Positions 1 to 64,000 of a stretch of 64,000 nt of DNA are shown here, one piece after another. The translations under genes and the position numbers were made by a program. The stretch is from Candidatus Levybacteria bacterium CG2_30_37_29. Its GTDB lineage: Bacteria; Patescibacteriota; Microgenomatia; Levybacterales; GWA1-39-11. Below the pieces are notes generated by a model. That model made no database searches. It was not told the origin of the DNA and worked only from the letters and a program-made list of their open reading frames with translations. Positions within the stretch are counted from its first letter, which is position 1. The number at the start of each line of letters is the position of its first letter. Where the stretch lies: NCBI GenBank assembly GCA_001873215.1, contig MNYS01000008.1, forward strand, positions 2,657-66,656, in the 5' to 3' direction.

Positions 1-27
1 ACCACTAAAAAGAGTGGTGTTTTTTTA
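1..27 (+). terminator. terminator-like hairpin plus T-run at window edge
   Basis: ACCACT-aaaaag-AGTGGT stem-loop followed by GTTTTTTT. The partner gene lies outside the window, and the hairpin could serve the minus-strand ccdA end instead. Confidence 0.3.
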
Positions 28-64
28 AAAATCTGTTGTTCTGTCCAGATAATTTTTGGTAGTC

Positions 65-760
65 TCATATAGAGATTACTTGTAATGCTAAATAAATTAA
101 ATAAATTCCGGCCAAAAGAATTAATATTCCAGCGCTTTTTTGAATTAACGCCATGTAGCTTGTAAGAAATTTCCGCATTGCATTCTTTGATAAAGACGAG
201 ATAAGTGAAAACAGTATCATTAAACTAGACATGGCAAGAGCATATACAGAAAAATTAACCAATCCTCCGATCGTTCCTGTTTGAGCTAACGACTGAAAAA
301 TAACCAGTAAGAAAATCGGAAGGGTACATCCTATAGACCCAAAAGCGTAAGCAACCCCAAAAAGGTAAAATCTTTTTAATCCATCGGCATGAGTTCCGAG
401 AACAACTGGTGGCTTTATGGCAAACTCGTAGCCAAATAGTGATGATACACCCATAAAAATGAGTAATCCGCCCGCGCTAAGTTCTATCCAGGGAAATATT
501 GGAGCAATGAGACGACCAAAAATAGTGAGGATTACGCCAAAGACCACATAAACACTAATGAGTCCCAAACTAGCAAAAATGCCTGCTTTAAGACCAAAAA
601 GCAACTGCTTTATTTTATTGTCCGCTTCTGTTTCTTCTTTAACATAATAACCGACATACGCAGGGATTAGAGCGATACTGCATGGTGCAAAAAACGCCTG
701 CAATCCCGCCAGAAACGAGAAGGAAAGCAAAACTACGTTCATAGTAAACCAGTTCTCCAT
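65..760 (-). CDS. ccdA: CcdA/DsbD-family thiol-disulfide transporter (cytochrome c biogenesis-type transmembrane protein)
   Basis: Polytopic membrane protein with two conserved membrane cysteines (FFAPCSIALIP and FGSIGCTLP) typical of CcdA/DsbD cores. Ends in a TGA stop. Confidence 0.75.
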   Translation of the reverse strand: MENWFTMNVVLLSFSFLAGLQAFFAPCSIALIPAYVGYYVKEETEADNKIKQLLFGLKAGIFASLGLISVYVVFGVILTIFGRLIAPIFPWIELSAGGLLIFMGVSSLFGYEFAIKPPVVLGTHADGLKRFYLFGVAYAFGSIGCTLPIFLLVIFQSLAQTGTIGGLVNFSVYALAMSSLMILFSLISSLSKNAMRKFLTSYMALIQKSAGILILLAGIYLIYLALQVISI

Positions 761-1021
761 GTTAAGAATTGGTTAAATATAAATCCGAGAATGATGATTA
801 TCAGTAGGACAATGGGTAACTTTTTGAGCAAAGCCGGTGAGTCTACCGTTAATTGCTGTATTTGTGGAATGGACTCATGGCTTTTCATTTTAAGTCCTGA
901 AATTTCCTCATCTGAAATAAAAATATTTTGAAAATTCCTACGAAAAAATAGATAAATGATACTTCCGACTATGGTAAGTGCTCCAGCAAATAAAAAAAAT
1001 CTGTATAGTCGTTTAAATTAA

Positions 1022-1714
1022 TCATTTTACTATTCCATGCCTTCCCTCAGCCCCTGCCCCTCCGTGGGATTCATGGGGCAATGCATTCTCGTTACCGGTA
1101 AACAATAGATAATCTTCTAGCATGCCTTTTGGGTACCAGAGGGCATACCAGCGATGCGACTCACCAACCAGTTGTTCGTCACCATATTGATTACCGTAAT
1201 TTTGAATCAAGAATCGGTACATTCCTCGCACAGCCTTAGCATGAGCACAACCACAGTTTTTAATCATAGCGACATTATTCGGACTACCACAGCAGTAACT
1301 ACAAGTCATCATTAACGAAATCAACTTTTGATATCTTTTTTCTTCATCTGCTGTTAATTTTATTGACGACTCAAAAGCTCCCCATTTCTTTTGTGCGTTA
1401 ACAGGGTCATCGAAAGAAATATCGCCGGGAGCATAAAACGGTTTACCTTTAGCAGTCATTACTACTTTGGCGTCTGTCAGTATATTTCCGCTATGAGGGT
1501 CTGCCATAACTTCAGTCATAGTAGGCCACTCGACTAACGTAGTAGTTTTCCCATCGGAATTTACTTTTGGAGCAACAATCATATGAGTCGTCCCTGTTTG
1601 CATTCCCATTGCGGCAGAAACTTGCGTTAACAAAAGTTGGTTTAAAAGGAATAGCCCTGCCAGAGAGAAAACAAGGATTTTTTGTAGTGGTATAATAACA
1701 ATTTTTCTAGTCAT
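1022..1714 (-). CDS. secreted Cys-rich protein (CSYCCGSP and NCGCAHAK motifs, PCYCGC-like)
   Basis: N-terminal signal/TM segment and clustered cysteines. Sits between the thioredoxin-repeat gene and ccdA on the same strand. Confidence 0.4.
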   Translation of the reverse strand: MTRKIVIIPLQKILVFSLAGLFLLNQLLLTQVSAAMGMQTGTTHMIVAPKVNSDGKTTTLVEWPTMTEVMADPHSGNILTDAKVVMTAKGKPFYAPGDISFDDPVNAQKKWGAFESSIKLTADEEKRYQKLISLMMTCSYCCGSPNNVAMIKNCGCAHAKAVRGMYRFLIQNYGNQYGDEQLVGESHRWYALWYPKGMLEDYLLFTGNENALPHESHGGAGAEGRHGIVK

Positions 1715-1716
1715 AG

Positions 1717-2928
1717 TTATTTTTTTGTTTCACTTGGAGCCGGTGTCACGGCAACTTTACCTACAATCTGATTAGTTACTAAATCTCTATAAATTACCCC
1801 CTGAAGTTGCTGCATTTCCCGAAATACGTACCAGCCATCGGATTCAACCGTCCCAACCCCTTTCCAAACATTTTTTAAGTTCGTGTACTGTTCTACCTCA
1901 GGAGATAGAAGAATCGTGGGTACTTTAGTTATTTTATATTTATCAATTAAACTTTTCCCTTCTCCCGATGAAATATCAACAGTTCGTTCAGATAGAATAC
2001 CCACCCCATATCCTTGTTTCAGAATTGGTTTTTGTACTATATCAGCCTTATAACAATCACTGCATGTCGAATCGGTAAGATATAGCAAATCGACCAGCCC
2101 CAAAACTTGATTCTTCTCCAAATCTCTATAGGGTAAAGACAAATTACGTAGTACATACGTTTTGTCCTGTTCAACAGTGCCTATGCTGACCCAGCTAGAT
2201 TTGACACTATCATAGAAATCAATATCAGAGGATAAGAGAAGGGATGGTATTTTGGTAATCTTGTATTGATTAATAAACCTTTGGCCTTCCGATGAATTCC
2301 ACGCAACTTCCTTTTGATCTGTTACATTTACCCCTGCTTTTTTAAGACCTGCTACAGTCAATTTTGGATCAAGACATTGAGTACACGTTGGGTCGGCTAT
2401 AATAGTTGCAGTAATTCTGCCAACCTCTCGCTTACTTTCTGCATCGATAAAAACCGGAGCAACCTTAGTTAAAACAAAAGTATTGTTGATAACTTCACCA
2501 TTATTTTTAACAAAGGTCTCAAGATTGTTTTTTGTTATTTCTCCAGAAACAATATAGGTTGGAATTCTTTTAATGGAGAACTGCTTAACTAAACTACTGC
2601 CTTCTGCGGAATTAAGGCTATATGTTTTTTCCTCTTCGACTTTGACATTTTGTTTCTTGAAATTAGCGACAGCCGTATCGACATCAAAACAGTCCTGACA
2701 GTCAGAAGCAGTAATTTTAGTTATTTTAACAGTGGCAGGACGAGCTGCTTCTTTTGCCACAGCAATATTTTTATTAACTTCAGTAAGCGTTTTTGTAGAA
2801 AAGAGTGCTCCTGTGACAGTTGTAAAAAGTGCGATAGCTAAAATTATCTTTGGCCAAGAGATGTTCAGTTTCTCTCTTTTGATACCTAGCCACGACACTA
2901 TATTAAATATAACTTTTTTCATTTTCAT
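1717..2928 (-). CDS. secreted protein with three tandem thioredoxin-fold repeats, each with a CxxC motif
   Basis: Three ~110-aa repeats carrying CQDC, CTQC and CSDC. Each repeat has a conserved (K/Q)YKITK(I/V)P(S/T)(L/I)LLS segment, and the repeat is also visible at nucleotide level. N-terminal TM anchor. Confidence 0.55.
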   Translation of the reverse strand: MKMKKVIFNIVSWLGIKREKLNISWPKIILAIALFTTVTGALFSTKTLTEVNKNIAVAKEAARPATVKITKITASDCQDCFDVDTAVANFKKQNVKVEEEKTYSLNSAEGSSLVKQFSIKRIPTYIVSGEITKNNLETFVKNNGEVINNTFVLTKVAPVFIDAESKREVGRITATIIADPTCTQCLDPKLTVAGLKKAGVNVTDQKEVAWNSSEGQRFINQYKITKIPSLLLSSDIDFYDSVKSSWVSIGTVEQDKTYVLRNLSLPYRDLEKNQVLGLVDLLYLTDSTCSDCYKADIVQKPILKQGYGVGILSERTVDISSGEGKSLIDKYKITKVPTILLSPEVEQYTNLKNVWKGVGTVESDGWYVFREMQQLQGVIYRDLVTNQIVGKVAVTPAPSETKK

Positions 2929-2955
2929 AATATTAAAAACGGGTTGCTGTAACCA

Positions 2956-3243
2956 TTAGCACCCGCCGACCATTGACTCTGGTACATCTGCATTGCTTCC
3001 GGTAGTAGATGATCCACTATTTGTGGTTGTTGTAGTAGCCGGAGATTCAGCTCTTACTGAAACTGAACTAGCTTTAGAGCTGATACGTACTAATTGGAAT
3101 GTTTGGAAAAGAGTAATTGCTGCTACCAGTCCCAATACTACAATTTGTAGGTTTGGTTTGGGAACACGCAACACAAATGTTTGATCGTATTTCTTCCTTG
3201 GTGCTTCTTCGACAGAAGAAGCTGTTTGCGATAATTTAGTCAT
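2956..3243 (-). CDS. small membrane-anchored low-complexity protein
   Basis: ORF with one TM segment and a Thr/Ser-rich tail ending in Cys. No recognisable family. Confidence 0.3.
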   Translation of the reverse strand: MTKLSQTASSVEEAPRKKYDQTFVLRVPKPNLQIVVLGLVAAITLFQTFQLVRISSKASSVSVRAESPATTTTTNSGSSTTGSNADVPESMVGGC

Positions 3244-3396
3244 AGTATCTCACCTCCATTCAGAATAAATCGTAATGATTAGTTAAATGTAGCAAGATGA
3301 AAATGAAGAGAAGATGAAATGCTAGTCCGATGATCTTTTGAGACTTATTGTTCTGGCACCAACTAAAAATTCATACATAGGTCCCCAAACTAAACC

Positions 3397-4041
3397 CTAG
3401 GAAAGTCCCCAGAGCATCTCTGTCCAGGGAATATGTTTGAAGATAATAATCCCTTCAGGTTTGCCAGATAACTTCCATATCCAAACCATCCACGCATGAC
3501 CTTCCGGGAAAACTTCCTGCCCCAGAAAGTAGATGGCAAACATCACCCCGGCAACCATTAATGCCGATCCTAACGCATTTGGTATTAGATCAGGGCGCCT
3601 ATAAAGCATGTAAGCGGCAGCAATGATCATTCCTACTGAACTGGCAAAGATTGAATTAAGGCCTAAAAGATTATTTAAAATCAGCATCGAAATTCCTACC
3701 ACTGCAAAGAATACGAATAGAAACCACTCTCGCTTCAACTTTTTCTCTTCGCAGGTACAAAGACCTCTGACAAACAATGATTCATAGGCAAAAGCGCCTA
3801 TGCCGCCAACAGAAAAGCCAAACAGGATATCTTCTACCCCTCCAATAAAAGGAAGCGGTAAGGCTATTTCCGGTTTTCAATAGTCAGCAAAGTACCAAAA
3901 CTCGGAAATCGGACCGAAAGAAGCGGTGATCGAACTCATGATTAGCATCGGCCGACGTAAAACCTTTGCTTTCCAGTAAATGAACAACCAAACAGCAAGA
4001 AAGAAGAAGTTTACGATAAAATATGCGTATTTGAACTCCAT
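3397..4041 (-). pseudogene. polytopic membrane protein interrupted by an in-frame TGA
   Basis: A continuous reading frame runs from the ATG at 4041 to the stop at 3397 (214 codons) with one in-frame TGA at 3877-3879 (…FADY*KPEIALP…). The track reports only the distal 126 aa, starting at a TTG. TGA is a real stop elsewhere, for example in ccdA. Confidence 0.4.
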
Positions 4042-4044
4042 GAT

Positions 4045-4230
4045 TTACATTGTATCTTTTTCTTGGTTGGGTATCCAAGCATCCGGATGAGCCTCAAACA
4101 TTTTTTTGTCATCCTCCGCACAGAAAAAATAAACCTTTCCCTTATAAACTGTTTGGGCTTCCATCTGACTTTTAGGTTTAACCATACCACAAACATAATC
4201 CTTGACTGGTTCATCAATATTTTCAGTCAT
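4045..4230 (-). CDS. YHS-domain (TRASH-like) metal-binding protein
   Basis: 60-aa protein with the CGM…FFCAEDDKKMF motif characteristic of YHS domains. Confidence 0.6.
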   Translation of the reverse strand: MTENIDEPVKDYVCGMVKPKSQMEAQTVYKGKVYFFCAEDDKKMFEAHPDAWIPNQEKDTM

Positions 4231-4572
4231 AGTTCTGAATCACCTCCTATTGCCTACTGTCTGCCAGGACCAGCCGAGTACCCAGCCGGTTACCCAGGCT
4301 GAAACAGCAGCAGTAATGCCTCCCAGCAAGAAATTCTGTTGACGGCGGACAAATAATTTACAGCATAGACATCGGCAAGATCGTTTCTTTGCGCTTCCCG
4401 ACATTTTGGTTTGAGCCAACTCCGCAAGGACTTTTTATGCTTCAAGTCGCCTTTGGCCAGTCAAAATATTATTCTGACAATTTGTCGGAAAATGTAAAGC
4501 GTTGGATTAGGCAAAAACTCAGGCGGGGCGAGCGAGCAACCAAATGCCCCTCAATTTTCAAAATGTCTGAAT

Positions 4573-4648
4573 TGGTCGGGGATAGAGGACTTGAACCTCC
4601 GACCTCACGGTCCCAAACCGCGCGCTCTACCAACTGAGCTAATCCCCG
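4573..4648 (-). tRNA. tRNA-Pro(TGG), CCA encoded
   Basis: Cloverleaf CGGGGAU/AUCCCCG acceptor, anticodon loop UUUGGGA, GGUUCAAGUCC T-arm, then ACCA. The ORFs overlapping it on both strands are spurious. Confidence 0.85.
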
Positions 4649-4735
4649 AAATATTAATAATAAATAAACTGTACTTATTCTATCTTTTATTACATCTAGA
4701 TTCAAGCCTGATTATGGTACAATAGTATCTATATA

Positions 4736-5470
4736 ATGCTTTATCCGATATTATTATTTACATTTTTGGCTTCTATAGCATCGCTTTTTTTAGTTGCGAT
4801 TATGCTTCTTCAGGAAAAAAAAGTGAAAAAAATTTCATTTCATCTTGTGTCTTTTGGAGCGGGAGCCCTTCTTGCAACAGGATTTACAGATACTATGCCT
4901 GAAGCAGTACAGTTATCAAAAAATTCTTTTATGTATGTGACTGCTTTTATTGCTTTGTTTTTCTTAATTGAACGTACTTTCTTGCATTTTCACCACCACG
5001 AGCATGAGGAAGGTAAAAATTTACGGCTTCCTGTTCCATTTTTGATGTTCGGAGACGCACTTCACAATTTTATTGACGGAATTTCTATTGCAACAACTTT
5101 TTTAATTTCTTTTCCGCTTGGCTTTATTACGTCAACCGCAGTTTTTATCCACGAAATTCCCCATGAATTGGGTGATTTTGGTATTCTTTTGCACTCTGGT
5201 TATTCAAGACGAAAAGTTTTGGGATTTAATATTCTTACCGGACTTATGGCATTTGCTGGAGCACTAATTGGATTTTACTTTGCTCAAAACGTTAGCGGCA
5301 CACTACCTATCTTACTATCTCTTACAACTGCTAATTTTATTTATCTTTCATTGACCGATTTGCTTCCTGAAATTCATGAACAATCAAAGGGAAATGCCTT
5401 TGCTCATGTTTTACCTTTTTTTCTGGGTGTTACATTAATGCTTCTTCTTACACAATTCTTCAAGGGATAA
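4736..5470 (+). CDS. zupT: ZIP-family zinc/metal transporter
   Basis: HNFIDG and HEIPHELGDF signature motifs, a His-rich loop (HFHHHEHEE) and 8 predicted TM segments. Confidence 0.8.
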   Translation: MLYPILLFTFLASIASLFLVAIMLLQEKKVKKISFHLVSFGAGALLATGFTDTMPEAVQLSKNSFMYVTAFIALFFLIERTFLHFHHHEHEEGKNLRLPVPFLMFGDALHNFIDGISIATTFLISFPLGFITSTAVFIHEIPHELGDFGILLHSGYSRRKVLGFNILTGLMAFAGALIGFYFAQNVSGTLPILLSLTTANFIYLSLTDLLPEIHEQSKGNAFAHVLPFFLGVTLMLLLTQFFKG

Positions 5471-5497
5471 TAAAAGAAAACACGAGGAAAACAATAC

Positions 5498-6007
5498 CTA
5501 TTCAACAATAAGCTTACCAACCATTCCCATTGCTCTGTGTGTTCCGACACTGCAATAATATTCAAAAGTTCCTTTTTTGCTGGCCACAATAGTTACTGTG
5601 TCGCTTTCTCCGCTTGAAATTCTTTTTGTTCTTACATTAAACTCGTCTATTACAAAATCATGCGTTCCTCCTCTGTTTGTAAAAACTATTTTAATTGTAT
5701 CCCCAAGCTTTGCGCTAATTTTGTTTGGAGAAAATGAAAAATTTTCTCCTGTTATGGTTATTGTTTTTGTCGTAGGAGTCACTACATTACTTGGACTCGG
5801 AGACGCACTTGTGGAAGAAATCGGTGGCGCAACGGCAACTGTAGCCGTTGGCACTGATGTATTTGTAGTTTGAGTTGGTTCAATAGTTTTTTTGGAACCT
5901 CGTAACGCAAAAAATCCAATACCTAGAAGAACAGATGCAATTAGTACTATGGCAGTTATAAGAGGGGCATTACTACCGGTAGAGTCTTGAGTATTTTCCT
6001 CTTCCAT
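5498..6007 (-). CDS. membrane-anchored cupredoxin (plastocyanin/amicyanin-like blue copper protein)
   Basis: C-terminal type-1 copper ligand pattern H…YYCSVGTHRAMGM (Cys, His, Met) on a beta-sandwich-like domain. N-terminal TM anchor plus a Ser/Thr/Pro linker. Confidence 0.65.
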   Translation of the reverse strand: MEEENTQDSTGSNAPLITAIVLIASVLLGIGFFALRGSKKTIEPTQTTNTSVPTATVAVAPPISSTSASPSPSNVVTPTTKTITITGENFSFSPNKISAKLGDTIKIVFTNRGGTHDFVIDEFNVRTKRISSGESDTVTIVASKKGTFEYYCSVGTHRAMGMVGKLIVE

Positions 6008-6057
6008 GTAGCCTTATTTAACAATAAATGCATTTTTTTGTCAAGGCGTCCATGTTC

Positions 6058-6114
6058 TGTGCCAATTTCAGCTTGCCTGAACTTGGCACTGAAATTACGT
6101 TGTAATTTCAGTGG
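6058..6114. repeat. tRNA 3'-flank repeat/hairpin, short version
   Basis: gtgccaatttcagcttgcctgaac followed by ggcactgaaatt-acgttgt-aatttcagtgg. The 3' arm of the hairpin overlaps the last nucleotides of tRNA-Ala. Related to the elements at 30233-30324 and 30584-30626. Confidence 0.5.
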
Positions 6115-6183
6115 ACCGGAAGAGATTCGAACTCTCAACCCCTTCCATGCCATGGAAGTACGCTACCGTTGCGCCACCGGCCC
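6112..6183 (-). tRNA. tRNA-Ala(GGC)
   Basis: GGGCCGG acceptor with a G3:U70 pair, anticodon loop AUGGCAU, GAGUUCGAAUCUC T-arm, discriminator A. Confidence 0.8.
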
Positions 6184-6299
6184 TTATTAGAGAATAGTGA
6201 CTAAGTATTAGGAATTAAAATCTATTACCTATTGTCTAATACCTATTACCTAACTTTGTTATTGTACAAAAAAAGACGTTTGATGTGTAGTGGTACAAT

Positions 6300-7529
6300 A
6301 TGCTTATGGAAATTCCCCTTGCAGAGAGAATGCGACCTGTAACATTATCACAATTTGTCGGGCAAGATCACCTTGCAGGAATTGGCGGGCCAATAAGAAG
6401 CATGATTGAAAATAGGAAAGTCACTTCAATGATTTTATGGGGTCCTCCGGGAGTCGGCAAAACAACTCTTGCTCATATAATCGCTTCGTCAATTGACGCA
6501 AATTTTGTTTTTTTCTCAGCCGTAACAAGCGGAGTAGAGGATGTACGAAAAGTAATTAAACAAGCAAGGATAGACATTGAAAACAACAAGAAGCAAACAG
6601 TGCTTTTTGTCGACGAAATTCATAGATTTAATAAATCTCAACAAGACGGTTTTTTACCTTACGTTGAAGACGGAACAATAATTTTAATTGGTGCAACAAC
6701 TGAAAATCCGGGATTTCGCGTCAACGCGCCTCTTATTTCAAGAAGCCAAGTTTATAAATTGTCAGAACTTGCAGACGTGGATATAAAGAAAGTAGTCGTG
6801 CGAGCAATTAAATTTTATAAAAAAAATAAATGGGACAAAAATGCTCTGGATCATATCATAAAACAAGCAAACGGAGACGCCAGAAATGCGATAAATGCCA
6901 TAGAACTCGCCGCATCAATTTCAAAAAGCGTAACTCTTGAAATTGCTGAAGTCGCCGTTCAGCAAAAAGCAATTTATTATGACAAAAAAGGGGATTTTCA
7001 TTACGATACGATTTCCGCATTCATTAAATCGATGCGGGGAGGCAATCCTGACGCAACTCTTCACTATTTGGCGCGTATGATAAAGTCAGGCGAAGACCCG
7101 CTTTTTATCGCACGAAGAATGGTTATCTTTGCGAGTGAAGATATAGGCAACGCTCAACCTACAGCACTTGTTGTTGCGACGAGCTGCATGCAAGCCGTAC
7201 ATATGATAGGAATGCCTGAATCCCAGCTTATTTTAGCGCAAACAGCAACCTATCTTGCAACTGCAAAAAAATCTATTGCTTCAACAAGCGGAATTTTTGA
7301 AGCTCTATCTGACATAGATGAAACAAGACTTGAGCCTATTCCTTTGCATCTTCGAAACGCAGCAAACAAAGTTATGAAACAATTTGACTACGGAAAAGGA
7401 CATGTACGCTATCCGTGGCTTGTTGAGAAAGAAACCAAACAAAGAGTAGAACAGGCCATGCCTGCCGGCAGGCAGGAATATATGCCAAAAAATCTAAAGG
7501 GGAAAGTTTACTACAAGCGAGATTGGTAA
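6300..7529 (+). CDS. rarA: replication-associated recombination protein A (AAA+ ATPase)
   Basis: Walker A GPPGVGKTT, Walker B LFVDEIHRFNK, and the MgsA C-terminal region. Carries an 18-nt palindrome insertion near the 3' end (see findings). Confidence 0.85.
   Translation: MLMEIPLAERMRPVTLSQFVGQDHLAGIGGPIRSMIENRKVTSMILWGPPGVGKTTLAHIIASSIDANFVFFSAVTSGVEDVRKVIKQARIDIENNKKQTVLFVDEIHRFNKSQQDGFLPYVEDGTIILIGATTENPGFRVNAPLISRSQVYKLSELADVDIKKVVVRAIKFYKKNKWDKNALDHIIKQANGDARNAINAIELAASISKSVTLEIAEVAVQQKAIYYDKKGDFHYDTISAFIKSMRGGNPDATLHYLARMIKSGEDPLFIARRMVIFASEDIGNAQPTALVVATSCMQAVHMIGMPESQLILAQTATYLATAKKSIASTSGIFEALSDIDETRLEPIPLHLRNAANKVMKQFDYGKGHVRYPWLVEKETKQRVEQAMPAGRQEYMPKNLKGKVYYKRDW
7478..7495. repeat. 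GC-rich palindrome TGCCTGCCGGCAGGCAGG (copy 1 of 5), inside rarA
   Basis: Perfect palindrome encoding MPAGRQ in frame. Identical core to the copies at 29680, 31804, 32226 and 33744. Confidence 0.8.
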
Positions 7530-7546
7530 TTGTGTATTATTAATTT

Positions 7547-8416
7547 ATGGGTAAACTTCTTAAAGCAGTAGCTGTTTTAATTGTTCTATATTTTGCAATT
7601 TCTTATTACATTGCTAGTAAAATAACTGAAGAAACTGCAAGAAATATTGACGTATCCGCTGATTTTATTGCTCCTAATTCTGAGAATGTTTCTTTTTTTA
7701 CTACAGATAAACTTACGCTGAAAGGATGGTGGTTTGAACCATCAAGAAAGAAGGTTATCGTTTTCGTGTCGGGGATTTTAGATAATAGAACGAATGCTGG
7801 ATACTATGGTGTAGATTTAACTCGCGAGTTACTTGCAAAGGGATACGGTGTTTTACTTTATGACACTCGCGCAAGAGGGGAGTCTCAAGGCACTGTGCGC
7901 GGAAAAAACGAAGAACTTGATGTAATCGCAGTTGTAAATTATCTTAAACAAAAAGGAGTAGAACCTAAAAATATCGGGATTATTTCATTTTCTTCGGGTG
8001 CATCAGCAACACTCATGGCAATTGACAAAATAAATGACATAGGACCTGTTGTAATCGATAGTTCCCCAACATTTTTTAAACGCGTAACTGACAATATTTT
8101 AATAAAGGAGCAACATGTTCCGTCTTTTATAATTCCGGGTGTATATTTTATGACTAAATTTGCGTTCGGAGTTGACATAAATTCGATTAAGCCAATTGAT
8201 CATGTTGAAAAAGTACCAAATAGGGTTTTTCTCTATCTCCATTGCGCAAATGACACAAGCATACTTCCAGAAAACAGTAAGGAACTTTTGACAAAATCCA
8301 ATTCGAAAAGTAAACTCGTGCTTTTTCCAAAAGGTAAACACGTAGAAACCTATAAAAAGAATCCAGAGATGTATAGAAAAGAAGTTTTCAGTTTTTTAGA
8401 CAAAGCAATGAAGTAA
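7547..8416 (+). CDS. alpha/beta-hydrolase fold protein (membrane-anchored)
   Basis: GxSxG nucleophile elbow (ISFSSGAS) and N-terminal TM. Confidence 0.55.
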   Translation: MGKLLKAVAVLIVLYFAISYYIASKITEETARNIDVSADFIAPNSENVSFFTTDKLTLKGWWFEPSRKKVIVFVSGILDNRTNAGYYGVDLTRELLAKGYGVLLYDTRARGESQGTVRGKNEELDVIAVVNYLKQKGVEPKNIGIISFSSGASATLMAIDKINDIGPVVIDSSPTFFKRVTDNILIKEQHVPSFIIPGVYFMTKFAFGVDINSIKPIDHVEKVPNRVFLYLHCANDTSILPENSKELLTKSNSKSKLVLFPKGKHVETYKKNPEMYRKEVFSFLDKAMK

Positions 8417-8436
8417 TTACTTTAGGTTATTGAATA

Positions 8437-8967
8437 CTATTTACTAATAGTTACGGATCCGTCAGTAAAGGAAGCTTTATATTGCTGTTTTAATTCAATT
8501 TTTGAAAGATCATCTGCAATCAATTTATTAATCACACCTTGCGCTAAAGAAGAAAGTATCGGATTATTCGGAAGCGATCCAAATTGAATGCTTAGATTTG
8601 TTGCATTTGGTACACTTCCCGTTAAATCAACTCCCGCGGTAACATAAAATGAAGGAGTAATTGACCCAAGATTTTTTTTACCTGAAAAGTGGGCGAGTCC
8701 TTTTGTAAAACAAATTTTACCGTCTTCAACTTGTCCTCCAATATAATTCTGGGCTAAGGTTGTTGCCTCACCATCAGTTATGGTAATTGAACCCTTTTCT
8801 AATGCGTCTCCTATTTCCTTATCACTTCTTACCCCTGCGGCTTGACTTTGACACTGCGGTGCTTGTCCGAGCAAAGCTGCCGCTCCCGCTCCTGCGCTTC
8901 CTACAACAATTACACCTAGTACCATAAAAATAATTGCAATAGCTCCGAATCCTTTTTGGCTTCCCAT
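8437..8967 (-). CDS. hypothetical secreted/anchored protein
   Basis: ORF with N-terminal TM segment. No family recognised. Confidence 0.35.
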   Translation of the reverse strand: MGSQKGFGAIAIIFMVLGVIVVGSAGAGAAALLGQAPQCQSQAAGVRSDKEIGDALEKGSITITDGEATTLAQNYIGGQVEDGKICFTKGLAHFSGKKNLGSITPSFYVTAGVDLTGSVPNATNLSIQFGSLPNNPILSSLAQGVINKLIADDLSKIELKQQYKASFTDGSVTISK

Positions 8968-9031
8968 ATTTAACCTTTATACTTTTTTAGCCCGATTTTG
9001 TCAAGCGTTTAAAGATTTATATTTTTTTTGT

Positions 9032-9352
9032 TTAGAGCAATTTAAAATTATGGGCAGTAAAAAACAGTGTAATAATAACAACACCTAGCAGCGTAACCAC
9101 AAAAAGAGAATTGAGCGATCTTCTTAGAAAACCTTCAGGATGCTTTTGGGGTAATAGATAAAACATTGCGGTAGAAATAGCATACAGGTCTATTGCAAAA
9201 ATGCTTTTTGATGTCCAGTGATGACCGGAAAAATTTTTTAACCAATCTTTTAGAGGAACTGATAATTCCGCCCATATAGTAATAATAACGACAAAAGCAA
9301 TTGTTATTATTGCCGCATACGCGGATGAAATAATTAATTTTTGTTTATTCAT
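9032..9352 (-). CDS. small integral membrane protein
   Basis: ORF with 3 predicted TM segments. Confidence 0.35.
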   Translation of the reverse strand: MNKQKLIISSAYAAIITIAFVVIITIWAELSVPLKDWLKNFSGHHWTSKSIFAIDLYAISTAMFYLLPQKHPEGFLRRSLNSLFVVTLLGVVIITLFFTAHNFKLL

Positions 9353-9361
9353 AAAAATATA

Positions 9362-9874
9362 TCAGCTAGTTGCTCCCCAGCGCGCCGCAGCGGAAATTAT
9401 AAATCCCATCGCACCGATAAGAAGACCAAGAATAGCAACGAGTCCTGAAAGCCGAATGGCAAAACTACGAAGCTTTAAATGATCCATATCCTTATTCTCG
9501 AGGAGGGTAATGAATAACACCGTCACGGCAATCGGAATAATGAATAGAAAAATATGCTCTTTTGTTTCCATGATGATATTATGCGCCCATGGCGCAAGAC
9601 CGCTTTTGATTACAGGCTTTACAAGCGTTCCATAATAAACAACGTAGTAATATCCACCGGCAACCCAGCTTATAATAAAAGCAGAAACGCCTATTAATGC
9701 TGTTACAAACTTGCTCTTGAGTGAAGAACTATTATCTTTAAATTTTCCTAGAAGCCATAAAAATGCATCAATTCCGATAATAGCAAAGCCAAGGTGAATG
9801 CCTATAAGAACGGGTTTGTTTTGAAGTATGGAAATTATATCCATAAAACAATAGTAAACAAAAAAATACCACAA
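9362..9874 (-). CDS. integral membrane protein
   Basis: ORF with 4-5 TM segments. An alternative ATG lies at 9844. Confidence 0.35.
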   Translation of the reverse strand: MWYFFVYYCFMDIISILQNKPVLIGIHLGFAIIGIDAFLWLLGKFKDNSSSLKSKFVTALIGVSAFIISWVAGGYYYVVYYGTLVKPVIKSGLAPWAHNIIMETKEHIFLFIIPIAVTVLFITLLENKDMDHLKLRSFAIRLSGLVAILGLLIGAMGFIISAAARWGATS

Positions 9875-9925
9875 TGCAAGTTAGCATTAATTCTTTATAA
9901 AGATAATCCTGATATAATATGGGAT

Positions 9926-10927
9926 ATGGCATTAATTGATGATGTACGAATAAAAGTTAAGGCTGGAAACGGAGGAAACGGAGCAAAATCTTTTCTTACT
10001 ATTACCGGAAATCCGAAAACATTTGCTGACGGAGGAAATGGCGGGCGGGGTGGAAGCGTCTATTTTCAAGCCTCAAATAACATTTCGGATTTAAGTCAAT
10101 TCCGTTTTACTAAAGTAGTTGCTGCAAAAAATGGTCAGAACGGAATGAAAAAAAATCTATTCGGAAAAAAAGGCGAAGACGCGCTTATTCTCGTTCCACC
10201 CGGAACTCAAATTATTAACGAATCGATAGATGAACAGACGGAAATTATAGACCTTGACGTTCCAATCCTTATAGCAAAAGGCGGAGGAGGCGGGCAGGGA
10301 AATCATAATTACAAGCCTGATGCCAGACGCTACGTTCCGCAAAATGAAGTTGGAGGGGCAGGAGAAGAAAAAGACTTACATTTGATATTAAATTTAATCG
10401 CTGATATTGGTCTTATCGGTCTTCCTAATGCAGGAAAAAGTTCGCTTTTAAAAATTCTCACAAATGCAACACCAAAAATCGGAGATTATCTTTTTACGAC
10501 ACTTGAGCCAAATCTCGGAACGGTTCCTGCCAGCCATGATTCGCAAGGCGATGCAGGCGGGGGTAAAATTATTCTTGCAGACATTCCGGGGCTTATTGAG
10601 GGAGCATCTCTTGGCAAAGGGTTAGGTGTAAAATTCCTAAAGCATATTGAGAAAACAAAAATTCTTATGCACTGTATAGACGCACAGGATGCGGATATTC
10701 TCAAAACTTACGAGACAGTACGACGTGAATTTAAAGAATATAGCCAAAAACTTCTTGAAAAAGAGGAAATTATTTTAATTACAAAAAAAGATCTTGTGAG
10801 CTCTAAAAAATTAAAAGAACAAATCACTCTTTTGAAAAAATTTAAGAGGAAAATCCAGCCCGTATCAATTTATGAAGAAACAAGCATTAACACGCTCAAG
10901 GAATTAATCGAATCTTTCAAAATGTAG
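9926..10927 (+). CDS. obg: GTPase Obg
   Basis: Gly-rich Obg fold (GNGGNGAKSF, GGNGGRGGSVYF) followed by the G-domain GLIGLPNAGKSSLL. The start was moved to the in-frame ATG at 9926 to avoid overlapping the upstream membrane gene. Confidence 0.85.
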   Translation: MALIDDVRIKVKAGNGGNGAKSFLTITGNPKTFADGGNGGRGGSVYFQASNNISDLSQFRFTKVVAAKNGQNGMKKNLFGKKGEDALILVPPGTQIINESIDEQTEIIDLDVPILIAKGGGGGQGNHNYKPDARRYVPQNEVGGAGEEKDLHLILNLIADIGLIGLPNAGKSSLLKILTNATPKIGDYLFTTLEPNLGTVPASHDSQGDAGGGKIILADIPGLIEGASLGKGLGVKFLKHIEKTKILMHCIDAQDADILKTYETVRREFKEYSQKLLEKEEIILITKKDLVSSKKLKEQITLLKKFKRKIQPVSIYEETSINTLKELIESFKM

Positions 10928-10957
10928 GTTTTAACCCAAAAATAGTATATTTACAAC

Positions 10958-11407
10958 ATGGAAATTATTGTCAGACCTTTAAAATTAGAAGATTACGAAC
11001 AGGTAAAAAACGTAGACATCTTAACTCAAATTCAATATTTGGGCGAAAACTGGGAAAATAATGAAAATAAGTTAATTTCTAAAAAATCCGAGTTCGAAAC
11101 TAACGCGAATACAGGTTTTTCACTTGTTGCTGAAATAAACGAAAAATTAGTAGGATTTCTTTTTGCTCACGAAACGCTCCCATTTCCGGGCACTCTACAT
11201 ATTAGACACATTGCTATATTACCAGAACACCAAGGTAAGGGAATAGGCGTTAAGCTTTACGAAAAACTTGTAGAAATTGCAAAAGCTAAAAATATACAAA
11301 GAATTGAATCATATATAAACGACGACAATCCTAATTCTCAAAAACTTCACGAAAAAGTAGGATTTAGATTAAGAAAGTGGTGGAGAGGAGAATTGAGAAT
11401 AAAATAA
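10958..11407 (+). CDS. GNAT-family N-acetyltransferase
   Basis: Acetyl-CoA binding motif HQGKGIGVKLYEKLVE. Confidence 0.65.
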   Translation: MEIIVRPLKLEDYEQVKNVDILTQIQYLGENWENNENKLISKKSEFETNANTGFSLVAEINEKLVGFLFAHETLPFPGTLHIRHIAILPEHQGKGIGVKLYEKLVEIAKAKNIQRIESYINDDNPNSQKLHEKVGFRLRKWWRGELRIK

Positions 11408-11499
11408 CCAACGAAAAACTGCAGACCGATGCAGAAAAAATCGGAAAGTTTTAATGCTGTGGGCTAGGTGGGACTCGAACCCAAACTTAATCCGCTTTC

Positions 11500-12198
11500 T
11501 TAAAAACGTTTGGTATACGTATTGTCCTGAAGCGCTTTAACTCCACTTGCCTCCATCTTCTCTCTAAGCGCAATATTACCGGCAAAAGGCTCCCTCGTTT
11601 TTAGCTTCCCAAAAAAATCTTTGTATTTAGGATTAACTATTCCCAAAACTTTCTCTGCAGAGACAAAAAGAACTTTTATGTCTCTAGCGTAAAACTCGTT
11701 CAATATCTGTCTGAATTCCGGATCATCGTTTCCAAGTAATGTCCCAAGTTTGACAAAAGTTACAACAGATCTTTCAATATGGTAATCGTTTGTGACCATT
11801 GCAATTGGCCCTTTCCAGTCGTTATCAACTGCCATCATTACCATTTCCTTAAATTCGTCACGGGTACTTCTGGATTTTTCCTGAAGAGTTATACGCTTAG
11901 GATCAACACCGTGTTTTTCCAGCTGTTGAGCATATACTTTTGCATGGGAAGTTTTCGTCTGGTTATCGATAGAATTTGTTATTATCGGCGCGTTTGGAAA
12001 AAGTTTCGCCATTTCAGCCGCCGCAAGCATTCTATATACGCCGCCTAAATAACCGTATGCATTACCATCTGCAAAATCACCATCAAAAATAGTAGTTGCC
12101 CGCAGACGCTTTACATTTCCTTCTTTGTCAACAACAGGGGCAATTCCGCCGCTCATAAGAAAAAGAATTTGGGGCTCACCTCCGATAAGCTGAACCAC
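11500..12198 (-). CDS. hypothetical Rossmann-like protein (DUF)
   Basis: The ORF as tracked (to 12279) runs into tRNA-Leu on the same strand. A GTG at 12198 is the first start clear of the tRNA. Confidence 0.4.
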   Translation of the reverse strand: MVQLIGGEPQILFLMSGGIAPVVDKEGNVKRLRATTIFDGDFADGNAYGYLGGVYRMLAAAEMAKLFPNAPIITNSIDNQTKTSHAKVYAQQLEKHGVDPKRITLQEKSRSTRDEFKEMVMMAVDNDWKGPIAMVTNDYHIERSVVTFVKLGTLLGNDDPEFRQILNEFYARDIKVLFVSAEKVLGIVNPKYKDFFGKLKTREPFAGNIALREKMEASGVKALQDNTYTKRF

Positions 12199-12250
12199 CT
12201 CGTTTTTGAGAAGTTCCGGTTCGGGTGTATTTTCTCGATTCTCTTTCATG

Positions 12251-12333
12251 TGCCGCGGGGGAGAGTCGAACTCCCACACCCTTGCGGATAAAGGCTCTTA
12301 AGGCCTTCGTGTCTGCCATTCCACCACCGCGGC
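12251..12333 (-). tRNA. tRNA-Leu(TAA), long variable arm
   Basis: GCCGCGG acceptor, anticodon loop CUUAAGA, long variable arm UAUCCGCAAGGGUGU, GGGAGUUCGACUCUCCC T-arm. Confidence 0.85.
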
Positions 12334-12374
12334 AAGTTTTGTATCTAGTATTGTACGAGATTGGCGACTTTATA

Positions 12375-13343
12375 TCAAGAATGTGGTGGAGGAGTGACAC
12401 CTAATGTTTTAAGCGAATAATCAAGTAATTCTGCCATTTCCTGTCTCCTATTTTGACTGTTAAGTAGTACTGCAATAATTTTATGTCCTTGGTATTCAAG
12501 GTATGTTACAAGACATAGCCCTGCTTCATCTGTATATCCTGTTTTTACACCTTTTACGCCGGGGTAGGTTGTCAGTAGGTTTGTTTCGTTAAAAAGCGAA
12601 AATTCTTTATGAGTATTTGTTGGTGGAATATAATATTCATTTGATGCAACAATTTTTGCAAAATCAGTTTTTTTAAGAGCGTAGTTTGTAATCACAAGCA
12701 GGTCGTAAGCCGTTGAATATTGATTACCGTCTCCTTCAAGACCACTTGGATTTGTAAAATGAGTATTTGAAAGTCCAAGATCTTCTGCTTTTTTATTCAT
12801 AAGAAAAACGAAATTATCTCTTCCAAAAGTACTCCCGGAAGCAATAGTTTCTGCCGCATCGTTTCCCGAATGAAGCATTAGACCATAAAGCAAATCCTCA
12901 ATAGTTAGAATCTCACCGGCCGAAAGCCCCATTGAATCCTCGCCAATTTCTGCAGCATTTTTTCCTACCTCAATAGTTTTGGTAATTTTATTGTTTTCCA
13001 AAACAACAACAGCTGTCATAATTTTTGTAAGCGAAGCTATTGGCAGATGTTCTTTAATATTTTTTTCATACAGGAGTGTATCGCTTGTAAGATCATATGA
13101 TATAGCAGAAACTGCTGTTACCGCAGGTTTTTTTGCAAAAATTTCTAAAACAGAATTAATTTTGGGTTTCCAATTTTCTGCGTTTTCAAAAACGTTTGGA
13201 ATTGATTTTGAAAGAAGTACCGGAAGAGGGGAGACGATACTAAATGTTTGTGTATGCTCGGCAATTGTTAAAATGAAAGGATATAAAAAAAACGATACGC
13301 AAAAAATAATTGTTGTAAAAAGCAAAATTGATATCTTTTTCAT
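12375..13343 (-). CDS. dacA: D-alanyl-D-alanine carboxypeptidase (PBP5/6-like serine peptidase S11)
   Basis: SLTKIMT (SxxK) and SGND (SxN) motifs, N-terminal signal anchor. Confidence 0.75.
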   Translation of the reverse strand: MKKISILLFTTIIFCVSFFLYPFILTIAEHTQTFSIVSPLPVLLSKSIPNVFENAENWKPKINSVLEIFAKKPAVTAVSAISYDLTSDTLLYEKNIKEHLPIASLTKIMTAVVVLENNKITKTIEVGKNAAEIGEDSMGLSAGEILTIEDLLYGLMLHSGNDAAETIASGSTFGRDNFVFLMNKKAEDLGLSNTHFTNPSGLEGDGNQYSTAYDLLVITNYALKKTDFAKIVASNEYYIPPTNTHKEFSLFNETNLLTTYPGVKGVKTGYTDEAGLCLVTYLEYQGHKIIAVLLNSQNRRQEMAELLDYSLKTLGVTPPPHS

Positions 13344-13399
13344 TTTGTATTTAAACGGATAATATTTGAGTATATATCATCTTCTTTTAAAAATACCGA

Positions 13400-14032
13400 T
13401 TGACTAAACATATTACTTTGAGTATCATACGTCTTATGTTAAAAACAACAACAAATTACGAAAAGCATTCAAATAAAAATCCTTTCCAGCAATTTTTAAT
13501 CAATAGATTTTATAAAAAATTATTTGAAATTATTAAGCCGTTGAAGCCTAATTCTGTTCTGGACGCAGGAGCAGGAGAAGGATTTACTCTTGTCAAACTT
13601 GCCAGATGCAAAATTGGAAAACGCGTCGAAGGAATCGACAATTCGGAAAGAGCCGTAAAAATTGGAAAGAAAATGTATCCCGGCCTAAATCTTATACAAG
13701 GAGATATCTACAATCTTCCGTACAAAGACAACAGCTTTGATATTGTTTTATGCACCGAAGTATTAGAACATTTAGAAGACCCGGGGAGAGCTCTTGAAGA
13801 ATTGAAGAGAGTGACAAAAAAATATATTATGCTTACAGTCCCAAATGAACCCTTTTTCAGGTTAGCAAACTTTTTTCGAGGAAAATATATTTTAAATTTC
13901 GGGAATCATCCGGAGCATATAAATCTTTGGACAAGTCATAGTTTTGAAAATTTTGTTAAATCAAAAAAGCTAAGAATTTCTTCAAAAAAATATTCATTTC
14001 CATGGACGCTTATTCTTGCAAGAAAGCAGTAG
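13400..14032 (+). CDS. class I SAM-dependent methyltransferase
   Basis: VLDAGAGEG SAM-binding motif, Methyltransf_11-like. Confidence 0.6.
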   Translation: MTKHITLSIIRLMLKTTTNYEKHSNKNPFQQFLINRFYKKLFEIIKPLKPNSVLDAGAGEGFTLVKLARCKIGKRVEGIDNSERAVKIGKKMYPGLNLIQGDIYNLPYKDNSFDIVLCTEVLEHLEDPGRALEELKRVTKKYIMLTVPNEPFFRLANFFRGKYILNFGNHPEHINLWTSHSFENFVKSKKLRISSKKYSFPWTLILARKQ

Positions 14033-14041
14033 ATTGTGAAG

Positions 14042-14527
14042 CTAAGAGTTCTTTTGACCTCTTTTTATAAGTTTTGGAACATAAATAATTTCACGAATGA
14101 TTCCATCTTCTCCTGCAATTTCGTTTACTCCCGACATTCGTTGATATTCCGACAAATAACTTGCAAGACTTTCCTTTGCTTCTTTTAACTCTAGCTTTAT
14201 TCCTTTGAACTTTTCAAAAACGTGTGCAACGTCCGGTCTTTTCAAAATTTCATTTTTTGTAGCAGTTTTTATTCGTTGCGCTTCTTTTGCCGCAGCCGAG
14301 TGTGCCTTAAAAGTTTCATCGTTTTCAAAAATACTATCAAGCATTTCTTTCTGAATACGTACCTCTTCCGTTAATTTATCAATAGAGGAAATATTGCTTT
14401 TTATCATCCCTTCCAAATTTAGAAGAACAATAGCTTCTCCGTCTTGCGCGTTTTGAACTTTTGGTTCTTCAACAATTTCTGCATCTAATACAGTGTCTAA
14501 AGAATTTGTTTTGTCATCCACAGACAA
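14042..14527 (-). CDS. hypothetical coiled-coil protein
   Basis: Charged helical ORF, no family recognised. Confidence 0.3.
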   Translation of the reverse strand: MSVDDKTNSLDTVLDAEIVEEPKVQNAQDGEAIVLLNLEGMIKSNISSIDKLTEEVRIQKEMLDSIFENDETFKAHSAAAKEAQRIKTATKNEILKRPDVAHVFEKFKGIKLELKEAKESLASYLSEYQRMSGVNEIAGEDGIIREIIYVPKLIKRGQKNS

Positions 14528-14567
14528 TAACTATATAAAATAAAGCTTGTTAAAATCAAGAGGCAAT

Positions 14568-15236
14568 TTACTGACTTATGAAGTATTTAATTTTCGCTTT
14601 CTTTTGCAGGTCGTCTAAAAGCTTTTGGAATTGAGAATCATATTTTTGTTGTTTTAACTGTTGTTTTACTTGTTCTTTTGTGTCAGCAGGATTTGATCCT
14701 TCCGGAATACTTGCCTGGTTTTTAGAAATAAAATCATTGATTTCCGCATCTGTTATATTTACGTCTTTGGAAATCATTTTATCAACAAGTTTTTGAAGAC
14801 GAATCCTTTCTTCCAAATCTGCCCTTGTCATACCCTGCGACACTAACAATGTATCAAGTTTTTGTCCTTGTTTTGTAACCGTTTCTTCAATTTTTTTAAT
14901 TTCAGATTTAACTTCGCTGTCAGCGACTTTCAAATTTCTTTTCTGTGCTTCCTGCATAACAAGCATCTTTGAAATAATATTATTAAGAGTTTTCTTTCCG
15001 TCCGCTTTTTGTAATTCCTGATAAAAAGATAGGCTAGTTATAGGCGTTCCGTTAACAGTCGCTACAACAAAAACTCCTTTAAAATAGTAAATGAGGCCAA
15101 TAACAATAACAGCTAAAAGACCAATAATGATTTGTTTTTTGTGTCCCGCCAATCCTGAAGACTTAATATCGCGGGGTTCCGGATTTTTAACCGCTAAAGT
15201 TTTTTTTACTGTCTTTGAAGCTTTTTTTGTTGGCAT
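14568..15236 (-). CDS. SurA N-terminal-domain chaperone-like protein
   Basis: TM anchor followed by a SurA_N-like helical region. Start trimmed to MPTKK. Confidence 0.5.
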   Translation of the reverse strand: MPTKKASKTVKKTLAVKNPEPRDIKSSGLAGHKKQIIIGLLAVIVIGLIYYFKGVFVVATVNGTPITSLSFYQELQKADGKKTLNNIISKMLVMQEAQKRNLKVADSEVKSEIKKIEETVTKQGQKLDTLLVSQGMTRADLEERIRLQKLVDKMISKDVNITDAEINDFISKNQASIPEGSNPADTKEQVKQQLKQQKYDSQFQKLLDDLQKKAKIKYFISQ

Positions 15237-15278
15237 GAAAAAATTATAACATAAATAATATTTTTTGCACAAGCAAAT

Positions 15279-16688
15279 TTGAAGAATTACCAAGTATGGC
15301 TGTATAATACAGTGATGAAGAAAATTGTGACATATACTGTCTTGTTTTATTTACGGGTATTTACAAAACTGGCAATTTTTTTAGGTAAGCCGATAATTAT
15401 TGGCGTTGCTGGTTCTGTTGGTAAATCTTCTACCAGAAATGCTTTATATGCAATTTTTAAAGATAATTCTAAAACTTTTGTAGCAGAGGGCAACTCGGAA
15501 ACCGGGATTCCGCTTGGAATCTTAGGCATAGAAACAAAAGGATTTGGATTTTTTGATTGGATTTCTTATTGTTTAAAAGCTCCTTTTAAAATTTTTAACA
15601 TACGTTCCTATAAATATTTAATTGTTGAGATGGGAATTGACGATCCGTATCCACCAAAAAACATGGAATATCTTCTTTCGATTTTAAAACCGGATATTGC
15701 AGTTTCACTAAACATAGCAGGTCCTCACTTTGAACAATTTGAAAAAACTCTTCTTGGTGCTCCTGACGCGATAAAAGACGATTCTAAAAAAAGGCTCGAC
15801 TTTATTTTGCAAAAAATGGCAGAAGAGGATACAAAAATAATTACAAAATCCAACTGCAGAATAGGAGTATACAATTCAGATGACGAAAATATAGTAAATG
15901 CTCTTTCTTCTCTTGATAAAAATTCGCAAACAAAACTTCTTTCTTTTGGAACTTCAAATAGAGCTTCTATCTGGTACAAGTCTTACTCTGTAACAAATTC
16001 AGGAACAAAATTTTCATATGTAATTTCGGATACAAAAAAAATTGTAACTCTTGATTTTCCAAATCTTTTGCTTCCCAAAGCATACAGAGAAGTCTTTGCT
16101 TCTTCGCTTCTTACTGCAATTTCAAGCGGCATAAATCTTCCAAATGCTATAAATTCTTTATTGAAAAACTTTTATTTGCCCGCCGGCAGGTCAACAATTC
16201 TTAAAGGAGTAAGAAAAACTACAATTATTGATTCTTCATATAACGCTCCAAAAAAGGCAACTCTTGAATTTCTTGCACTGTGCGAACAACTCAAAAAAAA
16301 TACAGGAAAAAAGCTTGTTTTTCTCATGGGAGACATGAGAGAGCTTGGTCAGGAATCAGAAATTGAACACAATGAAGTTGCAAATGAAATTATTAAAGCT
16401 GTTGATTTTCTATATTGCGTAGGAACTCTTACCCAAAAATATATTATGCCAATAGTGGATAAAAAAGTTAAAAGTATGTGGTTTGAAAATTATAAAAAAG
16501 CTGGAGAGTATTTGAAAGATAACATTCCTCAAAATTCACTCGTTTTGGTAAAGGGTTCTCAAAACACTATTTTTCTTGAGGAAGCAATTAAATATCTTCT
16601 GAAAGATAAAGAGGACGAAAAAAAACTATGCAGGCAAGACGATTATTGGTTAAAAATTAAAAAATTAAATTTTTCCAAGAGTTCTTAG
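15279..16688 (+). CDS. murF: Mur ligase family, MurF-like (UDP-MurNAc-tripeptide--D-Ala-D-Ala ligase)
   Basis: IIIGVAGSVGKSST P-loop, MGDMRELG motif, three Mur ligase domains. Confidence 0.65.
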   Translation: MKNYQVWLYNTVMKKIVTYTVLFYLRVFTKLAIFLGKPIIIGVAGSVGKSSTRNALYAIFKDNSKTFVAEGNSETGIPLGILGIETKGFGFFDWISYCLKAPFKIFNIRSYKYLIVEMGIDDPYPPKNMEYLLSILKPDIAVSLNIAGPHFEQFEKTLLGAPDAIKDDSKKRLDFILQKMAEEDTKIITKSNCRIGVYNSDDENIVNALSSLDKNSQTKLLSFGTSNRASIWYKSYSVTNSGTKFSYVISDTKKIVTLDFPNLLLPKAYREVFASSLLTAISSGINLPNAINSLLKNFYLPAGRSTILKGVRKTTIIDSSYNAPKKATLEFLALCEQLKKNTGKKLVFLMGDMRELGQESEIEHNEVANEIIKAVDFLYCVGTLTQKYIMPIVDKKVKSMWFENYKKAGEYLKDNIPQNSLVLVKGSQNTIFLEEAIKYLLKDKEDEKKLCRQDDYWLKIKKLNFSKSS

Positions 16689-17888
16689 CGCAAAACTTAC
16701 TTCTTCGTGTTCGCTCCATTTTTCCTCACCATGTCCATAATTCATTGATTGTTCATGCCCTTTACCAGTAATCAAAACTATATCTTTTGATTGAGCAAGG
16801 CTTATAGCAAACCCTATTGCTTCTTTTCTGTCTTTTATTTTGTAATATACCCGTTTTCCGGAAAGCGGCTTTTCCTTATCAGCAAGATATGTAAAATCTT
16901 TCTGTATTCCAGCCTCTATTTGCTGCATTATTCTCTCAACGGGTTCTGATCTTGGATCTTCGGATGTTAAAATAATTATGTCAGAATATGTGCTCGCGGC
17001 CTTTCCCATTTCTTCCCTTTTGGAACTGTCACGTTGTCCAGCCGCTCCAAACACATGTATAATTCTTCCATTTTTTGTACCCGAAAGGGCAAAAAGCATT
17101 TTATTCAACGCATTTGGTGTATGCGCAAAATCGATAACAATAGTAAAATCCTTATCGTATACAATTTCCTGTCTTCCGACCGGAGGCTTAAATTCTTCGA
17201 TTGTTTTTTTAATAATATCCTCATCTACTCCAATTTCTTTTGAGCACGCTGCCGCTGCAAGACAATTGTAAAAATTAAATTCGCCTACAAGATTTGTTTT
17301 AAAAGGGAAAGATATTTTTGTTATGTCTGCATTTTTATTTTTCAAGGAATAAGTTATAAGCTTGGCTGAATCAAATTTTTCAGAAATAATTTCAAAGGAG
17401 GAATCATCCATATTAACAACTGCTTTTTTGGCAGCCGACAAAAGTTTTAACTTTGACTCAATGTATCTTTTCTGTGTTTTGTGGTAATCAAGGTGTTCGT
17501 GGGTAATATTTGTTAATACACCGATTTGAAAATTTATCCCATAAGTCCTATTTTGATCAAGAGCATGCGAAGTTGTTTCAATTATTGCGTATTCGCATCC
17601 ACTTTCAACGGCTTTTTGTAAATATTTTTGCAAAGAAAAAGCGGATGGAGTAGTGGTGTGAAATCCCGTCTCATAAAGCGTATCGTCAATATACGCGCCA
17701 ATCGTACTAATTAAAGCTGTTTTTTTACCGCTATTTTTCAAAATCTCATACAAAAGCGTTCCCGTAGTTGTTTTTCCGTCTGTTCCGGTAATGCCTATTA
17801 CAAAAAGTTTTTTTCCGGGATTTTTGTAATATAAACAGGCGATGGTTGCAAAAGATTTGTGACCCGTATTTTTCAATTTTCTAAACAT
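16665..17888 (-). CDS. murE: Mur ligase family, MurE-like
   Basis: GITGTDGKTTT P-loop and DFAHTPNAL motif. Shorter than canonical MurE. Confidence 0.6.
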   Translation of the reverse strand: MFRKLKNTGHKSFATIACLYYKNPGKKLFVIGITGTDGKTTTGTLLYEILKNSGKKTALISTIGAYIDDTLYETGFHTTTPSAFSLQKYLQKAVESGCEYAIIETTSHALDQNRTYGINFQIGVLTNITHEHLDYHKTQKRYIESKLKLLSAAKKAVVNMDDSSFEIISEKFDSAKLITYSLKNKNADITKISFPFKTNLVGEFNFYNCLAAAACSKEIGVDEDIIKKTIEEFKPPVGRQEIVYDKDFTIVIDFAHTPNALNKMLFALSGTKNGRIIHVFGAAGQRDSSKREEMGKAASTYSDIIILTSEDPRSEPVERIMQQIEAGIQKDFTYLADKEKPLSGKRVYYKIKDRKEAIGFAISLAQSKDIVLITGKGHEQSMNYGHGEEKWSEHEEVSFALRTLGKI

Positions 17889-18009
17889 ATGTTCTTATTA
17901 TACCTAAAAACTCAAAAAGAAGTCATTTCGCCAAAACGATAATGCATGTGTTTAGATTAAAAATTAAATATAAAGCTTCAATTTCCTCTAATAATAAAAC
18001 TTCTTTCTC

Positions 18010-18038
18010 TTGACAATAATTTTTTTTATGCTTAGACT
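18010..18038 (+). promoter_or_regulatory. sigma70-like promoter
   Basis: TTGACA, 17-nt spacer, TAGACT. A strong RBS AGGAGGTG lies 3 nt before the GTG start of the downstream gene. Confidence 0.35.
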
Positions 18039-18069
18039 CAAATTAGTACAAGAATCTGAAAGGAGGTGA

Positions 18070-18288
18070 GTGATTTTGAAAAACAATAAAATGCTTCATA
18101 TGGTCGCATATTTACTTCTTTGGGTTGGCGGACTTAACTGGGGACTTATAGGACTTTTAAATTTTGACCTTGTAAATACAGTCCTGGGAACATGGCCAAC
18201 AGCTGTAAAAGTAGTATATATCTTAGTCGGTCTTTCAGCAGTATATGTATTTGCAATGCATAAAGGAGATTGCAAAGTTTGCAAATAG
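18070..18288 (+). CDS. DUF378-family small membrane protein
   Basis: Two TM helices with a GGLNWGLIG motif. Confidence 0.5.
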   Translation: MILKNNKMLHMVAYLLLWVGGLNWGLIGLLNFDLVNTVLGTWPTAVKVVYILVGLSAVYVFAMHKGDCKVCK

Positions 18289-18319
18289 AGCTCTGCCTGT
18301 ATCGTGATATAATTACATA

Positions 18320-19549
18320 ATGGCGCAAGATGCACTTTATGTATTTATATTGGGACGAAACGTTGATCTCTCATGCACTGAACTTTTATGCGTATTTAGA
18401 GAAAACAACATTCCATACAAACTTATTCAAAACTCCAATGAAGTAGCGCTTGTTGAGAGTAGAAATAATTTAGATATTGAGTTTTTAAATAAAACGCTTG
18501 GAGGTACGGTGAAAATAGGCAAAGTAGTTTCAGATATACCTCTTGATTCAAATTTAAATAGCGCGTTTTCAAGTGATTTCTTACAAAAGTTTTTTTTTCA
18601 ACAAAATTCAACCAAAGTGGAATTTGGAATAAGTCTTTATGTTTGCGGAGGAAAAAATGATACTTTGTCAAAACTTCAAAGTCAACTTGACAATATAGCA
18701 AAAAGCATTAAGGAAACACTTTTGGAAAATGGAATAAAGTCGCATTACCCAAGGCTTGATAAAAGGTTTTTGTCTTCCGCGTCCGTTGGAAAAAATAAGG
18801 TTCTTGAGAATGGAGCAGAGATTTTATTGATTCTTTGTCAAGATAAAATTTTAATTGCAAAAACCCAGGCCATACAGGAATTTGAAGAATTTAGCCAAAG
18901 AGATTATGGACGACCGGTCAGAGATGTGTCATCCGGAACTATGCCTCCAAAGCTTGCCAGAATTATGATAAATCTTGCGCAAATCGAAAAAAAAGACAAA
19001 TTACTTGACCCTTTTTGCGGAAGCGGAACTATTTTACAGGAAGCTTTAATTCTTGGATACAAAAATGTTGAAGGATCAGATAATTCACAAAAAGCGGTCA
19101 CCGACTCAAAATTAAATCTTGAATGGGCAAAAGATAAATTGAATCTTGATATAAGTTCTGTAAAAATTGAAGAAGCTGATGTAAAAATCCTATCTAAATT
19201 TATAAAACCGGAATCTGTTGATACAATTGTAACAGAGCCGTATTTGGGACCTACATTACAAAAAAGAGCAGAGTATTCTGAAATCTCCCATACTCTTTCC
19301 GACTTAAAAAGTCTTTATCTGTATGCTTTTTCGGAGTTTTTTAAAATATTAAAACGTAGTGCAACAGTAATTATTGTTTTTCCGGCTTTTCCTTATTACA
19401 AAACTTCGCATTATTTGAATATAAAAGAAGAAATAGAACAGTTGGGATTTGAACAAATGCCTTTAAGTCAAACGGTGCGAAAATCAATTATCGTGGGGGA
19501 CAGAAATGATTTTGTGTTAAGGGAAATTGTGAAGTTTAAAAAAATTTAA
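18320..19549 (+). CDS. putative RNA (guanine-N2/adenine-N6) methyltransferase, UPF0020/THUMP-associated class
   Basis: SAM-binding DPFCGSGT motif and a downstream catalytic region. Confidence 0.5.
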   Translation: MAQDALYVFILGRNVDLSCTELLCVFRENNIPYKLIQNSNEVALVESRNNLDIEFLNKTLGGTVKIGKVVSDIPLDSNLNSAFSSDFLQKFFFQQNSTKVEFGISLYVCGGKNDTLSKLQSQLDNIAKSIKETLLENGIKSHYPRLDKRFLSSASVGKNKVLENGAEILLILCQDKILIAKTQAIQEFEEFSQRDYGRPVRDVSSGTMPPKLARIMINLAQIEKKDKLLDPFCGSGTILQEALILGYKNVEGSDNSQKAVTDSKLNLEWAKDKLNLDISSVKIEEADVKILSKFIKPESVDTIVTEPYLGPTLQKRAEYSEISHTLSDLKSLYLYAFSEFFKILKRSATVIIVFPAFPYYKTSHYLNIKEEIEQLGFEQMPLSQTVRKSIIVGDRNDFVLREIVKFKKI

Positions 19550-19558
19550 ACCTCAACA

Positions 19559-20746
19559 TTAATCTACAAAAGTAAGAGCAGTACCTTTTTTATTTGCGCG
19601 TCCAGTTCTTCCAATTCTATGAATATAGTCATCATATGAAGCCGGCATGTCATAATTTATCACGTGGCTTACGTCTTCAATGTCAAGACCCCGTGAAGCA
19701 ACATCTGTTGCCAAAAGTATAGATATTTCATTATTTTTAAATTGATCAAGCGTCCTTTGTCTTTGTCCTTGGCTTTTGTTTCCATGTATTGCGCCTGCCT
19801 TAAAACCTCTTTTTATCAGCTCGTCTGAAAGCTTTTGTATTCCCCATTTTGTTCTGCCGAATACCAAAACTTTGTCAAAATTTTTCTGTATCAAAAGATT
19901 ATGCAGCTGGTCAATTTTTTTATTCTTATGTATAACTTGAACAATATCCTGATCAACATTTTCCGCAGTATCCTGCCGTTTTACGGAAACAGTGACGGGA
20001 TTTGAAACAAAACTTTGTAGAATTTCTTTAACTTTTCCGGAAATTGTTGCGGAGAAAAATAAAGACTGCCGTATGCGAGGCAGAAGAGAGATGAAATATT
20101 TTATATCGTTAATAAATCCTATATCTACCATTCTGTCTGCTTCATCCAGCACAACATTGTTGAATTGTGAAAGCGCCAAAACACGAGTTTTGACAAGATC
20201 TTTTATCCTACCCGGTGTCCCTATTACAAATTGAGGATTACGGAAAAGTTCGCTACGCTGTCTTCCCATCCCGGATCCGCCAATACAAAGCGCCGCATAA
20301 AGAGGCATTCCTTTTGCAAAAAGACGAAATTCGTCGTGAATTTGAACTGCAAGCTCACGAGTCGGCGTCACAATAAGAACTTTTTGATTTCGATTTTTAT
20401 AAAGTTTATCAATAAGAGGAATTAAAAATGCGGCTGTTTTTCCGGTGCCGGTATTTGCAATACCTATAACATCCCGTCCTTGACAAATCGGTATAATTGC
20501 TTCATCTTGAATTGGGGTTGGAACAGTATATTCCTTTTCTTCGATATTTCTTAAAAGCTGGTCTGAAATCGGAAAATCTCTGAATCTGTGACGTGGAGAA
20601 AAATCTTGGGAAAAAGAAGAATTGTTGGTTTTTTTTGCTATTTTTGTTGCACGAACTGCCGCGACAAATTCACTTTTGTTTTGCATAAAGCGTGAATCAT
20701 TTCGCTTAAATTGTTTTCTTTGCTGTCTGTATTTTGGTCTTATCAT
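19559..20746 (-). CDS. DEAD-box ATP-dependent RNA helicase
   Basis: Motifs GTGKTAAF (I), VLDEADRM (II), SAT (III) and HRIGRTGR (VI). Confidence 0.85.
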   Translation of the reverse strand: MIRPKYRQQRKQFKRNDSRFMQNKSEFVAAVRATKIAKKTNNSSFSQDFSPRHRFRDFPISDQLLRNIEEKEYTVPTPIQDEAIIPICQGRDVIGIANTGTGKTAAFLIPLIDKLYKNRNQKVLIVTPTRELAVQIHDEFRLFAKGMPLYAALCIGGSGMGRQRSELFRNPQFVIGTPGRIKDLVKTRVLALSQFNNVVLDEADRMVDIGFINDIKYFISLLPRIRQSLFFSATISGKVKEILQSFVSNPVTVSVKRQDTAENVDQDIVQVIHKNKKIDQLHNLLIQKNFDKVLVFGRTKWGIQKLSDELIKRGFKAGAIHGNKSQGQRQRTLDQFKNNEISILLATDVASRGLDIEDVSHVINYDMPASYDDYIHRIGRTGRANKKGTALTFVD

Positions 20747-20950
20747 AAATTTGTGTGAAATTGATAAAAGGAAACTGCTTAAAAAATTTGTGAGTAGGGG
20801 AGAAGATACGTATTACAAGTCTTATGCGAAGATATCTTTACCTTTATCTAATCAAATTATCTTTTGAGCAGATTCTTTCTTTCAATCTGCCAGTACTAAA
20901 GTATAACAGGCAAAACAAGCAAAGTCAAGAAAACTATAAGCTATTAAATT

Positions 20951-21382
20951 TTAGTTTTGGGATTCCTTTTCTAGAAGGGCTCTGTGTTCTGCTATAAACA
21001 ATCTTGTTGATACTGTCAAATGCAATTTTTCAAGCTCCTTAAGTGTGAAAAACTGAAGAATTTGACCATTTGATCGGTTTATATTATTAACATTTTCGTC
21101 TGTCAACTTAGCATGATAGAAATATTTTCTGATGTCATTAAATAGAGGACTTGCTATAAATTCAATTGTTCTGAGTCTTACGCTTGTTTCTCTTTCTACA
21201 GAACTTGAGATAGATTCTTCAAAAGTTTTATTTTTTTCTTTTGAACCGCTTATAAAACACCAAATATTCTGTTGAGCGAGTGTTTTTTTGTCTTGTTGTG
21301 CGGGGGTATAATTTTGGAGCTTCAAAAGAACTTTACCTTTATAAGTTAGAAGAATAAGACTTATATCAATTTTATTGAGCAC
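20951..21382 (-). CDS. hypothetical protein with a degenerate Nudix-like box
   Basis: SGSKEKNKTFEESISSSVERETSV partly matches GX5EX7REUXEEXGU. Confidence 0.3.
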   Translation of the reverse strand: MLNKIDISLILLTYKGKVLLKLQNYTPAQQDKKTLAQQNIWCFISGSKEKNKTFEESISSSVERETSVRLRTIEFIASPLFNDIRKYFYHAKLTDENVNNINRSNGQILQFFTLKELEKLHLTVSTRLFIAEHRALLEKESQN

Positions 21383-21499
21383 ATTTATATTATAGCACTA
21401 TTTGTAACAAATAGTATGTTGAAAAAATACAACGAACCTTGAAAACCATCGGCGTTCCTTGAAGAGGAGAACTGTTTTTGGTATCATTATCAAGCTTAT

Positions 21500-21570
21500 T
21501 GCCGGATCGTCTAACGGTAGGACAACGGACTTTGGATCCGTTTACCATGGTTCGAATCCATGTCCGGCAG
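21500..21570 (+). tRNA. tRNA-Gln(TTG)
   Basis: UGCCGGA acceptor, anticodon loop CUUUGGA, CAUGGUUCGAAUCCAUG T-arm, discriminator G. Confidence 0.8.
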
Positions 21571-21594
21571 CAAAACCATTATTATTATTCATGT

Positions 21595-21960
21595 ATAAAA
21601 TTCGGGGGGGTTAGAATTGGAAACCAGCGAGGGAAAAAACTTGGGTTTCCTACCGCAAACACAAACCTTTACAAAAATATTCCAGAAGGAATATACATAT
21701 CAAAAACAAAAATAAACAATAAGATTTACCCGTCTCTCGCTTTTATCGGCCGTTCTATAACTTTTAATGAAACAGAGTTTAAAGCGGAAACGCATCTGCT
21801 TTCTTATAAAAAAAGCCTATACAACACTTGGATAAGTATTGATCTTGTAAAAAAACTTCGAGAAAATAAAAGGTTTGATTCTGCAGAAGACTTAATTAAG
21901 CAGATGGAAAAGGATAAAAAAGACGCACAGGAATATTTTAAAAAAAAGAAAGATGTTTAG
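21595..21960 (+). CDS. riboflavin kinase domain protein (possible ribF remnant)
   Basis: GxxLGFPTANT motif. The frame is open from inside the tRNA, with no in-frame ATG/GTG/TTG between the tRNA end and the domain. Confidence 0.5.
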   Translation: MKFGGVRIGNQRGKKLGFPTANTNLYKNIPEGIYISKTKINNKIYPSLAFIGRSITFNETEFKAETHLLSYKKSLYNTWISIDLVKKLRENKRFDSAEDLIKQMEKDKKDAQEYFKKKKDV

Positions 21961-22124
21961 CGGTTATAATAAAACTTACAAGGTGAGGAGAGTTGATCAG
22001 TTCAAAACATCATTCAGGGATGTTGTGAGTTATTTTATACAGAAAGGAAGACAACCGTTCTCTATCTAGCCAACCAGGACAATAATTTGACTATTCAAAT
22101 AACCTACAATATAATTCAACAAGC

Positions 22125-23135
22125 ATGCTGCAAAAATTGTTACATGATAATATTTTAGTTACTGGTGGCGCAGGTTTTATTGGGTCGCATCTTGTTGATA
22201 AACTTATTGATAAAAATCATAAAGTAATTGTAATCGATGACCTTTCGAGTGGATATAAAAGAAACGTTAATCGCAAAGCTAGATTGATTAAATGTGATTT
22301 ACGAGAATATAAATGTGTTGATAGCATAATTAGAAGAACAAAACCCAAAATTATATTTCATTTAGCGGCAAATGCTGCTGAAAATAAGGCTCAATTTTCT
22401 CCTATAGACATTACTACAAGAAATTATAATTCTTTTTTAAACGTATTAGTTGCCGGTTTAAAAAATAGCATGAAGAGAATAGTAATTACATCAAGTATTG
22501 CCGTTTATGGATCAAAACAAATACCTTTCAGCGAAAATGATAAACCCGAACCAGAAGATTTATACGGCTTAAGTAAATTAGAGATGGAAGAGACTCTTAA
22601 AATCTTATCGAAAGTGCATAAATTTGAGTACGTAATTACTAGACCTCACAATGTTTATGGACCAAGACAAAACATGAAAGACCCTTATAGAAACGTCGTT
22701 GTTCTATTTATGAATGCAGTTCTTAAAGGAGAACCATATTATATATATGGCAACGGAGGCCAAAGACGGTGCTTTTCATATATTTCTGACGTTGTAGAAG
22801 CAATATATAAATGTGGTTTTTTAAATGTTTCTGGAAAAATATTCAACATAGGGTCAGATAAGAGTTATAATATTAATGAACTTTCGAAAGAAATTCAAAG
22901 AATTACAAACGTAAAGATTAAACCAAAACACCTTCCATTAAGACCACAGGAAATATTGTTAGCAATATCAGATCACACGCTTTCTAAAAAATATCTTAAA
23001 TATAAAGATCAAACTAGTCTTTCTGTGGGGATAAAAAAGACGTGGGAATATGCAAAAAAAATTGGATACCAGAAACCAGTATTTGGTGGTATTGAATTAG
23101 ATAGCCCTTTATTGCCGAAGAATTGGAAGAATTAA
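22125..23135 (+). CDS. NAD-dependent epimerase/dehydratase (SDR family, UDP-sugar epimerase-like)
   Basis: N-terminal VTGGAGFIGSHL Rossmann motif and a YxxxK region. Confidence 0.7.
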   Translation: MLQKLLHDNILVTGGAGFIGSHLVDKLIDKNHKVIVIDDLSSGYKRNVNRKARLIKCDLREYKCVDSIIRRTKPKIIFHLAANAAENKAQFSPIDITTRNYNSFLNVLVAGLKNSMKRIVITSSIAVYGSKQIPFSENDKPEPEDLYGLSKLEMEETLKILSKVHKFEYVITRPHNVYGPRQNMKDPYRNVVVLFMNAVLKGEPYYIYGNGGQRRCFSYISDVVEAIYKCGFLNVSGKIFNIGSDKSYNINELSKEIQRITNVKIKPKHLPLRPQEILLAISDHTLSKKYLKYKDQTSLSVGIKKTWEYAKKIGYQKPVFGGIELDSPLLPKNWKN

Positions 23136-23140
23136 TACAT

Positions 23141-23737
23141 ATGAAAACAAATTTTAAAGAAAAGGATTATCTCAAAAAAGATAAATCAATGCACTGGAAA
23201 ACTTTAAAATCCCAAATACAAATTACTTCACCTTGGTATAAGATAAAAAAAGATTCTGTTGAATTACCAAATGGAGTAATAATTAATGATTACTATGTAG
23301 GTCAATTGCTTGATGTATCAATTTTATTTGCGATAACAGAAAAAAATGAGGTTGTATTAGTAAAGCAGTACAGACATGGAACTAAAGATATACAACTAGA
23401 ACTACCAGCAGGAACTTTTAAGAGAGGTAAAGAAAATCCATCGTCCGCCGCAAAAAGAGAGTTATTGGAAGAAACAGGGTTTAGAGCAAATAAGCTTATA
23501 AAGCTGGGAGTTATAGAAGAATATCCAACAAAGAATAGTCATTTAGTTCATATGTTTCTTGCGCCCAAAGTAAAATTTACAGGAAAACAACACAACGACA
23601 TTACTGAGGAAATAAAGACTTATCTATTGCCAATAAATGAAGTAATTACTCTTGCAATAAATAACAGAATTATGGTTGGATCATCTATTACAACAATTTT
23701 ATTGGCTGCATTATCTTTGGGTATAATCAAGAACTAA
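23141..23737 (+). CDS. NUDIX hydrolase (ADP-ribose pyrophosphatase-like)
   Basis: Nudix box GTFKRGKENPSSAAKRELLEETGF. Confidence 0.7.
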   Translation: MKTNFKEKDYLKKDKSMHWKTLKSQIQITSPWYKIKKDSVELPNGVIINDYYVGQLLDVSILFAITEKNEVVLVKQYRHGTKDIQLELPAGTFKRGKENPSSAAKRELLEETGFRANKLIKLGVIEEYPTKNSHLVHMFLAPKVKFTGKQHNDITEEIKTYLLPINEVITLAINNRIMVGSSITTILLAALSLGIIKN

Positions 23738-23764
23738 TAATATTTTGCCATCTAACTTTATAGA

Positions 23765-24328
23765 ATGGATCAAGTATTGGTATTATTACTTTTTAAGGGA
23801 TATCCGGCTACGGGGAAGTCTTATTTGGCTAAAAAATTAGGTAATCACTTGAATATTCCCGTCATTGTTAGGGATAAATTTAAAACAATTCTCGTTAAAA
23901 AAGGTTTTTCTTTAAAGGAAATAGGTTATAGAAGCTATGACATAATGTGGAAATACACCATGTTGTATCTGGGCAACAACAAATCTTGCATTTGCGATAC
24001 AAGCTTAATTCAACCTCACGGTTTATCTAGAATAGAATATATTAAAAAACATACACAAGCAAAGATTATTATCATAGAATGCTATTGTAGTGACAAAAAA
24101 ATACACAAAAAACGACTAATTTCTCGTAAAAAGATTCCTTATTATTATGGAATTAAAACTAACGAGCAATTTAAGATTTTTGTAAAGGAAAATAAGAAAT
24201 GGGATAATTTTTTATTTCCATACTGCACAATTAGAGTAGATACCTGTAAGAAATTAAATATTAAGGATTTTTCCTTATTTATAAAAGACATAATTTTATT
24301 AGATGGTAGCAATTTATACTATTATTAA
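23765..24328 (+). CDS. P-loop kinase (AAA_33/zeta-toxin-like fold)
   Basis: Walker A GYPATGKS. Confidence 0.5.
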   Translation: MDQVLVLLLFKGYPATGKSYLAKKLGNHLNIPVIVRDKFKTILVKKGFSLKEIGYRSYDIMWKYTMLYLGNNKSCICDTSLIQPHGLSRIEYIKKHTQAKIIIIECYCSDKKIHKKRLISRKKIPYYYGIKTNEQFKIFVKENKKWDNFLFPYCTIRVDTCKKLNIKDFSLFIKDIILLDGSNLYYY

Positions 24329-24358
24329 TAGAATAATTATAATTAAGTATTGTTAGAC

Positions 24359-25774
24359 ATGAACGAATTACCGACATCACATTTTTCTGAATTGCAAAGT
24401 CAATTAAGACAACTGAGAAAAAATTATAGCATTCCTACCTTTGAGATTTCACCGATGATGAAAAGATCGGACAACCCTTCTATATTCAAAGAGGGCGAAA
24501 TATTTAGCGGATTACTTACTACAAAGAATGCCATGGCTTGCGTCACACTAGTCGCTTCATCTCATACTCCCCCCACTGTTTCTACGGATCAATTTTTATC
24601 TATAGCAAGCGATGTATTTGCAATCAACAGTTCTTTACCAATAGATACCGACATATCCATTTTAGCTCCTCAGGTTATTGTCTGGTGGGGCAAGAATGAT
24701 ACATCAGAGATAGATAGTGATTTTTCTAAATTATATAATTTAGACTCTTTAAATCGTCAAGAATTCATTAGATTAATTTCAGATGAAACAATCTTAGCAG
24801 TAAAACTAATAAAAAAAATTAAACAATCAGCTACAATATGGGGTTCATGGGGAAATGGATCCGATAATGAAAGAGTTTTTACCGGTAGAAGTAGAGGAGG
24901 TCCGACTAATAAAATAGGGCATACTCATGTAACGCATTTTGATGAGGCCAGAAAAATTTCTATTCCTAGACTCCAACAAACAGATGCCAAGGATGCAGTA
25001 AATTTTTACTCTCCTTGGGTAACACTTGTGATGGAAAAGTTTGGTGGGGATTTCTCTAATTTTATCAATCAATCTGTTAAAAACGATACTATTGATATTC
25101 CAGAATTTACAATAGAACAGACAAATATGGATTTAAGTACATCGGGCCATCATGATTTTCATAATGGATTTGAAATAACCTTCTCAAGCCCTGCAAAGTA
25201 TGCAAAGGTGGTGGATATGCTTATTTCAATAGGAGGAAAATCAGAAATTTTATATAAAGATTTATTGTTGTTATATGAAGAATTTTATAAGGATTTATTT
25301 ATGAAAAAATCTACAGATGAAACGTATAATCATGGTTATTTAAAATTGAAATCATACGGTTTTTCTCAAAGAACGGCAGAAAAAATGTTAGGATTTTTAT
25401 TTTCAATTAGACCTACCAATATTCAGATTTCAAATTGGATAGAACAAATGAGTAAGTATAAAAATGTAGACGTAAATTTACTTCTAAATATAGCAAACAG
25501 ATACGCTCACGTGTCAAAAAGAATAAGAAAAAATAAATCTTATAACACGACAGTGAATAGTTTAGTATATGATACTTATCGAGATAAAGAGGAAATTGAA
25601 AATATTAAAACAACTTGGCCTGAACACGCAAGCTACTGGTATCTTATTAATGATTATAAATTATCAGGCGACGAAATACTAGTTAATACTCTTAAACTTT
25701 TTCCTCTAATAGGGACTAGTGTCACTGGGCCAGAAAGAATATTGGGAGGAATAATTAAACGACCCCTAAAATGA
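24359..25774 (+). CDS. hypothetical 471-aa protein
   Basis: Long intact ORF, no recognised family. His cluster GHTHVTHF. Confidence 0.4.
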   Translation: MNELPTSHFSELQSQLRQLRKNYSIPTFEISPMMKRSDNPSIFKEGEIFSGLLTTKNAMACVTLVASSHTPPTVSTDQFLSIASDVFAINSSLPIDTDISILAPQVIVWWGKNDTSEIDSDFSKLYNLDSLNRQEFIRLISDETILAVKLIKKIKQSATIWGSWGNGSDNERVFTGRSRGGPTNKIGHTHVTHFDEARKISIPRLQQTDAKDAVNFYSPWVTLVMEKFGGDFSNFINQSVKNDTIDIPEFTIEQTNMDLSTSGHHDFHNGFEITFSSPAKYAKVVDMLISIGGKSEILYKDLLLLYEEFYKDLFMKKSTDETYNHGYLKLKSYGFSQRTAEKMLGFLFSIRPTNIQISNWIEQMSKYKNVDVNLLLNIANRYAHVSKRIRKNKSYNTTVNSLVYDTYRDKEEIENIKTTWPEHASYWYLINDYKLSGDEILVNTLKLFPLIGTSVTGPERILGGIIKRPLK

Positions 25775-26514
25775 GGACGCTTGTATTTTTTAACTTAGAA
25801 AATTTATTTATTGCCTCGTCTGAATTACGTTATAGTCCTACTCCTTTTTTAAGAAGACAAATAAATAAAATATGGAAGGTTTACCTGCTAAAAGCAAAAA
25901 AAAACAATCGTCCAATATGGAATGGTAAAGTTTATCGGTTAGAAAATATAACTAAAAACCGAAATGCGGTTTATTTGAAATTAGGATTTATTGATTATAA
26001 AACTTATCTTTCTTCCTTTGATTTAAAAAATGTTTTTAATAAATATCCTTTTCAAGAAAGACCTAATGGCTTATACGTTGCATCTCATATTATTACGAAG
26101 GATGGAAAATTTATTATTGGACAAACCGCAGACAATTCACTTTTTAAACATAACTTCGATTTGATAAGTGGTAGCTTAAACTATTATAATAAGAAAAAAA
26201 TTAAAACAGCAGAAGACATAAAATTATTTTGGCAAAGCGAGCTAATGGAAGAAGCATCCATACCCGCTGAATTGATAGAAAAAATAGAAGGAATATGCAT
26301 TACTGTTACGAGCTCTGGAAGAATAGGATTTTTTTTTCAAACAAAACTTAAAATTACTGCTATAGATTTCAAAAAGACGGCAAAAATAAATTTTGAACAC
26401 AAAAAGCTTTTGTTATTAAATAAAGAAGAATTATTACTTTTAATAAATAATAAGAAATTCTTTGTCAATCCAGCCGTAAAATATACGTATAAATTTATTG
26501 AAAATAAATTGTAA
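25771..26514 (+). CDS. hypothetical 247-aa protein
   Basis: Intact ORF overlapping the upstream stop by 4 nt (likely translational coupling). Confidence 0.35.
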   Translation: MRTLVFFNLENLFIASSELRYSPTPFLRRQINKIWKVYLLKAKKNNRPIWNGKVYRLENITKNRNAVYLKLGFIDYKTYLSSFDLKNVFNKYPFQERPNGLYVASHIITKDGKFIIGQTADNSLFKHNFDLISGSLNYYNKKKIKTAEDIKLFWQSELMEEASIPAELIEKIEGICITVTSSGRIGFFFQTKLKITAIDFKKTAKINFEHKKLLLLNKEELLLLINNKKFFVNPAVKYTYKFIENKL

Positions 26515-26575
26515 CAACATATTCATGGTGTGTATTTTACTCAACCAACGATAGTACTATTTTACAATCTATAAA

Positions 26576-27694
26576 CTAACTGTCAGCTCCTACTGCATCG
26601 GCGATATTTTTGAAGCCGTCTATTGCAAGAAGCTTTACCAGGCCTGAATTTATTTCATGAATTAACTGCGGACCTTCAAAAATCATACCGGTAATTAATT
26701 GGACTAAGGATGCGCCTTTTTTTATTTTTACATAGGCGTCTTGGGCGCTAAAAACCCCGCCGCACCCAATAATTGCGAATCTCTTTTTATAATTCTTGTG
26801 TGCAAATTTTATCAGCTCATTTGAGCGTTCAAAAGTAGGCTTTCCGCTAAAATTTCCAATTCTAAACTTTATTACCTCACTTTTTATTAAAGACGGATGA
26901 GAACGGTCTTTTTGTAAATTACCAAAAATGACTCCTTTGGAAGAATGCTTTGCAATCACATCAAGCATAATTTTTATCACCCGAGTGCTGTTTGATATTG
27001 GCATTTTGACAAAAAACGGCTTTTTAAGCCTTAGCTTGTCAATTTCAGACAGTAAATCTTCCAAAGTCTTTTTTTGTGTAAAAAGTAACATTTCCAAAAA
27101 GATTTGGGCAACTGATGTTGAGTTCATAATAACTATTTTTTACGCGAGCTTTTTCAAAAATCTTAAGAGCGCAAATTATGTCTTCAACGCTTTGTTTTTG
27201 ATTTAATTTTGCACTATTTGTTCTACCAATGCTTATTCCTATAGGAATTTCAAAATTTAATTATCCTAATGTTTGTGCAGTTTCTTCTGCCCCGAAATTT
27301 CTAAATCCCTTATTACCATCAGCGATTTTGATTTTGGTAGTCTGCCCAATTGCGGTCTCGGATTTCCTTCATAAGCCATGTTGGTAATTGTTCCAACTGT
27401 TTGAAAACCAAATCCTACACTTAGTGTGATTTGGGTAAGACGCGTTTCATAATCAAACCCTGCGGCAAGACCAATAGGATTGGGGAAATTTATCCCGGAC
27501 AATTCTTGATGCAAAACCGAGTTAGTTATTTTAAATTGCGATGAAATAATTTTTCTTAATCTTTTATTCTGTCCTAATTTCTCCCCAAAAGCAGTTGCTC
27601 CAATGTGAACTTTTTGGGGATCGGTTCTAAAGAAAACAGGATTTAGAATTCCACTATAAGTTTTTTTTGTAATTGTCGGTATTAATCTTCGCAC
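26576..27694 (-). pseudogene. pyrD: dihydroorotate dehydrogenase (pyrD) disrupted by frameshift
   Basis: The N-terminal piece (27266-27694) has FPNPIGLAAGFD. The C-terminal piece (26576-27127) has IIGCGGV…GASLVQ. The two are colinear but in different frames, with a 138-nt gap. Confidence 0.6.
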
Positions 27695-27805
27695 GATTAG
27701 AAATTATGCGCCAAATGATCATTAAACGCAATTAATCACAAGTAAATATCCAGCCAAAACATTCTTCTGTTTACATTTCAGCTTTGTAAATTTATACTGT
27801 TGCAT

Positions 27806-28876
27806 ATGGGACTTTTACGTTTACTATTCGCGCTCACCATAGTAATCTTTCACACGGGAGATATTTTCGGGTACAGGATATTTAACAGCAGACTTGCAAT
27901 TCTTTCTTTTTTCGTCATTTCAGGCTTTTATATGGCTTTTATTTTGGATAGAAAATATTTTAAAAAGAAGCATTCATTCAAGTTATTTATTGTAAACAGA
28001 TTTCTTAAAATTTACCCTATTTATTGGGTTTCACTCTTAATCATTGTCCTTTTTGGGGTTGTAAAATATTTATTTAACGCTGGTGGTCAAGATAATTTCA
28101 TTTCTCATTTTTTTCAGTATTCAACACACATAAATGGATTGGCAATGCTTTTATATTCTGTTAATTTTATTACAAGAAATATTACGCTTGTTGTAAATTC
28201 TGACTATTTTTTCAAGCCTGATATGACACCGGGATATTTACTTGTTCAGCAAGCTTGGACTCTACAAATAGAATTATTATTCTACGTTCTTGCACCATTT
28301 CTTATGTTTTTTTCAAAAAAACATTTTTTATTGCTTTGCTCTTTATATTTAGTACTTGCCCATATCGTTTTAGCAAATTTTATAAGCAAAAACCAAATCT
28401 TTCTTAGCGCGCAATTTGTTTACTACTTGGTTTTTTTCTTAATGGGCATGTCTTCATATAGATTTTTATTTGGTTTTTTAGAAAAGAACAAAGCAAAACA
28501 ACAAATTTTTAAAACAATATTTGGGGCAGCCGTTATCATTATTCTGATTTATAATTACACACCATTATCAATGCTTTCCGTAACACCGGTTTTTGAGCTA
28601 GTTTTCTCCTTTATTTTTGCGTTATTTGTACCTATTATTTTCTCAGTAACAAAAAATTTTAAATTTGATAGGTTTTTGGGCGAATTGTCTTATCCTCTTT
28701 ATATAATTCATTTTATTATTGTAAAGATGTTTGTGAATTTTACGCTTGTTGATACAAATTTAAAAAAGCTTATGATAGTAACTATATCGCTTGTTATATC
28801 GTACAGTCTTTATAAATTTATTGAATTTCCCATAGACAAATTCCGCCAAAAAAGGGTAGCATCTTCATCGGAATGA
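27806..28876 (+). CDS. acyltransferase-3 family membrane O-acyltransferase
   Basis: 10-11 TM segments with N-terminal FHTGDIFG-type motifs of the Acyl_transf_3 family. Confidence 0.65.
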   Translation: MGLLRLLFALTIVIFHTGDIFGYRIFNSRLAILSFFVISGFYMAFILDRKYFKKKHSFKLFIVNRFLKIYPIYWVSLLIIVLFGVVKYLFNAGGQDNFISHFFQYSTHINGLAMLLYSVNFITRNITLVVNSDYFFKPDMTPGYLLVQQAWTLQIELLFYVLAPFLMFFSKKHFLLLCSLYLVLAHIVLANFISKNQIFLSAQFVYYLVFFLMGMSSYRFLFGFLEKNKAKQQIFKTIFGAAVIIILIYNYTPLSMLSVTPVFELVFSFIFALFVPIIFSVTKNFKFDRFLGELSYPLYIIHFIIVKMFVNFTLVDTNLKKLMIVTISLVISYSLYKFIEFPIDKFRQKRVASSSE

Positions 28877-28921
28877 ACACGGCTTTACTTTTTCTTCCCT
28901 ATTTTATATGCTAAAGATGAA

Positions 28922-29593
28922 ATGCTAACCAATGTCCGCGAACGTTTTTTGCAAATTCGCATAAGACGAGACGAAAAAGAAATTAAAATTGGATTTTTCA
29001 TAACAGGCATAATAATAATTATTCTTTTGGCCAACGTTGTCTATCTCAATTTTTTTCTTTTAAAAAATAAAGGTGTTGCAAATACGAATATTTCACCTAG
29101 AAAAAGTTCTGTTGATACTATTATTCCATCTCCAACACAAATTCAAGCTCAAAATCAAACTTTAAGTCCTACGCCTATTCCTCCAACCATTGCCATACAA
29201 AATACTTATCGAACAACGACATCAAATACAATAAAAGATTATTTTATTCCCCTAGGCTCGGGGACAAATCAATCAAGCGACTGGGTGGATGTCCCGGGAG
29301 CACAAGTCGCTATTGATTTAGGTCAATATCAAAATGTTAAAGAAGTTCATTTTGAGGCGTCTGTCACTATGCCCACCTCAAACGGATCTGTTTATGTACG
29401 GCTTTTTAACGTTACGGATAAACATCCTGTATGGAATTCCGACGTTAGCGGAGTAGGGAATTCAATATATACTCTTACTTCGCCGGCTATTATTTATGAT
29501 AAGAGCGCAAAAGTGTATCAAGTACAAATGAAAACGCAAATGCAGGTTGCGGCAAATCTTACTCAATCAAGAATCCATGTCACCCTTGAGTAA
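28922..29593 (+). CDS. hypothetical membrane-anchored secreted protein
   Basis: TM anchor, Thr/Pro-rich linker, beta-rich C-terminal domain. Confidence 0.35.
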   Translation: MLTNVRERFLQIRIRRDEKEIKIGFFITGIIIIILLANVVYLNFFLLKNKGVANTNISPRKSSVDTIIPSPTQIQAQNQTLSPTPIPPTIAIQNTYRTTTSNTIKDYFIPLGSGTNQSSDWVDVPGAQVAIDLGQYQNVKEVHFEASVTMPTSNGSVYVRLFNVTDKHPVWNSDVSGVGNSIYTLTSPAIIYDKSAKVYQVQMKTQMQVAANLTQSRIHVTLE

Positions 29594-29623
29594 CAATAAA
29601 CATTTTGAGCGGGAGACGGGAAT

Positions 29624-29655
29624 CGCTCAATTTCTACGAAATTGCGCGCTTTTTT
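29624..29655 (+). terminator. Rho-independent terminator
   Basis: CGCTCAATTTC-tac-GAAATTGCGCG stem followed by CTTTTTT, 30 nt after the stop at 29593. Confidence 0.55.
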
Positions 29656-29679
29656 CCAACAAAAAGAGCGAACCCGCTA

Positions 29680-29697
29680 CCTGCCTGCCGGCAGGCA
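29680..29697. repeat. GC-rich palindrome CCTGCCTGCCGGCAGGCA (copy 2 of 5)
   Basis: Located 27 nt downstream of the tRNA-Gly 3' end, minus-strand sense, before an AGCGGGUUCGCU hairpin with a U-run. Confidence 0.8.
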
Positions 29698-29724
29698 TCT
29701 TCCTTGACCTGCCCGCTAATACTG

Positions 29725-29796
<72 letters not shown>

Positions 29797-29941
29797 ATAA
29801 GCTCTGCAGGCGGGCAAGGAAGCATTCTTAGGCGCACAGTGAAACGAGCACCGCAAGCTCTTGCTTACCGGTGAATTACTCCCGCTGAAAAAACTTGTTT
29901 TTTCAGCACCAGGTTCTCGCAGTGCTCGAAACTGGCGCAGT

Positions 29942-30196
29942 CTATGTTTTTAAACTCATTACTAATTTTAATTTTCTTTCTCTTGGCCAACTTTTAATTT
30001 CCATTTCGCGTTTCAATGCCTGTGACTTTGTTTTATATTCTTCTGAATGAACTAATTCAACAGGCAACTTACCTTTTATTGATTTTGCGCCCTGCTTTCC
30101 AAAATTATGTTGCCACAATCTGTTTTTTATATTTAATGTATATCCTGTATAAAAAGAGCCGTCACTACATTCGACAATATAAACATAATGCTTCAT
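29942..30196 (-). CDS. small GIY-YIG nuclease-family protein (YhbQ/UPF0213-like)
   Basis: The YVYIVECSDGSFYTGYT…RLWQHN…GAK catalytic motif set fills essentially the whole 84 aa. Confidence 0.75.
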   Translation of the reverse strand: MKHYVYIVECSDGSFYTGYTLNIKNRLWQHNFGKQGAKSIKGKLPVELVHSEEYKTKSQALKREMEIKSWPRERKLKLVMSLKT

Positions 30197-30232
30197 TGTT
30201 CTATCTTAGTTATAAGCTCTGCGAAAATCTAG

Positions 30233-30324
30233 CGTGCCAATTTCAACCTGCCTGAACATAGACTGTGCCACATACGAACAACGTGAGTACGTGGCACTGA
30301 AATTTTAGTAAAAATTTCAGTGCC
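30233..30324. repeat. tRNA 3'-flank repeat with two hairpins
   Basis: The 43-nt core at 30241-30283 is identical to 30584-30626. It is followed by the GGCACTGAAATTTT-agta-AAAATTTCAGTGCC hairpin, whose 3' arm overlaps the tRNA-Phe 3' end. Related to 6058-6114. Confidence 0.6.
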
Positions 30325-30393
30325 GAGACCAAGAATTGCACTCGGATAGCCTGTTCTTCAGACAGGTGCCTTGACTACCTCGGCCATCTCGGC
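30321..30393 (-). tRNA. tRNA-Phe(GAA)-like
   Basis: GCCGAGA/UCUCGGC acceptor and anticodon loop CUGAAGA. The D-stem is 3 bp with a Ser/Leu-like D-loop (GAGGUAGUCAA), and the T-loop UGCAAUU is non-canonical. Discriminator A. Confidence 0.55.
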
Positions 30394-30403
30394 AAAAAAA
30401 TAC

Positions 30404-30454
30404 TATATTCGATTGCGAATTCAATGCAATCTCAGACAGTGATTGCATTATATC
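30404..30454. repeat. 51-nt IS-target/IS-end-like repeat (intact copy)
   Basis: TATATTCGATTGCGAATTCAATGCAATCTCAGACAGTGATTGCATTATATC. The first 31 nt are 29/31 identical to 47105-47135, and the tail matches 48255-48271. Confidence 0.55.
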
Positions 30455-30461
30455 AAATGTG

Positions 30462-30534
30462 TGGGCGGTGCAAGACTTGAACTCGCGACATCTTCGGTGT
30501 AAACGAAGCGCTCTACCAGCTGAGCTAACCGCCC
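30462..30534 (-). tRNA. tRNA-Val(TAC)
   Basis: GGGCGGU acceptor, anticodon loop UUUACAC, GCGAGUUCAAGUCUUGC T-arm. Confidence 0.85.
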
Positions 30535-30583
30535 TTTAAACTTTCCTTAGCACAAACCAACATTTGAACAAACCATGTGTTAG

Positions 30584-30626
30584 TTTCAACCTGCCTGAAC
30601 ATAGACTGTGCCACATACGAACAACG
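30584..30626. repeat. tRNA 3'-flank repeat core (second copy)
   Basis: 43/43 nt identical to 30241-30283, ending 10 nt before the tRNA-Leu(GAG) 3' end. Confidence 0.6.
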
Positions 30627-30635
30627 GGAGAAATG

Positions 30636-30722
30636 TGCCGAGGACAGGACTTGAACCTGCACGTCTTATTTAAGGACACAAGAACCTCAATCTTGCGTGT
30701 ATACCAATTTCACCACCTCGGC
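30636..30722 (-). tRNA. tRNA-Leu(GAG), long variable arm
   Basis: GCCGAGG acceptor, anticodon loop UUGAGGU, 17-nt variable arm, GCAGGUUCAAGUCCUGU T-arm. Confidence 0.8.
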
Positions 30723-30776
30723 AAGCTTCGGCGCAAACACCCAACTTGTACAGTTAGTATTTTACCAAACATAGTC

Positions 30777-31757
30777 ATGTTAAAACAAGAACACATTGCT
30801 ATAATGTTTTTAATGGATGTTATTTTTATATTTTTTACAATTCTTGGTCTATCTCTTTTTGAAATAATTACAAGCATTGACAATGCAATTATTAATGCTG
30901 AAGTGCTCGGAGGAATGAGCAATAGAGCAAAAAAATGGTTTTTGACATGGGGAATAGTATCATCTATTTTCATTGTCAGAGGAGTCTTACCCTTTCTTAT
31001 TCTTTATGCAACCGTTCCACAACTTGGTGTTGTAAATACCATAACCGCAGCTTTTTCATCAGATCCCAATATTGCTGAAACCATAAAAGAATCATCTCAT
31101 GTTCTGCTTATTGCAGGGGGGGTCTTTTTAATTTTTCTTTTTTTTCACTGGCTTTTCTTAGAACCTAAAAATTTTGGCCTTAGGGGCGAAAGGTTTTTCC
31201 ATTCAAAAGGTGTTTGGTTTTATGCAATCGTATCAATACTTTTAACAGTAATTGTGTGGTTTGCATTCAAACAAAACAATCCATTGCTTCAGTTTGGCGC
31301 CGTTGTAGGATCTACAATGTTTTTTATAATTCATGGATTCAAAGGATATGCAGAAGAGCAGGAAAAAAAACTTTTATCGGTTGGCGTATCTGATTTTGCA
31401 AAAATTGCATACCTTGAAATACTGGACGCAAGCTTTTCAATTGATGGAGTAATCGGGGCTTTTGCATTTACCTTTGCAATTCCTCTTATACTTATAGGGA
31501 ATGGCTTAGGAGCAATCGTATTGAGGCAAATAACAATTAGCAATATAGAACGGATAAAAAAATATAAATACCTAAAAAACGGAGCAATGTATTCGATTTT
31601 AATACTTGGTATTGTAATGCTTTTGCATAGCTTTAGAATTGAGATTCCTGAATGGTTATCACCCGTTGCAACATTTGCAATTGTTGGTTACTTTTTTTAC
31701 AAGTCAAATATTGACCTTAAAACAATTACTGACTTATCTGAACCAAATAAAAAGTAG
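30777..31757 (+). CDS. TerC/DUF475-family integral membrane protein
   Basis: SIDNAIINAEV motif and ~8 TM segments. The track ORF starts earlier (TTG at 30564), inside the tRNA genes. Trimmed here to the first ATG past them. Confidence 0.55.
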   Translation: MLKQEHIAIMFLMDVIFIFFTILGLSLFEIITSIDNAIINAEVLGGMSNRAKKWFLTWGIVSSIFIVRGVLPFLILYATVPQLGVVNTITAAFSSDPNIAETIKESSHVLLIAGGVFLIFLFFHWLFLEPKNFGLRGERFFHSKGVWFYAIVSILLTVIVWFAFKQNNPLLQFGAVVGSTMFFIIHGFKGYAEEQEKKLLSVGVSDFAKIAYLEILDASFSIDGVIGAFAFTFAIPLILIGNGLGAIVLRQITISNIERIKKYKYLKNGAMYSILILGIVMLLHSFRIEIPEWLSPVATFAIVGYFFYKSNIDLKTITDLSEPNKK

Positions 31758-31782
31758 AGAAGTCCCACTTCATTTTTCAAAG

Positions 31783-31874
31783 TGCCCGAGAGAGGACTCG
31801 AACCCTGCCTGCCGGCAGGCAGGCTCCACACCATTGCTGGTACAGCGTTCTGAACGCTGCTTGTCTACCTGCCA
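31783..31874 (-). pseudogene. tRNA-Leu(CAG) 3' three-quarter fragment with a 20-nt palindrome in the T-stem
   Basis: D-arm, CAGCG-UUCAGAA-CGCUG anticodon arm, long variable arm and CUCGGGC-A acceptor 3' strand are all present. Removing CCTGCCTGCCGGCAGGCAGG (31804-31823) restores a GGAGG/CCUCU T-stem. There is no matching 5' acceptor strand locally. Confidence 0.6.
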
Positions 31875-31881
31875 AAGCATG

Positions 31882-31962
31882 TGCCAGGAGGGGGACTCGA
31901 ACCCCCACATCTTGCGATACACGGTTCTGAACCGTGCTTGTCTACCATTTCAACATCCTGGC
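31882..31962 (-). tRNA. tRNA-Leu(CAG), intact
   Basis: GCCAGGA/UCCUGGC acceptor, anticodon loop UUCAGAA, 13-nt variable arm, GGGGGUUCGAGUCCCCC T-arm. Begins 4 nt after the GIY-YIG stop. Confidence 0.8.
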
Positions 31963-31966
31963 TTAT

Positions 31967-32212
31967 TTATGTTGCGCTATTTATCTCTTGTATTATCTCA
32001 CGACCAAACCCTGATTTAAAGAACTTCTCGAGTTTAATTGCGTCCCCTAGCGACACACAGATTTCTACATGAATAAGCTTAAATGGTGCTAAATGTTTTA
32101 TGGAAGCTGTTTTATTATTGTTGTGTTCGGAAAGTCTTCTTAAGATATTATTCGTATAACCTTTATAAAAAACGTCCTTTTTTTGACTTTTAATAACATA
32201 TACGTAATACAT
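31967..32212 (-). CDS. small GIY-YIG nuclease-family protein (second copy)
   Basis: The YVYVIKSQKKDVFYKGYT…RRLSEHN motif set fills essentially the whole 81 aa. The start ATG directly abuts the tRNA 5' fragment. Confidence 0.75.
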   Translation of the reverse strand: MYYVYVIKSQKKDVFYKGYTNNILRRLSEHNNNKTASIKHLAPFKLIHVEICVSLGDAIKLEKFFKSGFGREIIQEINSAT

Positions 32213-32213
32213 A

Positions 32214-32261
32214 TGCGTGTCTACCCCTGCCTGCCGGCAGGCAGGATTCCAACACTCGGGC
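32214..32261 (-). repeat. tRNA 5' fragment (acceptor plus D-arm) with palindrome in the D-loop
   Basis: GCCCGAG-UG-UUG-GAAUCC[UGCCUGCCGGCAGGCAGG]GGUAGA-CAC-GCAU. The acceptor strand is the exact complement of the 3' strand of the fragment at 31783. Near-identical to the plus-strand unit at 33727-33773. Confidence 0.6.
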
Positions 32262-32291
32262 TCATACGTATTGTACCAATACTAATTTTTC

Positions 32292-32324
32292 TTGACAAGA
32301 AATAGCAATTTATGTAATTATAAT
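32292..32324 (+). promoter_or_regulatory. putative promoter
   Basis: TTGACA at 32292 with TAATTA/TATAAT about 17-21 nt downstream. The ATG at 32332 is very close, suggesting a short leader or leaderless transcript. Confidence 0.3.
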
Positions 32325-32331
32325 GTATTAA

Positions 32332-32925
32332 ATGAAAAAGCTTGTTCTGCTCGCAAGTTACTCGATTTTTATGCCGATTTTTTTACTCGCCTTAATTATA
32401 TATTCCATGTCGCTTACCAAAGTGGCTGTCGCAAATTTTAACGACGCAAACACAGAGGTTTTGGGTACAGAAACAGCATCATCTCATCTCATTTCCAATA
32501 ATACAAATAGGGATATTATTGCTGCATCCGGTGAAAAAGGGCGTACTACAATTTTGAAAGAATTTTTGAACAAATATAATTCGCCTCTTTTACCATACGC
32601 GGTGCACATTGTTTCTGCGGCAGACTTTTACGGAATTGACTACCGTCTTCTTCCGGCAATTGCACTTCAAGAAAGCACGCTTTGCAAAAAAATTCCAAAA
32701 GAATCTTATAATTGTTGGGGATTTGGAATTTATGGAGGAAATGTTACACGATTTACAAGTTATGAGGATGCAATAGAAACAATTTCAAAAACTTTGGCAA
32801 AAGAATACAAAGCAAAAGGCCTTGAACATCCGACAGAAATAATGACAAAATACACGCCGCAAAGCAATGGAAGCTGGGCGAAAAATGTAAGCTACATAAT
32901 GGACAGAATAAGCCCCTCGCTTTAG
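32332..32925 (+). CDS. membrane-anchored secreted protein, possible peptidoglycan-hydrolase (lytic transglycosylase/lysozyme-like) domain
   Basis: TM anchor. Central LLPAIALQESTL…CWGFGIYGG region paralogous to the gene at 33137-33685. Confidence 0.35.
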   Translation: MKKLVLLASYSIFMPIFLLALIIYSMSLTKVAVANFNDANTEVLGTETASSHLISNNTNRDIIAASGEKGRTTILKEFLNKYNSPLLPYAVHIVSAADFYGIDYRLLPAIALQESTLCKKIPKESYNCWGFGIYGGNVTRFTSYEDAIETISKTLAKEYKAKGLEHPTEIMTKYTPQSNGSWAKNVSYIMDRISPSL

Positions 32926-33136
32926 GTATTTCTTAAACTTCAATCTACTTTAAGGTGATTTTGAACATTTTTGTGCATAAAACTACATATTATGGCCTGT
33001 AGTAAAGTACTTGACAAACCTATAGTTCTATGATAAGATACTGATTAGATCCTAAGGTAGCCCAAAACTACTTTAGGATTTTTTAATGGTTTGAGTAATC
33101 CTCAAGTTTCTATTTGTCATAGGCACTTGAATAATT

Positions 33137-33685
33137 ATGAAAACTACAAAAACTTTTTTAATCCTTGTAGCACTTCTTATTGCTACACTTACATTTTCCA
33201 AAAATGCATACGCGGAAGGTACTGCTGTACCCTCAGCAAAGCTTTTGTCATTTGACAGCTCAAAAATCATTGAAAAGGACGTACGCAGTATTGCAATTGA
33301 AAATATTTTCAAAAAATACAATTCTCCACTTCTAGGCCTTGGCGCAACTTATGTAAAATACGCTGATAAATACGGCGTGGACTGGAAGCTTTTACCTTCA
33401 ATATCAGGGCTTGAATCAAGCTTTGGACAATTTCTTATGCCCGGCTCTTATAATGGTTACGGATGGGGCGGAGGCTACATATATTTTGAAAGTTGGGAAG
33501 ACGGAATTGACATAATTAACAAAACTTTGCGCGGCAACTACATGGATAAATGGGGCGCAACCGACGTTTGGAGTATTGGTCCTATTTATGCAGAGTCAAA
33601 AACATGGTCTGTGAGGGTAAACGGCTTTATGAATGAAATCGAAGCAGAATACAAATCTCTTCTCGCAGTCACCCCCACAATCTAA
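33137..33685 (+). CDS. paralogue of 32332-32925
   Basis: Shares NSPLL…YGVDWKLLPSISGLESSFGQ…GYGWGG with the upstream gene. Confidence 0.35.
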   Translation: MKTTKTFLILVALLIATLTFSKNAYAEGTAVPSAKLLSFDSSKIIEKDVRSIAIENIFKKYNSPLLGLGATYVKYADKYGVDWKLLPSISGLESSFGQFLMPGSYNGYGWGGGYIYFESWEDGIDIINKTLRGNYMDKWGATDVWSIGPIYAESKTWSVRVNGFMNEIEAEYKSLLAVTPTI

Positions 33686-33726
33686 CTCTTTTTCCAAAGC
33701 TGGTTAAACTGTATAATACCTTTATT

Positions 33727-33773
33727 GCCCGGGTGGTGAAATTCTGCCTGCCGGCAGGCAGGAGTATACACGC
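33727..33773 (+). repeat. tRNA 5' fragment with palindrome in the D-loop (plus-strand copy)
   Basis: GCCCGGG-UG-GUG-AAAUUC[UGCCUGCCGGCAGGCAGG]AGUAUA-CAC-GCAU, followed by CGCAA-GACC-UUGCG and a U-run. No 3' half is present. Confidence 0.6.
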
Positions 33774-33825
33774 ATGGTTTAAGAACTTGCTCTCAAGTTC
33801 GCAAGACCTTGCGACCTTAATTTTT

Positions 33826-33906
33826 GCGGATGTGGTGAAATGGTATACACGATAGGTTTAGGACCTATTGCCGTAAGGCGTGGAGGTTCAAGTCCTCTCA
33901 TCCGCA
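33826..33906 (+). tRNA. tRNA-Leu(TAG), long variable arm
   Basis: GCGGAUG acceptor, anticodon loop UUUAGGA, variable arm UGCCGUAAGGCGU, GGAGGUUCAAGUCCUCU T-arm. Confidence 0.85.
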
Positions 33907-33953
33907 CAAATACAGCTTTACTTATAGGCTCATTTCCAGTATAATATCTCTCT

Positions 33954-34862
33954 ATGGCAAACGTGAAGAAAGAAAATACGGACCAAACAGCAGTTAAAAC
34001 CTATTCTACTGCAAAACCTCGAGTAATCGTAAATCGGCTTTCTGATTCATCTGTTGAAATAAAAATTGTTGTCCCGTGGGGAGACGTAGAAAAGGTTCGA
34101 AAAGAAGTAGTAGATAAGCTTGCGCAAACTGTAACCGTGCCTGGATTTAGACCCGGAAAGGCGCCAAAAAATGTTGCCTCTGCAAAAATTCCAAAAGAAA
34201 AAGTACAGGAAGAAATGCTCAAAATTATTTTAACCAATGAGTATACAAAAGCCGTAAAGGACAATGATATAAAGCCGATTATAAATCCTAAAATTCACAT
34301 AGAAGCTTTTGAGGAGGGAACCCCGCTTGAATTCGAGGCAATGACTTGTGAAGAACCAATAGTTGAATTAGGAAATTACAAAGACGCTATCAAAAAAATC
34401 ACTGCTCCTTCTAAAATTGTTTTACCCGGCAAAGACCCTTCGGCTAGCTCAGGGCAGGAGAAGATTCCGCTTGATGATGTATTAAAAGCTGCGCTTTCGG
34501 CAACAACAACAAATATTCCACACGTGTTAGTAGAACAAGAAACAAACCGACTTTTATCACAACTTCTTGACGAAATTAAAAGGCTTGGAGTAAGTCTTGA
34601 CCAATATCTTGCATCACGCAGTAAAAATTCGGATCAGCTAAGAACAGAATATGAAGAAAAGGCAAAATCTGATATAAAGCTTGAATTTATGCTAAGAAAA
34701 ATTGCCGATACCGAAAAAATTGTTGTTGAACAAAAAGATATTGAAACCGCTCTTGCAACGATTGAAGACCAGAACCAAAGAAAAGAAATAGCACAAAATC
34801 CGTATATGCTTGCAGGAATTATCCGTCAGCAAAAAACTCTTGATTTTCTTTCAAAGCTTTGA
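33954..34862 (+). CDS. tig: trigger factor (shortened form)
   Basis: N-terminal ribosome-binding motif GFRPGKAP plus a PPIase-like middle region. 302 aa, versus about 430 aa canonically. Confidence 0.6.
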   Translation: MANVKKENTDQTAVKTYSTAKPRVIVNRLSDSSVEIKIVVPWGDVEKVRKEVVDKLAQTVTVPGFRPGKAPKNVASAKIPKEKVQEEMLKIILTNEYTKAVKDNDIKPIINPKIHIEAFEEGTPLEFEAMTCEEPIVELGNYKDAIKKITAPSKIVLPGKDPSASSGQEKIPLDDVLKAALSATTTNIPHVLVEQETNRLLSQLLDEIKRLGVSLDQYLASRSKNSDQLRTEYEEKAKSDIKLEFMLRKIADTEKIVVEQKDIETALATIEDQNQRKEIAQNPYMLAGIIRQQKTLDFLSKL

Positions 34863-34925
34863 TAAAATCCTTGATTTTTAAGTCTTTAGGTATATAATAT
34901 TGGGGTAAAAAGGTTTGTTAGGAAA

Positions 34926-35558
34926 ATGAAAACTACACAAAAAAGACAAGTTAGCCAAGAATCAATTGAGGCTAAAAGAATCGACTCATCTTCTGATTTT
35001 AAAGATATTCCCAAAGGAATAACAAAGACTACATGGAATGAGTTTTTTGCAAAAATGCCCGGTGGCATTCTTGACCAAACACTAGGACTTGATAATAAAA
35101 CAGAGCAACAGCTTTTAGAAGGCGAAGAGTTTATTCTCAAGAAAAAAGAAGAGAAAAGAGTAGAGGGGGTACAAATGCACCGAGAAACTTATTTTCGACA
35201 AGTTGAAAATGCCGATTTAATGCATCAGAACAAAGAAGAATATCAAATAAGAAATCAGGTTGACCAAATAAGAATGGAGATAAAAAAACTTATTAAAACT
35301 TCAAAAATTGTTGAGGAGACTGTAAAAGGAGCAGTTGCCGAACAAGCACCTGTGAGACCGGGAAAATACCATGTATCTTTTTTTGAATTTGTACTGAACA
35401 CAATAAAAGACGCAACAAGACAGCTTGAGGATAGCGTTTCTTTTGGCTCAGTATTTCAAAATAAAAAACAACAAAAATCATATTGGAAAATGTATAAAAA
35501 ACACGGTACGACTTTCGGCCTTTCGGGTGAACGCACCACAGCCACCCAAACAGGTTAA
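34926..35558 (+). CDS. hypothetical charged protein
   Basis: ORF preceded by a promoter-like TTGATT-16-TATAAT. No family recognised. Confidence 0.3.
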   Translation: MKTTQKRQVSQESIEAKRIDSSSDFKDIPKGITKTTWNEFFAKMPGGILDQTLGLDNKTEQQLLEGEEFILKKKEEKRVEGVQMHRETYFRQVENADLMHQNKEEYQIRNQVDQIRMEIKKLIKTSKIVEETVKGAVAEQAPVRPGKYHVSFFEFVLNTIKDATRQLEDSVSFGSVFQNKKQQKSYWKMYKKHGTTFGLSGERTTATQTG

Positions 35559-35671
35559 CTTGACAACAAAAAAAGTTTTGTTATAAAATAAATCAAATGA
35601 AAAATCAAATAGTTATCATTACACGCCTTCTTCTTAGCTTGCGCTAGGGGAGGTAAATAGTGGTTATGCAC

Positions 35672-35697
35672 GGCCTCCCACACGGGAGGTTTTTTTA
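35672..35697 (+). terminator. Rho-independent terminator (repeat family copy A)
   Basis: GGCCUCCC-ACAC-GGGAGG followed by 7 U. The same module recurs at 39994-40019. Confidence 0.55.
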
Positions 35698-35828
35698 TGG
35701 GAAATTCAAGGAAACCCCGATCTATCGGGGAGGAATTGAAATGACCAAAGAGCTTCCTTCAGAGGCAAAGTCCTCCAAAAGAGGAAAGCTCTTATGGAAA
35801 TTCAAGGAAAGAGAGGAGGTGAAAAAAT

Positions 35829-36038
35829 ATGAACAAATCAGAACGAGAATATGCAGAATCAAACCATGCCAGAAACAGGATTAATTCTAGGTTTGGTGTT
35901 GATGAAACACCAAATCCTAAAGTAGGTCCAAACAGACAGATGTATGAAATCCGTCTTGAAGAAGACTTTGAAAGCGATCCAAGACTTTTTGCAACGCGAA
36001 TGGCTGAAGAAGCCGAAGGATTTAATACAAATCAATAA
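35829..36038 (+). CDS. hypothetical small protein
   Basis: 69-aa ORF with a strong RBS GGAGGTG 7 nt upstream. Confidence 0.3.
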   Translation: MNKSEREYAESNHARNRINSRFGVDETPNPKVGPNRQMYEIRLEEDFESDPRLFATRMAEEAEGFNTNQ

Positions 36039-36213
36039 GTGGAATAAAAATTCAGCAACAAACCATATAGCTTTATTATTTATAATTTGCTAGAATCAAA
36101 GCTACGTACGGGCTCATAAGATTATTAGGATAATCTTGAGTGCCCTCATTTCATTCGGGCTCATAGCCATGCCCCGCTTCGCGGGGTCAGTTGGAAATCA
36201 ACTTTTGAAAAAT

Positions 36214-36290
36214 GGACGATTAGCTCAGTTGGTTAGAGCGTTGCATTGACATTGCAAAGGTCACAGGTTCAAATCCTGTATCGTCCACCA
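36214..36290 (+). tRNA. tRNA-Val(GAC), CCA encoded
   Basis: GGACGAU/AUCGUCC acceptor, anticodon loop UUGACAU, ACAGGUUCAAAUCCUGU T-arm, then ACCA. Confidence 0.85.
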
Positions 36291-36303
36291 TTTTCCAAAA
36301 GGC

Positions 36304-36395
36304 AGAGCGTTGCATTGACACCCGCCCGCAACGCTAAAGCGTAGCTTTGCGGGCGTGGTTGCAAAGGTAATCCCGATTCAATCGGGATTGGGCCC
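36304..36395 (+). other. partial tandem copy of tRNA-Val with a 38-nt hairpin at anticodon-loop position 37/38
   Basis: AGAGCGUUGCAUUGACA (identical to tRNA positions 21-37), then a 38-nt GC-rich hairpin at 36321-36358, then UUGCAAAGG (identical to positions 38-46). A divergent T-arm UCCCG-AUUCAAU-CGGGA and UUGGGCC follow. There is no 5' acceptor or D-stem. Confidence 0.5.
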
Positions 36396-36416
36396 ACAAT
36401 TTGTTATACTAATGTT

Positions 36417-37013
36417 ATGGACGAGACTACAATTAAATCACAAACCCGTGCCGAAGCTTTCGCAAACCTCGAAACTCTGATAAAAAATCCAAATCTTATA
36501 AAACATCATTTGGCGGCTGAAGCTGCTATGCGTGAAATAGCGCTATATTTAAAGACAAAAAGCGACCTACTTATAAACGAAGATGATTGGGCAATTGTGG
36601 GTCTTTTACACGATGCGGATTATGAAATAACACATGATAAGCCTGCGCGCCATACAATAGAACTTGAAGAAAGACTTGGGAAAACATTAAAGCCTGAAAT
36701 CATGTATGCCATAAAATCCCACAATTGGAAACATAACGGGATTGAACCAAAAAGCCTTATGGATTGGGCAATTTATACTTGCGATGAGTTAACTGGGATT
36801 ATTATCGCCGCAGCTCTTATAAGCCCTGACAAAAATCTTGCAAACTTAACATCTGATTTTATTTTGAAGAGAATAAAAGAGAGATCTTTTGCAAAATCTG
36901 TTGACCGTAAACAAATTTCAGTATGCGAGGAAAAGCTTGGCATACCTCTTTCCGAGTACGTACAATTGGTTTTGGTAAGTATGCAGAAAATTGCCCCAAG
37001 TCTTGGATTATAA
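36417..37013 (+). CDS. HD-domain phosphohydrolase
   Basis: H…HD metal-binding motif (GLLHDADYE). Confidence 0.6.
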   Translation: MDETTIKSQTRAEAFANLETLIKNPNLIKHHLAAEAAMREIALYLKTKSDLLINEDDWAIVGLLHDADYEITHDKPARHTIELEERLGKTLKPEIMYAIKSHNWKHNGIEPKSLMDWAIYTCDELTGIIIAAALISPDKNLANLTSDFILKRIKERSFAKSVDRKQISVCEEKLGIPLSEYVQLVLVSMQKIAPSLGL

Positions 37014-37021
37014 GAAAAAAA

Positions 37022-37246
37022 ATGGAAACAAAACACGACAACATAAATAAACCTCTTAAAAGAATATTCATAAATAACTTTGTAGGAGGAATAGCTTGGG
37101 GTCTCGGAGCAACAGTTGGCGCCGGAATACTTTTGGCATTTTTCGGATTTCTCCTTTCACAAATAAATCTTATACCTGTAATTGGTGTATTTGTGTCTGA
37201 TATATTTAAATTTGTTGTATATAATAACCCAAATCTGATAAAATGA
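37022..37246 (+). CDS. small membrane protein
   Basis: ATG at 37022, within the longer track ORF. Two TM helices. Confidence 0.35.
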   Translation: METKHDNINKPLKRIFINNFVGGIAWGLGATVGAGILLAFFGFLLSQINLIPVIGVFVSDIFKFVVYNNPNLIK

Positions 37247-37261
37247 TAGCCTCAAACCGAT

Positions 37262-38503
37262 ATGGACGATAAACAACCAAAAGACCACAAACAAATAGGG
37301 CAGGAACAAGAGCTATTTTTTACCAACGAAGTAGCACCGGGAGCACCATTTTGGCTACCTCGCGGCATGATAATTTTTAAGGAACTTGAAAAATATATTA
37401 GAGAACTTACCGAAAAAGCAGGATATCTTGAAACATCAACCCCAATAATGGTGAAAAGCGAATTGTTTAAGCAATCGGGACACTGGACTAAGTTTGGGTC
37501 TCACAATATGTACAATCTTTTATTGTCTGATGAAGATGAGGATGCAGACGGAATAAGCTACACCCTAAAACCCATGAATTGCCCGGAATCAACTGTAATT
37601 TACAGATTTAGACCACGTTCTTACCGAGAACTTCCACTTAGACTGTCTGAGCTTGGACGGCTTCACAGACGTGAAAAGAGTGGCGAAGTTAACGGACTTT
37701 TTCGAGTGCGTCAAATTACGATGGACGATGCGCATATTTTCGTAACGGAAGACCAAATTTTTGAGGAAATTGGAAATATTTTGGACATTATGAATAATTT
37801 TTATACGATGTTTGGTTTTTCTGTCGAATTCAAGCTTGCAACAAGACCGGAGGGTAGGGCAGGAACGGATATAATGTGGGATAAAGCTGAAAAAGATTTG
37901 GAAGAAGTTTTAAAAGCTAAAAAAATAAAATCATCAGATAAAAAAGGTGACGGAGCATTTTACGGTCCTAAAATTGATGCTCACATAGAAGACTCGCTTG
38001 GAAGAAGCTGGCAGCTTGCTACGGTTCAACTTGACTTTCACATGCCTGAAGCATTCGGACTTACCTATATTAACGACCAAGGTCAAGAAAAAAGACCCGT
38101 TATGATTCACCGCGCAATTCTCGGATCCTTCGAAAGATTTATAGGCATTCTAACAGAACACTACCAAGGAGCATTTCCAATCTGGCTTTCGCCTGTACAA
38201 GTTGCTATATTGCCTGTTTCTGAAAAAGTCCATCCATTTGCTCAAAAAATATTAGACTTGATAAAAGACGAAAATATCAGAGCAGAACTTGATACTTCAA
38301 ATAAAACGGTTGGTGCAAAAATACGAGAAGCTTCTTTACAAAGAGTGCCGTACCTTGTTATAATAGGAGAGAAAGAACATGGCGCATCAAGCGAGGATAA
38401 ATATTTTGTATCGGTTAGAACGCGCACAGGAGAAGACCTAGGAACAATTTTACTTGATAAATTTTTGCAAACTGTAAAAAACGAAATTGAAAAAAAATCT
38501 TAA
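37262..38503 (+). CDS. thrS: threonine--tRNA ligase, catalytic core plus anticodon-binding domain only
   Basis: KPMNCPES (class II motif region), RVRQITMDDAHIF and a C-terminal anticodon-binding domain. 413 aa, lacking the TGS and editing domains. Confidence 0.8.
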   Translation: MDDKQPKDHKQIGQEQELFFTNEVAPGAPFWLPRGMIIFKELEKYIRELTEKAGYLETSTPIMVKSELFKQSGHWTKFGSHNMYNLLLSDEDEDADGISYTLKPMNCPESTVIYRFRPRSYRELPLRLSELGRLHRREKSGEVNGLFRVRQITMDDAHIFVTEDQIFEEIGNILDIMNNFYTMFGFSVEFKLATRPEGRAGTDIMWDKAEKDLEEVLKAKKIKSSDKKGDGAFYGPKIDAHIEDSLGRSWQLATVQLDFHMPEAFGLTYINDQGQEKRPVMIHRAILGSFERFIGILTEHYQGAFPIWLSPVQVAILPVSEKVHPFAQKILDLIKDENIRAELDTSNKTVGAKIREASLQRVPYLVIIGEKEHGASSEDKYFVSVRTRTGEDLGTILLDKFLQTVKNEIEKKS

Positions 38504-38513
38504 AATTCATTAG

Positions 38514-39050
38514 ATGCAGAGGCGCCGTAAACAATATAAGCCAAGCGTATTCTATAGAAGGAATTACCAGATTACTGCTCAAACAATAAGGCTTATTGCA
38601 GATGATGGAAGACAAATTGGAGTAGTTAGTCGGGAAGATGCGCTGAAGATGTCCCAAGATCAAAATGTTGATCTTGTAGAAATAGGGCCAACCGCTATTC
38701 CGCCTGTTGTAAAGCTTATTGACTACAGTAAATTTCTGTACCAATTAAAAAAGAAAAAACAGGAGGAAAAGAAAAAAACCCAAACTTCTGAGACAAAACA
38801 GATACAACTTGGACCTTTTATTGATGACCATGATTTGGACATAAAATTGAAGAGAGCGGATGAATTTATAAAAGACGGAGATAAAGTAAAATTTGTTTTA
38901 AAATTTAGAGGACGAGAGATAACAAAAAAAGAATTGGGCGAAGAAGTACTAAAAAAAGTTATGGAAAAAATGCAAAGTGTTGCAAAAGTTGAAAAAGATA
39001 TGCATATGGAAGGACGACAAATGATACTAGTAATGTCAAAACTAAAATAG
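38514..39050 (+). CDS. infC: translation initiation factor IF-3
   Basis: IF3 N and C domains (…VDLVEIGPTAIPPVVKLIDYSKFLY…) with a Lys/Glu linker. Confidence 0.8.
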   Translation: MQRRRKQYKPSVFYRRNYQITAQTIRLIADDGRQIGVVSREDALKMSQDQNVDLVEIGPTAIPPVVKLIDYSKFLYQLKKKKQEEKKKTQTSETKQIQLGPFIDDHDLDIKLKRADEFIKDGDKVKFVLKFRGREITKKELGEEVLKKVMEKMQSVAKVEKDMHMEGRQMILVMSKLK

Positions 39051-39060
39051 TAATAAAAAT

Positions 39061-39261
39061 ATGGGAAAACAAAAACTTAAAACAAAAAATGCCGTAAGTA
39101 AAAGATTTCGGGTTACAAAAACAGGAAAGGTTATGCATGGACATCAGATGAGAAGCCATCTTAGAAGCAAAAAATCAAAAAGCAACCTGAGACGTAAAAA
39201 GATTCTTGGACAAGCACACGGCACGTTTGCAAAAAAAATAAAACAATTACTTAGTGTCTAA
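39061..39261 (+). CDS. rpmI: 50S ribosomal protein L35
   Basis: Typical basic 66-aa sequence MGKQKLKTKNAVSKRFRVTKTGKV. Confidence 0.85.
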   Translation: MGKQKLKTKNAVSKRFRVTKTGKVMHGHQMRSHLRSKKSKSNLRRKKILGQAHGTFAKKIKQLLSV

Positions 39262-39509
39262 ATGCTAAAAAGATTTACAAAGAGGATAAATATTAATTTT
39301 AAAGAAACGCGGAATGAAAGATCTGCAACGCAATCGTACAGCAATTACAATCAGAAATTGCGGAGGGTGTTTCAAAAAGCGAATTTTTTTAGTAAAATAG
39401 GCGGAAATAAAACAATTTTTAATTTTAGGAAGAAAATAGACTAATTTTAAAAATTAAAACATTTAATATTCACTAAAAATTGTAAATTTAAAATTTAAAA
39501 TTAAATAAT

Positions 39510-39878
39510 ATGACAAGAGTAAAAAGGGGATTAACAAGCAATAGACGACACAATAAACTACGAAACCTTAATAAGGGTTACCGTGGAACACAGTCAAAGC
39601 TTACAAAAGTCGCCCAAGAGGCGGCTCTTCACGCGGGTGCATATGCGTATCATGGACGAAAAAGAAAGAAAAGAGACTTCCGAAGACTATGGATAACCAG
39701 AATTTCAGAAGCCGTCAAAATTGAAGGAATATCGTACAGTAAATTCATAGCGGCGCTTGCCAAGAAAAAAATAGGGCTTGATAGAAAAATTCTTGCGGAC
39801 CTTGTTTTAAACGACCCTGAAACCTTCAAATACATTGTTGATCAAGCCAGGCTGATCAATCCGCCTCTGGAGGATTGA
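39510..39878 (+). CDS. rplT: 50S ribosomal protein L20
   Basis: MTRVKRGLTSNRRHNKL… Conserved along the full length. Confidence 0.9.
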   Translation: MTRVKRGLTSNRRHNKLRNLNKGYRGTQSKLTKVAQEAALHAGAYAYHGRKRKKRDFRRLWITRISEAVKIEGISYSKFIAALAKKKIGLDRKILADLVLNDPETFKYIVDQARLINPPLED

Positions 39879-39993
39879 CACAGCAAAAAAAACAGCTTAA
39901 CCTTAATTTCTATGAATAGAATCTTTTACTTTACTTACTTTACTTCCCAAGCCGGGAGGTAATGTAGTGATCTAAGGTTTTAGAAACACACAT

Positions 39994-40019
39994 AGCCTCC
40001 CACACGGGAGGTTTTTTTT
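39994..40019 (+). terminator. Rho-independent terminator (repeat family copy B)
   Basis: AGCCUCCC-ACAC-GGGAGG followed by 8 U, after rplT. An upstream GGGAGG at 39954 could pair alternatively. Confidence 0.55.
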
Positions 40020-40101
40020 GTGGTTTAAAGCCGATGTAGTTTTAGCTATATCGGACGAAAGGATGTGATTTAATACGACAAAAGAAGGACAACCAATACA
40101 A

Positions 40102-40284
40102 ATGGAACAACAAATTGCTGCGCTATCAACTCGTTTGATAAGTATAAGAGATGTTGCGCCGGGATCAGAACATCATCAACATGCACTAAAAGAACTTATG
40201 ACAATTTTGGCATCCGACAAGAAAGCGGTTGATGTCTTAGCAAAACAACAGGGAAGAGAGGTTCAAAAGGACGATCGAATATGA
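40102..40284 (+). CDS. hypothetical small protein
   Basis: 60-aa ORF between the terminator and pheS. Confidence 0.25.
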   Translation: MEQQIAALSTRLISIRDVAPGSEHHQHALKELMTILASDKKAVDVLAKQQGREVQKDDRI

Positions 40285-40299
40285 TATCCTTAAGAAAAC

Positions 40300-41337
40300 A
40301 TGGAAGAAGAATTAATCAACCTACAAACAAACGCAAGTTCTTTGATTATCTCAACAGATGACGCGGAGGAACTTGAAAAAATAAGAGAGGATTTTTTGGG
40401 AAAAGACGGGAGTCTGACAGACGCCATTAAACGTATAGGAAAGCTTCCGCAAGAATCACGCCCTGAAATAGGAAAACTTGCAAACGAAATAAAAAATACA
40501 ATTGAAGATTTAATTTCCCACAAACTTAAGTCAAAAAAAATAAATACCGGGCCCGCAAAACGGTCAAAAAAAATTGACGTGACAATGCCGGGTCAGGCTT
40601 TACCACTTGGGCACCTTCACCTTATTACTCAAGGAATCGAGGAAATAACAAATATTTTCGAACATATAGGATTTACCCGCGTACGATATCCGGAAGTCGA
40701 ATGGGATTGGTATGCTTTTACTGCTTTGAATTTTCCAGAAAATCATCCTGCACGCGACGATTGGGAAACTTTTTTTGTAAAAGAAGAACCGCATCCAAAA
40801 AATGGGCAAATGGTTTTAACTCCGCATACATCATCCGGACAAATCCGTGAAATGGAAAAGGGGGAACTTCCAATTAAAATGTTGAATGTTGCAAAGTGTT
40901 ATCGCCGACAATCTGATGTTTCACATGTTCCAATGTTTCATCAATTTGAAGGACTTGTTGTTGGAGAAAATATCTCAATAACACATTTAAAAGGTGTGCT
41001 TGATTACTTTTTTAAGTCTTATCTTGGAGAAAAAAGAAAATTCAGAATCCGCCCATACCATTTTCAATTTACAGAACCTTCTTTTGAAATCGATGTTTCT
41101 TGCGGCGTATGTAATGGCCGGGGATGCAAGCTTTGCAAAGCAGGCTGGCTTGAGCTAGGAGGGGCGGGAATGGTACACCCGAATGTTTTAAAAAATGGAG
41201 GCATTGATACAAAAAAATACACAGGGTTTGCTTTTGGGTGGGGAGTTGAACGGGTCCTTATGATGAAAGAGGATCTAGCGCTTGAGGATTTGAGGATTTT
41301 GTACTCAAACGATCTTAGATTTTTAGAACAATTTTAA
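40300..41337 (+). CDS. pheS: phenylalanine--tRNA ligase alpha subunit
   Basis: Class II motifs (HPARDDWETFF, FQFEGLVVG, GWLELGGAGMVHPNVL). Confidence 0.9.
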   Translation: MEEELINLQTNASSLIISTDDAEELEKIREDFLGKDGSLTDAIKRIGKLPQESRPEIGKLANEIKNTIEDLISHKLKSKKINTGPAKRSKKIDVTMPGQALPLGHLHLITQGIEEITNIFEHIGFTRVRYPEVEWDWYAFTALNFPENHPARDDWETFFVKEEPHPKNGQMVLTPHTSSGQIREMEKGELPIKMLNVAKCYRRQSDVSHVPMFHQFEGLVVGENISITHLKGVLDYFFKSYLGEKRKFRIRPYHFQFTEPSFEIDVSCGVCNGRGCKLCKAGWLELGGAGMVHPNVLKNGGIDTKKYTGFAFGWGVERVLMMKEDLALEDLRILYSNDLRFLEQF

Positions 41338-41338
41338 A

Positions 41339-43294
41339 ATGAACATAAAAATACTTGATAGCTGGTTAAGGGATTATTTAGAAACAAAAGCAAGTCCTAG
41401 TAAAATTGCCGAAATTCTTTCTTTGACAAGCGTTTCAATAGAACGCATAGAAAAACTAGGAGACGATTTTCTGTACGATATAGAAATTACAACCAATAGA
41501 CCGGATCTTATGGGAGTTATCGGTCTTGCGCGCGAAGCAGCAACAGTACTTCCGGCAACAGGAATTGATGCAACATTTATTCCTCCCCGATTTTCCAAAC
41601 CAAAAGACGTAAGTGATGAAGTTACTCTTCCGGTTATTAAAAATGACGATACTCTTGTAAATAGAATTTGCGCGGTTATTATGGAAGTAGAATTCGGAAA
41701 TTCTCCGGAATATATTAAAAAGCGGCTTGAATCTTCAGGAATTCGAAGCATCAATAATGTAGTAGACGTCACAAATTATGTCATGCGGGAAACTGGACAC
41801 CCCGCTCATGTTTTTGACTACGACAGACTGAATTCCAAAACTTTGATTATCAAAGCTGCAAAAAAGGGCGAGAAAGTTATAACTCTTGACGGGAAAGAAT
41901 ATACGCTTTCTGGAGGAGATATTGTTGCATACAACGGTGAAGGAAAAATTGTTGACTTATTAGGCATTATGGGCATACAAAACAGCGTTGTTACAGACTC
42001 GACAAAAAGAATTTTATATTTTATTGATAATAATAATCCGGTTCAAATAAGAAAAACTTCTATGGAGCATGGAATAAGAACGGAAGCCGCTGTAATAAAT
42101 GAAAAAGGACCGGACCCGGAAATTGCTTTTGGGGCACTTCTTTGCGGAATAAAATTATTTGAAAAAATTGCGAAAGGAAAAGTTGTATCAAAAATTCTTG
42201 ACATTTATTTTAATAAGCCGGCGTCTAAAACAGTTACTGTTGACGAAAGTAAAATTAATTCTGTAATTGGCATTGATATTCCCTTAAAAGATGCCAAATC
42301 AACACTTGATAACCTAGGTTTTGAGACAAAAATTACTGGAAAATCTATTGCTGCTAGTGTTCCTTCATTCCGACTTGGAGATATAACAATTGCCGAGGAT
42401 ATTATTGAAGAAATAGCGCGCGTTTATGGATATTCCCGCCTACCAAGCATTCTCCCAACTTTCCAAAACAATACTCCTTTTCATCAGGAAAAAAATCTTT
42501 TTTATTGGGAAGCGCGCTGCCGAAATTTTTTCAAATATTCAGGTTTTACGGAAATCTATACTTACGCGCTTGTTTCCCCCGAATTATATGAAGGTAATCT
42601 TGACGATGCGGTAACGCTTCAAAATCCACTGAATGAAGAAATGGCATACATGAGGCGTACTCTTGTCCCAAGCCTTCTACAAGTAGCCAGCGATAATCCA
42701 TCACGAGAAGAGTTTTCAATTTTTGAAATAGCAAATGTTTATTTAAAAAAAGGAAGAGATCTCCCTGATGAACGCCTAACTCTTGCCGGGATAATTAAAA
42801 TGCAGAAGATAGACTTTTTTACCGTAAAAGGAGTTATTGAAAACCTTTTTTTTGATTTTGGAATAAAGAACATAGAGTGGAAAGAAGACTCGGGGGGCGG
42901 AAACGGAGCAGATATTTATATTGATAACATAAAAATCGGAACAATAGAATTGCTTTCTGATTCACTTGCTGATTTTGAGATTGATTTTGCATCTATTTTT
43001 GAACATGCAACACTTAAAAAGATATACAACCCAATTCCAAAATTTCCTCCTGTAATTGAGGATATCAGAATAAAACTTTCTGAAAATACTACTTTTGAAA
43101 AAGCAATAAAATTAATTAAAAAACAAAGTTCTCTTATTTCGTCTGTTAAGCTTTTGGATATTTATGGTGACAAAATTACACTTCGAATTACTTATCAAAA
43201 TTCTAATAAAAACTTAACAAACGAAGAAATAACACCAATTCGAAAAAAAATAATTTCCAATCTAAAACACAGCCTCAAAGCAGAAATTGCTTAA
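41339..43294 (+). CDS. pheT: phenylalanine--tRNA ligase beta subunit (N-terminally reduced)
   Basis: B3/B4, B5 and catalytic-like domains plus a C-terminal FDX-ACB-like domain. 651 aa, against about 800 canonically. Start is 2 nt after the pheS stop. Confidence 0.85.
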   Translation: MNIKILDSWLRDYLETKASPSKIAEILSLTSVSIERIEKLGDDFLYDIEITTNRPDLMGVIGLAREAATVLPATGIDATFIPPRFSKPKDVSDEVTLPVIKNDDTLVNRICAVIMEVEFGNSPEYIKKRLESSGIRSINNVVDVTNYVMRETGHPAHVFDYDRLNSKTLIIKAAKKGEKVITLDGKEYTLSGGDIVAYNGEGKIVDLLGIMGIQNSVVTDSTKRILYFIDNNNPVQIRKTSMEHGIRTEAAVINEKGPDPEIAFGALLCGIKLFEKIAKGKVVSKILDIYFNKPASKTVTVDESKINSVIGIDIPLKDAKSTLDNLGFETKITGKSIAASVPSFRLGDITIAEDIIEEIARVYGYSRLPSILPTFQNNTPFHQEKNLFYWEARCRNFFKYSGFTEIYTYALVSPELYEGNLDDAVTLQNPLNEEMAYMRRTLVPSLLQVASDNPSREEFSIFEIANVYLKKGRDLPDERLTLAGIIKMQKIDFFTVKGVIENLFFDFGIKNIEWKEDSGGGNGADIYIDNIKIGTIELLSDSLADFEIDFASIFEHATLKKIYNPIPKFPPVIEDIRIKLSENTTFEKAIKLIKKQSSLISSVKLLDIYGDKITLRITYQNSNKNLTNEEITPIRKKIISNLKHSLKAEIA

Positions 43295-43304
43295 AAATTA
43301 ATGT

Positions 43305-43535
43305 ATGAAAGCGGCTTCAACAATTTCAAAAAGAGACAGGGAAAAATATGTTTTGAAAGAGGCGATTGATGAAGAAATACTAATCAAGTGTAAGAGACTT
43401 GAAACAACGGAGTTGAACGATCAAGATAAATTATTAGTAAAATTGATTAAAACACAACTTGAAGATGACTGGCGCACACCCCTTGTTAAAGAAATAGCTA
43501 GAGTGTTTAAAAAATACTTCAAGTCCGAGATATAA
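43305..43535 (+). CDS. hypothetical small protein
   Basis: 76-aa charged ORF. Confidence 0.25.
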   Translation: MKAASTISKRDREKYVLKEAIDEEILIKCKRLETTELNDQDKLLVKLIKTQLEDDWRTPLVKEIARVFKKYFKSEI

Positions 43536-43678
43536 TGAAAAAAAAGAACACGCTAACTCCGCAGACAAAGCAACCATTAACCTTTTTCTCAAAAATCTAA
43601 AACCATAATTTTTTTATATCTTTATCTTACATTCGTACGAACATACGAACGATATGATATTATAAAAATAATGAAATT

Positions 43679-43948
43679 ATGCTAAGGAAAAGAACAATTG
43701 AACAAATTGTCAGAAGTTTTTCAAACCACAGAAGGATAGCTATGCTATGCTTGCTCGATGAAAATCCTGAACTTTCGGTTTCTCAAATAGCGGGTGACTT
43801 AAAAATTGATATAAAGCTTGCAAGCTTTTATTTGAGAAAGCTCACTATTGCAGGTTTAATTATGAAAAAAAGTAATGGAAAATTTATTAGACACAAACTT
43901 ACAAAACGTGGTGTTTTTGTTCTTACATTCATACGAACATTAGAATGA
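43679..43948 (+). CDS. ArsR-family winged-helix transcriptional regulator
   Basis: HxxR…VSQIAGDL…LRKLTIAGLI HTH pattern. Palindromic TTCGTACGAA operator-like repeats lie upstream. Confidence 0.5.
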   Translation: MLRKRTIEQIVRSFSNHRRIAMLCLLDENPELSVSQIAGDLKIDIKLASFYLRKLTIAGLIMKKSNGKFIRHKLTKRGVFVLTFIRTLE

Positions 43949-43971
43949 AGATTCAAGTTTATTAATTGTTT

Positions 43972-44694
43972 CTACACAAATTTATTAAACCAAGCGAGAG
44001 TTTCTTGGAAAAGGTTTTCTTCGGCTCCGTCTTCGTCAAAACAATGAGTGGCATTTGGTATAACCACAAATTTCTTTGGTTCGTTTGCATTTTTAAAAAA
44101 CTTTTTCCCACCATCAACTAATTCCCCATTTCCTGCTACCACAACAAGACTAGGTTTATTAATTTTTTTTATCAGATCGCGTGGATTAAGCGTTTGAGTC
44201 TCCTCAAACATTTCTTTCCCGATTGTAAAACCGTATGAAGCTTCAGCCGTTACGTAATATTTATCAAGTTCTGTTACGTATTTTGATTTCGTAACCTTAG
44301 ATGGATTATCTGAAGCTTCCCAAAGCACCATGGCGTCGAAGTCTTTTTTCTTTGATAATAAAACCGTAACCCCACCAAAGCTATGTCCAACAACAAATAA
44401 CTTCTCGACTCCTTCTTTACGAAAAAAATCTACAACCCTATCAAGATCTTGCCCATGCAACGATAAAGTACAATCTTCAAGTTTTCTCGCATCTTCTTCC
44501 CAACCATACAAATCGAATCTGAAAGTTGAAAATCCCTTATCTTCAAAAAATCTCGCAGCATTAAAAAATTGATGTTCATTTTTGTGTCCGGTAAATCCGT
44601 GAACGAAAATAATTAAAGGGGATGAGAGATCTCCTCTTAATATTCCGTATATATTTTTACTGTTTTTAAGCGGAATTTTAATCGTCTTTTCCAT
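43972..44694 (-). CDS. alpha/beta hydrolase
   Basis: GHSFGG nucleophile elbow. Confidence 0.55.
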   Translation of the reverse strand: MEKTIKIPLKNSKNIYGILRGDLSSPLIIFVHGFTGHKNEHQFFNAARFFEDKGFSTFRFDLYGWEEDARKLEDCTLSLHGQDLDRVVDFFRKEGVEKLFVVGHSFGGVTVLLSKKKDFDAMVLWEASDNPSKVTKSKYVTELDKYYVTAEASYGFTIGKEMFEETQTLNPRDLIKKINKPSLVVVAGNGELVDGGKKFFKNANEPKKFVVIPNATHCFDEDGAEENLFQETLAWFNKFV

Positions 44695-44714
44695 TCAATT
44701 ATTATACCATTGCC

Positions 44715-47021
44715 TTATGGCGTAAGGGTGGGAGTAAGAGTTGGAGTGGGGGAGATTGAAACTGTCGGCGTGGGAGTCGGCGTAGTATCATTATTTGAAT
44801 TTTGATCGTATTTATAATCAGACGTGTCTTTCGACGGGTGATATTTTGAATCATCTTTGTGGTTTTGCTCAACCCATGCATTAATCGCATCCTGCCATCG
44901 ATTTTTCCCGTCCGTACTCACCGGATCTGACTCATCAAAAACTATAAAATCTTTTACATCAAAATCCGAGTGTAAAATTTCGTCACTATTTGCTAGTTTG
45001 TCTGTCTGCTTTTTTGAAATTTTAAGTTTTTTATAAATAGAAGCAAGCGTAGTTGGCTCGGTTCCTTTTACAAAATATTCTGTCCTTTTCGGCTGACCGT
45101 CAATTGGAAGTCCTCCTGAAAAAGAATCTATTTCCAACGGAATAACACTGTCCGGTTTTTTCGGCTGTTCATCAGGCTTTCCTTTCAGAACAAATTTCAT
45201 TATTTTACTCCAAATTGGAGTAGCCCCCGTGACTCCGGAAGCAATACGCGGATTCATTGGTGAATTATCATTATTTCCAACCCAAACACCAACTACATAA
45301 CTTGGGGTGTATCCAACAGTCCAGTTATCACGTTTGCTGTCGGTTGTTCCTGTTTTGACAGAAACTGTTCTACCGGAAACAACTAAATAGGAGTTCGGAC
45401 CAAAAACAAGCTGCCGCGCATTATTATCAAGAAGAATGTGTGAAATTATAAATGCGACTTCAGAAGAGAGTACGCGTGTCCCATCTTCGTTTTTATGCTT
45501 ATACAAACTTTTACCTCTTGAATCTTTTACCTCAACTATTGAAAATGGCTCTTTTTTTATACCGCTTGCTGCAAAAACAGAATAAGCCGAGGATATTTGA
45601 AGAAGTGTTGCCTCTCTTCCTCCAAGAACAAGCGATAATCCAACGCTTCTTAAATTTTCGCTCGTCGGCTTCCAATTTTCAATTCCCATGCTGTATGCTT
45701 TTTGCATAACAGGCTTTATTCCAACACGTGCAAGCATTTTAACCGCGGGAATATTTATAGAATTTCCAAGAGCAAATCTAAGCTGCATTGGTCCGTTATA
45801 CTTTCCGTCATAATTTACGGGTGTATAAATCGGAAGTGTCGGATCATTTGTCGGAAAGTCTGTTTTTAAATCCATTATCAAACTTGAAGCCGTATATCCT
45901 TTCTCAAAAGCAGTTGCATACATAATAGGCTTAAGACTTGATCCTGGCTGGCGAAGAGCAGTCGCAGCATTGAAATTTCCCTCGTTTTTTGTATCAAAAT
46001 AATCATGACTTCCTACCATTGCCAGAATTCCTCCGGTTTTTGCATCCAAAACAACAGCTGCTCCATTTCCCACGTTGAATCCTTTAAGATTTTTTTCAAA
46101 CTCGTTTGTAACTATATCTTCGGCGTTTTTTTGTACTTCATAGTCAAGCGAGGTCGTAACAGTCAAATTACCGTTTTCTACAGCCGCTTCTCCGTACATT
46201 TTTACCAATTGCTCCTTGACATACTGCACGAAATGCGGAGCCTTCAAATTACCCTGTTTTTGTGTAAACGTGAAGCCTTCTACCTGACGTATTGCATCGT
46301 CTGACTGTTTTTTTGAAATTCTTCCATCTTCGCGCATTCTTCTCAAAACATATTTTGTTCTATCAATATAAGATTTGTTTTTTCCAGCAAAAGGAGAGTA
46401 ATAAGTGGGCGCTTGGGGGAGGCCCGCTAAGAATGCACTTTGAGCAAGATCCAATTCTTTTACATGCTTTCCGAAATATAAATTGCTTGCTGCTTCAACG
46501 CCAATTGCCGTTCCTCCATATCCGACATTGTTTAAATACATTTCTAAAATTTGGTCTTTTGAAAATCTTTGATCGACTTGAACTGCCAAAATAAGCTCCT
46601 TTGCCTTTCTCGTTAAATTCCTCTCAGGAGACAAAAGCACGTTTTTTACAAGCTGTTGAGTTATTGTAGAACCTCCTGTAACCCTGTGAAAAAAAATCGG
46701 GTCTATAAACGCTCTAAATAACCCTTTGACAGAAAACCCAGGGTTGGTATAAAAATCCTTGTCTTCTGTTGAAACTGTTGCCTCAAGCAGGATCTTCGAC
46801 ATATCAGTCAGCGGAACATAAAGCCTATTGTAATCTTTGAAAATTGAGTAAAGAACAACTCCTTTTTTATCAAGTATTTTGGTTGAGTCGCGTATTTCGG
46901 AATTGGAAAGTTTGCCCGGAGTCGGCAAGTCTCGGGAAATCCACAAAAAATACAAGAAAAACAAAACTACAAACCCTATTATTCCGAAAAGTGTAAAACG
47001 GGTTATCTTACTTAACAACAT
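44715..47021 (-). CDS. bifunctional penicillin-binding protein 1A (transglycosylase plus transpeptidase)
   Basis: GT51 motifs (GGSTITQQL) and transpeptidase SxxK/SxN/KTG (SSLKP, KTGTT). Thr/Pro-rich C-terminal tail. Start trimmed to the ATG preceding the TM anchor. Confidence 0.8.
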   Translation of the reverse strand: MLLSKITRFTLFGIIGFVVLFFLYFLWISRDLPTPGKLSNSEIRDSTKILDKKGVVLYSIFKDYNRLYVPLTDMSKILLEATVSTEDKDFYTNPGFSVKGLFRAFIDPIFFHRVTGGSTITQQLVKNVLLSPERNLTRKAKELILAVQVDQRFSKDQILEMYLNNVGYGGTAIGVEAASNLYFGKHVKELDLAQSAFLAGLPQAPTYYSPFAGKNKSYIDRTKYVLRRMREDGRISKKQSDDAIRQVEGFTFTQKQGNLKAPHFVQYVKEQLVKMYGEAAVENGNLTVTTSLDYEVQKNAEDIVTNEFEKNLKGFNVGNGAAVVLDAKTGGILAMVGSHDYFDTKNEGNFNAATALRQPGSSLKPIMYATAFEKGYTASSLIMDLKTDFPTNDPTLPIYTPVNYDGKYNGPMQLRFALGNSINIPAVKMLARVGIKPVMQKAYSMGIENWKPTSENLRSVGLSLVLGGREATLLQISSAYSVFAASGIKKEPFSIVEVKDSRGKSLYKHKNEDGTRVLSSEVAFIISHILLDNNARQLVFGPNSYLVVSGRTVSVKTGTTDSKRDNWTVGYTPSYVVGVWVGNNDNSPMNPRIASGVTGATPIWSKIMKFVLKGKPDEQPKKPDSVIPLEIDSFSGGLPIDGQPKRTEYFVKGTEPTTLASIYKKLKISKKQTDKLANSDEILHSDFDVKDFIVFDESDPVSTDGKNRWQDAINAWVEQNHKDDSKYHPSKDTSDYKYDQNSNNDTTPTPTPTVSISPTPTLTPTLTP

Positions 47022-47135
47022 AATGCGGTTGAGGGATGAAGTGCGGTATCTTAGTCTTCTTGCATGAAACCTACCAGGGCGCCTGTAATTTTGCATATTT
47101 CTATTATATTCGCTTGCGAATTCAATGCAAGCTCA

Positions 47136-48256
47136 TGTAATGACTTTATAATTATAGTGTTTTATTGTACTTGTTTCAAATTCTGTCATGGACATATAGA
47201 TACCGTAACACTTCCTCTTTTCTTTTCTTGTAGTATCCTAACATAATCTGCCGGTCTTTTGTAACCTAGTGAATGATGGTATCGTAGGTTGTTGTACTTG
47301 TAGTTAAATATTTTGCAATGTTCGTTAATCATATCAAGGTCATCAAGCAGGTCATATTGATAGTTAAAATATTCGTACTCGGCTGTCTGGTGGAGACGCT
47401 CAACTCTCCCATTTTGTTTGGGACAATGGGGATCTGTAAAGAAATGGGGGATATTCCAGGAGATAATCTCTTTGTGAAATTCAAACAGATATTCTGAGCC
47501 ATTATCAGTATTAATTGCTTGTATGGGGAAAGGGAAATAATCTCTCACTTTGCAAATGAAGTCTTTTCCTGAGACAGAAGATATTGTTTTGTAACAATGG
47601 ATAAAGGCGTATCGGCTCTTGCAGTCAATTGCCGAGAATATATAGAATTTCTTTCCTAATACGTAGAAGTATTTAGTATCAACTTGGACAAGAGAGCCGA
47701 GATTCTTCTCTCGTAGCTCAATTGCAGCCTTGATGCGAGCGATCTTGAAGTTTCTGTGTTTTTTGAGACGCTTCTTGTGCTGGATATTTAAAAGCTTTGG
47801 ATCTCTGTTGATTACCTTCTGAATTGTGGTTGTTCCACAAGTTACTCCCTCGTTTTTTAGTTCTGCCTGTATCTCATACTTTGATTTTTCAATATCACCT
47901 TCACGAATACTTTTAATTCTGTCAATTATAAACTGTGCTGTTGTCATTTCTCTTGTTTTCTTTGGTCTCCGGGTTTTTAAATCATCCTCAAGTCCTAAAA
48001 GCCCTAATTTACTAAACCGCTTAAGCCACCTGTAAAACACATCTGGAGATAAAGCGAAATGGCGAAGAGTTAAACGAACCTTTCCTCCATGAAAATGGTA
48101 CCAATCAATCCATATAAGTCTTTCTTGTGCCTTTTTTGACAACCTCACATCTCTCACCTGCGCCCAAGGAACAATTCTGTATGCTCGCATATACGAGCCA
48201 TTGTACCGTCCTTTCAAAATGTATCAAGTGTAACGGGATGTATCGCGTCCTAGACA
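47136..48256. mobile_element. IS481-family insertion sequence (boundaries ±30 nt)
   Basis: Single DDE transposase ORF. Terminal TGTAATGAC…GACAATTCA imperfect inverted ends. Flanks correspond to the two halves of the 51-nt repeat that is intact at 30404-30454. Confidence 0.55.
47186..48217 (-). CDS. IS481-family DDE transposase
   Basis: N-terminal HTH and an rve integrase core with D(VQVDTKYF), D(INTDNGSEY) and E(PKQNGRVERLH). Confidence 0.75.
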   Translation of the reverse strand: MKGRYNGSYMRAYRIVPWAQVRDVRLSKKAQERLIWIDWYHFHGGKVRLTLRHFALSPDVFYRWLKRFSKLGLLGLEDDLKTRRPKKTREMTTAQFIIDRIKSIREGDIEKSKYEIQAELKNEGVTCGTTTIQKVINRDPKLLNIQHKKRLKKHRNFKIARIKAAIELREKNLGSLVQVDTKYFYVLGKKFYIFSAIDCKSRYAFIHCYKTISSVSGKDFICKVRDYFPFPIQAINTDNGSEYLFEFHKEIISWNIPHFFTDPHCPKQNGRVERLHQTAEYEYFNYQYDLLDDLDMINEHCKIFNYKYNNLRYHHSLGYKRPADYVRILQEKKRGSVTVSICP

Positions 48257-48279
48257 ATTCACAGTTATTGCATTCCCAA

Positions 48280-48307
48280 TGACAATTCACCCAAACTTTT
48301 GTATAAT
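48280..48307 (+). promoter_or_regulatory. putative tyrS promoter
   Basis: TGACAA, 16-nt spacer, TATAAT. The ATG at 48314 is only 7 nt downstream, so the mRNA is leaderless or has a very short leader. Confidence 0.35.
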
Positions 48308-48313
48308 GACTTC

Positions 48314-49504
48314 ATGGACAAGATTACGGAATTGTTAACTCGAGGCGTAGACAAAATTTATCCTTCACGTGAAGAACTTGAAAAAGTTTTAAGATCGGGG
48401 GATAAATTAAAACTCTACCAAGGATTCGATCCTACAGGAAATATGCTTCATATTGGACATATGATTGGATTGAGAAAATTAAAACAATGGCAAGAACTTG
48501 GACACGAAGTAATTTTTTTAATTGGAGATTTTACGGGTATGGTAGGAGATCCATCTGGAAAAACAACAATTCGAAAAATGCTATCAAAAGAAGAAGTAAA
48601 GACAAATGCCAAAGCCTATGTAGACCAAGCAGGAAGAATCTTGAGGTTTGATGAAAAAAATCCTGTTAAAGTTCTTTATAATTCTGAATGGTTAGAAAAA
48701 CTATCCTCATTAGAATTTATACAAATAACACATAACTTATCTGTTCAACAAGTATACGAAAGAGACATGTTCCAAAGGCGTCAAAAAGAAGGAAATGATA
48801 TTTACTTAAACGAATTTCTGTATCCCGTTATGCAAGCCTATGATTCCGTAGCAATGAACGTCGACCTTGAAATTGGGGCAACAGACCAAACTTTTAATAT
48901 GTTAATGGGAAGAAAACTAATGCGTAACATGCTTAAAAAGGATAAGTTTGTTATGACAACTCCACTTTTAACAGACTCTGAAGGTAAAAAAATTGGAAAG
49001 ACGGAAGGAAATGTCATAGGAATAACAGACGCACCAAATGAATTATTTGGAAAAATTATGAGTCTTTCAGATGATGTTATTGTAAAAGGATTAGAATGGT
49101 TAACAGATGTATCGATTAAGGAAATCGAAAATATTGCTACCAAAATAAAATACGGAGCTAACCCTATTGAATTCAAGAAAAAGCTGGCATTAGAAATTGT
49201 TAAAGAATTAAACTCGGAAGAAGAAGCGCAAAAAGCACAGGAATTCTTTGAAAAAACAATTCAAGGAAGTGAAATACCAGAAAATATTCCAACCTTTACA
49301 ATTAATGGCAATCTAACAGTATCTGACGTTTTAATTAAAATTAATGCTGTATCAAGCAAATCAGAAGGAAAAAGATTAATCGAACAAGGAGGTGTATCTG
49401 TTGATAATAAAACAGTTACAAATCCGTTTAAACCATTCCCAAAAGCTAATGACGAATACATAATAAAAACTGGAAGAAAATTTGCTAAAATTAAATCAAG
49501 ATAA
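48314..49504 (+). CDS. tyrS: tyrosine--tRNA ligase
   Basis: HIGH motif (LHIGHMIG), KMSKS-like (KIGKTEG) and a C-terminal S4 domain. Start set at MDKITELL. Confidence 0.9.
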   Translation: MDKITELLTRGVDKIYPSREELEKVLRSGDKLKLYQGFDPTGNMLHIGHMIGLRKLKQWQELGHEVIFLIGDFTGMVGDPSGKTTIRKMLSKEEVKTNAKAYVDQAGRILRFDEKNPVKVLYNSEWLEKLSSLEFIQITHNLSVQQVYERDMFQRRQKEGNDIYLNEFLYPVMQAYDSVAMNVDLEIGATDQTFNMLMGRKLMRNMLKKDKFVMTTPLLTDSEGKKIGKTEGNVIGITDAPNELFGKIMSLSDDVIVKGLEWLTDVSIKEIENIATKIKYGANPIEFKKKLALEIVKELNSEEEAQKAQEFFEKTIQGSEIPENIPTFTINGNLTVSDVLIKINAVSSKSEGKRLIEQGGVSVDNKTVTNPFKPFPKANDEYIIKTGRKFAKIKSR

Positions 49505-49614
49505 AAATATGGATTTCATAAGAAAAAAAAAGTGGATTTGGAAAACGATTGTTATTATTTCATCCGTTGCGCTGATTGCCAGTGCGTTTCTTCCGTTGAT
49601 ACTTCAATAGGGTT

Positions 49615-51645
49615 ATGGAACTTGCAACCCCAATAAAGACGCTTGGCAGAGCATACGCCATGAAAACGAGGCTTTTGGAAAAGCTCGGACTTTACACAAT
49701 AGAAGATCTGCTTTACTACATTCCCTATAGATATGAGGATATGTCGCTTATTTCTGAAATTTCCATGGTTCAGGCGGGAGAAAACATCACGGTGCAAGGA
49801 ACGGTTACTGCTACAAAAAATGTTTTTACAAGAAGACGAAATTTCACAATTCAAAAAATAACCATTGAGGACACAACGGGAGAAATTGAATGCACATGGT
49901 TTAATCAAATATATCTTTTAAGAACGGTGCACAAAGGAGATTTTCTTAGCGTTGCTGGCAGAGTAGAACAAACGGGAAATAAAAAATCACTATTTGTAAA
50001 AGAGTATGAAATTTTAAAAACGAAAGATATGCCGCCAACACATACCGGGCGTCTTGTTCCTGTTTATTCTGAAACGCGCGGACTCACTTCAAAGTGGCTA
50101 AGAAATAGAATTTCCGACATTCTTACCTCAAAAGATGTAAAAATTGAAGACTTTTTCCCTAAAGACTTTTTAGAAAAATACAATTTAGTTGATTTGAAAA
50201 CTGCTCTATCTCAAATTCATTTTCCCATATCCATTTCTGACGCAGAAATTGCCCGAAAACGATTATCGTTTGAAGAATTATTTATTACAAACATGTCTTC
50301 CTTAAAAAGAAAAAAAGAATGGGAGCAAAAATTACACACATCGCCTTTTAAAGTTTTGGGATTTGCATCTAAAATACAAGCTCTTTGGGAAAGTCTACCG
50401 TTTCAATTAACCCTTGCGCAAAACCGCGCTATTGATGAAATTTCTTCAGATCTTGCGCGCGACATTCCCATGAACAGAATGCTACAAGGAGACGTAGGGT
50501 CGGGAAAAACAGTTGTCGCATCAATTGCAATATATATTTCACATTTAAACGGTTTCCAATCTGCTCTTATGGCACCGACGGAAATTCTTGCGCAACAACA
50601 TTTCGAAACGGTTTCAAAGCTTCTAAAACCTTTAGGTATAAAAGTTAAGCTTTTTACCTCCAAAATAAAACCAAAAGAGAATGAGAGATTTGATATTGCC
50701 ATTGGCACACATGCTCTTTTACAAAAAAGCATAAAATTTAAAAATTTGGGACTTGTCGTAATCGACGAACAACAAAGATTCGGAGTGGAGCAGAGGGCAA
50801 TTTTACGGGAAAAAGGTAATAACCCGCACTTTTTGAGTATGACCGCAACGCCAATTCCTCGGACAATATTTTTGACTGTATATGGAGACCTTAACCTTTC
50901 GTACCTCGATGAAATGCCCAAAGGAAGAAAGGAAATAAAAACTTGGCTTGTGCCTGAAGAAAAACGTGACGCAGGATACGCGTGGATTAAAACGCAAATA
51001 AAAAAAACTTCAGCTCAAGTATTTATTGTATGCCCTTTTATTGAAATTTCAGAAACTATTACAACCGTCAAAGCTGCAACAGAAGAATTTGAAAGGTTAT
51101 CAAAAGATATTTTTGCCGATTTAAAACTTGGACTTTTACACGGAAAAATGAAGTCTTCCCAAAAAGAAGAAGTACTTTCTAAATTTAAAAATGGAAAATT
51201 GGATATACTTGTTGCAACACCGGTTGTCGAGGTAGGAATTGACATCCCGTCTGCAACAATAATCATTATTGAAGGAGCAGAAAGATTTGGCCTTGCTCAA
51301 CTTCATCAATTAAGAGGTCGTGTAGGAAGAAGCGACAAGGAATCATACTGTTTACTATTTACACAGGCAACAACTGAAACTGCACGCCAAAGACTTAAAT
51401 ATCTTGAGAGAATGCATTTGGGGGCCCAACTTGCAGAGCTTGATTTGCGCCTGCGTGGTCCGGGAGAAGTTTATGGTACCCTTCAACACGGAACGCCTTT
51501 TTTAAAAATTGCATCTTTCTCAGATACACCTCTTATAAAAGAAACTCGGGATGCGGTGCAAAACCTTTTCCCCAATCTTTCTAGCTACCCCCTATTGCAA
51601 GAGAAGCTTAAATCTAATATAATACAGAAAGTCACACCAGACTAA
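49615..51645 (+). CDS. recG: ATP-dependent DNA helicase RecG
   Basis: Wedge domain plus helicase motifs GDVGSGKT, DEQQRFGV, TATPIPRT and QLHQLRGRVGR. Confidence 0.9.
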   Translation: MELATPIKTLGRAYAMKTRLLEKLGLYTIEDLLYYIPYRYEDMSLISEISMVQAGENITVQGTVTATKNVFTRRRNFTIQKITIEDTTGEIECTWFNQIYLLRTVHKGDFLSVAGRVEQTGNKKSLFVKEYEILKTKDMPPTHTGRLVPVYSETRGLTSKWLRNRISDILTSKDVKIEDFFPKDFLEKYNLVDLKTALSQIHFPISISDAEIARKRLSFEELFITNMSSLKRKKEWEQKLHTSPFKVLGFASKIQALWESLPFQLTLAQNRAIDEISSDLARDIPMNRMLQGDVGSGKTVVASIAIYISHLNGFQSALMAPTEILAQQHFETVSKLLKPLGIKVKLFTSKIKPKENERFDIAIGTHALLQKSIKFKNLGLVVIDEQQRFGVEQRAILREKGNNPHFLSMTATPIPRTIFLTVYGDLNLSYLDEMPKGRKEIKTWLVPEEKRDAGYAWIKTQIKKTSAQVFIVCPFIEISETITTVKAATEEFERLSKDIFADLKLGLLHGKMKSSQKEEVLSKFKNGKLDILVATPVVEVGIDIPSATIIIIEGAERFGLAQLHQLRGRVGRSDKESYCLLFTQATTETARQRLKYLERMHLGAQLAELDLRLRGPGEVYGTLQHGTPFLKIASFSDTPLIKETRDAVQNLFPNLSSYPLLQEKLKSNIIQKVTPD

Positions 51646-51650
51646 CAAAT

Positions 51651-51830
51651 ATGCCACACGAACCAAAAAGAAGACATTCTGTTGCAAGAAAAGGAAAGAG
51701 AAGAGCAAGTATAGCTATTTCTGCATCCTCTATTTCAATTTGTAAAAATTGCAAAACTCCAAATTCTCCACATACTGTTTGCAAAACATGTGGGTATTAC
51801 AAGGGTAAAAAGGTGATTCAGGCAAAATAA
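51651..51830 (+). CDS. rpmF: 50S ribosomal protein L32
   Basis: 59-aa basic protein with a CxxC…CxxC zinc ribbon (CKNC…CKTC). Below the track's size cutoff. Confidence 0.8.
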   Translation: MPHEPKRRHSVARKGKRRASIAISASSISICKNCKTPNSPHTVCKTCGYYKGKKVIQAK

Positions 51831-51840
51831 ATTCTACTCC

Positions 51841-52203
51841 ATGAAAACTTCGCTTGACCCTCGTCATAAAAAAAGGCAGGAAACTATAAAAGTACTTTAT
51901 GCAGAAAGTTTTCACACACAACCCACAGACAACTTAACCGCAAAAGCAATTCTTTCAAGTCTTAAAAAAGTTGACCGGATGCTTTTTAAAGTCGCACCTG
52001 GGTTTCCTATAGAAAAGATAAATAAGGTTGATTTAGCAATCCTACGTCTTGGAATTTATGAGATTTTGATAGAAAAAAAACAACCTCAAAAAGTAGTAAT
52101 AGACGAAGCGATAGAACTTGCAAAAGAATTTGGGGGAGATACTTCCCCTGGATTTGTAAACGGCGCGCTTGGTAAACTAATAAAGGTTATAGAAAAAAAA
52201 TGA
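51841..52203 (+). CDS. nusB: transcription antitermination factor NusB
   Basis: NusB-like all-helical 120 aa with an N-terminal R-rich segment. Confidence 0.7.
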   Translation: MKTSLDPRHKKRQETIKVLYAESFHTQPTDNLTAKAILSSLKKVDRMLFKVAPGFPIEKINKVDLAILRLGIYEILIEKKQPQKVVIDEAIELAKEFGGDTSPGFVNGALGKLIKVIEKK

Positions 52204-52865
52204 AAATTCCGAACTTTAACGATAAAAATCTTTTAGAACAAGTGTTTATGCACCGTTCATATCTTAACGAATCGGCAGTAAAAGTTGAATCGAATGAAAG
52301 ACTTGAGTTCTTGGGAGATAGTATTCTTTCTTTTGTCGTATCATCATATATTTTCAACCACAATAAAAGTTTTCATGAAGGAGAATTAACAAATTTGCGG
52401 TCTGTTCTTACTAACACGCAAACTCTTTACGTAGTTTCAAAAGAGTTGGGACTTGGTCAATACTTAAAACTTTCAAAAGGCGAAGAAACAGGAAAGGGAC
52501 GGGAAAACAAGACAATTCTTGCAAACACTCTGGAAGCGCTTATCGGAGGAATATATATAGACCAGGGAATTGAGGCTGCACGACAATTTATTGAAGAATC
52601 AATTATTGCACGAAGTGAAGAAATCATAACCTCACAAGGTCTGAAAGATGCAAAGAGCAGTTTGCAGGAAATACTACAAGAAAAACACAAACAGTCCCCG
52701 CTTTACAAAATTCTTTCGGAAGCTGGACCGGACCACGATAAAAAATACACAATAGGTGTTTTTCTGAAAGACAAACTTTTAGCAAAAGGGGTAGGGCATT
52801 CAAAACAAGAAGCGGAAAAAGACGCTGCAGCCAACGCTCTCTTGATTTATTCTGCGAGCTTCTAA
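52200..52865 (+). CDS. rnc: ribonuclease III
   Basis: ERLEFLGDSIL catalytic signature plus a C-terminal dsRBD. Confidence 0.85.
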   Translation: MKIPNFNDKNLLEQVFMHRSYLNESAVKVESNERLEFLGDSILSFVVSSYIFNHNKSFHEGELTNLRSVLTNTQTLYVVSKELGLGQYLKLSKGEETGKGRENKTILANTLEALIGGIYIDQGIEAARQFIEESIIARSEEIITSQGLKDAKSSLQEILQEKHKQSPLYKILSEAGPDHDKKYTIGVFLKDKLLAKGVGHSKQEAEKDAAANALLIYSASF

Positions 52866-52993
52866 TACTTCAGGGTGTGAGTTCGGGGTACAACGCGATA
52901 AATTATCGCGAAGTGAGCAGAAGAAGATACCGCGAATGTAAGTTCGTGGATCTTCATTGACTCTTTCGCTTCAATTTGGTAAACTTACACTCT

Positions 52994-53227
52994 ATGTCTT
53001 TGGTTATTAGATTTTCAACAATTGGACGACGCGGTGAACGCAAATATAGAATTGTCGTGAAAGAAAAGCGAAGCAAAAGAGATGGTAAAGCGCTTGACAC
53101 GTTGGGATTTTATGAAAAAATGGTAGGTGGGAAAATTTCCAAAGAAATTGACCAAAAAAAGCTGTTAGAGTGGCAAAAAAAGGGCGCATTACTTTCACCA
53201 TCTGTTAAAAAAGCACTTGCTTTATAA
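52994..53227 (+). CDS. rpsP: 30S ribosomal protein S16
   Basis: MSLVIRFSTIGRRGERKYRIVV… The start is at the internal ATG. Confidence 0.8.
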   Translation: MSLVIRFSTIGRRGERKYRIVVKEKRSKRDGKALDTLGFYEKMVGGKISKEIDQKKLLEWQKKGALLSPSVKKALAL

Positions 53228-53230
53228 ATC

Positions 53231-53467
53231 ATGAAAGATCTTCTCAATTATATTTTAGAAAACATCGTCGAAGGTAAATTTAGCGTTGAAGAAGAAGATC
53301 AAGACGGGTTTATTATTTATAAGGTGACGGCGCCTGCCGACGAAATCGGAAAAATTATCGGAAAAGGCGGCAAAACAATAAATGCTTTAAAAAACATTCT
53401 TAAAATAAGAGCTATAAAGGAAAATAAAAAAATTGATATCCAAATAGCTGAGCCAGACCTCTCATAG
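53231..53467 (+). CDS. KH-domain RNA-binding protein (YlqC-like)
   Basis: GKIIGKGGKTINALK KH motif. Conserved position between rpsP and trmD. Confidence 0.7.
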   Translation: MKDLLNYILENIVEGKFSVEEEDQDGFIIYKVTAPADEIGKIIGKGGKTINALKNILKIRAIKENKKIDIQIAEPDLS

Positions 53468-53481
53468 TTTTTTTTCAAACT

Positions 53482-54174
53482 ATGCGCATTACCATTATTA
53501 CTTTATTCCCCGAGATGTTTGAGTCTGTTTTTTCCAGTTCCATTCTTAAAAGAGCCCAGAGTCAAAAAAAGATTGAAATAAAAATTGTTAATCTCCGTGA
53601 TTTTGGAATAGGACGCCACAAGTTAGTTGATGATAAACCTTACGGTGGAGGAGTGGGAATGCTTTTAAGAGTTGATGTTTTGGACCGCGCTATAAGAGCG
53701 GTAAAAAATAGTGGTAAAAATCAAAAAGTTATACTTCTTGACCCAAAAGGTGAAAAATATAATCAAGGGATTGCAGAAAAACTTGTAAATGCTACCAATA
53801 TTATACTTATTTGCGGACACTATGAAGGGTATGATGAGAGAGTAAGAAAACTTGTTGACATGGAAATTTCAATTGGGGATTATATTACCTCCGGTGGTGA
53901 AATACCCGCGATGGTAGTAGTTGAGTCGGTTGCTCGTCTGATACCTGGTGTTCTTATTAAAAAAGAGGCGGTGATGTATGAGTCTTTTTCTAAAAATTCC
54001 TTAGGAAGACGTCTTGAACATCCTCATTATACAAGACCACAGACATATAAAAACATGACAGCTCCAAAAGAGCTCCTTTCGGGAAACCCCCAAATTGTTG
54101 ATGCATTTAGAAATAAAGAAGCGGACAAAATAACAAAGAAAAGAAGACCTGAAATGTTAAAAAGGCAAAAATAG
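53482..54174 (+). CDS. trmD: tRNA (guanine37-N1)-methyltransferase
   Basis: SPOUT fold with TrmD motifs (ITLFPEMF, DDKPYGGGVGM). Confidence 0.85.
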   Translation: MRITIITLFPEMFESVFSSSILKRAQSQKKIEIKIVNLRDFGIGRHKLVDDKPYGGGVGMLLRVDVLDRAIRAVKNSGKNQKVILLDPKGEKYNQGIAEKLVNATNIILICGHYEGYDERVRKLVDMEISIGDYITSGGEIPAMVVVESVARLIPGVLIKKEAVMYESFSKNSLGRRLEHPHYTRPQTYKNMTAPKELLSGNPQIVDAFRNKEADKITKKRRPEMLKRQK

Positions 54175-54831
54175 TTATTTACTTCCTTCCCACTCTTTTA
54201 ATTGTTCCAGAATTTTTTCTTCTGATGCGGAAAGCGGAATTACTTTATTCTGTTTTGCCAAAACCGTCAAATCGTAAGGCTTGTAATAAAAATTTACTTC
54301 AAGCGTTCCAGATGAACCCTGAATGTTTATATTATTTACTTCCGATATCGGCATACCTTTTTGAATTTCTGACGCAAAACGTATAAAACTTTGCGCGTCT
54401 GGGCTTGAAAGGCGTATCAAAACAGTCAAAAATGGAATACCCTTCTTATCTGAATTAGGAGAATTCACTTGTTTGCCATAAATATTACCAACCTTAAATG
54501 AATATTGTTTTAATTCAACTTTGCTTTTCTCGGCAGCACTTACCATAGCTTGAAATACTGCAGATGGATCTTTTGATGTTGGCAGTGCTAATTTTACAAT
54601 TTTTAAATCATCTCCAATTTTTGTATCGTCTTGAGAGGAAAGTACCTGAAAAGTTTTTTTTAAAGTCTCAATTTCCATTTTTTGTGTTTCAATTGTGCGT
54701 TTTTCTTCAGAAATTGAAGTTAATTCCGGTAAAAAAACTTTAAAGATAATAAAAAACGACACACAAATTAATACAATCGGAAGAATATATTGTTTGTATT
54801 TACTATAATATGGAGCAAGCATTTTTTGCAT
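54175..54831 (-). CDS. pilO: type IV pilus assembly PilO-like protein
   Basis: Single TM segment plus a coiled-coil and periplasmic domain, downstream of pilN and pilM. Confidence 0.5.
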   Translation of the reverse strand: MQKMLAPYYSKYKQYILPIVLICVSFFIIFKVFLPELTSISEEKRTIETQKMEIETLKKTFQVLSSQDDTKIGDDLKIVKLALPTSKDPSAVFQAMVSAAEKSKVELKQYSFKVGNIYGKQVNSPNSDKKGIPFLTVLIRLSSPDAQSFIRFASEIQKGMPISEVNNINIQGSSGTLEVNFYYKPYDLTVLAKQNKVIPLSASEEKILEQLKEWEGSK

Positions 54832-54836
54832 TTTTT

Positions 54837-55385
54837 TTATTTCTTTACTGCTTTAGACGTAAAGAAAAAATCAAGCGTGAGCCTATAAGCATCTTTTGCT
54901 ACGGAAAGAGAAGAAGAATCGATTTTTTTAATTCCGAGTTTTGAGTTTTTAGCAAACTTGAGCATAGTATCTTGGGTTAGTAAATCAAGTTCATTAAGAC
55001 TTGGAGATGAAAGACGAAGGGTAATTTTTTGATCATCTGCATTAACACCAACAACTACAATTCCTTTCGGAATTTCGGACACTATAGAGGATGTATTAGA
55101 TTCAACTTTTTTTAGGTTGTTTAAAATTTTTTGTATATTAGTCAATCGATCTTTTATAATAATTGTTTTTTCGCGGCGGTCTCCAAGCCCACTAATGCTT
55201 AGCTGTATCGTTTTTGATTGTGCATCAAGAGAAGACGATGTACTATGCAAAAAAAAAGTGTAAAAAAACGCGGCAACAGTAATAGCAAAAACACTACCAA
55301 ACACTATAAAAGATGTTAAAACTATTTTTCTTATTGCGCTCTTTGTAATTTTTCTTGGTGTAATAAGGTTTATATCATCTTTCAT
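54837..55385 (-). CDS. pilN: type IV pilus assembly PilN-like protein
   Basis: Bitopic protein following pilM. Confidence 0.5.
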   Translation of the reverse strand: MKDDINLITPRKITKSAIRKIVLTSFIVFGSVFAITVAAFFYTFFLHSTSSSLDAQSKTIQLSISGLGDRREKTIIIKDRLTNIQKILNNLKKVESNTSSIVSEIPKGIVVVGVNADDQKITLRLSSPSLNELDLLTQDTMLKFAKNSKLGIKKIDSSSLSVAKDAYRLTLDFFFTSKAVKK

Positions 55386-56413
55386 ACTAAATTACGGAGT
55401 GCCAAACCTATAACCACATTATAACTAGGCGCCTCGGCCTTAATTTCGGGAGGAACATTCTGTATATTATAAGCATCCCAACAATTACCCAAAACAACTT
55501 GTATACCCAACATATTTGCGATATATGTGTCAATTCCCGGCAAAAGAGCAGTGCCTCCTGAAAGAATAATTTGCTTTACCTCTTCGTTATTATTTTTTTC
55601 CTTAAAAGATAAAAGGGATTTTTTAATATCTCCAATAATTGAATCTAAGATTGGGTGAAGACTTTTTCCAACTTTACCCTCAAAAGCTTCCTGACTAAGT
55701 CCGTAAGCTTTCTTATAATTTTCTGCCTGCGCGGTATCAATGCCGAGATCCAAGGAAATCGCCCTAGTTATAGCAAACCCGCCCAAACCAATAGTAAACA
55801 CAATATTTATAGCGCTATCCTTAATTATTGCAACGTTTGTTGTGGTTGCACCAACATGAACAATGATATTTGTATCTGTACTGGCAATTAAAGGAAGAAG
55901 GGCTCTATGTACTGAAATAATTTCTGTCTCTATTGTTTCCACGTTAACTCCTGCCAAAGACAAAATTTTGTCATATTTTTCAAGAAGAGATGTTGGAGCC
56001 GCAACTATCATAACATTCATGCCTTTTTTACCCTCTGTCTCGGTCTGCCCTAAGATTTGCCAGTCAGTTCTTACCTGGTCTAGTGGAAGAGGAATGTACT
56101 GTTCCATTTGAAATTTAAGCGCAGCGGAAAGTTCCTGCTCTGAAAGAACTGGCATTTCAATGACTTTAGTATATACCTGAATTTCAGGAATTGAGATGCT
56201 AGCATCTACAATTTTTATACCAGAGTTTGTGTGCATTTGCTTTATTTGAGAAGCGAGTTCTTGCTGATCAGAAATAGATTCTGAAATAACGCCTTTTTTT
56301 GTAGTAGGCGCGACCGCTATTGCATCAAGCATGTATGTTTCCCCTTGTTTTCTTACCAATGCAATTTTTAGGGACGTCGTTCCAATATCAAGACCGAAAA
56401 GTGTTGTTTTCAT
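55382..56413 (-). CDS. pilM: type IV pilus assembly ATPase-fold protein PilM
   Basis: Actin-like fold with N-terminal FGLDIGTTSLKIAL and a HVGATTTNV second phosphate motif. Confidence 0.75.
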   Translation of the reverse strand: MKTTLFGLDIGTTSLKIALVRKQGETYMLDAIAVAPTTKKGVISESISDQQELASQIKQMHTNSGIKIVDASISIPEIQVYTKVIEMPVLSEQELSAALKFQMEQYIPLPLDQVRTDWQILGQTETEGKKGMNVMIVAAPTSLLEKYDKILSLAGVNVETIETEIISVHRALLPLIASTDTNIIVHVGATTTNVAIIKDSAINIVFTIGLGGFAITRAISLDLGIDTAQAENYKKAYGLSQEAFEGKVGKSLHPILDSIIGDIKKSLLSFKEKNNNEEVKQIILSGGTALLPGIDTYIANMLGIQVVLGNCWDAYNIQNVPPEIKAEAPSYNVVIGLALRNLV

Positions 56414-57261
56414 TATTGCGAAATTACAGAATAGGGAAATATCTCCAATGGAATCTGCGGGTAGGAGGAATAATAAACAACTTTGCGAACAGTATCTCCT
56501 GACGTTCCTGTTGATTCGATTAAGGAACCCTGAGAAGGAAGTGCGACACTTGATCCAACGGCGATTTTTGTTGAATTATATATTGGAATTACTTTCATAA
56601 TAAGACCGTTTGTAACAGAGATTGTTGCTTGGTAATTAAAAGTTATACCCCCAACCGTTTGCTTTGTTACATTATCATATATGTCCGAACTGGGAATCCT
56701 TGCGCACGGATCGAATACTTTCTTGGTAAAAGTAGGGGACGTAACACTTCCTGACAATAATACTACTTCAAGCGCTGAATGCACGCTGCTTCCATCGGTT
56801 TTACCACACTTTTCAGGACTTCCGGAAAGCTGGATGTCCTGATTGCTCCAGAAAATCGTAACATCGCCGGTCGTAGGAGAACTATAATCAGGATAGGTTG
56901 AAAGCCAAACATCCATACCGCTATCCTGATCGACAGATTCTCCGTTATTCAACAATATGTTATTTCCGCCTTCGGCTGAAATTACTGTAGTTTTGGTATC
57001 AGAACTTGAACTATTTGAAAAATTTTGAGTTAAAAGAGAAGGATTACCGGTTTGTGCAGAACTTAAAGCTTGTTCTATTCCCCCTTCTGCGGCTTGGAAA
57101 GCACGCTGGCTTTCTTCGTTTTGCTTTGATATCTTAAGGTTTGTGATCGTACGAGAAACAATTGTAAGCCCAACCGTAAGAGATACAATCGTTGTCAATA
57201 CAACAATAAGAAGCACTTGACCTCTATTCCCATTGCTAAATAAACCTTTACAATATTTCAT
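56413..57261 (-). CDS. pilus-associated pseudopilin/minor pilin-like protein
   Basis: N-terminal hydrophobic helix (LLIVVLTTIVSLTVGL), operon context. Confidence 0.4.
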   Translation of the reverse strand: MKYCKGLFSNGNRGQVLLIVVLTTIVSLTVGLTIVSRTITNLKISKQNEESQRAFQAAEGGIEQALSSAQTGNPSLLTQNFSNSSSSDTKTTVISAEGGNNILLNNGESVDQDSGMDVWLSTYPDYSSPTTGDVTIFWSNQDIQLSGSPEKCGKTDGSSVHSALEVVLLSGSVTSPTFTKKVFDPCARIPSSDIYDNVTKQTVGGITFNYQATISVTNGLIMKVIPIYNSTKIAVGSSVALPSQGSLIESTGTSGDTVRKVVYYSSYPQIPLEIFPYSVISQ

Positions 57262-57324
57262 TTAGTCCTTTAATCATAGGCAAAGATAGAATACGTTGTC
57301 AAGCTTTTAAACGTTAGAGCGAAG

Positions 57325-57876
57325 CTATGGGTTGTAGTTTCTTAGAGAAGTAGACGATTTAAATGTTGCCTGAGATTTTGTTTCAAATAAACCGCCTGCC
57401 GCATTTTTATCCGAAAGCGTAAAACTATATTCAACAGTTGGCACAGAGTAAGGATCGCTTTCTGATTGAATACATTTGAAATAACATGTCGAGGAATCAT
57501 TTTCAACCTGAGACTTATCTATAAGGTCGACAAGGGGCTCTGCCAAAGATCCACTCGAAGAAGCGATAGTACTATTTAAACACGAAAGTGTGGTTACGCC
57601 TCCGTCATATCTTATTAAATCAATTGTTTGCCCGGATGGGCTAGTAGTACAATCAGAGATATCTGTATCATTTATTTTTATAACCGACTCTGATGTAGTA
57701 ATAGTATTTGAAATTACCGATAGTGCATAATTTCCGTTTTGGGCAACTGTTGTTGTAATTCGTGTTTTATTACTTCCACGAAGAGTAGTGTAAACAATTC
57801 CTATAATAATATTTGATATAACTACAAGAATTCCCATAACAGTCACAAGCTCTATCAAAGTATAACCTTTTTTCAT
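57325..57876 (-). CDS. type IV pilin-like protein
   Basis: Prepilin N-terminus KKGYTLIELV plus a hydrophobic helix. Confidence 0.55.
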   Translation of the reverse strand: MKKGYTLIELVTVMGILVVISNIIIGIVYTTLRGSNKTRITTTVAQNGNYALSVISNTITTSESVIKINDTDISDCTTSPSGQTIDLIRYDGGVTTLSCLNSTIASSSGSLAEPLVDLIDKSQVENDSSTCYFKCIQSESDPYSVPTVEYSFTLSDKNAAGGLFETKSQATFKSSTSLRNYNP

Positions 57877-57878
57877 TG

Positions 57879-58382
57879 TTATAATGAACCACCGCTTTTT
57901 GATGGATCTGCAAAACAAGACACAAGAATACTTGTATGACAATAAATATTTGCAGCTCCGCATTTTGTGTCTCTCCAGGAAACTTTTACAGTTACTTCTG
58001 TTTGAGAAAGCTGGGTTTCTGTGGGCGAGGGACAATTAAATGTATTTTTAGAGAAATCTACTTCTCTTATAAATTCTCCCTTTATATTTGGAGTGAGGCA
58101 CAGTAGGGTAAAGGGGTCATCCTTGTTCAGGTCAGTCACCTCATCCAGGCAATATGCTCCGTTTTTTGATTGAAATGATGAGAGATTATTGTTTCTAAGA
58201 TATCGGACATATTCCATTCCGTCCTGCGCGTATTTTGCGGCTGTACTTTGCGCTTTAATAAAAGAAGAGTTACTTATGCTTATCGTAACCAGTATTGAAA
58301 TAGACGCAAGAGTAATAAGTATTGCGCCTAAAGCTATTACAATTTCAATTAAGGTTTGACCTGAATTTGAAAATTTTTTCAT
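57879..58382 (-). CDS. type IV pilin-like protein
   Basis: N-terminal GQTLIEIV plus a hydrophobic helix. Confidence 0.5.
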   Translation of the reverse strand: MKKFSNSGQTLIEIVIALGAILITLASISILVTISISNSSFIKAQSTAAKYAQDGMEYVRYLRNNNLSSFQSKNGAYCLDEVTDLNKDDPFTLLCLTPNIKGEFIREVDFSKNTFNCPSPTETQLSQTEVTVKVSWRDTKCGAANIYCHTSILVSCFADPSKSGGSL

Positions 58383-58385
58383 TTC

Positions 58386-58916
58386 TTAATTTATTGCGAC
58401 ATTTCCTCCGCTGTCTAACGAAAGCGTTTGAGTAGCTCCATATCCTTGTAATTTGATCGAGCAGGGTACGCCGGTTATATAATTTGAAAGAGAATCAAAT
58501 TTTATCTCAGTACAGTCTGTATCATTTGTAACAATTGAAACGTTGTCAGGAAGTTTCTTTGAAGAAACTAGTGAATTATCAAGACCTGATCCGCACACAG
58601 CATAAATTTCATAAAAATTAGAAGGAGCATTACTACCCGGACACGTACCTCCGAGAGATTTCGCACATAAAACCACTTTATATCCAACCAGTGAATCTCC
58701 GGAGCAAGATGATGATTGTTTTATACTTGAAAGTGCATTAAATTTTGCAACTTCAATTGTTAATTTAAAATCATATGCTGCTTGCGTAAGTGTTTGTTTT
58801 CTACTGTAAGAAACAAAAGACGCAAGACCAATGCCGGAAACAATTGCTACAAGAGAAAATACAACCATCAACTCAATTAACGAAAAACCGTTCTGGTATT
58901 TCTTTTTCTTAATCAT
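58386..58916 (-). CDS. type IV pilin-like protein
   Basis: N-terminal NGFSLIELMVV. Confidence 0.55.
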   Translation of the reverse strand: MIKKKKYQNGFSLIELMVVFSLVAIVSGIGLASFVSYSRKQTLTQAAYDFKLTIEVAKFNALSSIKQSSSCSGDSLVGYKVVLCAKSLGGTCPGSNAPSNFYEIYAVCGSGLDNSLVSSKKLPDNVSIVTNDTDCTEIKFDSLSNYITGVPCSIKLQGYGATQTLSLDSGGNVAIN

Positions 58917-58922
58917 ACTAAT

Positions 58923-59408
58923 CTAGGGGTTTTCAAGAGTAAAAGAAACGTTTGTTTTGTCCGCACCGGTACAATCCGGCTGTAAATTTGGCGTTCTATT
59001 CTGATTTTTATCCGACTCGGTATCTCCATCGTTTTCCAAACATGCATAAAGAGTATATGTAAAAGTTACATTATCATAACTATATGAATAAGGAACTTTT
59101 GTAAGCGGGTCGCATGGCGTTTTTTTCATATATGTCGTGTTTCCTGTTGCGTCAGTAATTGACAACCCGCAACTGGGTAAAACGTCAGGATATAACCCAC
59201 TATCAGAACGGTAAAGCTCCAAAGCCGACTGAACCTGACGGAGATCAGACTTTCTTTGTGCATCACGTCCACGCTGCCTAACCCCGACAAAGTTTGCCAA
59301 TAGTAAAGACGCAAGAATCGAAATAATTGATATTACAACCAAAAGCTCTATGAGGGTAAACCCTTTACGAATTGAGAATTGAGAATTTAGAATTGAAAGT
59401 TTTTTCAT
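58923..59408 (-). CDS. type IV pilin
   Basis: KGFTLIELLVV prepilin motif. The leader is encoded by the AATTGAGAATT repeat. Start at the ATG at 59408. Confidence 0.6.
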   Translation of the reverse strand: MKKLSILNSQFSIRKGFTLIELLVVISIISILASLLLANFVGVRQRGRDAQRKSDLRQVQSALELYRSDSGLYPDVLPSCGLSITDATGNTTYMKKTPCDPLTKVPYSYSYDNVTFTYTLYACLENDGDTESDKNQNRTPNLQPDCTGADKTNVSFTLENP

Positions 59409-59761
59409 AATTTTAAACGTGATTTCTTTATGCTTGATACCAGTATAGCAATAATTTCTTGACATTCGCAATATTCTTTTTCCACCAACTTTGCAGGCAA
59501 TAATGCTGATAATTTAATAACTTCTAACCAATAAAGAGTTTCCTTCGCCTCTCTTAAAGATATTGACAGTTTTTGAATAAAATCTTTAGTAGAGGAAGCA
59601 TCTTGCGCCTCTTCCACGTTAGCACCTACAGCAGTTCCTGATCTTACTGTCTGCGAAGCGATAGCAAAACCGGCTGGGGTTTTGGGAAGCTTATTTGCTA
59701 GCAAAACTATAGTAACAGAAAAATTAAGTAATCTTTTTAAAAACTCTTTTTTCCATTCCAT
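59405..59761 (-). CDS. four-helix-bundle protein (23S rRNA intervening-sequence protein family)
   Basis: Characteristic ~120-aa helical protein (…GANVEEAQDASSTKDFIQKLSISLREAKETLYWL…). Flanked by inverted AATTGAGAA-unit repeats. Confidence 0.65.
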   Translation of the reverse strand: MEWKKEFLKRLLNFSVTIVLLANKLPKTPAGFAIASQTVRSGTAVGANVEEAQDASSTKDFIQKLSISLREAKETLYWLEVIKLSALLPAKLVEKEYCECQEIIAILVSSIKKSRLKL

Positions 59762-59795
59762 AATTTTCAATTCTCAATTTTCAACTTTCAATTAG

Positions 59796-60440
59796 TTACG
59801 GCGATGTGTTAGGACTTGATATGCCGTAATTACAAATAGAGCTTGCGCCTCCACATGTTTCAGTAGGTATACCGTTTGTTGAAAGACTAGCACAAATTCC
59901 TCCGCTACATGCCTGCGTATCTTTTATTCCTCTTTCCAAAGAAGCATAAAGGTAGTAAGTTTGATTGCCTGAAGGCGAATAATAAACATAAGTGCGGCTT
60001 TTTGAAGGGTCTTTAGGCAAAATGTCCATATATGGAGAAAACTGATTACTTCCCCAATCAAGAGCTGTTAATACGCCATTTATTGTAATATTTATCTTAT
60101 AACTATTACTTGCCGGATATTTTCCGTTGTCCTGATAATAGACTTCAAGAGCCCGCGCAATTTGAGCAAGGTCTGATTTTCTTTTTACATCTTGGGCTTT
60201 TTCAAATTGAGCCATAGGATTTAGCGCAGTCAAAACAAAAGTTGCAAGAATCGATATTATTCCAATTGCTACAATAAGCTCAATTAATGTAAACCCTTTT
60301 TTTACATTTTTGTTGTTTAGGAAAAAAACTGGAAGAAGGATATAAGAATTTGATTTCCAAAAAAATAAGCGACAAGCATTGAGGCAATAAGAAACGGACC
60401 AAATGGGATTGTCCCTTTTTTGAATGATTTTTTCTTCCAT
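59796..60440 (-). CDS. type IV pilin-like protein (start uncertain)
   Basis: KKGFTLIELIV prepilin motif. No in-frame ATG lies close to it, and the track start overlaps pilD. Confidence 0.45.
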   Translation of the reverse strand: MEEKIIQKRDNPIWSVSYCLNACRLFFWKSNSYILLPVFFLNNKNVKKGFTLIELIVAIGIISILATFVLTALNPMAQFEKAQDVKRKSDLAQIARALEVYYQDNGKYPASNSYKINITINGVLTALDWGSNQFSPYMDILPKDPSKSRTYVYYSPSGNQTYYLYASLERGIKDTQACSGGICASLSTNGIPTETCGGASSICNYGISSPNTSP

Positions 60441-61087
60441 ATAACCAGTATGATTGATACAACCGCGCCTGTCAAGAATGCTAAATATAGACCTGCAACA
60501 ATTCTTGGAAAAGACAAGAAAAATCCTATTATAAAAGACAGCTTTACGTCACCAAATCCCATACCTCTTCCTTTTGTAAACAAAAAAAGAAGAAAAAACA
60601 GTGAAAATGCAGCGAAAGCCGACAACAGTTTTAACGATAATTCATTCTGCGCAAAAAGTAATGTGTAGGCGGTAATTGTAACACCCGTTGCAAATAGAAT
60701 CTCATCCGGAATAATTCCGTATTCCAAATCAGTAAAAAAAATTGCGATAGAGGATGAAACGATAATAAGAAGGTAAATAAATGTTTGAAGAGAATATCCG
60801 GCTAATAAAAAATGTAAATAGATTACTGAAAAAAACATTCCTGTTGAAAATTCTACAAAAAAAATGCGAAATGGAATATCTGCCTTGCATTTGTGACACT
60901 TGCCGCGCAAAAAAAGGTAAGAAAAAAGTGGAACCAGCTCAAGAGGCGAAAGTATTTTTTTACAATTTACGCAGTGCGAACGACCTAGAAGAGTATGGTT
61001 TTTTTTCGGAAGCCTATCAATTAATACATTTAAAAAACTTCCTACAATAGATCCTAAAACAAAAAAATAAAGCGTGAACAAAACCAT
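60317..61087 (-). CDS. pilD: prepilin peptidase (A24 family)
   Basis: N-terminal zinc-knuckle-like CVNC…CHKC plus the polytopic peptidase core. Confidence 0.8.
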   Translation of the reverse strand: MVLFTLYFFVLGSIVGSFLNVLIDRLPKKNHTLLGRSHCVNCKKILSPLELVPLFSYLFLRGKCHKCKADIPFRIFFVEFSTGMFFSVIYLHFLLAGYSLQTFIYLLIIVSSSIAIFFTDLEYGIIPDEILFATGVTITAYTLLFAQNELSLKLLSAFAAFSLFFLLFLFTKGRGMGFGDVKLSFIIGFFLSFPRIVAGLYLAFLTGAVVSIILVIWKKKSFKKGTIPFGPFLIASMLVAYFFGNQILISFFQFFS

Positions 61088-61159
61088 ATTAATAGTATAT
61101 CAATAAAACTAAATATTTAGATGTGCGCATTTAAAATTAAACACGGAGGAAATCAATTT

Positions 61160-61726
61160 TTATCGAGTACACCAATAGCAGGAGGTTTGATGTGCGTCTT
61201 TTAGTGCTACAGTGCCGCAATTAACAGCATCTTCATCACCATTAATATCAAACTTAGTGTTTGTATTGTGAAGCAGCGATTTTGACTGTGGATTAAAACA
61301 TCCTATTGTTTGATTAGTTAATGTATCTTGAGTTATGAGTACATATTTTAAATTAGCCGCGCTTTTAAATGCCGCTTTAAGCTCATTGTCATTAATGAGC
61401 GCATCAAGGCAGTCTCCCATTGTACTTCCTGCCCCACCTAGCGCACTGGCAGCCGGAGCCGTAGCGAGATTACAGTCCGCCCCTCCATCAGCCTCTGTAT
61501 CCCATGGATAAGCTGTACGAGACGTATAATATCTGGTAACTGAAGTTATGAATTCTGTTAATATGTTAGTGGTTGTAGTATCCTGAGCTTTTTTTAACTG
61601 CTCAAAAGGATCAATCGTTGCGACAAGAGCTGCTGCAAGAATACCAAGAATTCCAATAACAACTAAGAGTTCAATGAGAGTGAAACCTTTTTTAGCATTA
61701 TACTTCAGGGCAGTGAATAATTTCAT
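61160..61726 (-). CDS. type IV pilin-like protein
   Basis: KKGFTLIELLVVIGILGILAA. C-terminal Cys pairs. Confidence 0.55.
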   Translation of the reverse strand: MKLFTALKYNAKKGFTLIELLVVIGILGILAAALVATIDPFEQLKKAQDTTTTNILTEFITSVTRYYTSRTAYPWDTEADGGADCNLATAPAASALGGAGSTMGDCLDALINDNELKAAFKSAANLKYVLITQDTLTNQTIGCFNPQSKSLLHNTNTKFDINGDEDAVNCGTVALKDAHQTSCYWCTR

Positions 61727-61761
61727 ATCTGTAATTATCAAAACACAAAAAAAATACCTTG

Positions 61762-62451
61762 TCAATAGGTAATTTTACTCATAAATACTTTTAAAAAGGA
61801 GTTTTCTAGAAACAATCTGATATTGATATTGTTTTCAAAGATAAGTGGAAGATTTTTCTCAAGAAGGAATGTAAATTCTACGAGCTTCTTAATATTATTT
61901 GGAGATATGTTCTTTTTTTCAAAAACTCCCTGAATAAGAATTTTCCGCGAGCAAAGTAATATTTTCTCAATTTCTTTATTTTCTTTCTTGGCTGACAGAC
62001 TTTCACAAAACGAAAAAGCTGAATATATCGCGCTATTCATTTTTCCCTGACTAAAAACATTCAATAATCCAGAATCAATTTTCTTATCTTCCTCAAAAAC
62101 TTGCGTACCGCTTTCAAGATGTAGGATTTTTGCCCTTGAAAGGATTGTCGGAATAAATTCTTCTTTTGTTGAGGCAAGAAAAATAATAAAAGTATTATCA
62201 GATAATTCTTCTAAAGTCTTTAGAAGTGCGTTTTGCGCAGCCTGTAAAATTCCTTCTCTTATAAGTATCACTCTTTTTTCGTTTTGACCAATTTTTTTTG
62301 AAATAATTTTTTTTATTTCCCTAGCTTGTTCTATTTTTACAATATCCTGATATTCATATATATAAAACGGTGGAATTTTTTGTGTTTTAAAAAAAAGAGA
62401 AAGAAATTCTTCTTGGCTTGGATGATTACCTATTATTATTTGTGCTTGCAT
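61762..62451 (-). CDS. DNA polymerase III delta'/delta-like clamp-loader subunit (truncated)
   Basis: LLKTLEELSDNTFIIFLAS and IPTILSRAKILHL resemble HolB sensor motifs. It has no Walker A. Confidence 0.4.
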   Translation of the reverse strand: MQAQIIIGNHPSQEEFLSLFFKTQKIPPFYIYEYQDIVKIEQAREIKKIISKKIGQNEKRVILIREGILQAAQNALLKTLEELSDNTFIIFLASTKEEFIPTILSRAKILHLESGTQVFEEDKKIDSGLLNVFSQGKMNSAIYSAFSFCESLSAKKENKEIEKILLCSRKILIQGVFEKKNISPNNIKKLVEFTFLLEKNLPLIFENNINIRLFLENSFLKVFMSKITY

Positions 62452-62488
62452 ATTGACATTATATCATTGTATCCAATACGATTATTAT

Positions 62489-64000
62489 ATGGATGAACAA
62501 AACCAGAATAAAATTGTGGGAAGTTCGACTCCGGCTAATCCTTCTACTCAACCTGTTGGAAAAAGCGTAGCTGACATTCTCGCTGGCGAGCATATATTGA
62601 CTCCGGATCAACTCGTTCAATTAAAAACTCAAGCGGCAAATAACGGAACATCGGTTGACAAGCTTTTGCTTGATACAAAAATAGTAGGAGAAGAAAAATA
62701 CTATGAAGCACGAGCAAAACTTATCGATTATCCTTTTATATCAGTTGCAACTCTTCCATTTTCGCCTGAAGCTCTAAGCTTTGTTCCCAAAGCTGTCGCC
62801 GAAAGATTTAATTTAATTCCATTTGCTTACGACAAAGCGCAAAACACTCTTTCTGTCGCGATGTCCAATCCTCTTGAAATGGATACGGTCGGCTTCATAC
62901 GGCAAAAAACGGGGCTTACGATAAATGTTTTTCAGGGATTACCAAGCGAAATCACACAAGCAGTTCAAAACCAGTACACTTTTGGTCTTGTCGGCGAAGT
63001 AAAAGAAGCACTGAAAGAAACAGAACAAGTAGGCGCTGTTAAAACTTTTGATAAAGACAGCATATCCCAAGTTATTAAGGAAGCCCCAATTGCAAAAATC
63101 GTTTCAACGATTCTTGAATACGCAATAAAAAGCAGAGCATCTGACGTACATATGGAACCGCAAGAAGATAGAGTTAGGGTTAGATATAGAATCGACGGAA
63201 TTCTTTATGAAAGACTTTCTCTGCCGCACGGAGTACAGGAATCTGTCATTTCACGAATAAAGATTCTTTCTGAAATGAAAATAGATGAACATAGAACGCC
63301 ACAAGACGGACGGTTTAATTTTAAATTTGGAGATGAAGAAATAGATTTGCGTGTCAGCGCTCTTCCTACAGTCTTTGGTGAGAAAATTGTAATGCGTCTT
63401 TTAAAAAAATCTGGCGGTATACCGACCCTTCCGGAACTCGGAATCAGAAGTTCGGCTTTAAGAAATCTTGAAGCAAGCATCTTAAAACCTCACGGAATAA
63501 TAATTGTTTGCGGACCTACGGGTTCTGGAAAAACAACAACTCTTTATTCGGTTTTATCAAAATTAAATACAACCCGAGTAAATATTATGACTTTGGAAGA
63601 CCCCGTAGAATACCAAATTATGGGAGCAAATCAGGTTCAGATAAATCCCGATGTGGGACTCACTTTTGCAACCGGGTTGCGCGCTTTCTTGCGCCAGGAT
63701 CCAAACATTATTCTTGTCGGAGAAATCCGGGACAAAGAAACAACAGAGCTTGCAATACAAGCCTCTCTTACCGGTCACTTGGTATTCTCAACACTTCATA
63801 CATCAAGCGCGGCAGGCGCCCTTCCAAGACTAATTGATATGGGAGCCGAAACTTTTCTTTTAGCATCAACCATGAATGCGATTATGGGACAGCGAATTGC
63901 CAGAAAAATTTGTGCCCATTGCAAAACTACATATGTTCCGCCAAAAGAGTTAGTTCTCGAACTTAGAAAAACTCTTGGCTCTCTTATGACTGCAAAGGAT
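62489..64000 (+). CDS. pilB: type IV pilus assembly ATPase PilB/GspE family (3' partial)
   Basis: Open frame to the window end (504 codons). Walker A GPTGSGKTT, Asp box, Walker B and His box (LVFSTLHT). Confidence 0.85.
   Translation, partial: MDEQNQNKIVGSSTPANPSTQPVGKSVADILAGEHILTPDQLVQLKTQAANNGTSVDKLLLDTKIVGEEKYYEARAKLIDYPFISVATLPFSPEALSFVPKAVAERFNLIPFAYDKAQNTLSVAMSNPLEMDTVGFIRQKTGLTINVFQGLPSEITQAVQNQYTFGLVGEVKEALKETEQVGAVKTFDKDSISQVIKEAPIAKIVSTILEYAIKSRASDVHMEPQEDRVRVRYRIDGILYERLSLPHGVQESVISRIKILSEMKIDEHRTPQDGRFNFKFGDEEIDLRVSALPTVFGEKIVMRLLKKSGGIPTLPELGIRSSALRNLEASILKPHGIIIVCGPTGSGKTTTLYSVLSKLNTTRVNIMTLEDPVEYQIMGANQVQINPDVGLTFATGLRAFLRQDPNIILVGEIRDKETTELAIQASLTGHLVFSTLHTSSAAGALPRLIDMGAETFLLASTMNAIMGQRIARKICAHCKTTYVPPKELVLELRKTLGSLMTAKD

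Follow-up and report, generated by a model that had tools for sequence, protein, structure and literature searches.

The locus considered here lies on the plus strand of a 64-kb window (the whole stretch of 64,000 nucleotides that was analysed) from a Microgenomates/Levybacteria-like genome of the CPR. Its trigger factor, ThrRS-IF3-L35-L20 and PheRS genes and the CPR families DUF5660 and DUF5665 show the host to be a bacterium, and the genes present in the window are bacterial. The neighbours of the locus encode trigger factor, DUF5660, a 69-aa ORF, an HD hydrolase, DUF5665 and ThrRS, and the HD-hydrolase gene heads a thrS-infC-rpmI-rplT cluster.

At the center of the locus ARAGORN called an intact and presumably functional tRNA-Val(GAC) (36214-36290), which the Rfam tRNA model matched with 76.3 bits at 36214-36287. 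Its acceptor type (GGACGAU/AUCGUCC) was also found in L018 and in a remnant in L020, and its CCA is encoded; 9 of the 11 tRNA genes in the window are without an encoded CCA. The gene is bordered by a left flank (AAATCAACTTTTGAAAAAT, 36195-36213), in which TTTTGAAAAAT repeats the right flank imperfectly and in inverted form, and by a right flank of 13 nt (TTTTCCAAAAGGC, 36291-36303) that separates it from a partial tRNA copy; leader and trailer pair with each other in the minimum free energy (MFE) fold. The D loops of relatives read TTGGCTAGAGC, and the GGC in the right flank may therefore correspond to G18 and G19 of an older tRNA-Val gene; the left flank is assigned to the incoming gene.

The partial copy (36304-36399) begins with AGAGCGTTGCATTGACA (36304-36320), identical at 17 of 17 positions to 36235-36251 of the intact gene (tRNA positions 21-37), and resumes with TTGCAAAGGT (36359-36368), identical at 10 of 10 to 36252-36261 (positions 38-47). 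The repeat search thus recovered 27 consecutive tRNA bases split by exactly 38 nt, and both the exact repeat and the exact resumption claimed in the original prediction were borne out. The core of positions 21-37 is likewise found in tRNA-Val of L013, L014, L016, L017 and L026. Between the two stretches lies a GC-rich imperfect palindrome (CCCGCCCGCAACGCTAAAGCGTAGCTTTGCGGGCGTGG, 36321-36358), evident from the repeats and from the fold, that forms a 14-bp imperfect hairpin. Its first base is C where T38 is expected and its last is G as against A37, and therefore the break falls unambiguously between positions 37 and 38, as had been predicted.

Downstream of position 47 the copy departs from a tRNA. 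The T arm had been described as divergent but foldable; foldable it is, but the region after AGGT is a 21-nt palindrome (AATCCCGATTCAATCGGGATT, 36369-36389) without the canonical TTC T-loop, which can form a stem of 9-10 bp closed by a 3-nt loop or, alternatively, a 5-bp stem around the loop ATTCAAT, TCCCG-ATTCAAT-CGGGA being the sole ARAGORN reading. An almost identical hairpin (CCCCGATTCAATCGGGG) is present at the tRNA-Val locus of L024. The copy ends at 36389-36399 with an acceptor 3' strand (TGGGCCC), a discriminator A and a CCA decayed to CAA, and TTGGGCCCAC (36386-36395) is identical at 10 of 10 positions to the 3' end of the L021 tRNA-Val. The fragment as a whole folds with an MFE of -45 kcal/mol (z = -3.6). 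Neither ARAGORN, with and without intron mode, nor the Rfam tRNA model gave a match on 36291-36400, and ARAGORN did not call the 3' fragment alone, with or without its hairpin.

The statement that no 5' acceptor or D-stem is present holds for the immediate surroundings of the fragment, but both strands were found at 36157-36194, 137 nt upstream and beyond the intact gene. Here positions 1-11 of an old tRNA-Val (GGGCTCATAGC, 36157-36167), identical at 11 of 11 to tRNA-Val of L021 and L013 and able to pair with the TGGGCCC at 36389-36395, are separated by a 19-nt GC-rich hairpin (CATGCCCCGCTTCGCGGGG, 36168-36186) from positions 12-19 (TCAGTTGG, 36187-36194). Joined, the two pieces read GGGCTCATAGCTCAGTTGG, which matches the 5' end of the L021 tRNA-Val at 19 of 19 positions; the intact neighbour, with its different acceptor, matches the old 5' piece at 7 of 11 only. 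When the pieces were joined without the 19-nt, 109-nt and 38-nt inserts, ARAGORN called a tRNA-Val(GAC) with a 7-bp acceptor stem. A reconstruction that kept the 38-nt hairpin gave no tRNA in ARAGORN intron mode. Over the 321-nt region, the predicted fold closes the outer acceptor stem (z = -4.95).

Still further upstream, at 36110-36145, repeats mark what appears to be the oldest remnant: GGGCTCATA (tRNA-Val positions 1-9), an AT-rich palindrome (AGATTATTAGGATAATCT) and TGAGTGCCC, the last being the acceptor 3' strand (TGAGCCC) of the L013-type allele, whose tRNA-Val reads GGGCTCATAGC...TTGAGCCCACCA. The exact repeat CGGGCTCATA occurs at 36109 and 36156, and 36110-36145 contains an inverted repeat. 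We infer that this remnant represents a third gene generation. It should be added that the 5' and 3' remnants could be a duplicate and a truncated gene instead of matching halves of a single gene.

The tRNA-Val gene, the partial copy and the hairpin were found with 100% identical bases in 10 independently assembled metagenome contigs, drawn from ENA, NCBI and JGI and bearing SPAdes and MEGAHIT contig names, and an assembly artefact is therefore excluded as their origin. The few differences between these assemblies are confined to the older upstream remnants (a SNP at 36129 and a 1-nt deletion in L010). With all 10 identical at the locus, no empty-site allele was found in close strains, and a scan of the metagenome collection for the remnant/T-hairpin junction (AAGGTAATCCCGATTCAATCGGGATT) returned zero matches and hence no such allele. 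Viral contigs were scanned for the 3' part of the new tRNA-Val allele, again with no match, so that a phage source found no support there.

Related genomes place the locus in a wider series. A tRNA-Val(GAC) stands just upstream of the HD gene in 16 related Microgenomates loci, the closest of which mostly carry the GGGCTC type, and in L017 it abuts the HD start codon; in many relatives this place is taken by a plain tRNA or by other genes. Remnants of the 3' part were found at the tRNA-Val locus of L018, L020 and L028 and a 5' remnant in L016, while L024 has two 5' remnants upstream and, downstream, 3' remnants with GC-rich inserts in the anticodon stem and the T loop. L012 keeps a pseudo-tRNA only (21.7 bits; gathering score 29), ending in GGGCCCACAA before the HD gene. 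Directly after the remnant described here, an extended -10-like element (TGnTATACT, 36402-36410) is separated by 6 nt from the start codon (ATG, 36417) of the downstream HD-hydrolase gene, and a -10-like hexamer at the same distance from the start codon recurs in L011, L012, L018, L020, L022, L025, L026, L027 and L036. We infer a promoter function for the element; a sigma-70 and terminator scan returned no -35/-10 pair and no plus-strand terminator.

Only one copy of the 38-nt hairpin occurs in the 64-kb window, even at 3 mismatches, and no second copy was found in any sequence set searched. In its outer arms (CCCGCC...GGCG(T)GG) it is similar to the CCCGCC-N-GGCGGG hairpins found in other CPR modules. 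Its left arm holds the reverse complement of the remnant's own AGCGTTGC, a match of 8 local bases that was reached in 93 of 20000 shuffles (p about 0.005), and it could thus have arisen by local fold-back. A 20-bp palindrome, CCTGCCTGCCGGCAGGCAGG, which was found several times in the window, gave no match in 36321-36358 at 3 mismatches; the two are alike in arm pattern alone (CCYGCCYGC...GCRGGCRGG), and the 38-nt insert, not being a copy, is no more than a putative member of a mobile palindrome family. The 19-nt hairpin is one of just two hairpin-forming CCCGC...GCGGG motifs in the window, and hairpins in tRNA duplicates of L135 and L204 sit at nearly the same insertion place (11/12 and 12/13).

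The distribution of the 20-bp palindrome is uneven. Four of its five copies in the window fall within about 0.5 kb of tRNA remnants, and all four that lie outside ORFs are within remnants, the non-ORF DNA amounting to at least 5.3 kb. A copy in pheS is present in two strains, where it adds 7 codons in frame, and absent in eight others; this presence/absence between strains indicates that the palindromes are currently mobile. A laboratory artefact was considered as their source and dropped, since they occupy the same sites in independent assemblies and are polymorphic between strains. In the literature we found nothing on the palindrome sequence, nor on GIY-YIG together with tRNA in Patescibacteria.

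A second nested tRNA gene, 4 kb from the tRNA-Val locus and on the minus strand (31781-32266), has this palindrome in both of its outer pieces. An old tRNA-Leu 5' part with the 20-bp palindrome (32266-32213) is followed by an 81-aa GIY-YIG ORF (31967-32212; PF01541, 1.9e-15), an intact tRNA-Leu(CAG) (31962-31881) and an old tRNA-Leu 3' part with a palindrome (31876-31781). As at tRNA-Val, old and new alleles differ in their acceptors; the ORF stands between the old 5' piece and the new gene. At tRNA-Val the hairpin-bearing remnants (36157-36194 and 36304-36399) similarly flank the intact gene (36214-36290), and no ORF, GIY-YIG or other, lies between the 5' remnant and the intact gene, which are just 19 nt apart; the GIY-YIG ORFs nearest to it are the one at 31967-32212 and another at 29942-30196.

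Comparable arrangements recur in other CPR genomes. A tRNA 5' duplicate with a palindrome, then a GIY-YIG ORF and then an intact tRNA were found in L125, L129, L130/L132 and L135/L138, and a GIY-YIG/tRNA module was also seen at L146, among others. Homologous ORFs have a same-strand tRNA within 200 nt downstream at 22 of 80 metagenome loci, and at about 20 of the 80 the ORF is preceded, at a distance of 20-160 nt, by hairpins of the PAL or CCCGCC type. In the tRNA duplicates of CPR loci the GC hairpins sit in the D arm or in the anticodon loop, the latter being the case in L181 and L157. A search of viral contigs for GIY-YIG relatives gave 3 loci only. The CPR ORFs are about 80-90 aa long and consist of the catalytic domain only. 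The original prediction had proposed a common process that inserts GC-rich palindromes into tRNA fragments and targets tRNA loops. The common process is borne out to some extent by the concentration of the 20-bp palindrome in remnants and by the recurrence of insertions of this kind in tRNA duplicates near GIY-YIG ORFs in many other CPR loci. The GC-rich inserts of related loci lie at 11/12, 12/13, 21/22, 25/26, 28-31 and 35/36.

Given that the insert occupies position 37/38 of the anticodon loop, it was reasonable to ask whether it is an intron, as the original prediction had suggested by pointing to the classical tRNA intron site. The bacterial host, the lack of any model match and the varying insert sites speak against this. 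A bulge-helix-bulge (3-nt bulges and a 4-bp helix) was absent from both the MFE and the centroid fold, in which an uninterrupted helix runs across the 3' junction and a 5-nt bulge marks the 5' side, and on inspection the anticodon-loop bases UUGACA had no complement beside the 3' end of the insert. Nor does a complete tRNA gene surround the insert, its 5' part lying beyond another gene. The proposed check with intron models gave no match of the fragment to any group I or group II intron or tRNA model at E <= 10; for Intron_gpI this held at the gathering score also, and a group I intron would have to be far larger than the 38 nt of the insert. A permissive Rfam search over 36090-36420 returned sub-threshold chance matches only, which we disregarded (Plastid-ycf2, a tRNA antisense match; c-di-GMP-I-UAU, 14 bits; tmRNA_permuted, 10.7 bits). 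Since the insert positions vary across loci, 37/38 is one site among many and follows no rule. Split tRNA halves of the Nanoarchaeum type were also considered and dropped, one fragment holding both sides of 37/38.

A broader form of this proposal has the hairpins excised from the RNA, whether the arrangement is read as a bacterial hairpin intron or as a multiply interrupted or split tRNA, so that the outer gene still yields a tRNA. The exact 37/38 position, the full cloverleaf that assembles in silico from upstream and downstream pieces, and the closed outer acceptor stem of the 321-nt region are consistent with such processing. However, three inserts would have to be excised, one of them with a whole functional tRNA, in the face of a decayed T loop and CCA; no bulge-helix-bulge, ribozyme-sized intron or Rfam match was found; an intact tRNA-Val(GAC) already stands at the same place; and the insert positions vary freely among loci. 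We regard this proposal as extremely improbable. Operons of the thrS-infC-rpmI-rplT kind are regulated by tRNA-like structures in other bacteria, and the fragment, which lies directly upstream of this operon and has a tRNA-like counterpart kept in L012, might accordingly be a tRNA-mimic regulatory leader of the T-box or operator type. Yet it mimics tRNA-Val and not tRNA-Thr, it matches no T-box or other cis-regulatory Rfam model, many relatives have a plain tRNA or other genes in its place, and the -10-like box 6 nt before the ATG probably puts the relic upstream of the transcription start, all of which makes a leader highly unlikely.

Two further explanations invoke DNA rearrangement. A partial copy of the 3' part of a tRNA, lying downstream of an intact one, is a textbook integration signature, and an integrase element in tRNA-Val that supplied a new 3' part, displaced the old one and was later almost completely deleted would account for it. 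Consistent with exchange at such sites, L006 loses synteny exactly at the 3' end of tRNA-Leu(TAG), with other genes (DUF3800, HTH and PLDc_2) beyond, and tRNA genes thus act as recombination boundaries in the population. Attachment-site duplication is nevertheless quite improbable: a 5' remnant is present upstream as well, the break is in the D loop and not in the anticodon loop, the T loop or the 3' end, gene and remnant are just 13 nt apart, and no integrase was found among the scanned neighbours or called genes. Moreover, the intact gene differs from the remnants at both its 5' and 3' ends, and therefore the whole gene was replaced and not the 3' part alone. If the present tRNA-Val had been duplicated locally in tandem and the copy had then decayed, with the hairpin forming in place through fold-back or template-switch synthesis, this would explain the 27/27 identity to the adjacent gene, the inverted copy of local AGCGTTGC in the hairpin arms, and the downstream remnant of L018 that shares its acceptor with the intact gene. 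But the 27-nt core is identical in the tRNA-Val of many species and so gives no sign of recent duplication, and the acceptor and 5' piece match another allele (19/19 and 10/10 with L021, as opposed to 7/11 with the neighbour); we consider this origin very improbable. A retro-copy of a mature tRNA, brought to mind by the CCA encoded in the new gene, was rejected in view of the 19-nt and 13-nt non-tRNA flanks and of the relatives' resident-type alleles, which also encode CCA.

The features described above are those of a pseudogene: 27/27 identity in the core, no model match, a decayed T loop and CCA, and a cloverleaf after in-silico repair. It is very likely that the fragment is the non-functional remainder of an allele that was replaced, as opposed to an intron; on this relic reading it has no tRNA function. 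The account that we favor as a whole, and hold to be probable, is that of a dead relic of a replaced tRNA-Val allele with hairpin insertions, left by what was probably a GIY-YIG homing cassette. The ancestral resident would have been a tRNA-Val(GAC) with the acceptor GGGCUCA/UGGGCCC, just upstream of the HD-hydrolase/thrS-infC-rpmI-rplT cluster. A DNA segment with the other tRNA-Val(GAC) allele (GGACGAU/AUCGUCC, with CCA) would then have lodged in the D loop of the resident gene, so that the new gene came to lie between old positions 1-19 on its upstream side and about 18-76 on its downstream side. The old pieces would subsequently have gained GC-rich hairpins, of 19 nt at 11/12 and of 38 nt at 37/38, and the T arm would have become a palindrome. 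At its extreme 3' terminus the old gene may survive through abutting, and probably overlapping, the promoter region of the essential downstream operon; it is GGGCCCACAA that is also retained upstream of the HD gene in L012.

The agent of replacement was probably a free-standing GIY-YIG homing-endonuclease cassette as at tRNA-Leu(CAG) and many CPR tRNAs, which would enter, together with a replacement tRNA, by being copied into a conserved tRNA gene that it had cut. At tRNA-Val itself the GIY-YIG ORF would have been lost, or was never there; because no ORF lies between the 5' remnant and the intact gene, the link is drawn by analogy, and for this gene we put forward a GIY-YIG homing origin tentatively, at somewhat less than an even chance. 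The hairpins would be among the small GC-rich palindromes whose accumulation is specific to redundant tRNA pieces, either through preferential insertion there or through being kept where they have broken the remnant into stretches of 17 and 10 nt, which would be too short to recombine with, or fold like, a live tRNA. A more speculative extension, which we think rather unlikely, is that the palindromes (the 20-bp CCTGCCTGCCGGCAGGCAGG and the CCCGCC...GGCGGG hairpins, to which the 38-nt insert is related) are a working part of undescribed, widespread tRNA-targeting GIY-YIG homing modules in CPR, with tRNA-Val as an ORF-less fossil. They might then be tiny mobile elements moved in trans by the domain-only nuclease in one version, or, in another, selected spacers against recombination with, or folding like, the live gene.

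The relic reading disposes of a tempting false lead, that of a tRNA intron at the canonical site in a bacterium, and explains odd tRNA-like fragments met in tRNA scans of CPR genomes. In these very small genomes, incoming alleles appear to have replaced tRNA genes time and again, with nested relics left behind. Small GC-rich palindromes have specifically colonised those relics, and at least one palindrome is still on the move and has entered even an essential protein gene. Should the connection with the 80-aa GIY-YIG proteins be borne out, they would constitute a compact selfish system acting on the CPR translation apparatus and a natural test case for the spread of short palindromes and for their possible role in protecting duplicated segments from recombination.

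Small palindromes that invade genes are familiar from the Rickettsia palindromic elements, the REP/RAYT elements and the GC clusters of yeast mitochondria, and those described here are similarly short and GC-rich in an AT-rich genome and occur in RNA genes as well as in frame in protein genes. They are, however, much shorter (20 bp, or a unique 38-nt hairpin) and are strongly concentrated in tRNA remnants and upstream of GIY-YIG ORFs, and we know of no transposase for them. With the attL/attR tRNA fragments of integrated elements the locus shares a partial tRNA copy beside an intact tRNA at a recombination hot spot; it differs in having both 5' and 3' remnants, a D-loop break, a wholly replaced gene, no integrase and hardly any DNA between the repeats. 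The bulge-helix-bulge tRNA introns of archaea and eukaryotes resemble the insert in their 37/38 position but not in structure, no bulge-helix-bulge being present here. CPR bacteria do carry introns in tRNA anticodon loops, and the work on tRNA introns of Patescibacteria is confined to group I introns (PMC13011429); the 38-nt insert, in contrast, matches no model and is carried by a fragment, not by a gene.

A close parallel is found in phage T4. There the free-standing GIY-YIG homing endonuclease SegB, encoded within a cluster of tRNA genes, targets the T stem-loop as a motif conserved among such genes and drives non-reciprocal transfer of its own gene and neighbouring tRNA genes, replacing the tRNA region of the recipient (PMC2330249). 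SegB is phage-borne and full-length, with a DNA-binding part, whereas the CPR ORFs are of 80-90 aa, comprise the catalytic domain only and reside in a cellular genome; moreover, pieces of the old gene persist here as flanking remnants with GC palindromes, at tRNA-Val without an ORF. The likeness lies in a GIY-YIG ORF among tRNA genes, and it makes SegB the best mechanistic model for the nested old and new alleles.

A single tRNA-Val(GAC) was called at 36214-36290 by ARAGORN and Rfam, and behind it lies a partial copy (36304-36399) in which a repeat finder located 36235-36251 again at 36304-36320 (17/17) and 36252-36261 again at 36359-36368 (10/10), the two blocks being separated by exactly 38 nt (36321-36358) that form an imperfect 14-bp hairpin. 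The original prediction had described an exact tRNA repeat split by a 38-nt hairpin between tRNA positions 37 and 38, and this description holds, the junction bases being unambiguous. The fragment carries a 21-nt palindrome without a TTC loop at the T-arm position, and its CCA reads CAA; the flanks of the present gene, 19 nt and 13 nt, form an imperfect inverted repeat. No second copy of the 38-nt hairpin was found in the window with up to 3 mismatches allowed. Gene, partial copy and hairpin are identical in 10 contigs from independent metagenome assemblies, GCA_002793055.1 (NCBI) being among the identical contigs, and differences near the locus occur only upstream, in older remnants (an SNP at 36129, and a 1-nt deletion in contig L010); the locus is therefore real DNA, fixed in the population. 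CCA is encoded by tRNA-Val(GAC) and tRNA-Pro(TGG) only, and is absent from the other 9 of the 11 tRNA genes in the window.

The break had been read as a tRNA intron at the classical 37/38 site, a reading that the analysis does not support. In the predicted fold of the fragment the 3' junction falls within an unbroken helix and a 5-nt bulge lies on the 5' side, so that no bulge-helix-bulge is formed. The proposed scan with tRNA and intron models turned up no intron-bearing tRNA: no group I or II intron or tRNA model of Rfam matched 36291-36400, even at E <= 10, and ARAGORN with intron search called nothing in the fragment, spliced or unspliced. Similar GC-rich inserts occur at many other tRNA positions in related loci, and so 37/38 is not special. 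The fragment is very probably what is left of a replaced allele, without function, rather than a gene that contains an intron; we hold the fuller statement, which includes a homing origin, with less assurance.

Just upstream of the intact gene lie GGGCTCATAGC (36157-36167), a 19-nt GC hairpin (36168-36186) and TCAGTTGG (36187-36194). The 19 bases of these two pieces match bases 1-19 of the tRNA-Val(GAC) of relative L021 exactly, and the end of the fragment, TTGGGCCCAC, is the 3' end of that same tRNA; the adjoining intact gene has a different acceptor, GGACGAT/ATCGTCC. When the upstream piece, with its hairpin removed, was joined to the downstream piece, with the 38 nt removed, ARAGORN called a tRNA-Val(GAC) with a 7-bp acceptor stem, GGGCUCA/UGGGCCC. 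Given the L021 identities and this repair in silico, the fragment corresponds to the 3' two-thirds of an earlier gene, with the 5' third lying across the present gene from it, and the present gene with its flanks appears to be seated in the old D loop. A still older trace at 36110-36145 consists of GGGCTCATA, an AT-rich palindrome and TGAGTGCCC.

The neighbors of the locus encode trigger factor, a DUF5660 protein, an HD-family hydrolase, DUF5665, a short ThrRS, IF3, L35, L20 and PheRS, and the homologues of the HD protein are labelled Microgenomates, Levybacteria or Patescibacteria, which together identify the host as a CPR bacterium; G+C is ~36%. The ThrRS-like synthetase (37262-38503) has just 413 aa, with a class II core and anticodon-binding domain; missing are the N-terminal TGS domain and the editing domain, both of which are kept in the 581-aa homologue of L013.

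A tRNA-Val(GAC) stands just 5' of the HD gene (ATG at 36417) in 16 related loci, mostly of the GGGCTC type in the closer relatives, and in L017 it lies directly against the start codon; the position appears to be ancestral. Comparison of orthologous loci, suggested with the original prediction, showed that tRNA-Val remnants recur there, as 3' remnants in L018, L020 and L028 and as a 5' remnant in L016. Relative L024 has two different 5' remnants upstream and, downstream, 3' remnants in which GC-rich inserts replace part of the anticodon stem and also sit inside the T loop; its hairpin CCCCGATTCAATCGGGG is nearly identical to the T-arm-position hairpin of the tRNA-Val locus in the window. Only a pseudo-tRNA ending in GGGCCCACAA (21.7 bits, below the gathering score) is present in L012, a 70%-identity relative. 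The motif TGnTATACT (within 36402-36416) ends 6 nt before the HD start codon, and a -10-like hexamer, often with TGn, has the same 6-nt spacing in at least nine relatives (L011, L012, L018, L020, L022, L025, L026, L027, L036). No Shine-Dalgarno sequence was seen before the HD gene in the many Microgenomates where such a hexamer ends 6 nt upstream, and the arrangement suggests a leaderless mRNA for this gene at the head of the thrS-infC-rpmI-rplT cluster. The upstream part of such a leaderless or near-leaderless promoter would overlap the old tRNA 3' end, which may have been retained for that reason.

Duplication of an att site by an integrase would account for the 3' copy, but it leaves the 5' remnant, the break in the D loop and the allele change of the whole gene unexplained, and no integrase lies nearby. 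Local duplication followed by decay is contradicted by the allele identities. Were the inserts instead excised from RNA, three removals would be needed, one comprising a whole tRNA; to our knowledge bacteria have no machinery for this, and the proposal is not supported. Neither is a regulatory tRNA mimic, for which there was no model match and which would probably lie 5' of the start of transcription.

We take the tRNA-Val locus to be a fossil of tRNA-gene replacement: two alleles are nested, the relic pieces are broken by GC hairpins, and loci that have a GIY-YIG ORF, one close by and others in different genomes, are built in the same way. The nearby case is tRNA-Leu(CAG) on the minus strand, nested like tRNA-Val. 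Here an 81-aa GIY-YIG ORF (31967-32212, minus strand) lies between the old 5' part (GCCCGAGTGTTGGAAT, palindrome, GGTAGACA) and the intact gene, whose acceptor differs from that of the old allele; the T stem of the old 3' part contains this 20-bp palindrome as well, and that part ends in CTCGGGC, which pairs with the old 5' end. Remnants adjoining tRNA-Gly and tRNA-Leu(TAG) also hold this palindrome. A pseudo-tRNA-Leu at 33727-33800 (GCCCGGGTGGTGAAATT, palindrome, AGTATACACGCATGGTTTAAGAACTTGC, continuing), with the palindrome in the D loop, lies just 5' of intact tRNA-Leu(TAG) (33826-33907); a tRNA-Gly-like 3' remnant (29665-29723, minus strand), its palindrome close to the variable loop, directly follows intact tRNA-Gly(GCC) (29724-29796), and a further GIY-YIG ORF (29942-30196, minus strand) lies 145 nt upstream of that gene. 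An exact 44-nt direct repeat beginning TTTCAACCTGCCTGAACATAGACTGTGCCACATACGAACAACG (30244-30288 and 30587-30630), after tRNA-Phe and tRNA-Leu(GAG) on the minus strand, includes half of the palindrome motif (CCTGCCTG). Synteny of the same-species strain L006 with the window (up to 33903) ends exactly at the 3' end of tRNA-Leu(TAG); L006 1-3487 holds DUF3800, HTH, 543-aa protein and PLDc_2 genes in place of the TerC/GIY-YIG/tRNA region, a strain-specific island with one boundary at a tRNA end.

The 64-kb window has no perfect GC-rich hairpin with a stem of at least 7 bp other than the 20-bp perfect palindrome CCTGCCTGCCGGCAGGCAGG, which is present five times (7457-7476, 29680-29699, 31804-31823, 32226-32245, 33743-33762). 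Four of the five lie within tRNA remnants, although these account for only ~0.5 kb of the non-ORF DNA (at least 5.3 kb), and one is in frame in ORF 6300-7529, reading MPAGRQE. In two sister strains pheS contains one copy more (L008 10453-10472; L009 10452-10471), a 21-nt in-frame addition (GEL to RKTLPAGRQV) that neither the window nor the other strains have; gain or loss of the palindrome is thus under way now. An identical 20-mer is present in 35 IMG/VR contig stretches (L094-L128; 38-68% G+C), in some with flanking direct repeats of 7-14 bp (L096, L102, L112), and in L095 and L118 a tRNA-Met that ARAGORN still calls has it within the variable loop. That a common palindrome process acts on tRNA fragments was partly borne out, in that GC inserts recur in many remnants. 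The 38-nt hairpin does not match the 20-bp palindrome. The outer arms of the 38-nt hairpin, CCCGCC...GGCG(T)GG, resemble CCCGCC...GGCGGG-type hairpins, a similarity that may reflect kinship, and CCCGC...GCGGG hairpins occur in the window at the tRNA-Val locus only. Its left arm includes, as the reverse complement, AGCGTTGC from the remnant itself, a match reached by 93 of 20000 shuffles, so that a partly local, fold-back origin is possible.

Small (~80-aa), domain-only GIY-YIG ORFs directly upstream of intact tRNAs of many isoacceptors are found in CPR genomes; besides the two in the window, such ORFs are those of L125, L129, L130/L132, L133, L135/L138 and L142-L221, and often a 5' duplicate of the tRNA, broken by a GC-rich palindrome, comes before them. 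At five other loci a homologous ~80-aa ORF has an intact tRNA directly after it, and a palindrome-bearing tRNA 5' duplicate lies upstream of the ORF at four of these (L125, L129, L130/L132, L135/L138); neither duplicate nor palindrome was seen at the fifth, L133. In L125 (820-1160) the tRNA after the ORF is an unannotated second copy, probably tRNA-Asn, interrupted after the anticodon stem, right after GGCTGT; our guess is that a group I intron containing an HNH-like ORF sits at 35/36, the position reported for group I introns in Patescibacteria tRNAs (PMC13011429). In a further set of 80 metagenome loci, a tRNA on the same strand begins within 200 nt after the ORF in 22 cases (17 anticodons, 13 amino acids), 8 of which show a 5' tRNA duplicate. 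About 20 loci of the set carry, 20-160 nt before the ORF, either the 20-bp palindrome or hairpins of the CCCGCC...GGCGGG type. Alignments place the inserts in the duplicates at about 10, 12/13, 21/22, 25/26 and 35/36, and in L157 and L181 they lie in the anticodon loop.

The phage T4 endonuclease SegB, whose recognition site in tRNA genes is the T stem-loop, spreads together with the tRNA genes next to it (PMC2330249). A free-standing SegB-like GIY-YIG endonuclease may likewise have cut the conserved tRNA gene, repair copying in a cassette with a replacement tRNA; the ORF at tRNA-Val would have been lost later. Hairpins would either be inserted preferentially into redundant tRNA pieces or be kept there because they break them up. 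The hairpin divides a 27-nt identity with the live gene into 17 + 10 nt, and in the other modules uninterrupted identity, by inspection of a small sample, never exceeds about 23 nt; such short stretches fit the hypothesis, drawn from this small sample, that palindromes suppress recombination or tRNA-like folding.

The searchable literature, whose coverage is incomplete, held no description of the GIY-YIG/tRNA module. Three features appear to lack an earlier description: relics of several generations nested at a single CPR locus, GC-rich palindromes systematically inside relics and upstream of domain-only GIY-YIG ORFs, and a 20-bp palindrome polymorphic within a population. The same literature contained none of them, which is no more than absence of evidence. 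Remnants of tRNA genes are a known kind, and so are GIY-YIG endonucleases within tRNA clusters. Some IMG/VR copies of the palindrome, in L114, are preceded by GTAG, and in this they are like REP elements, in which GTAG stands before the repeat.
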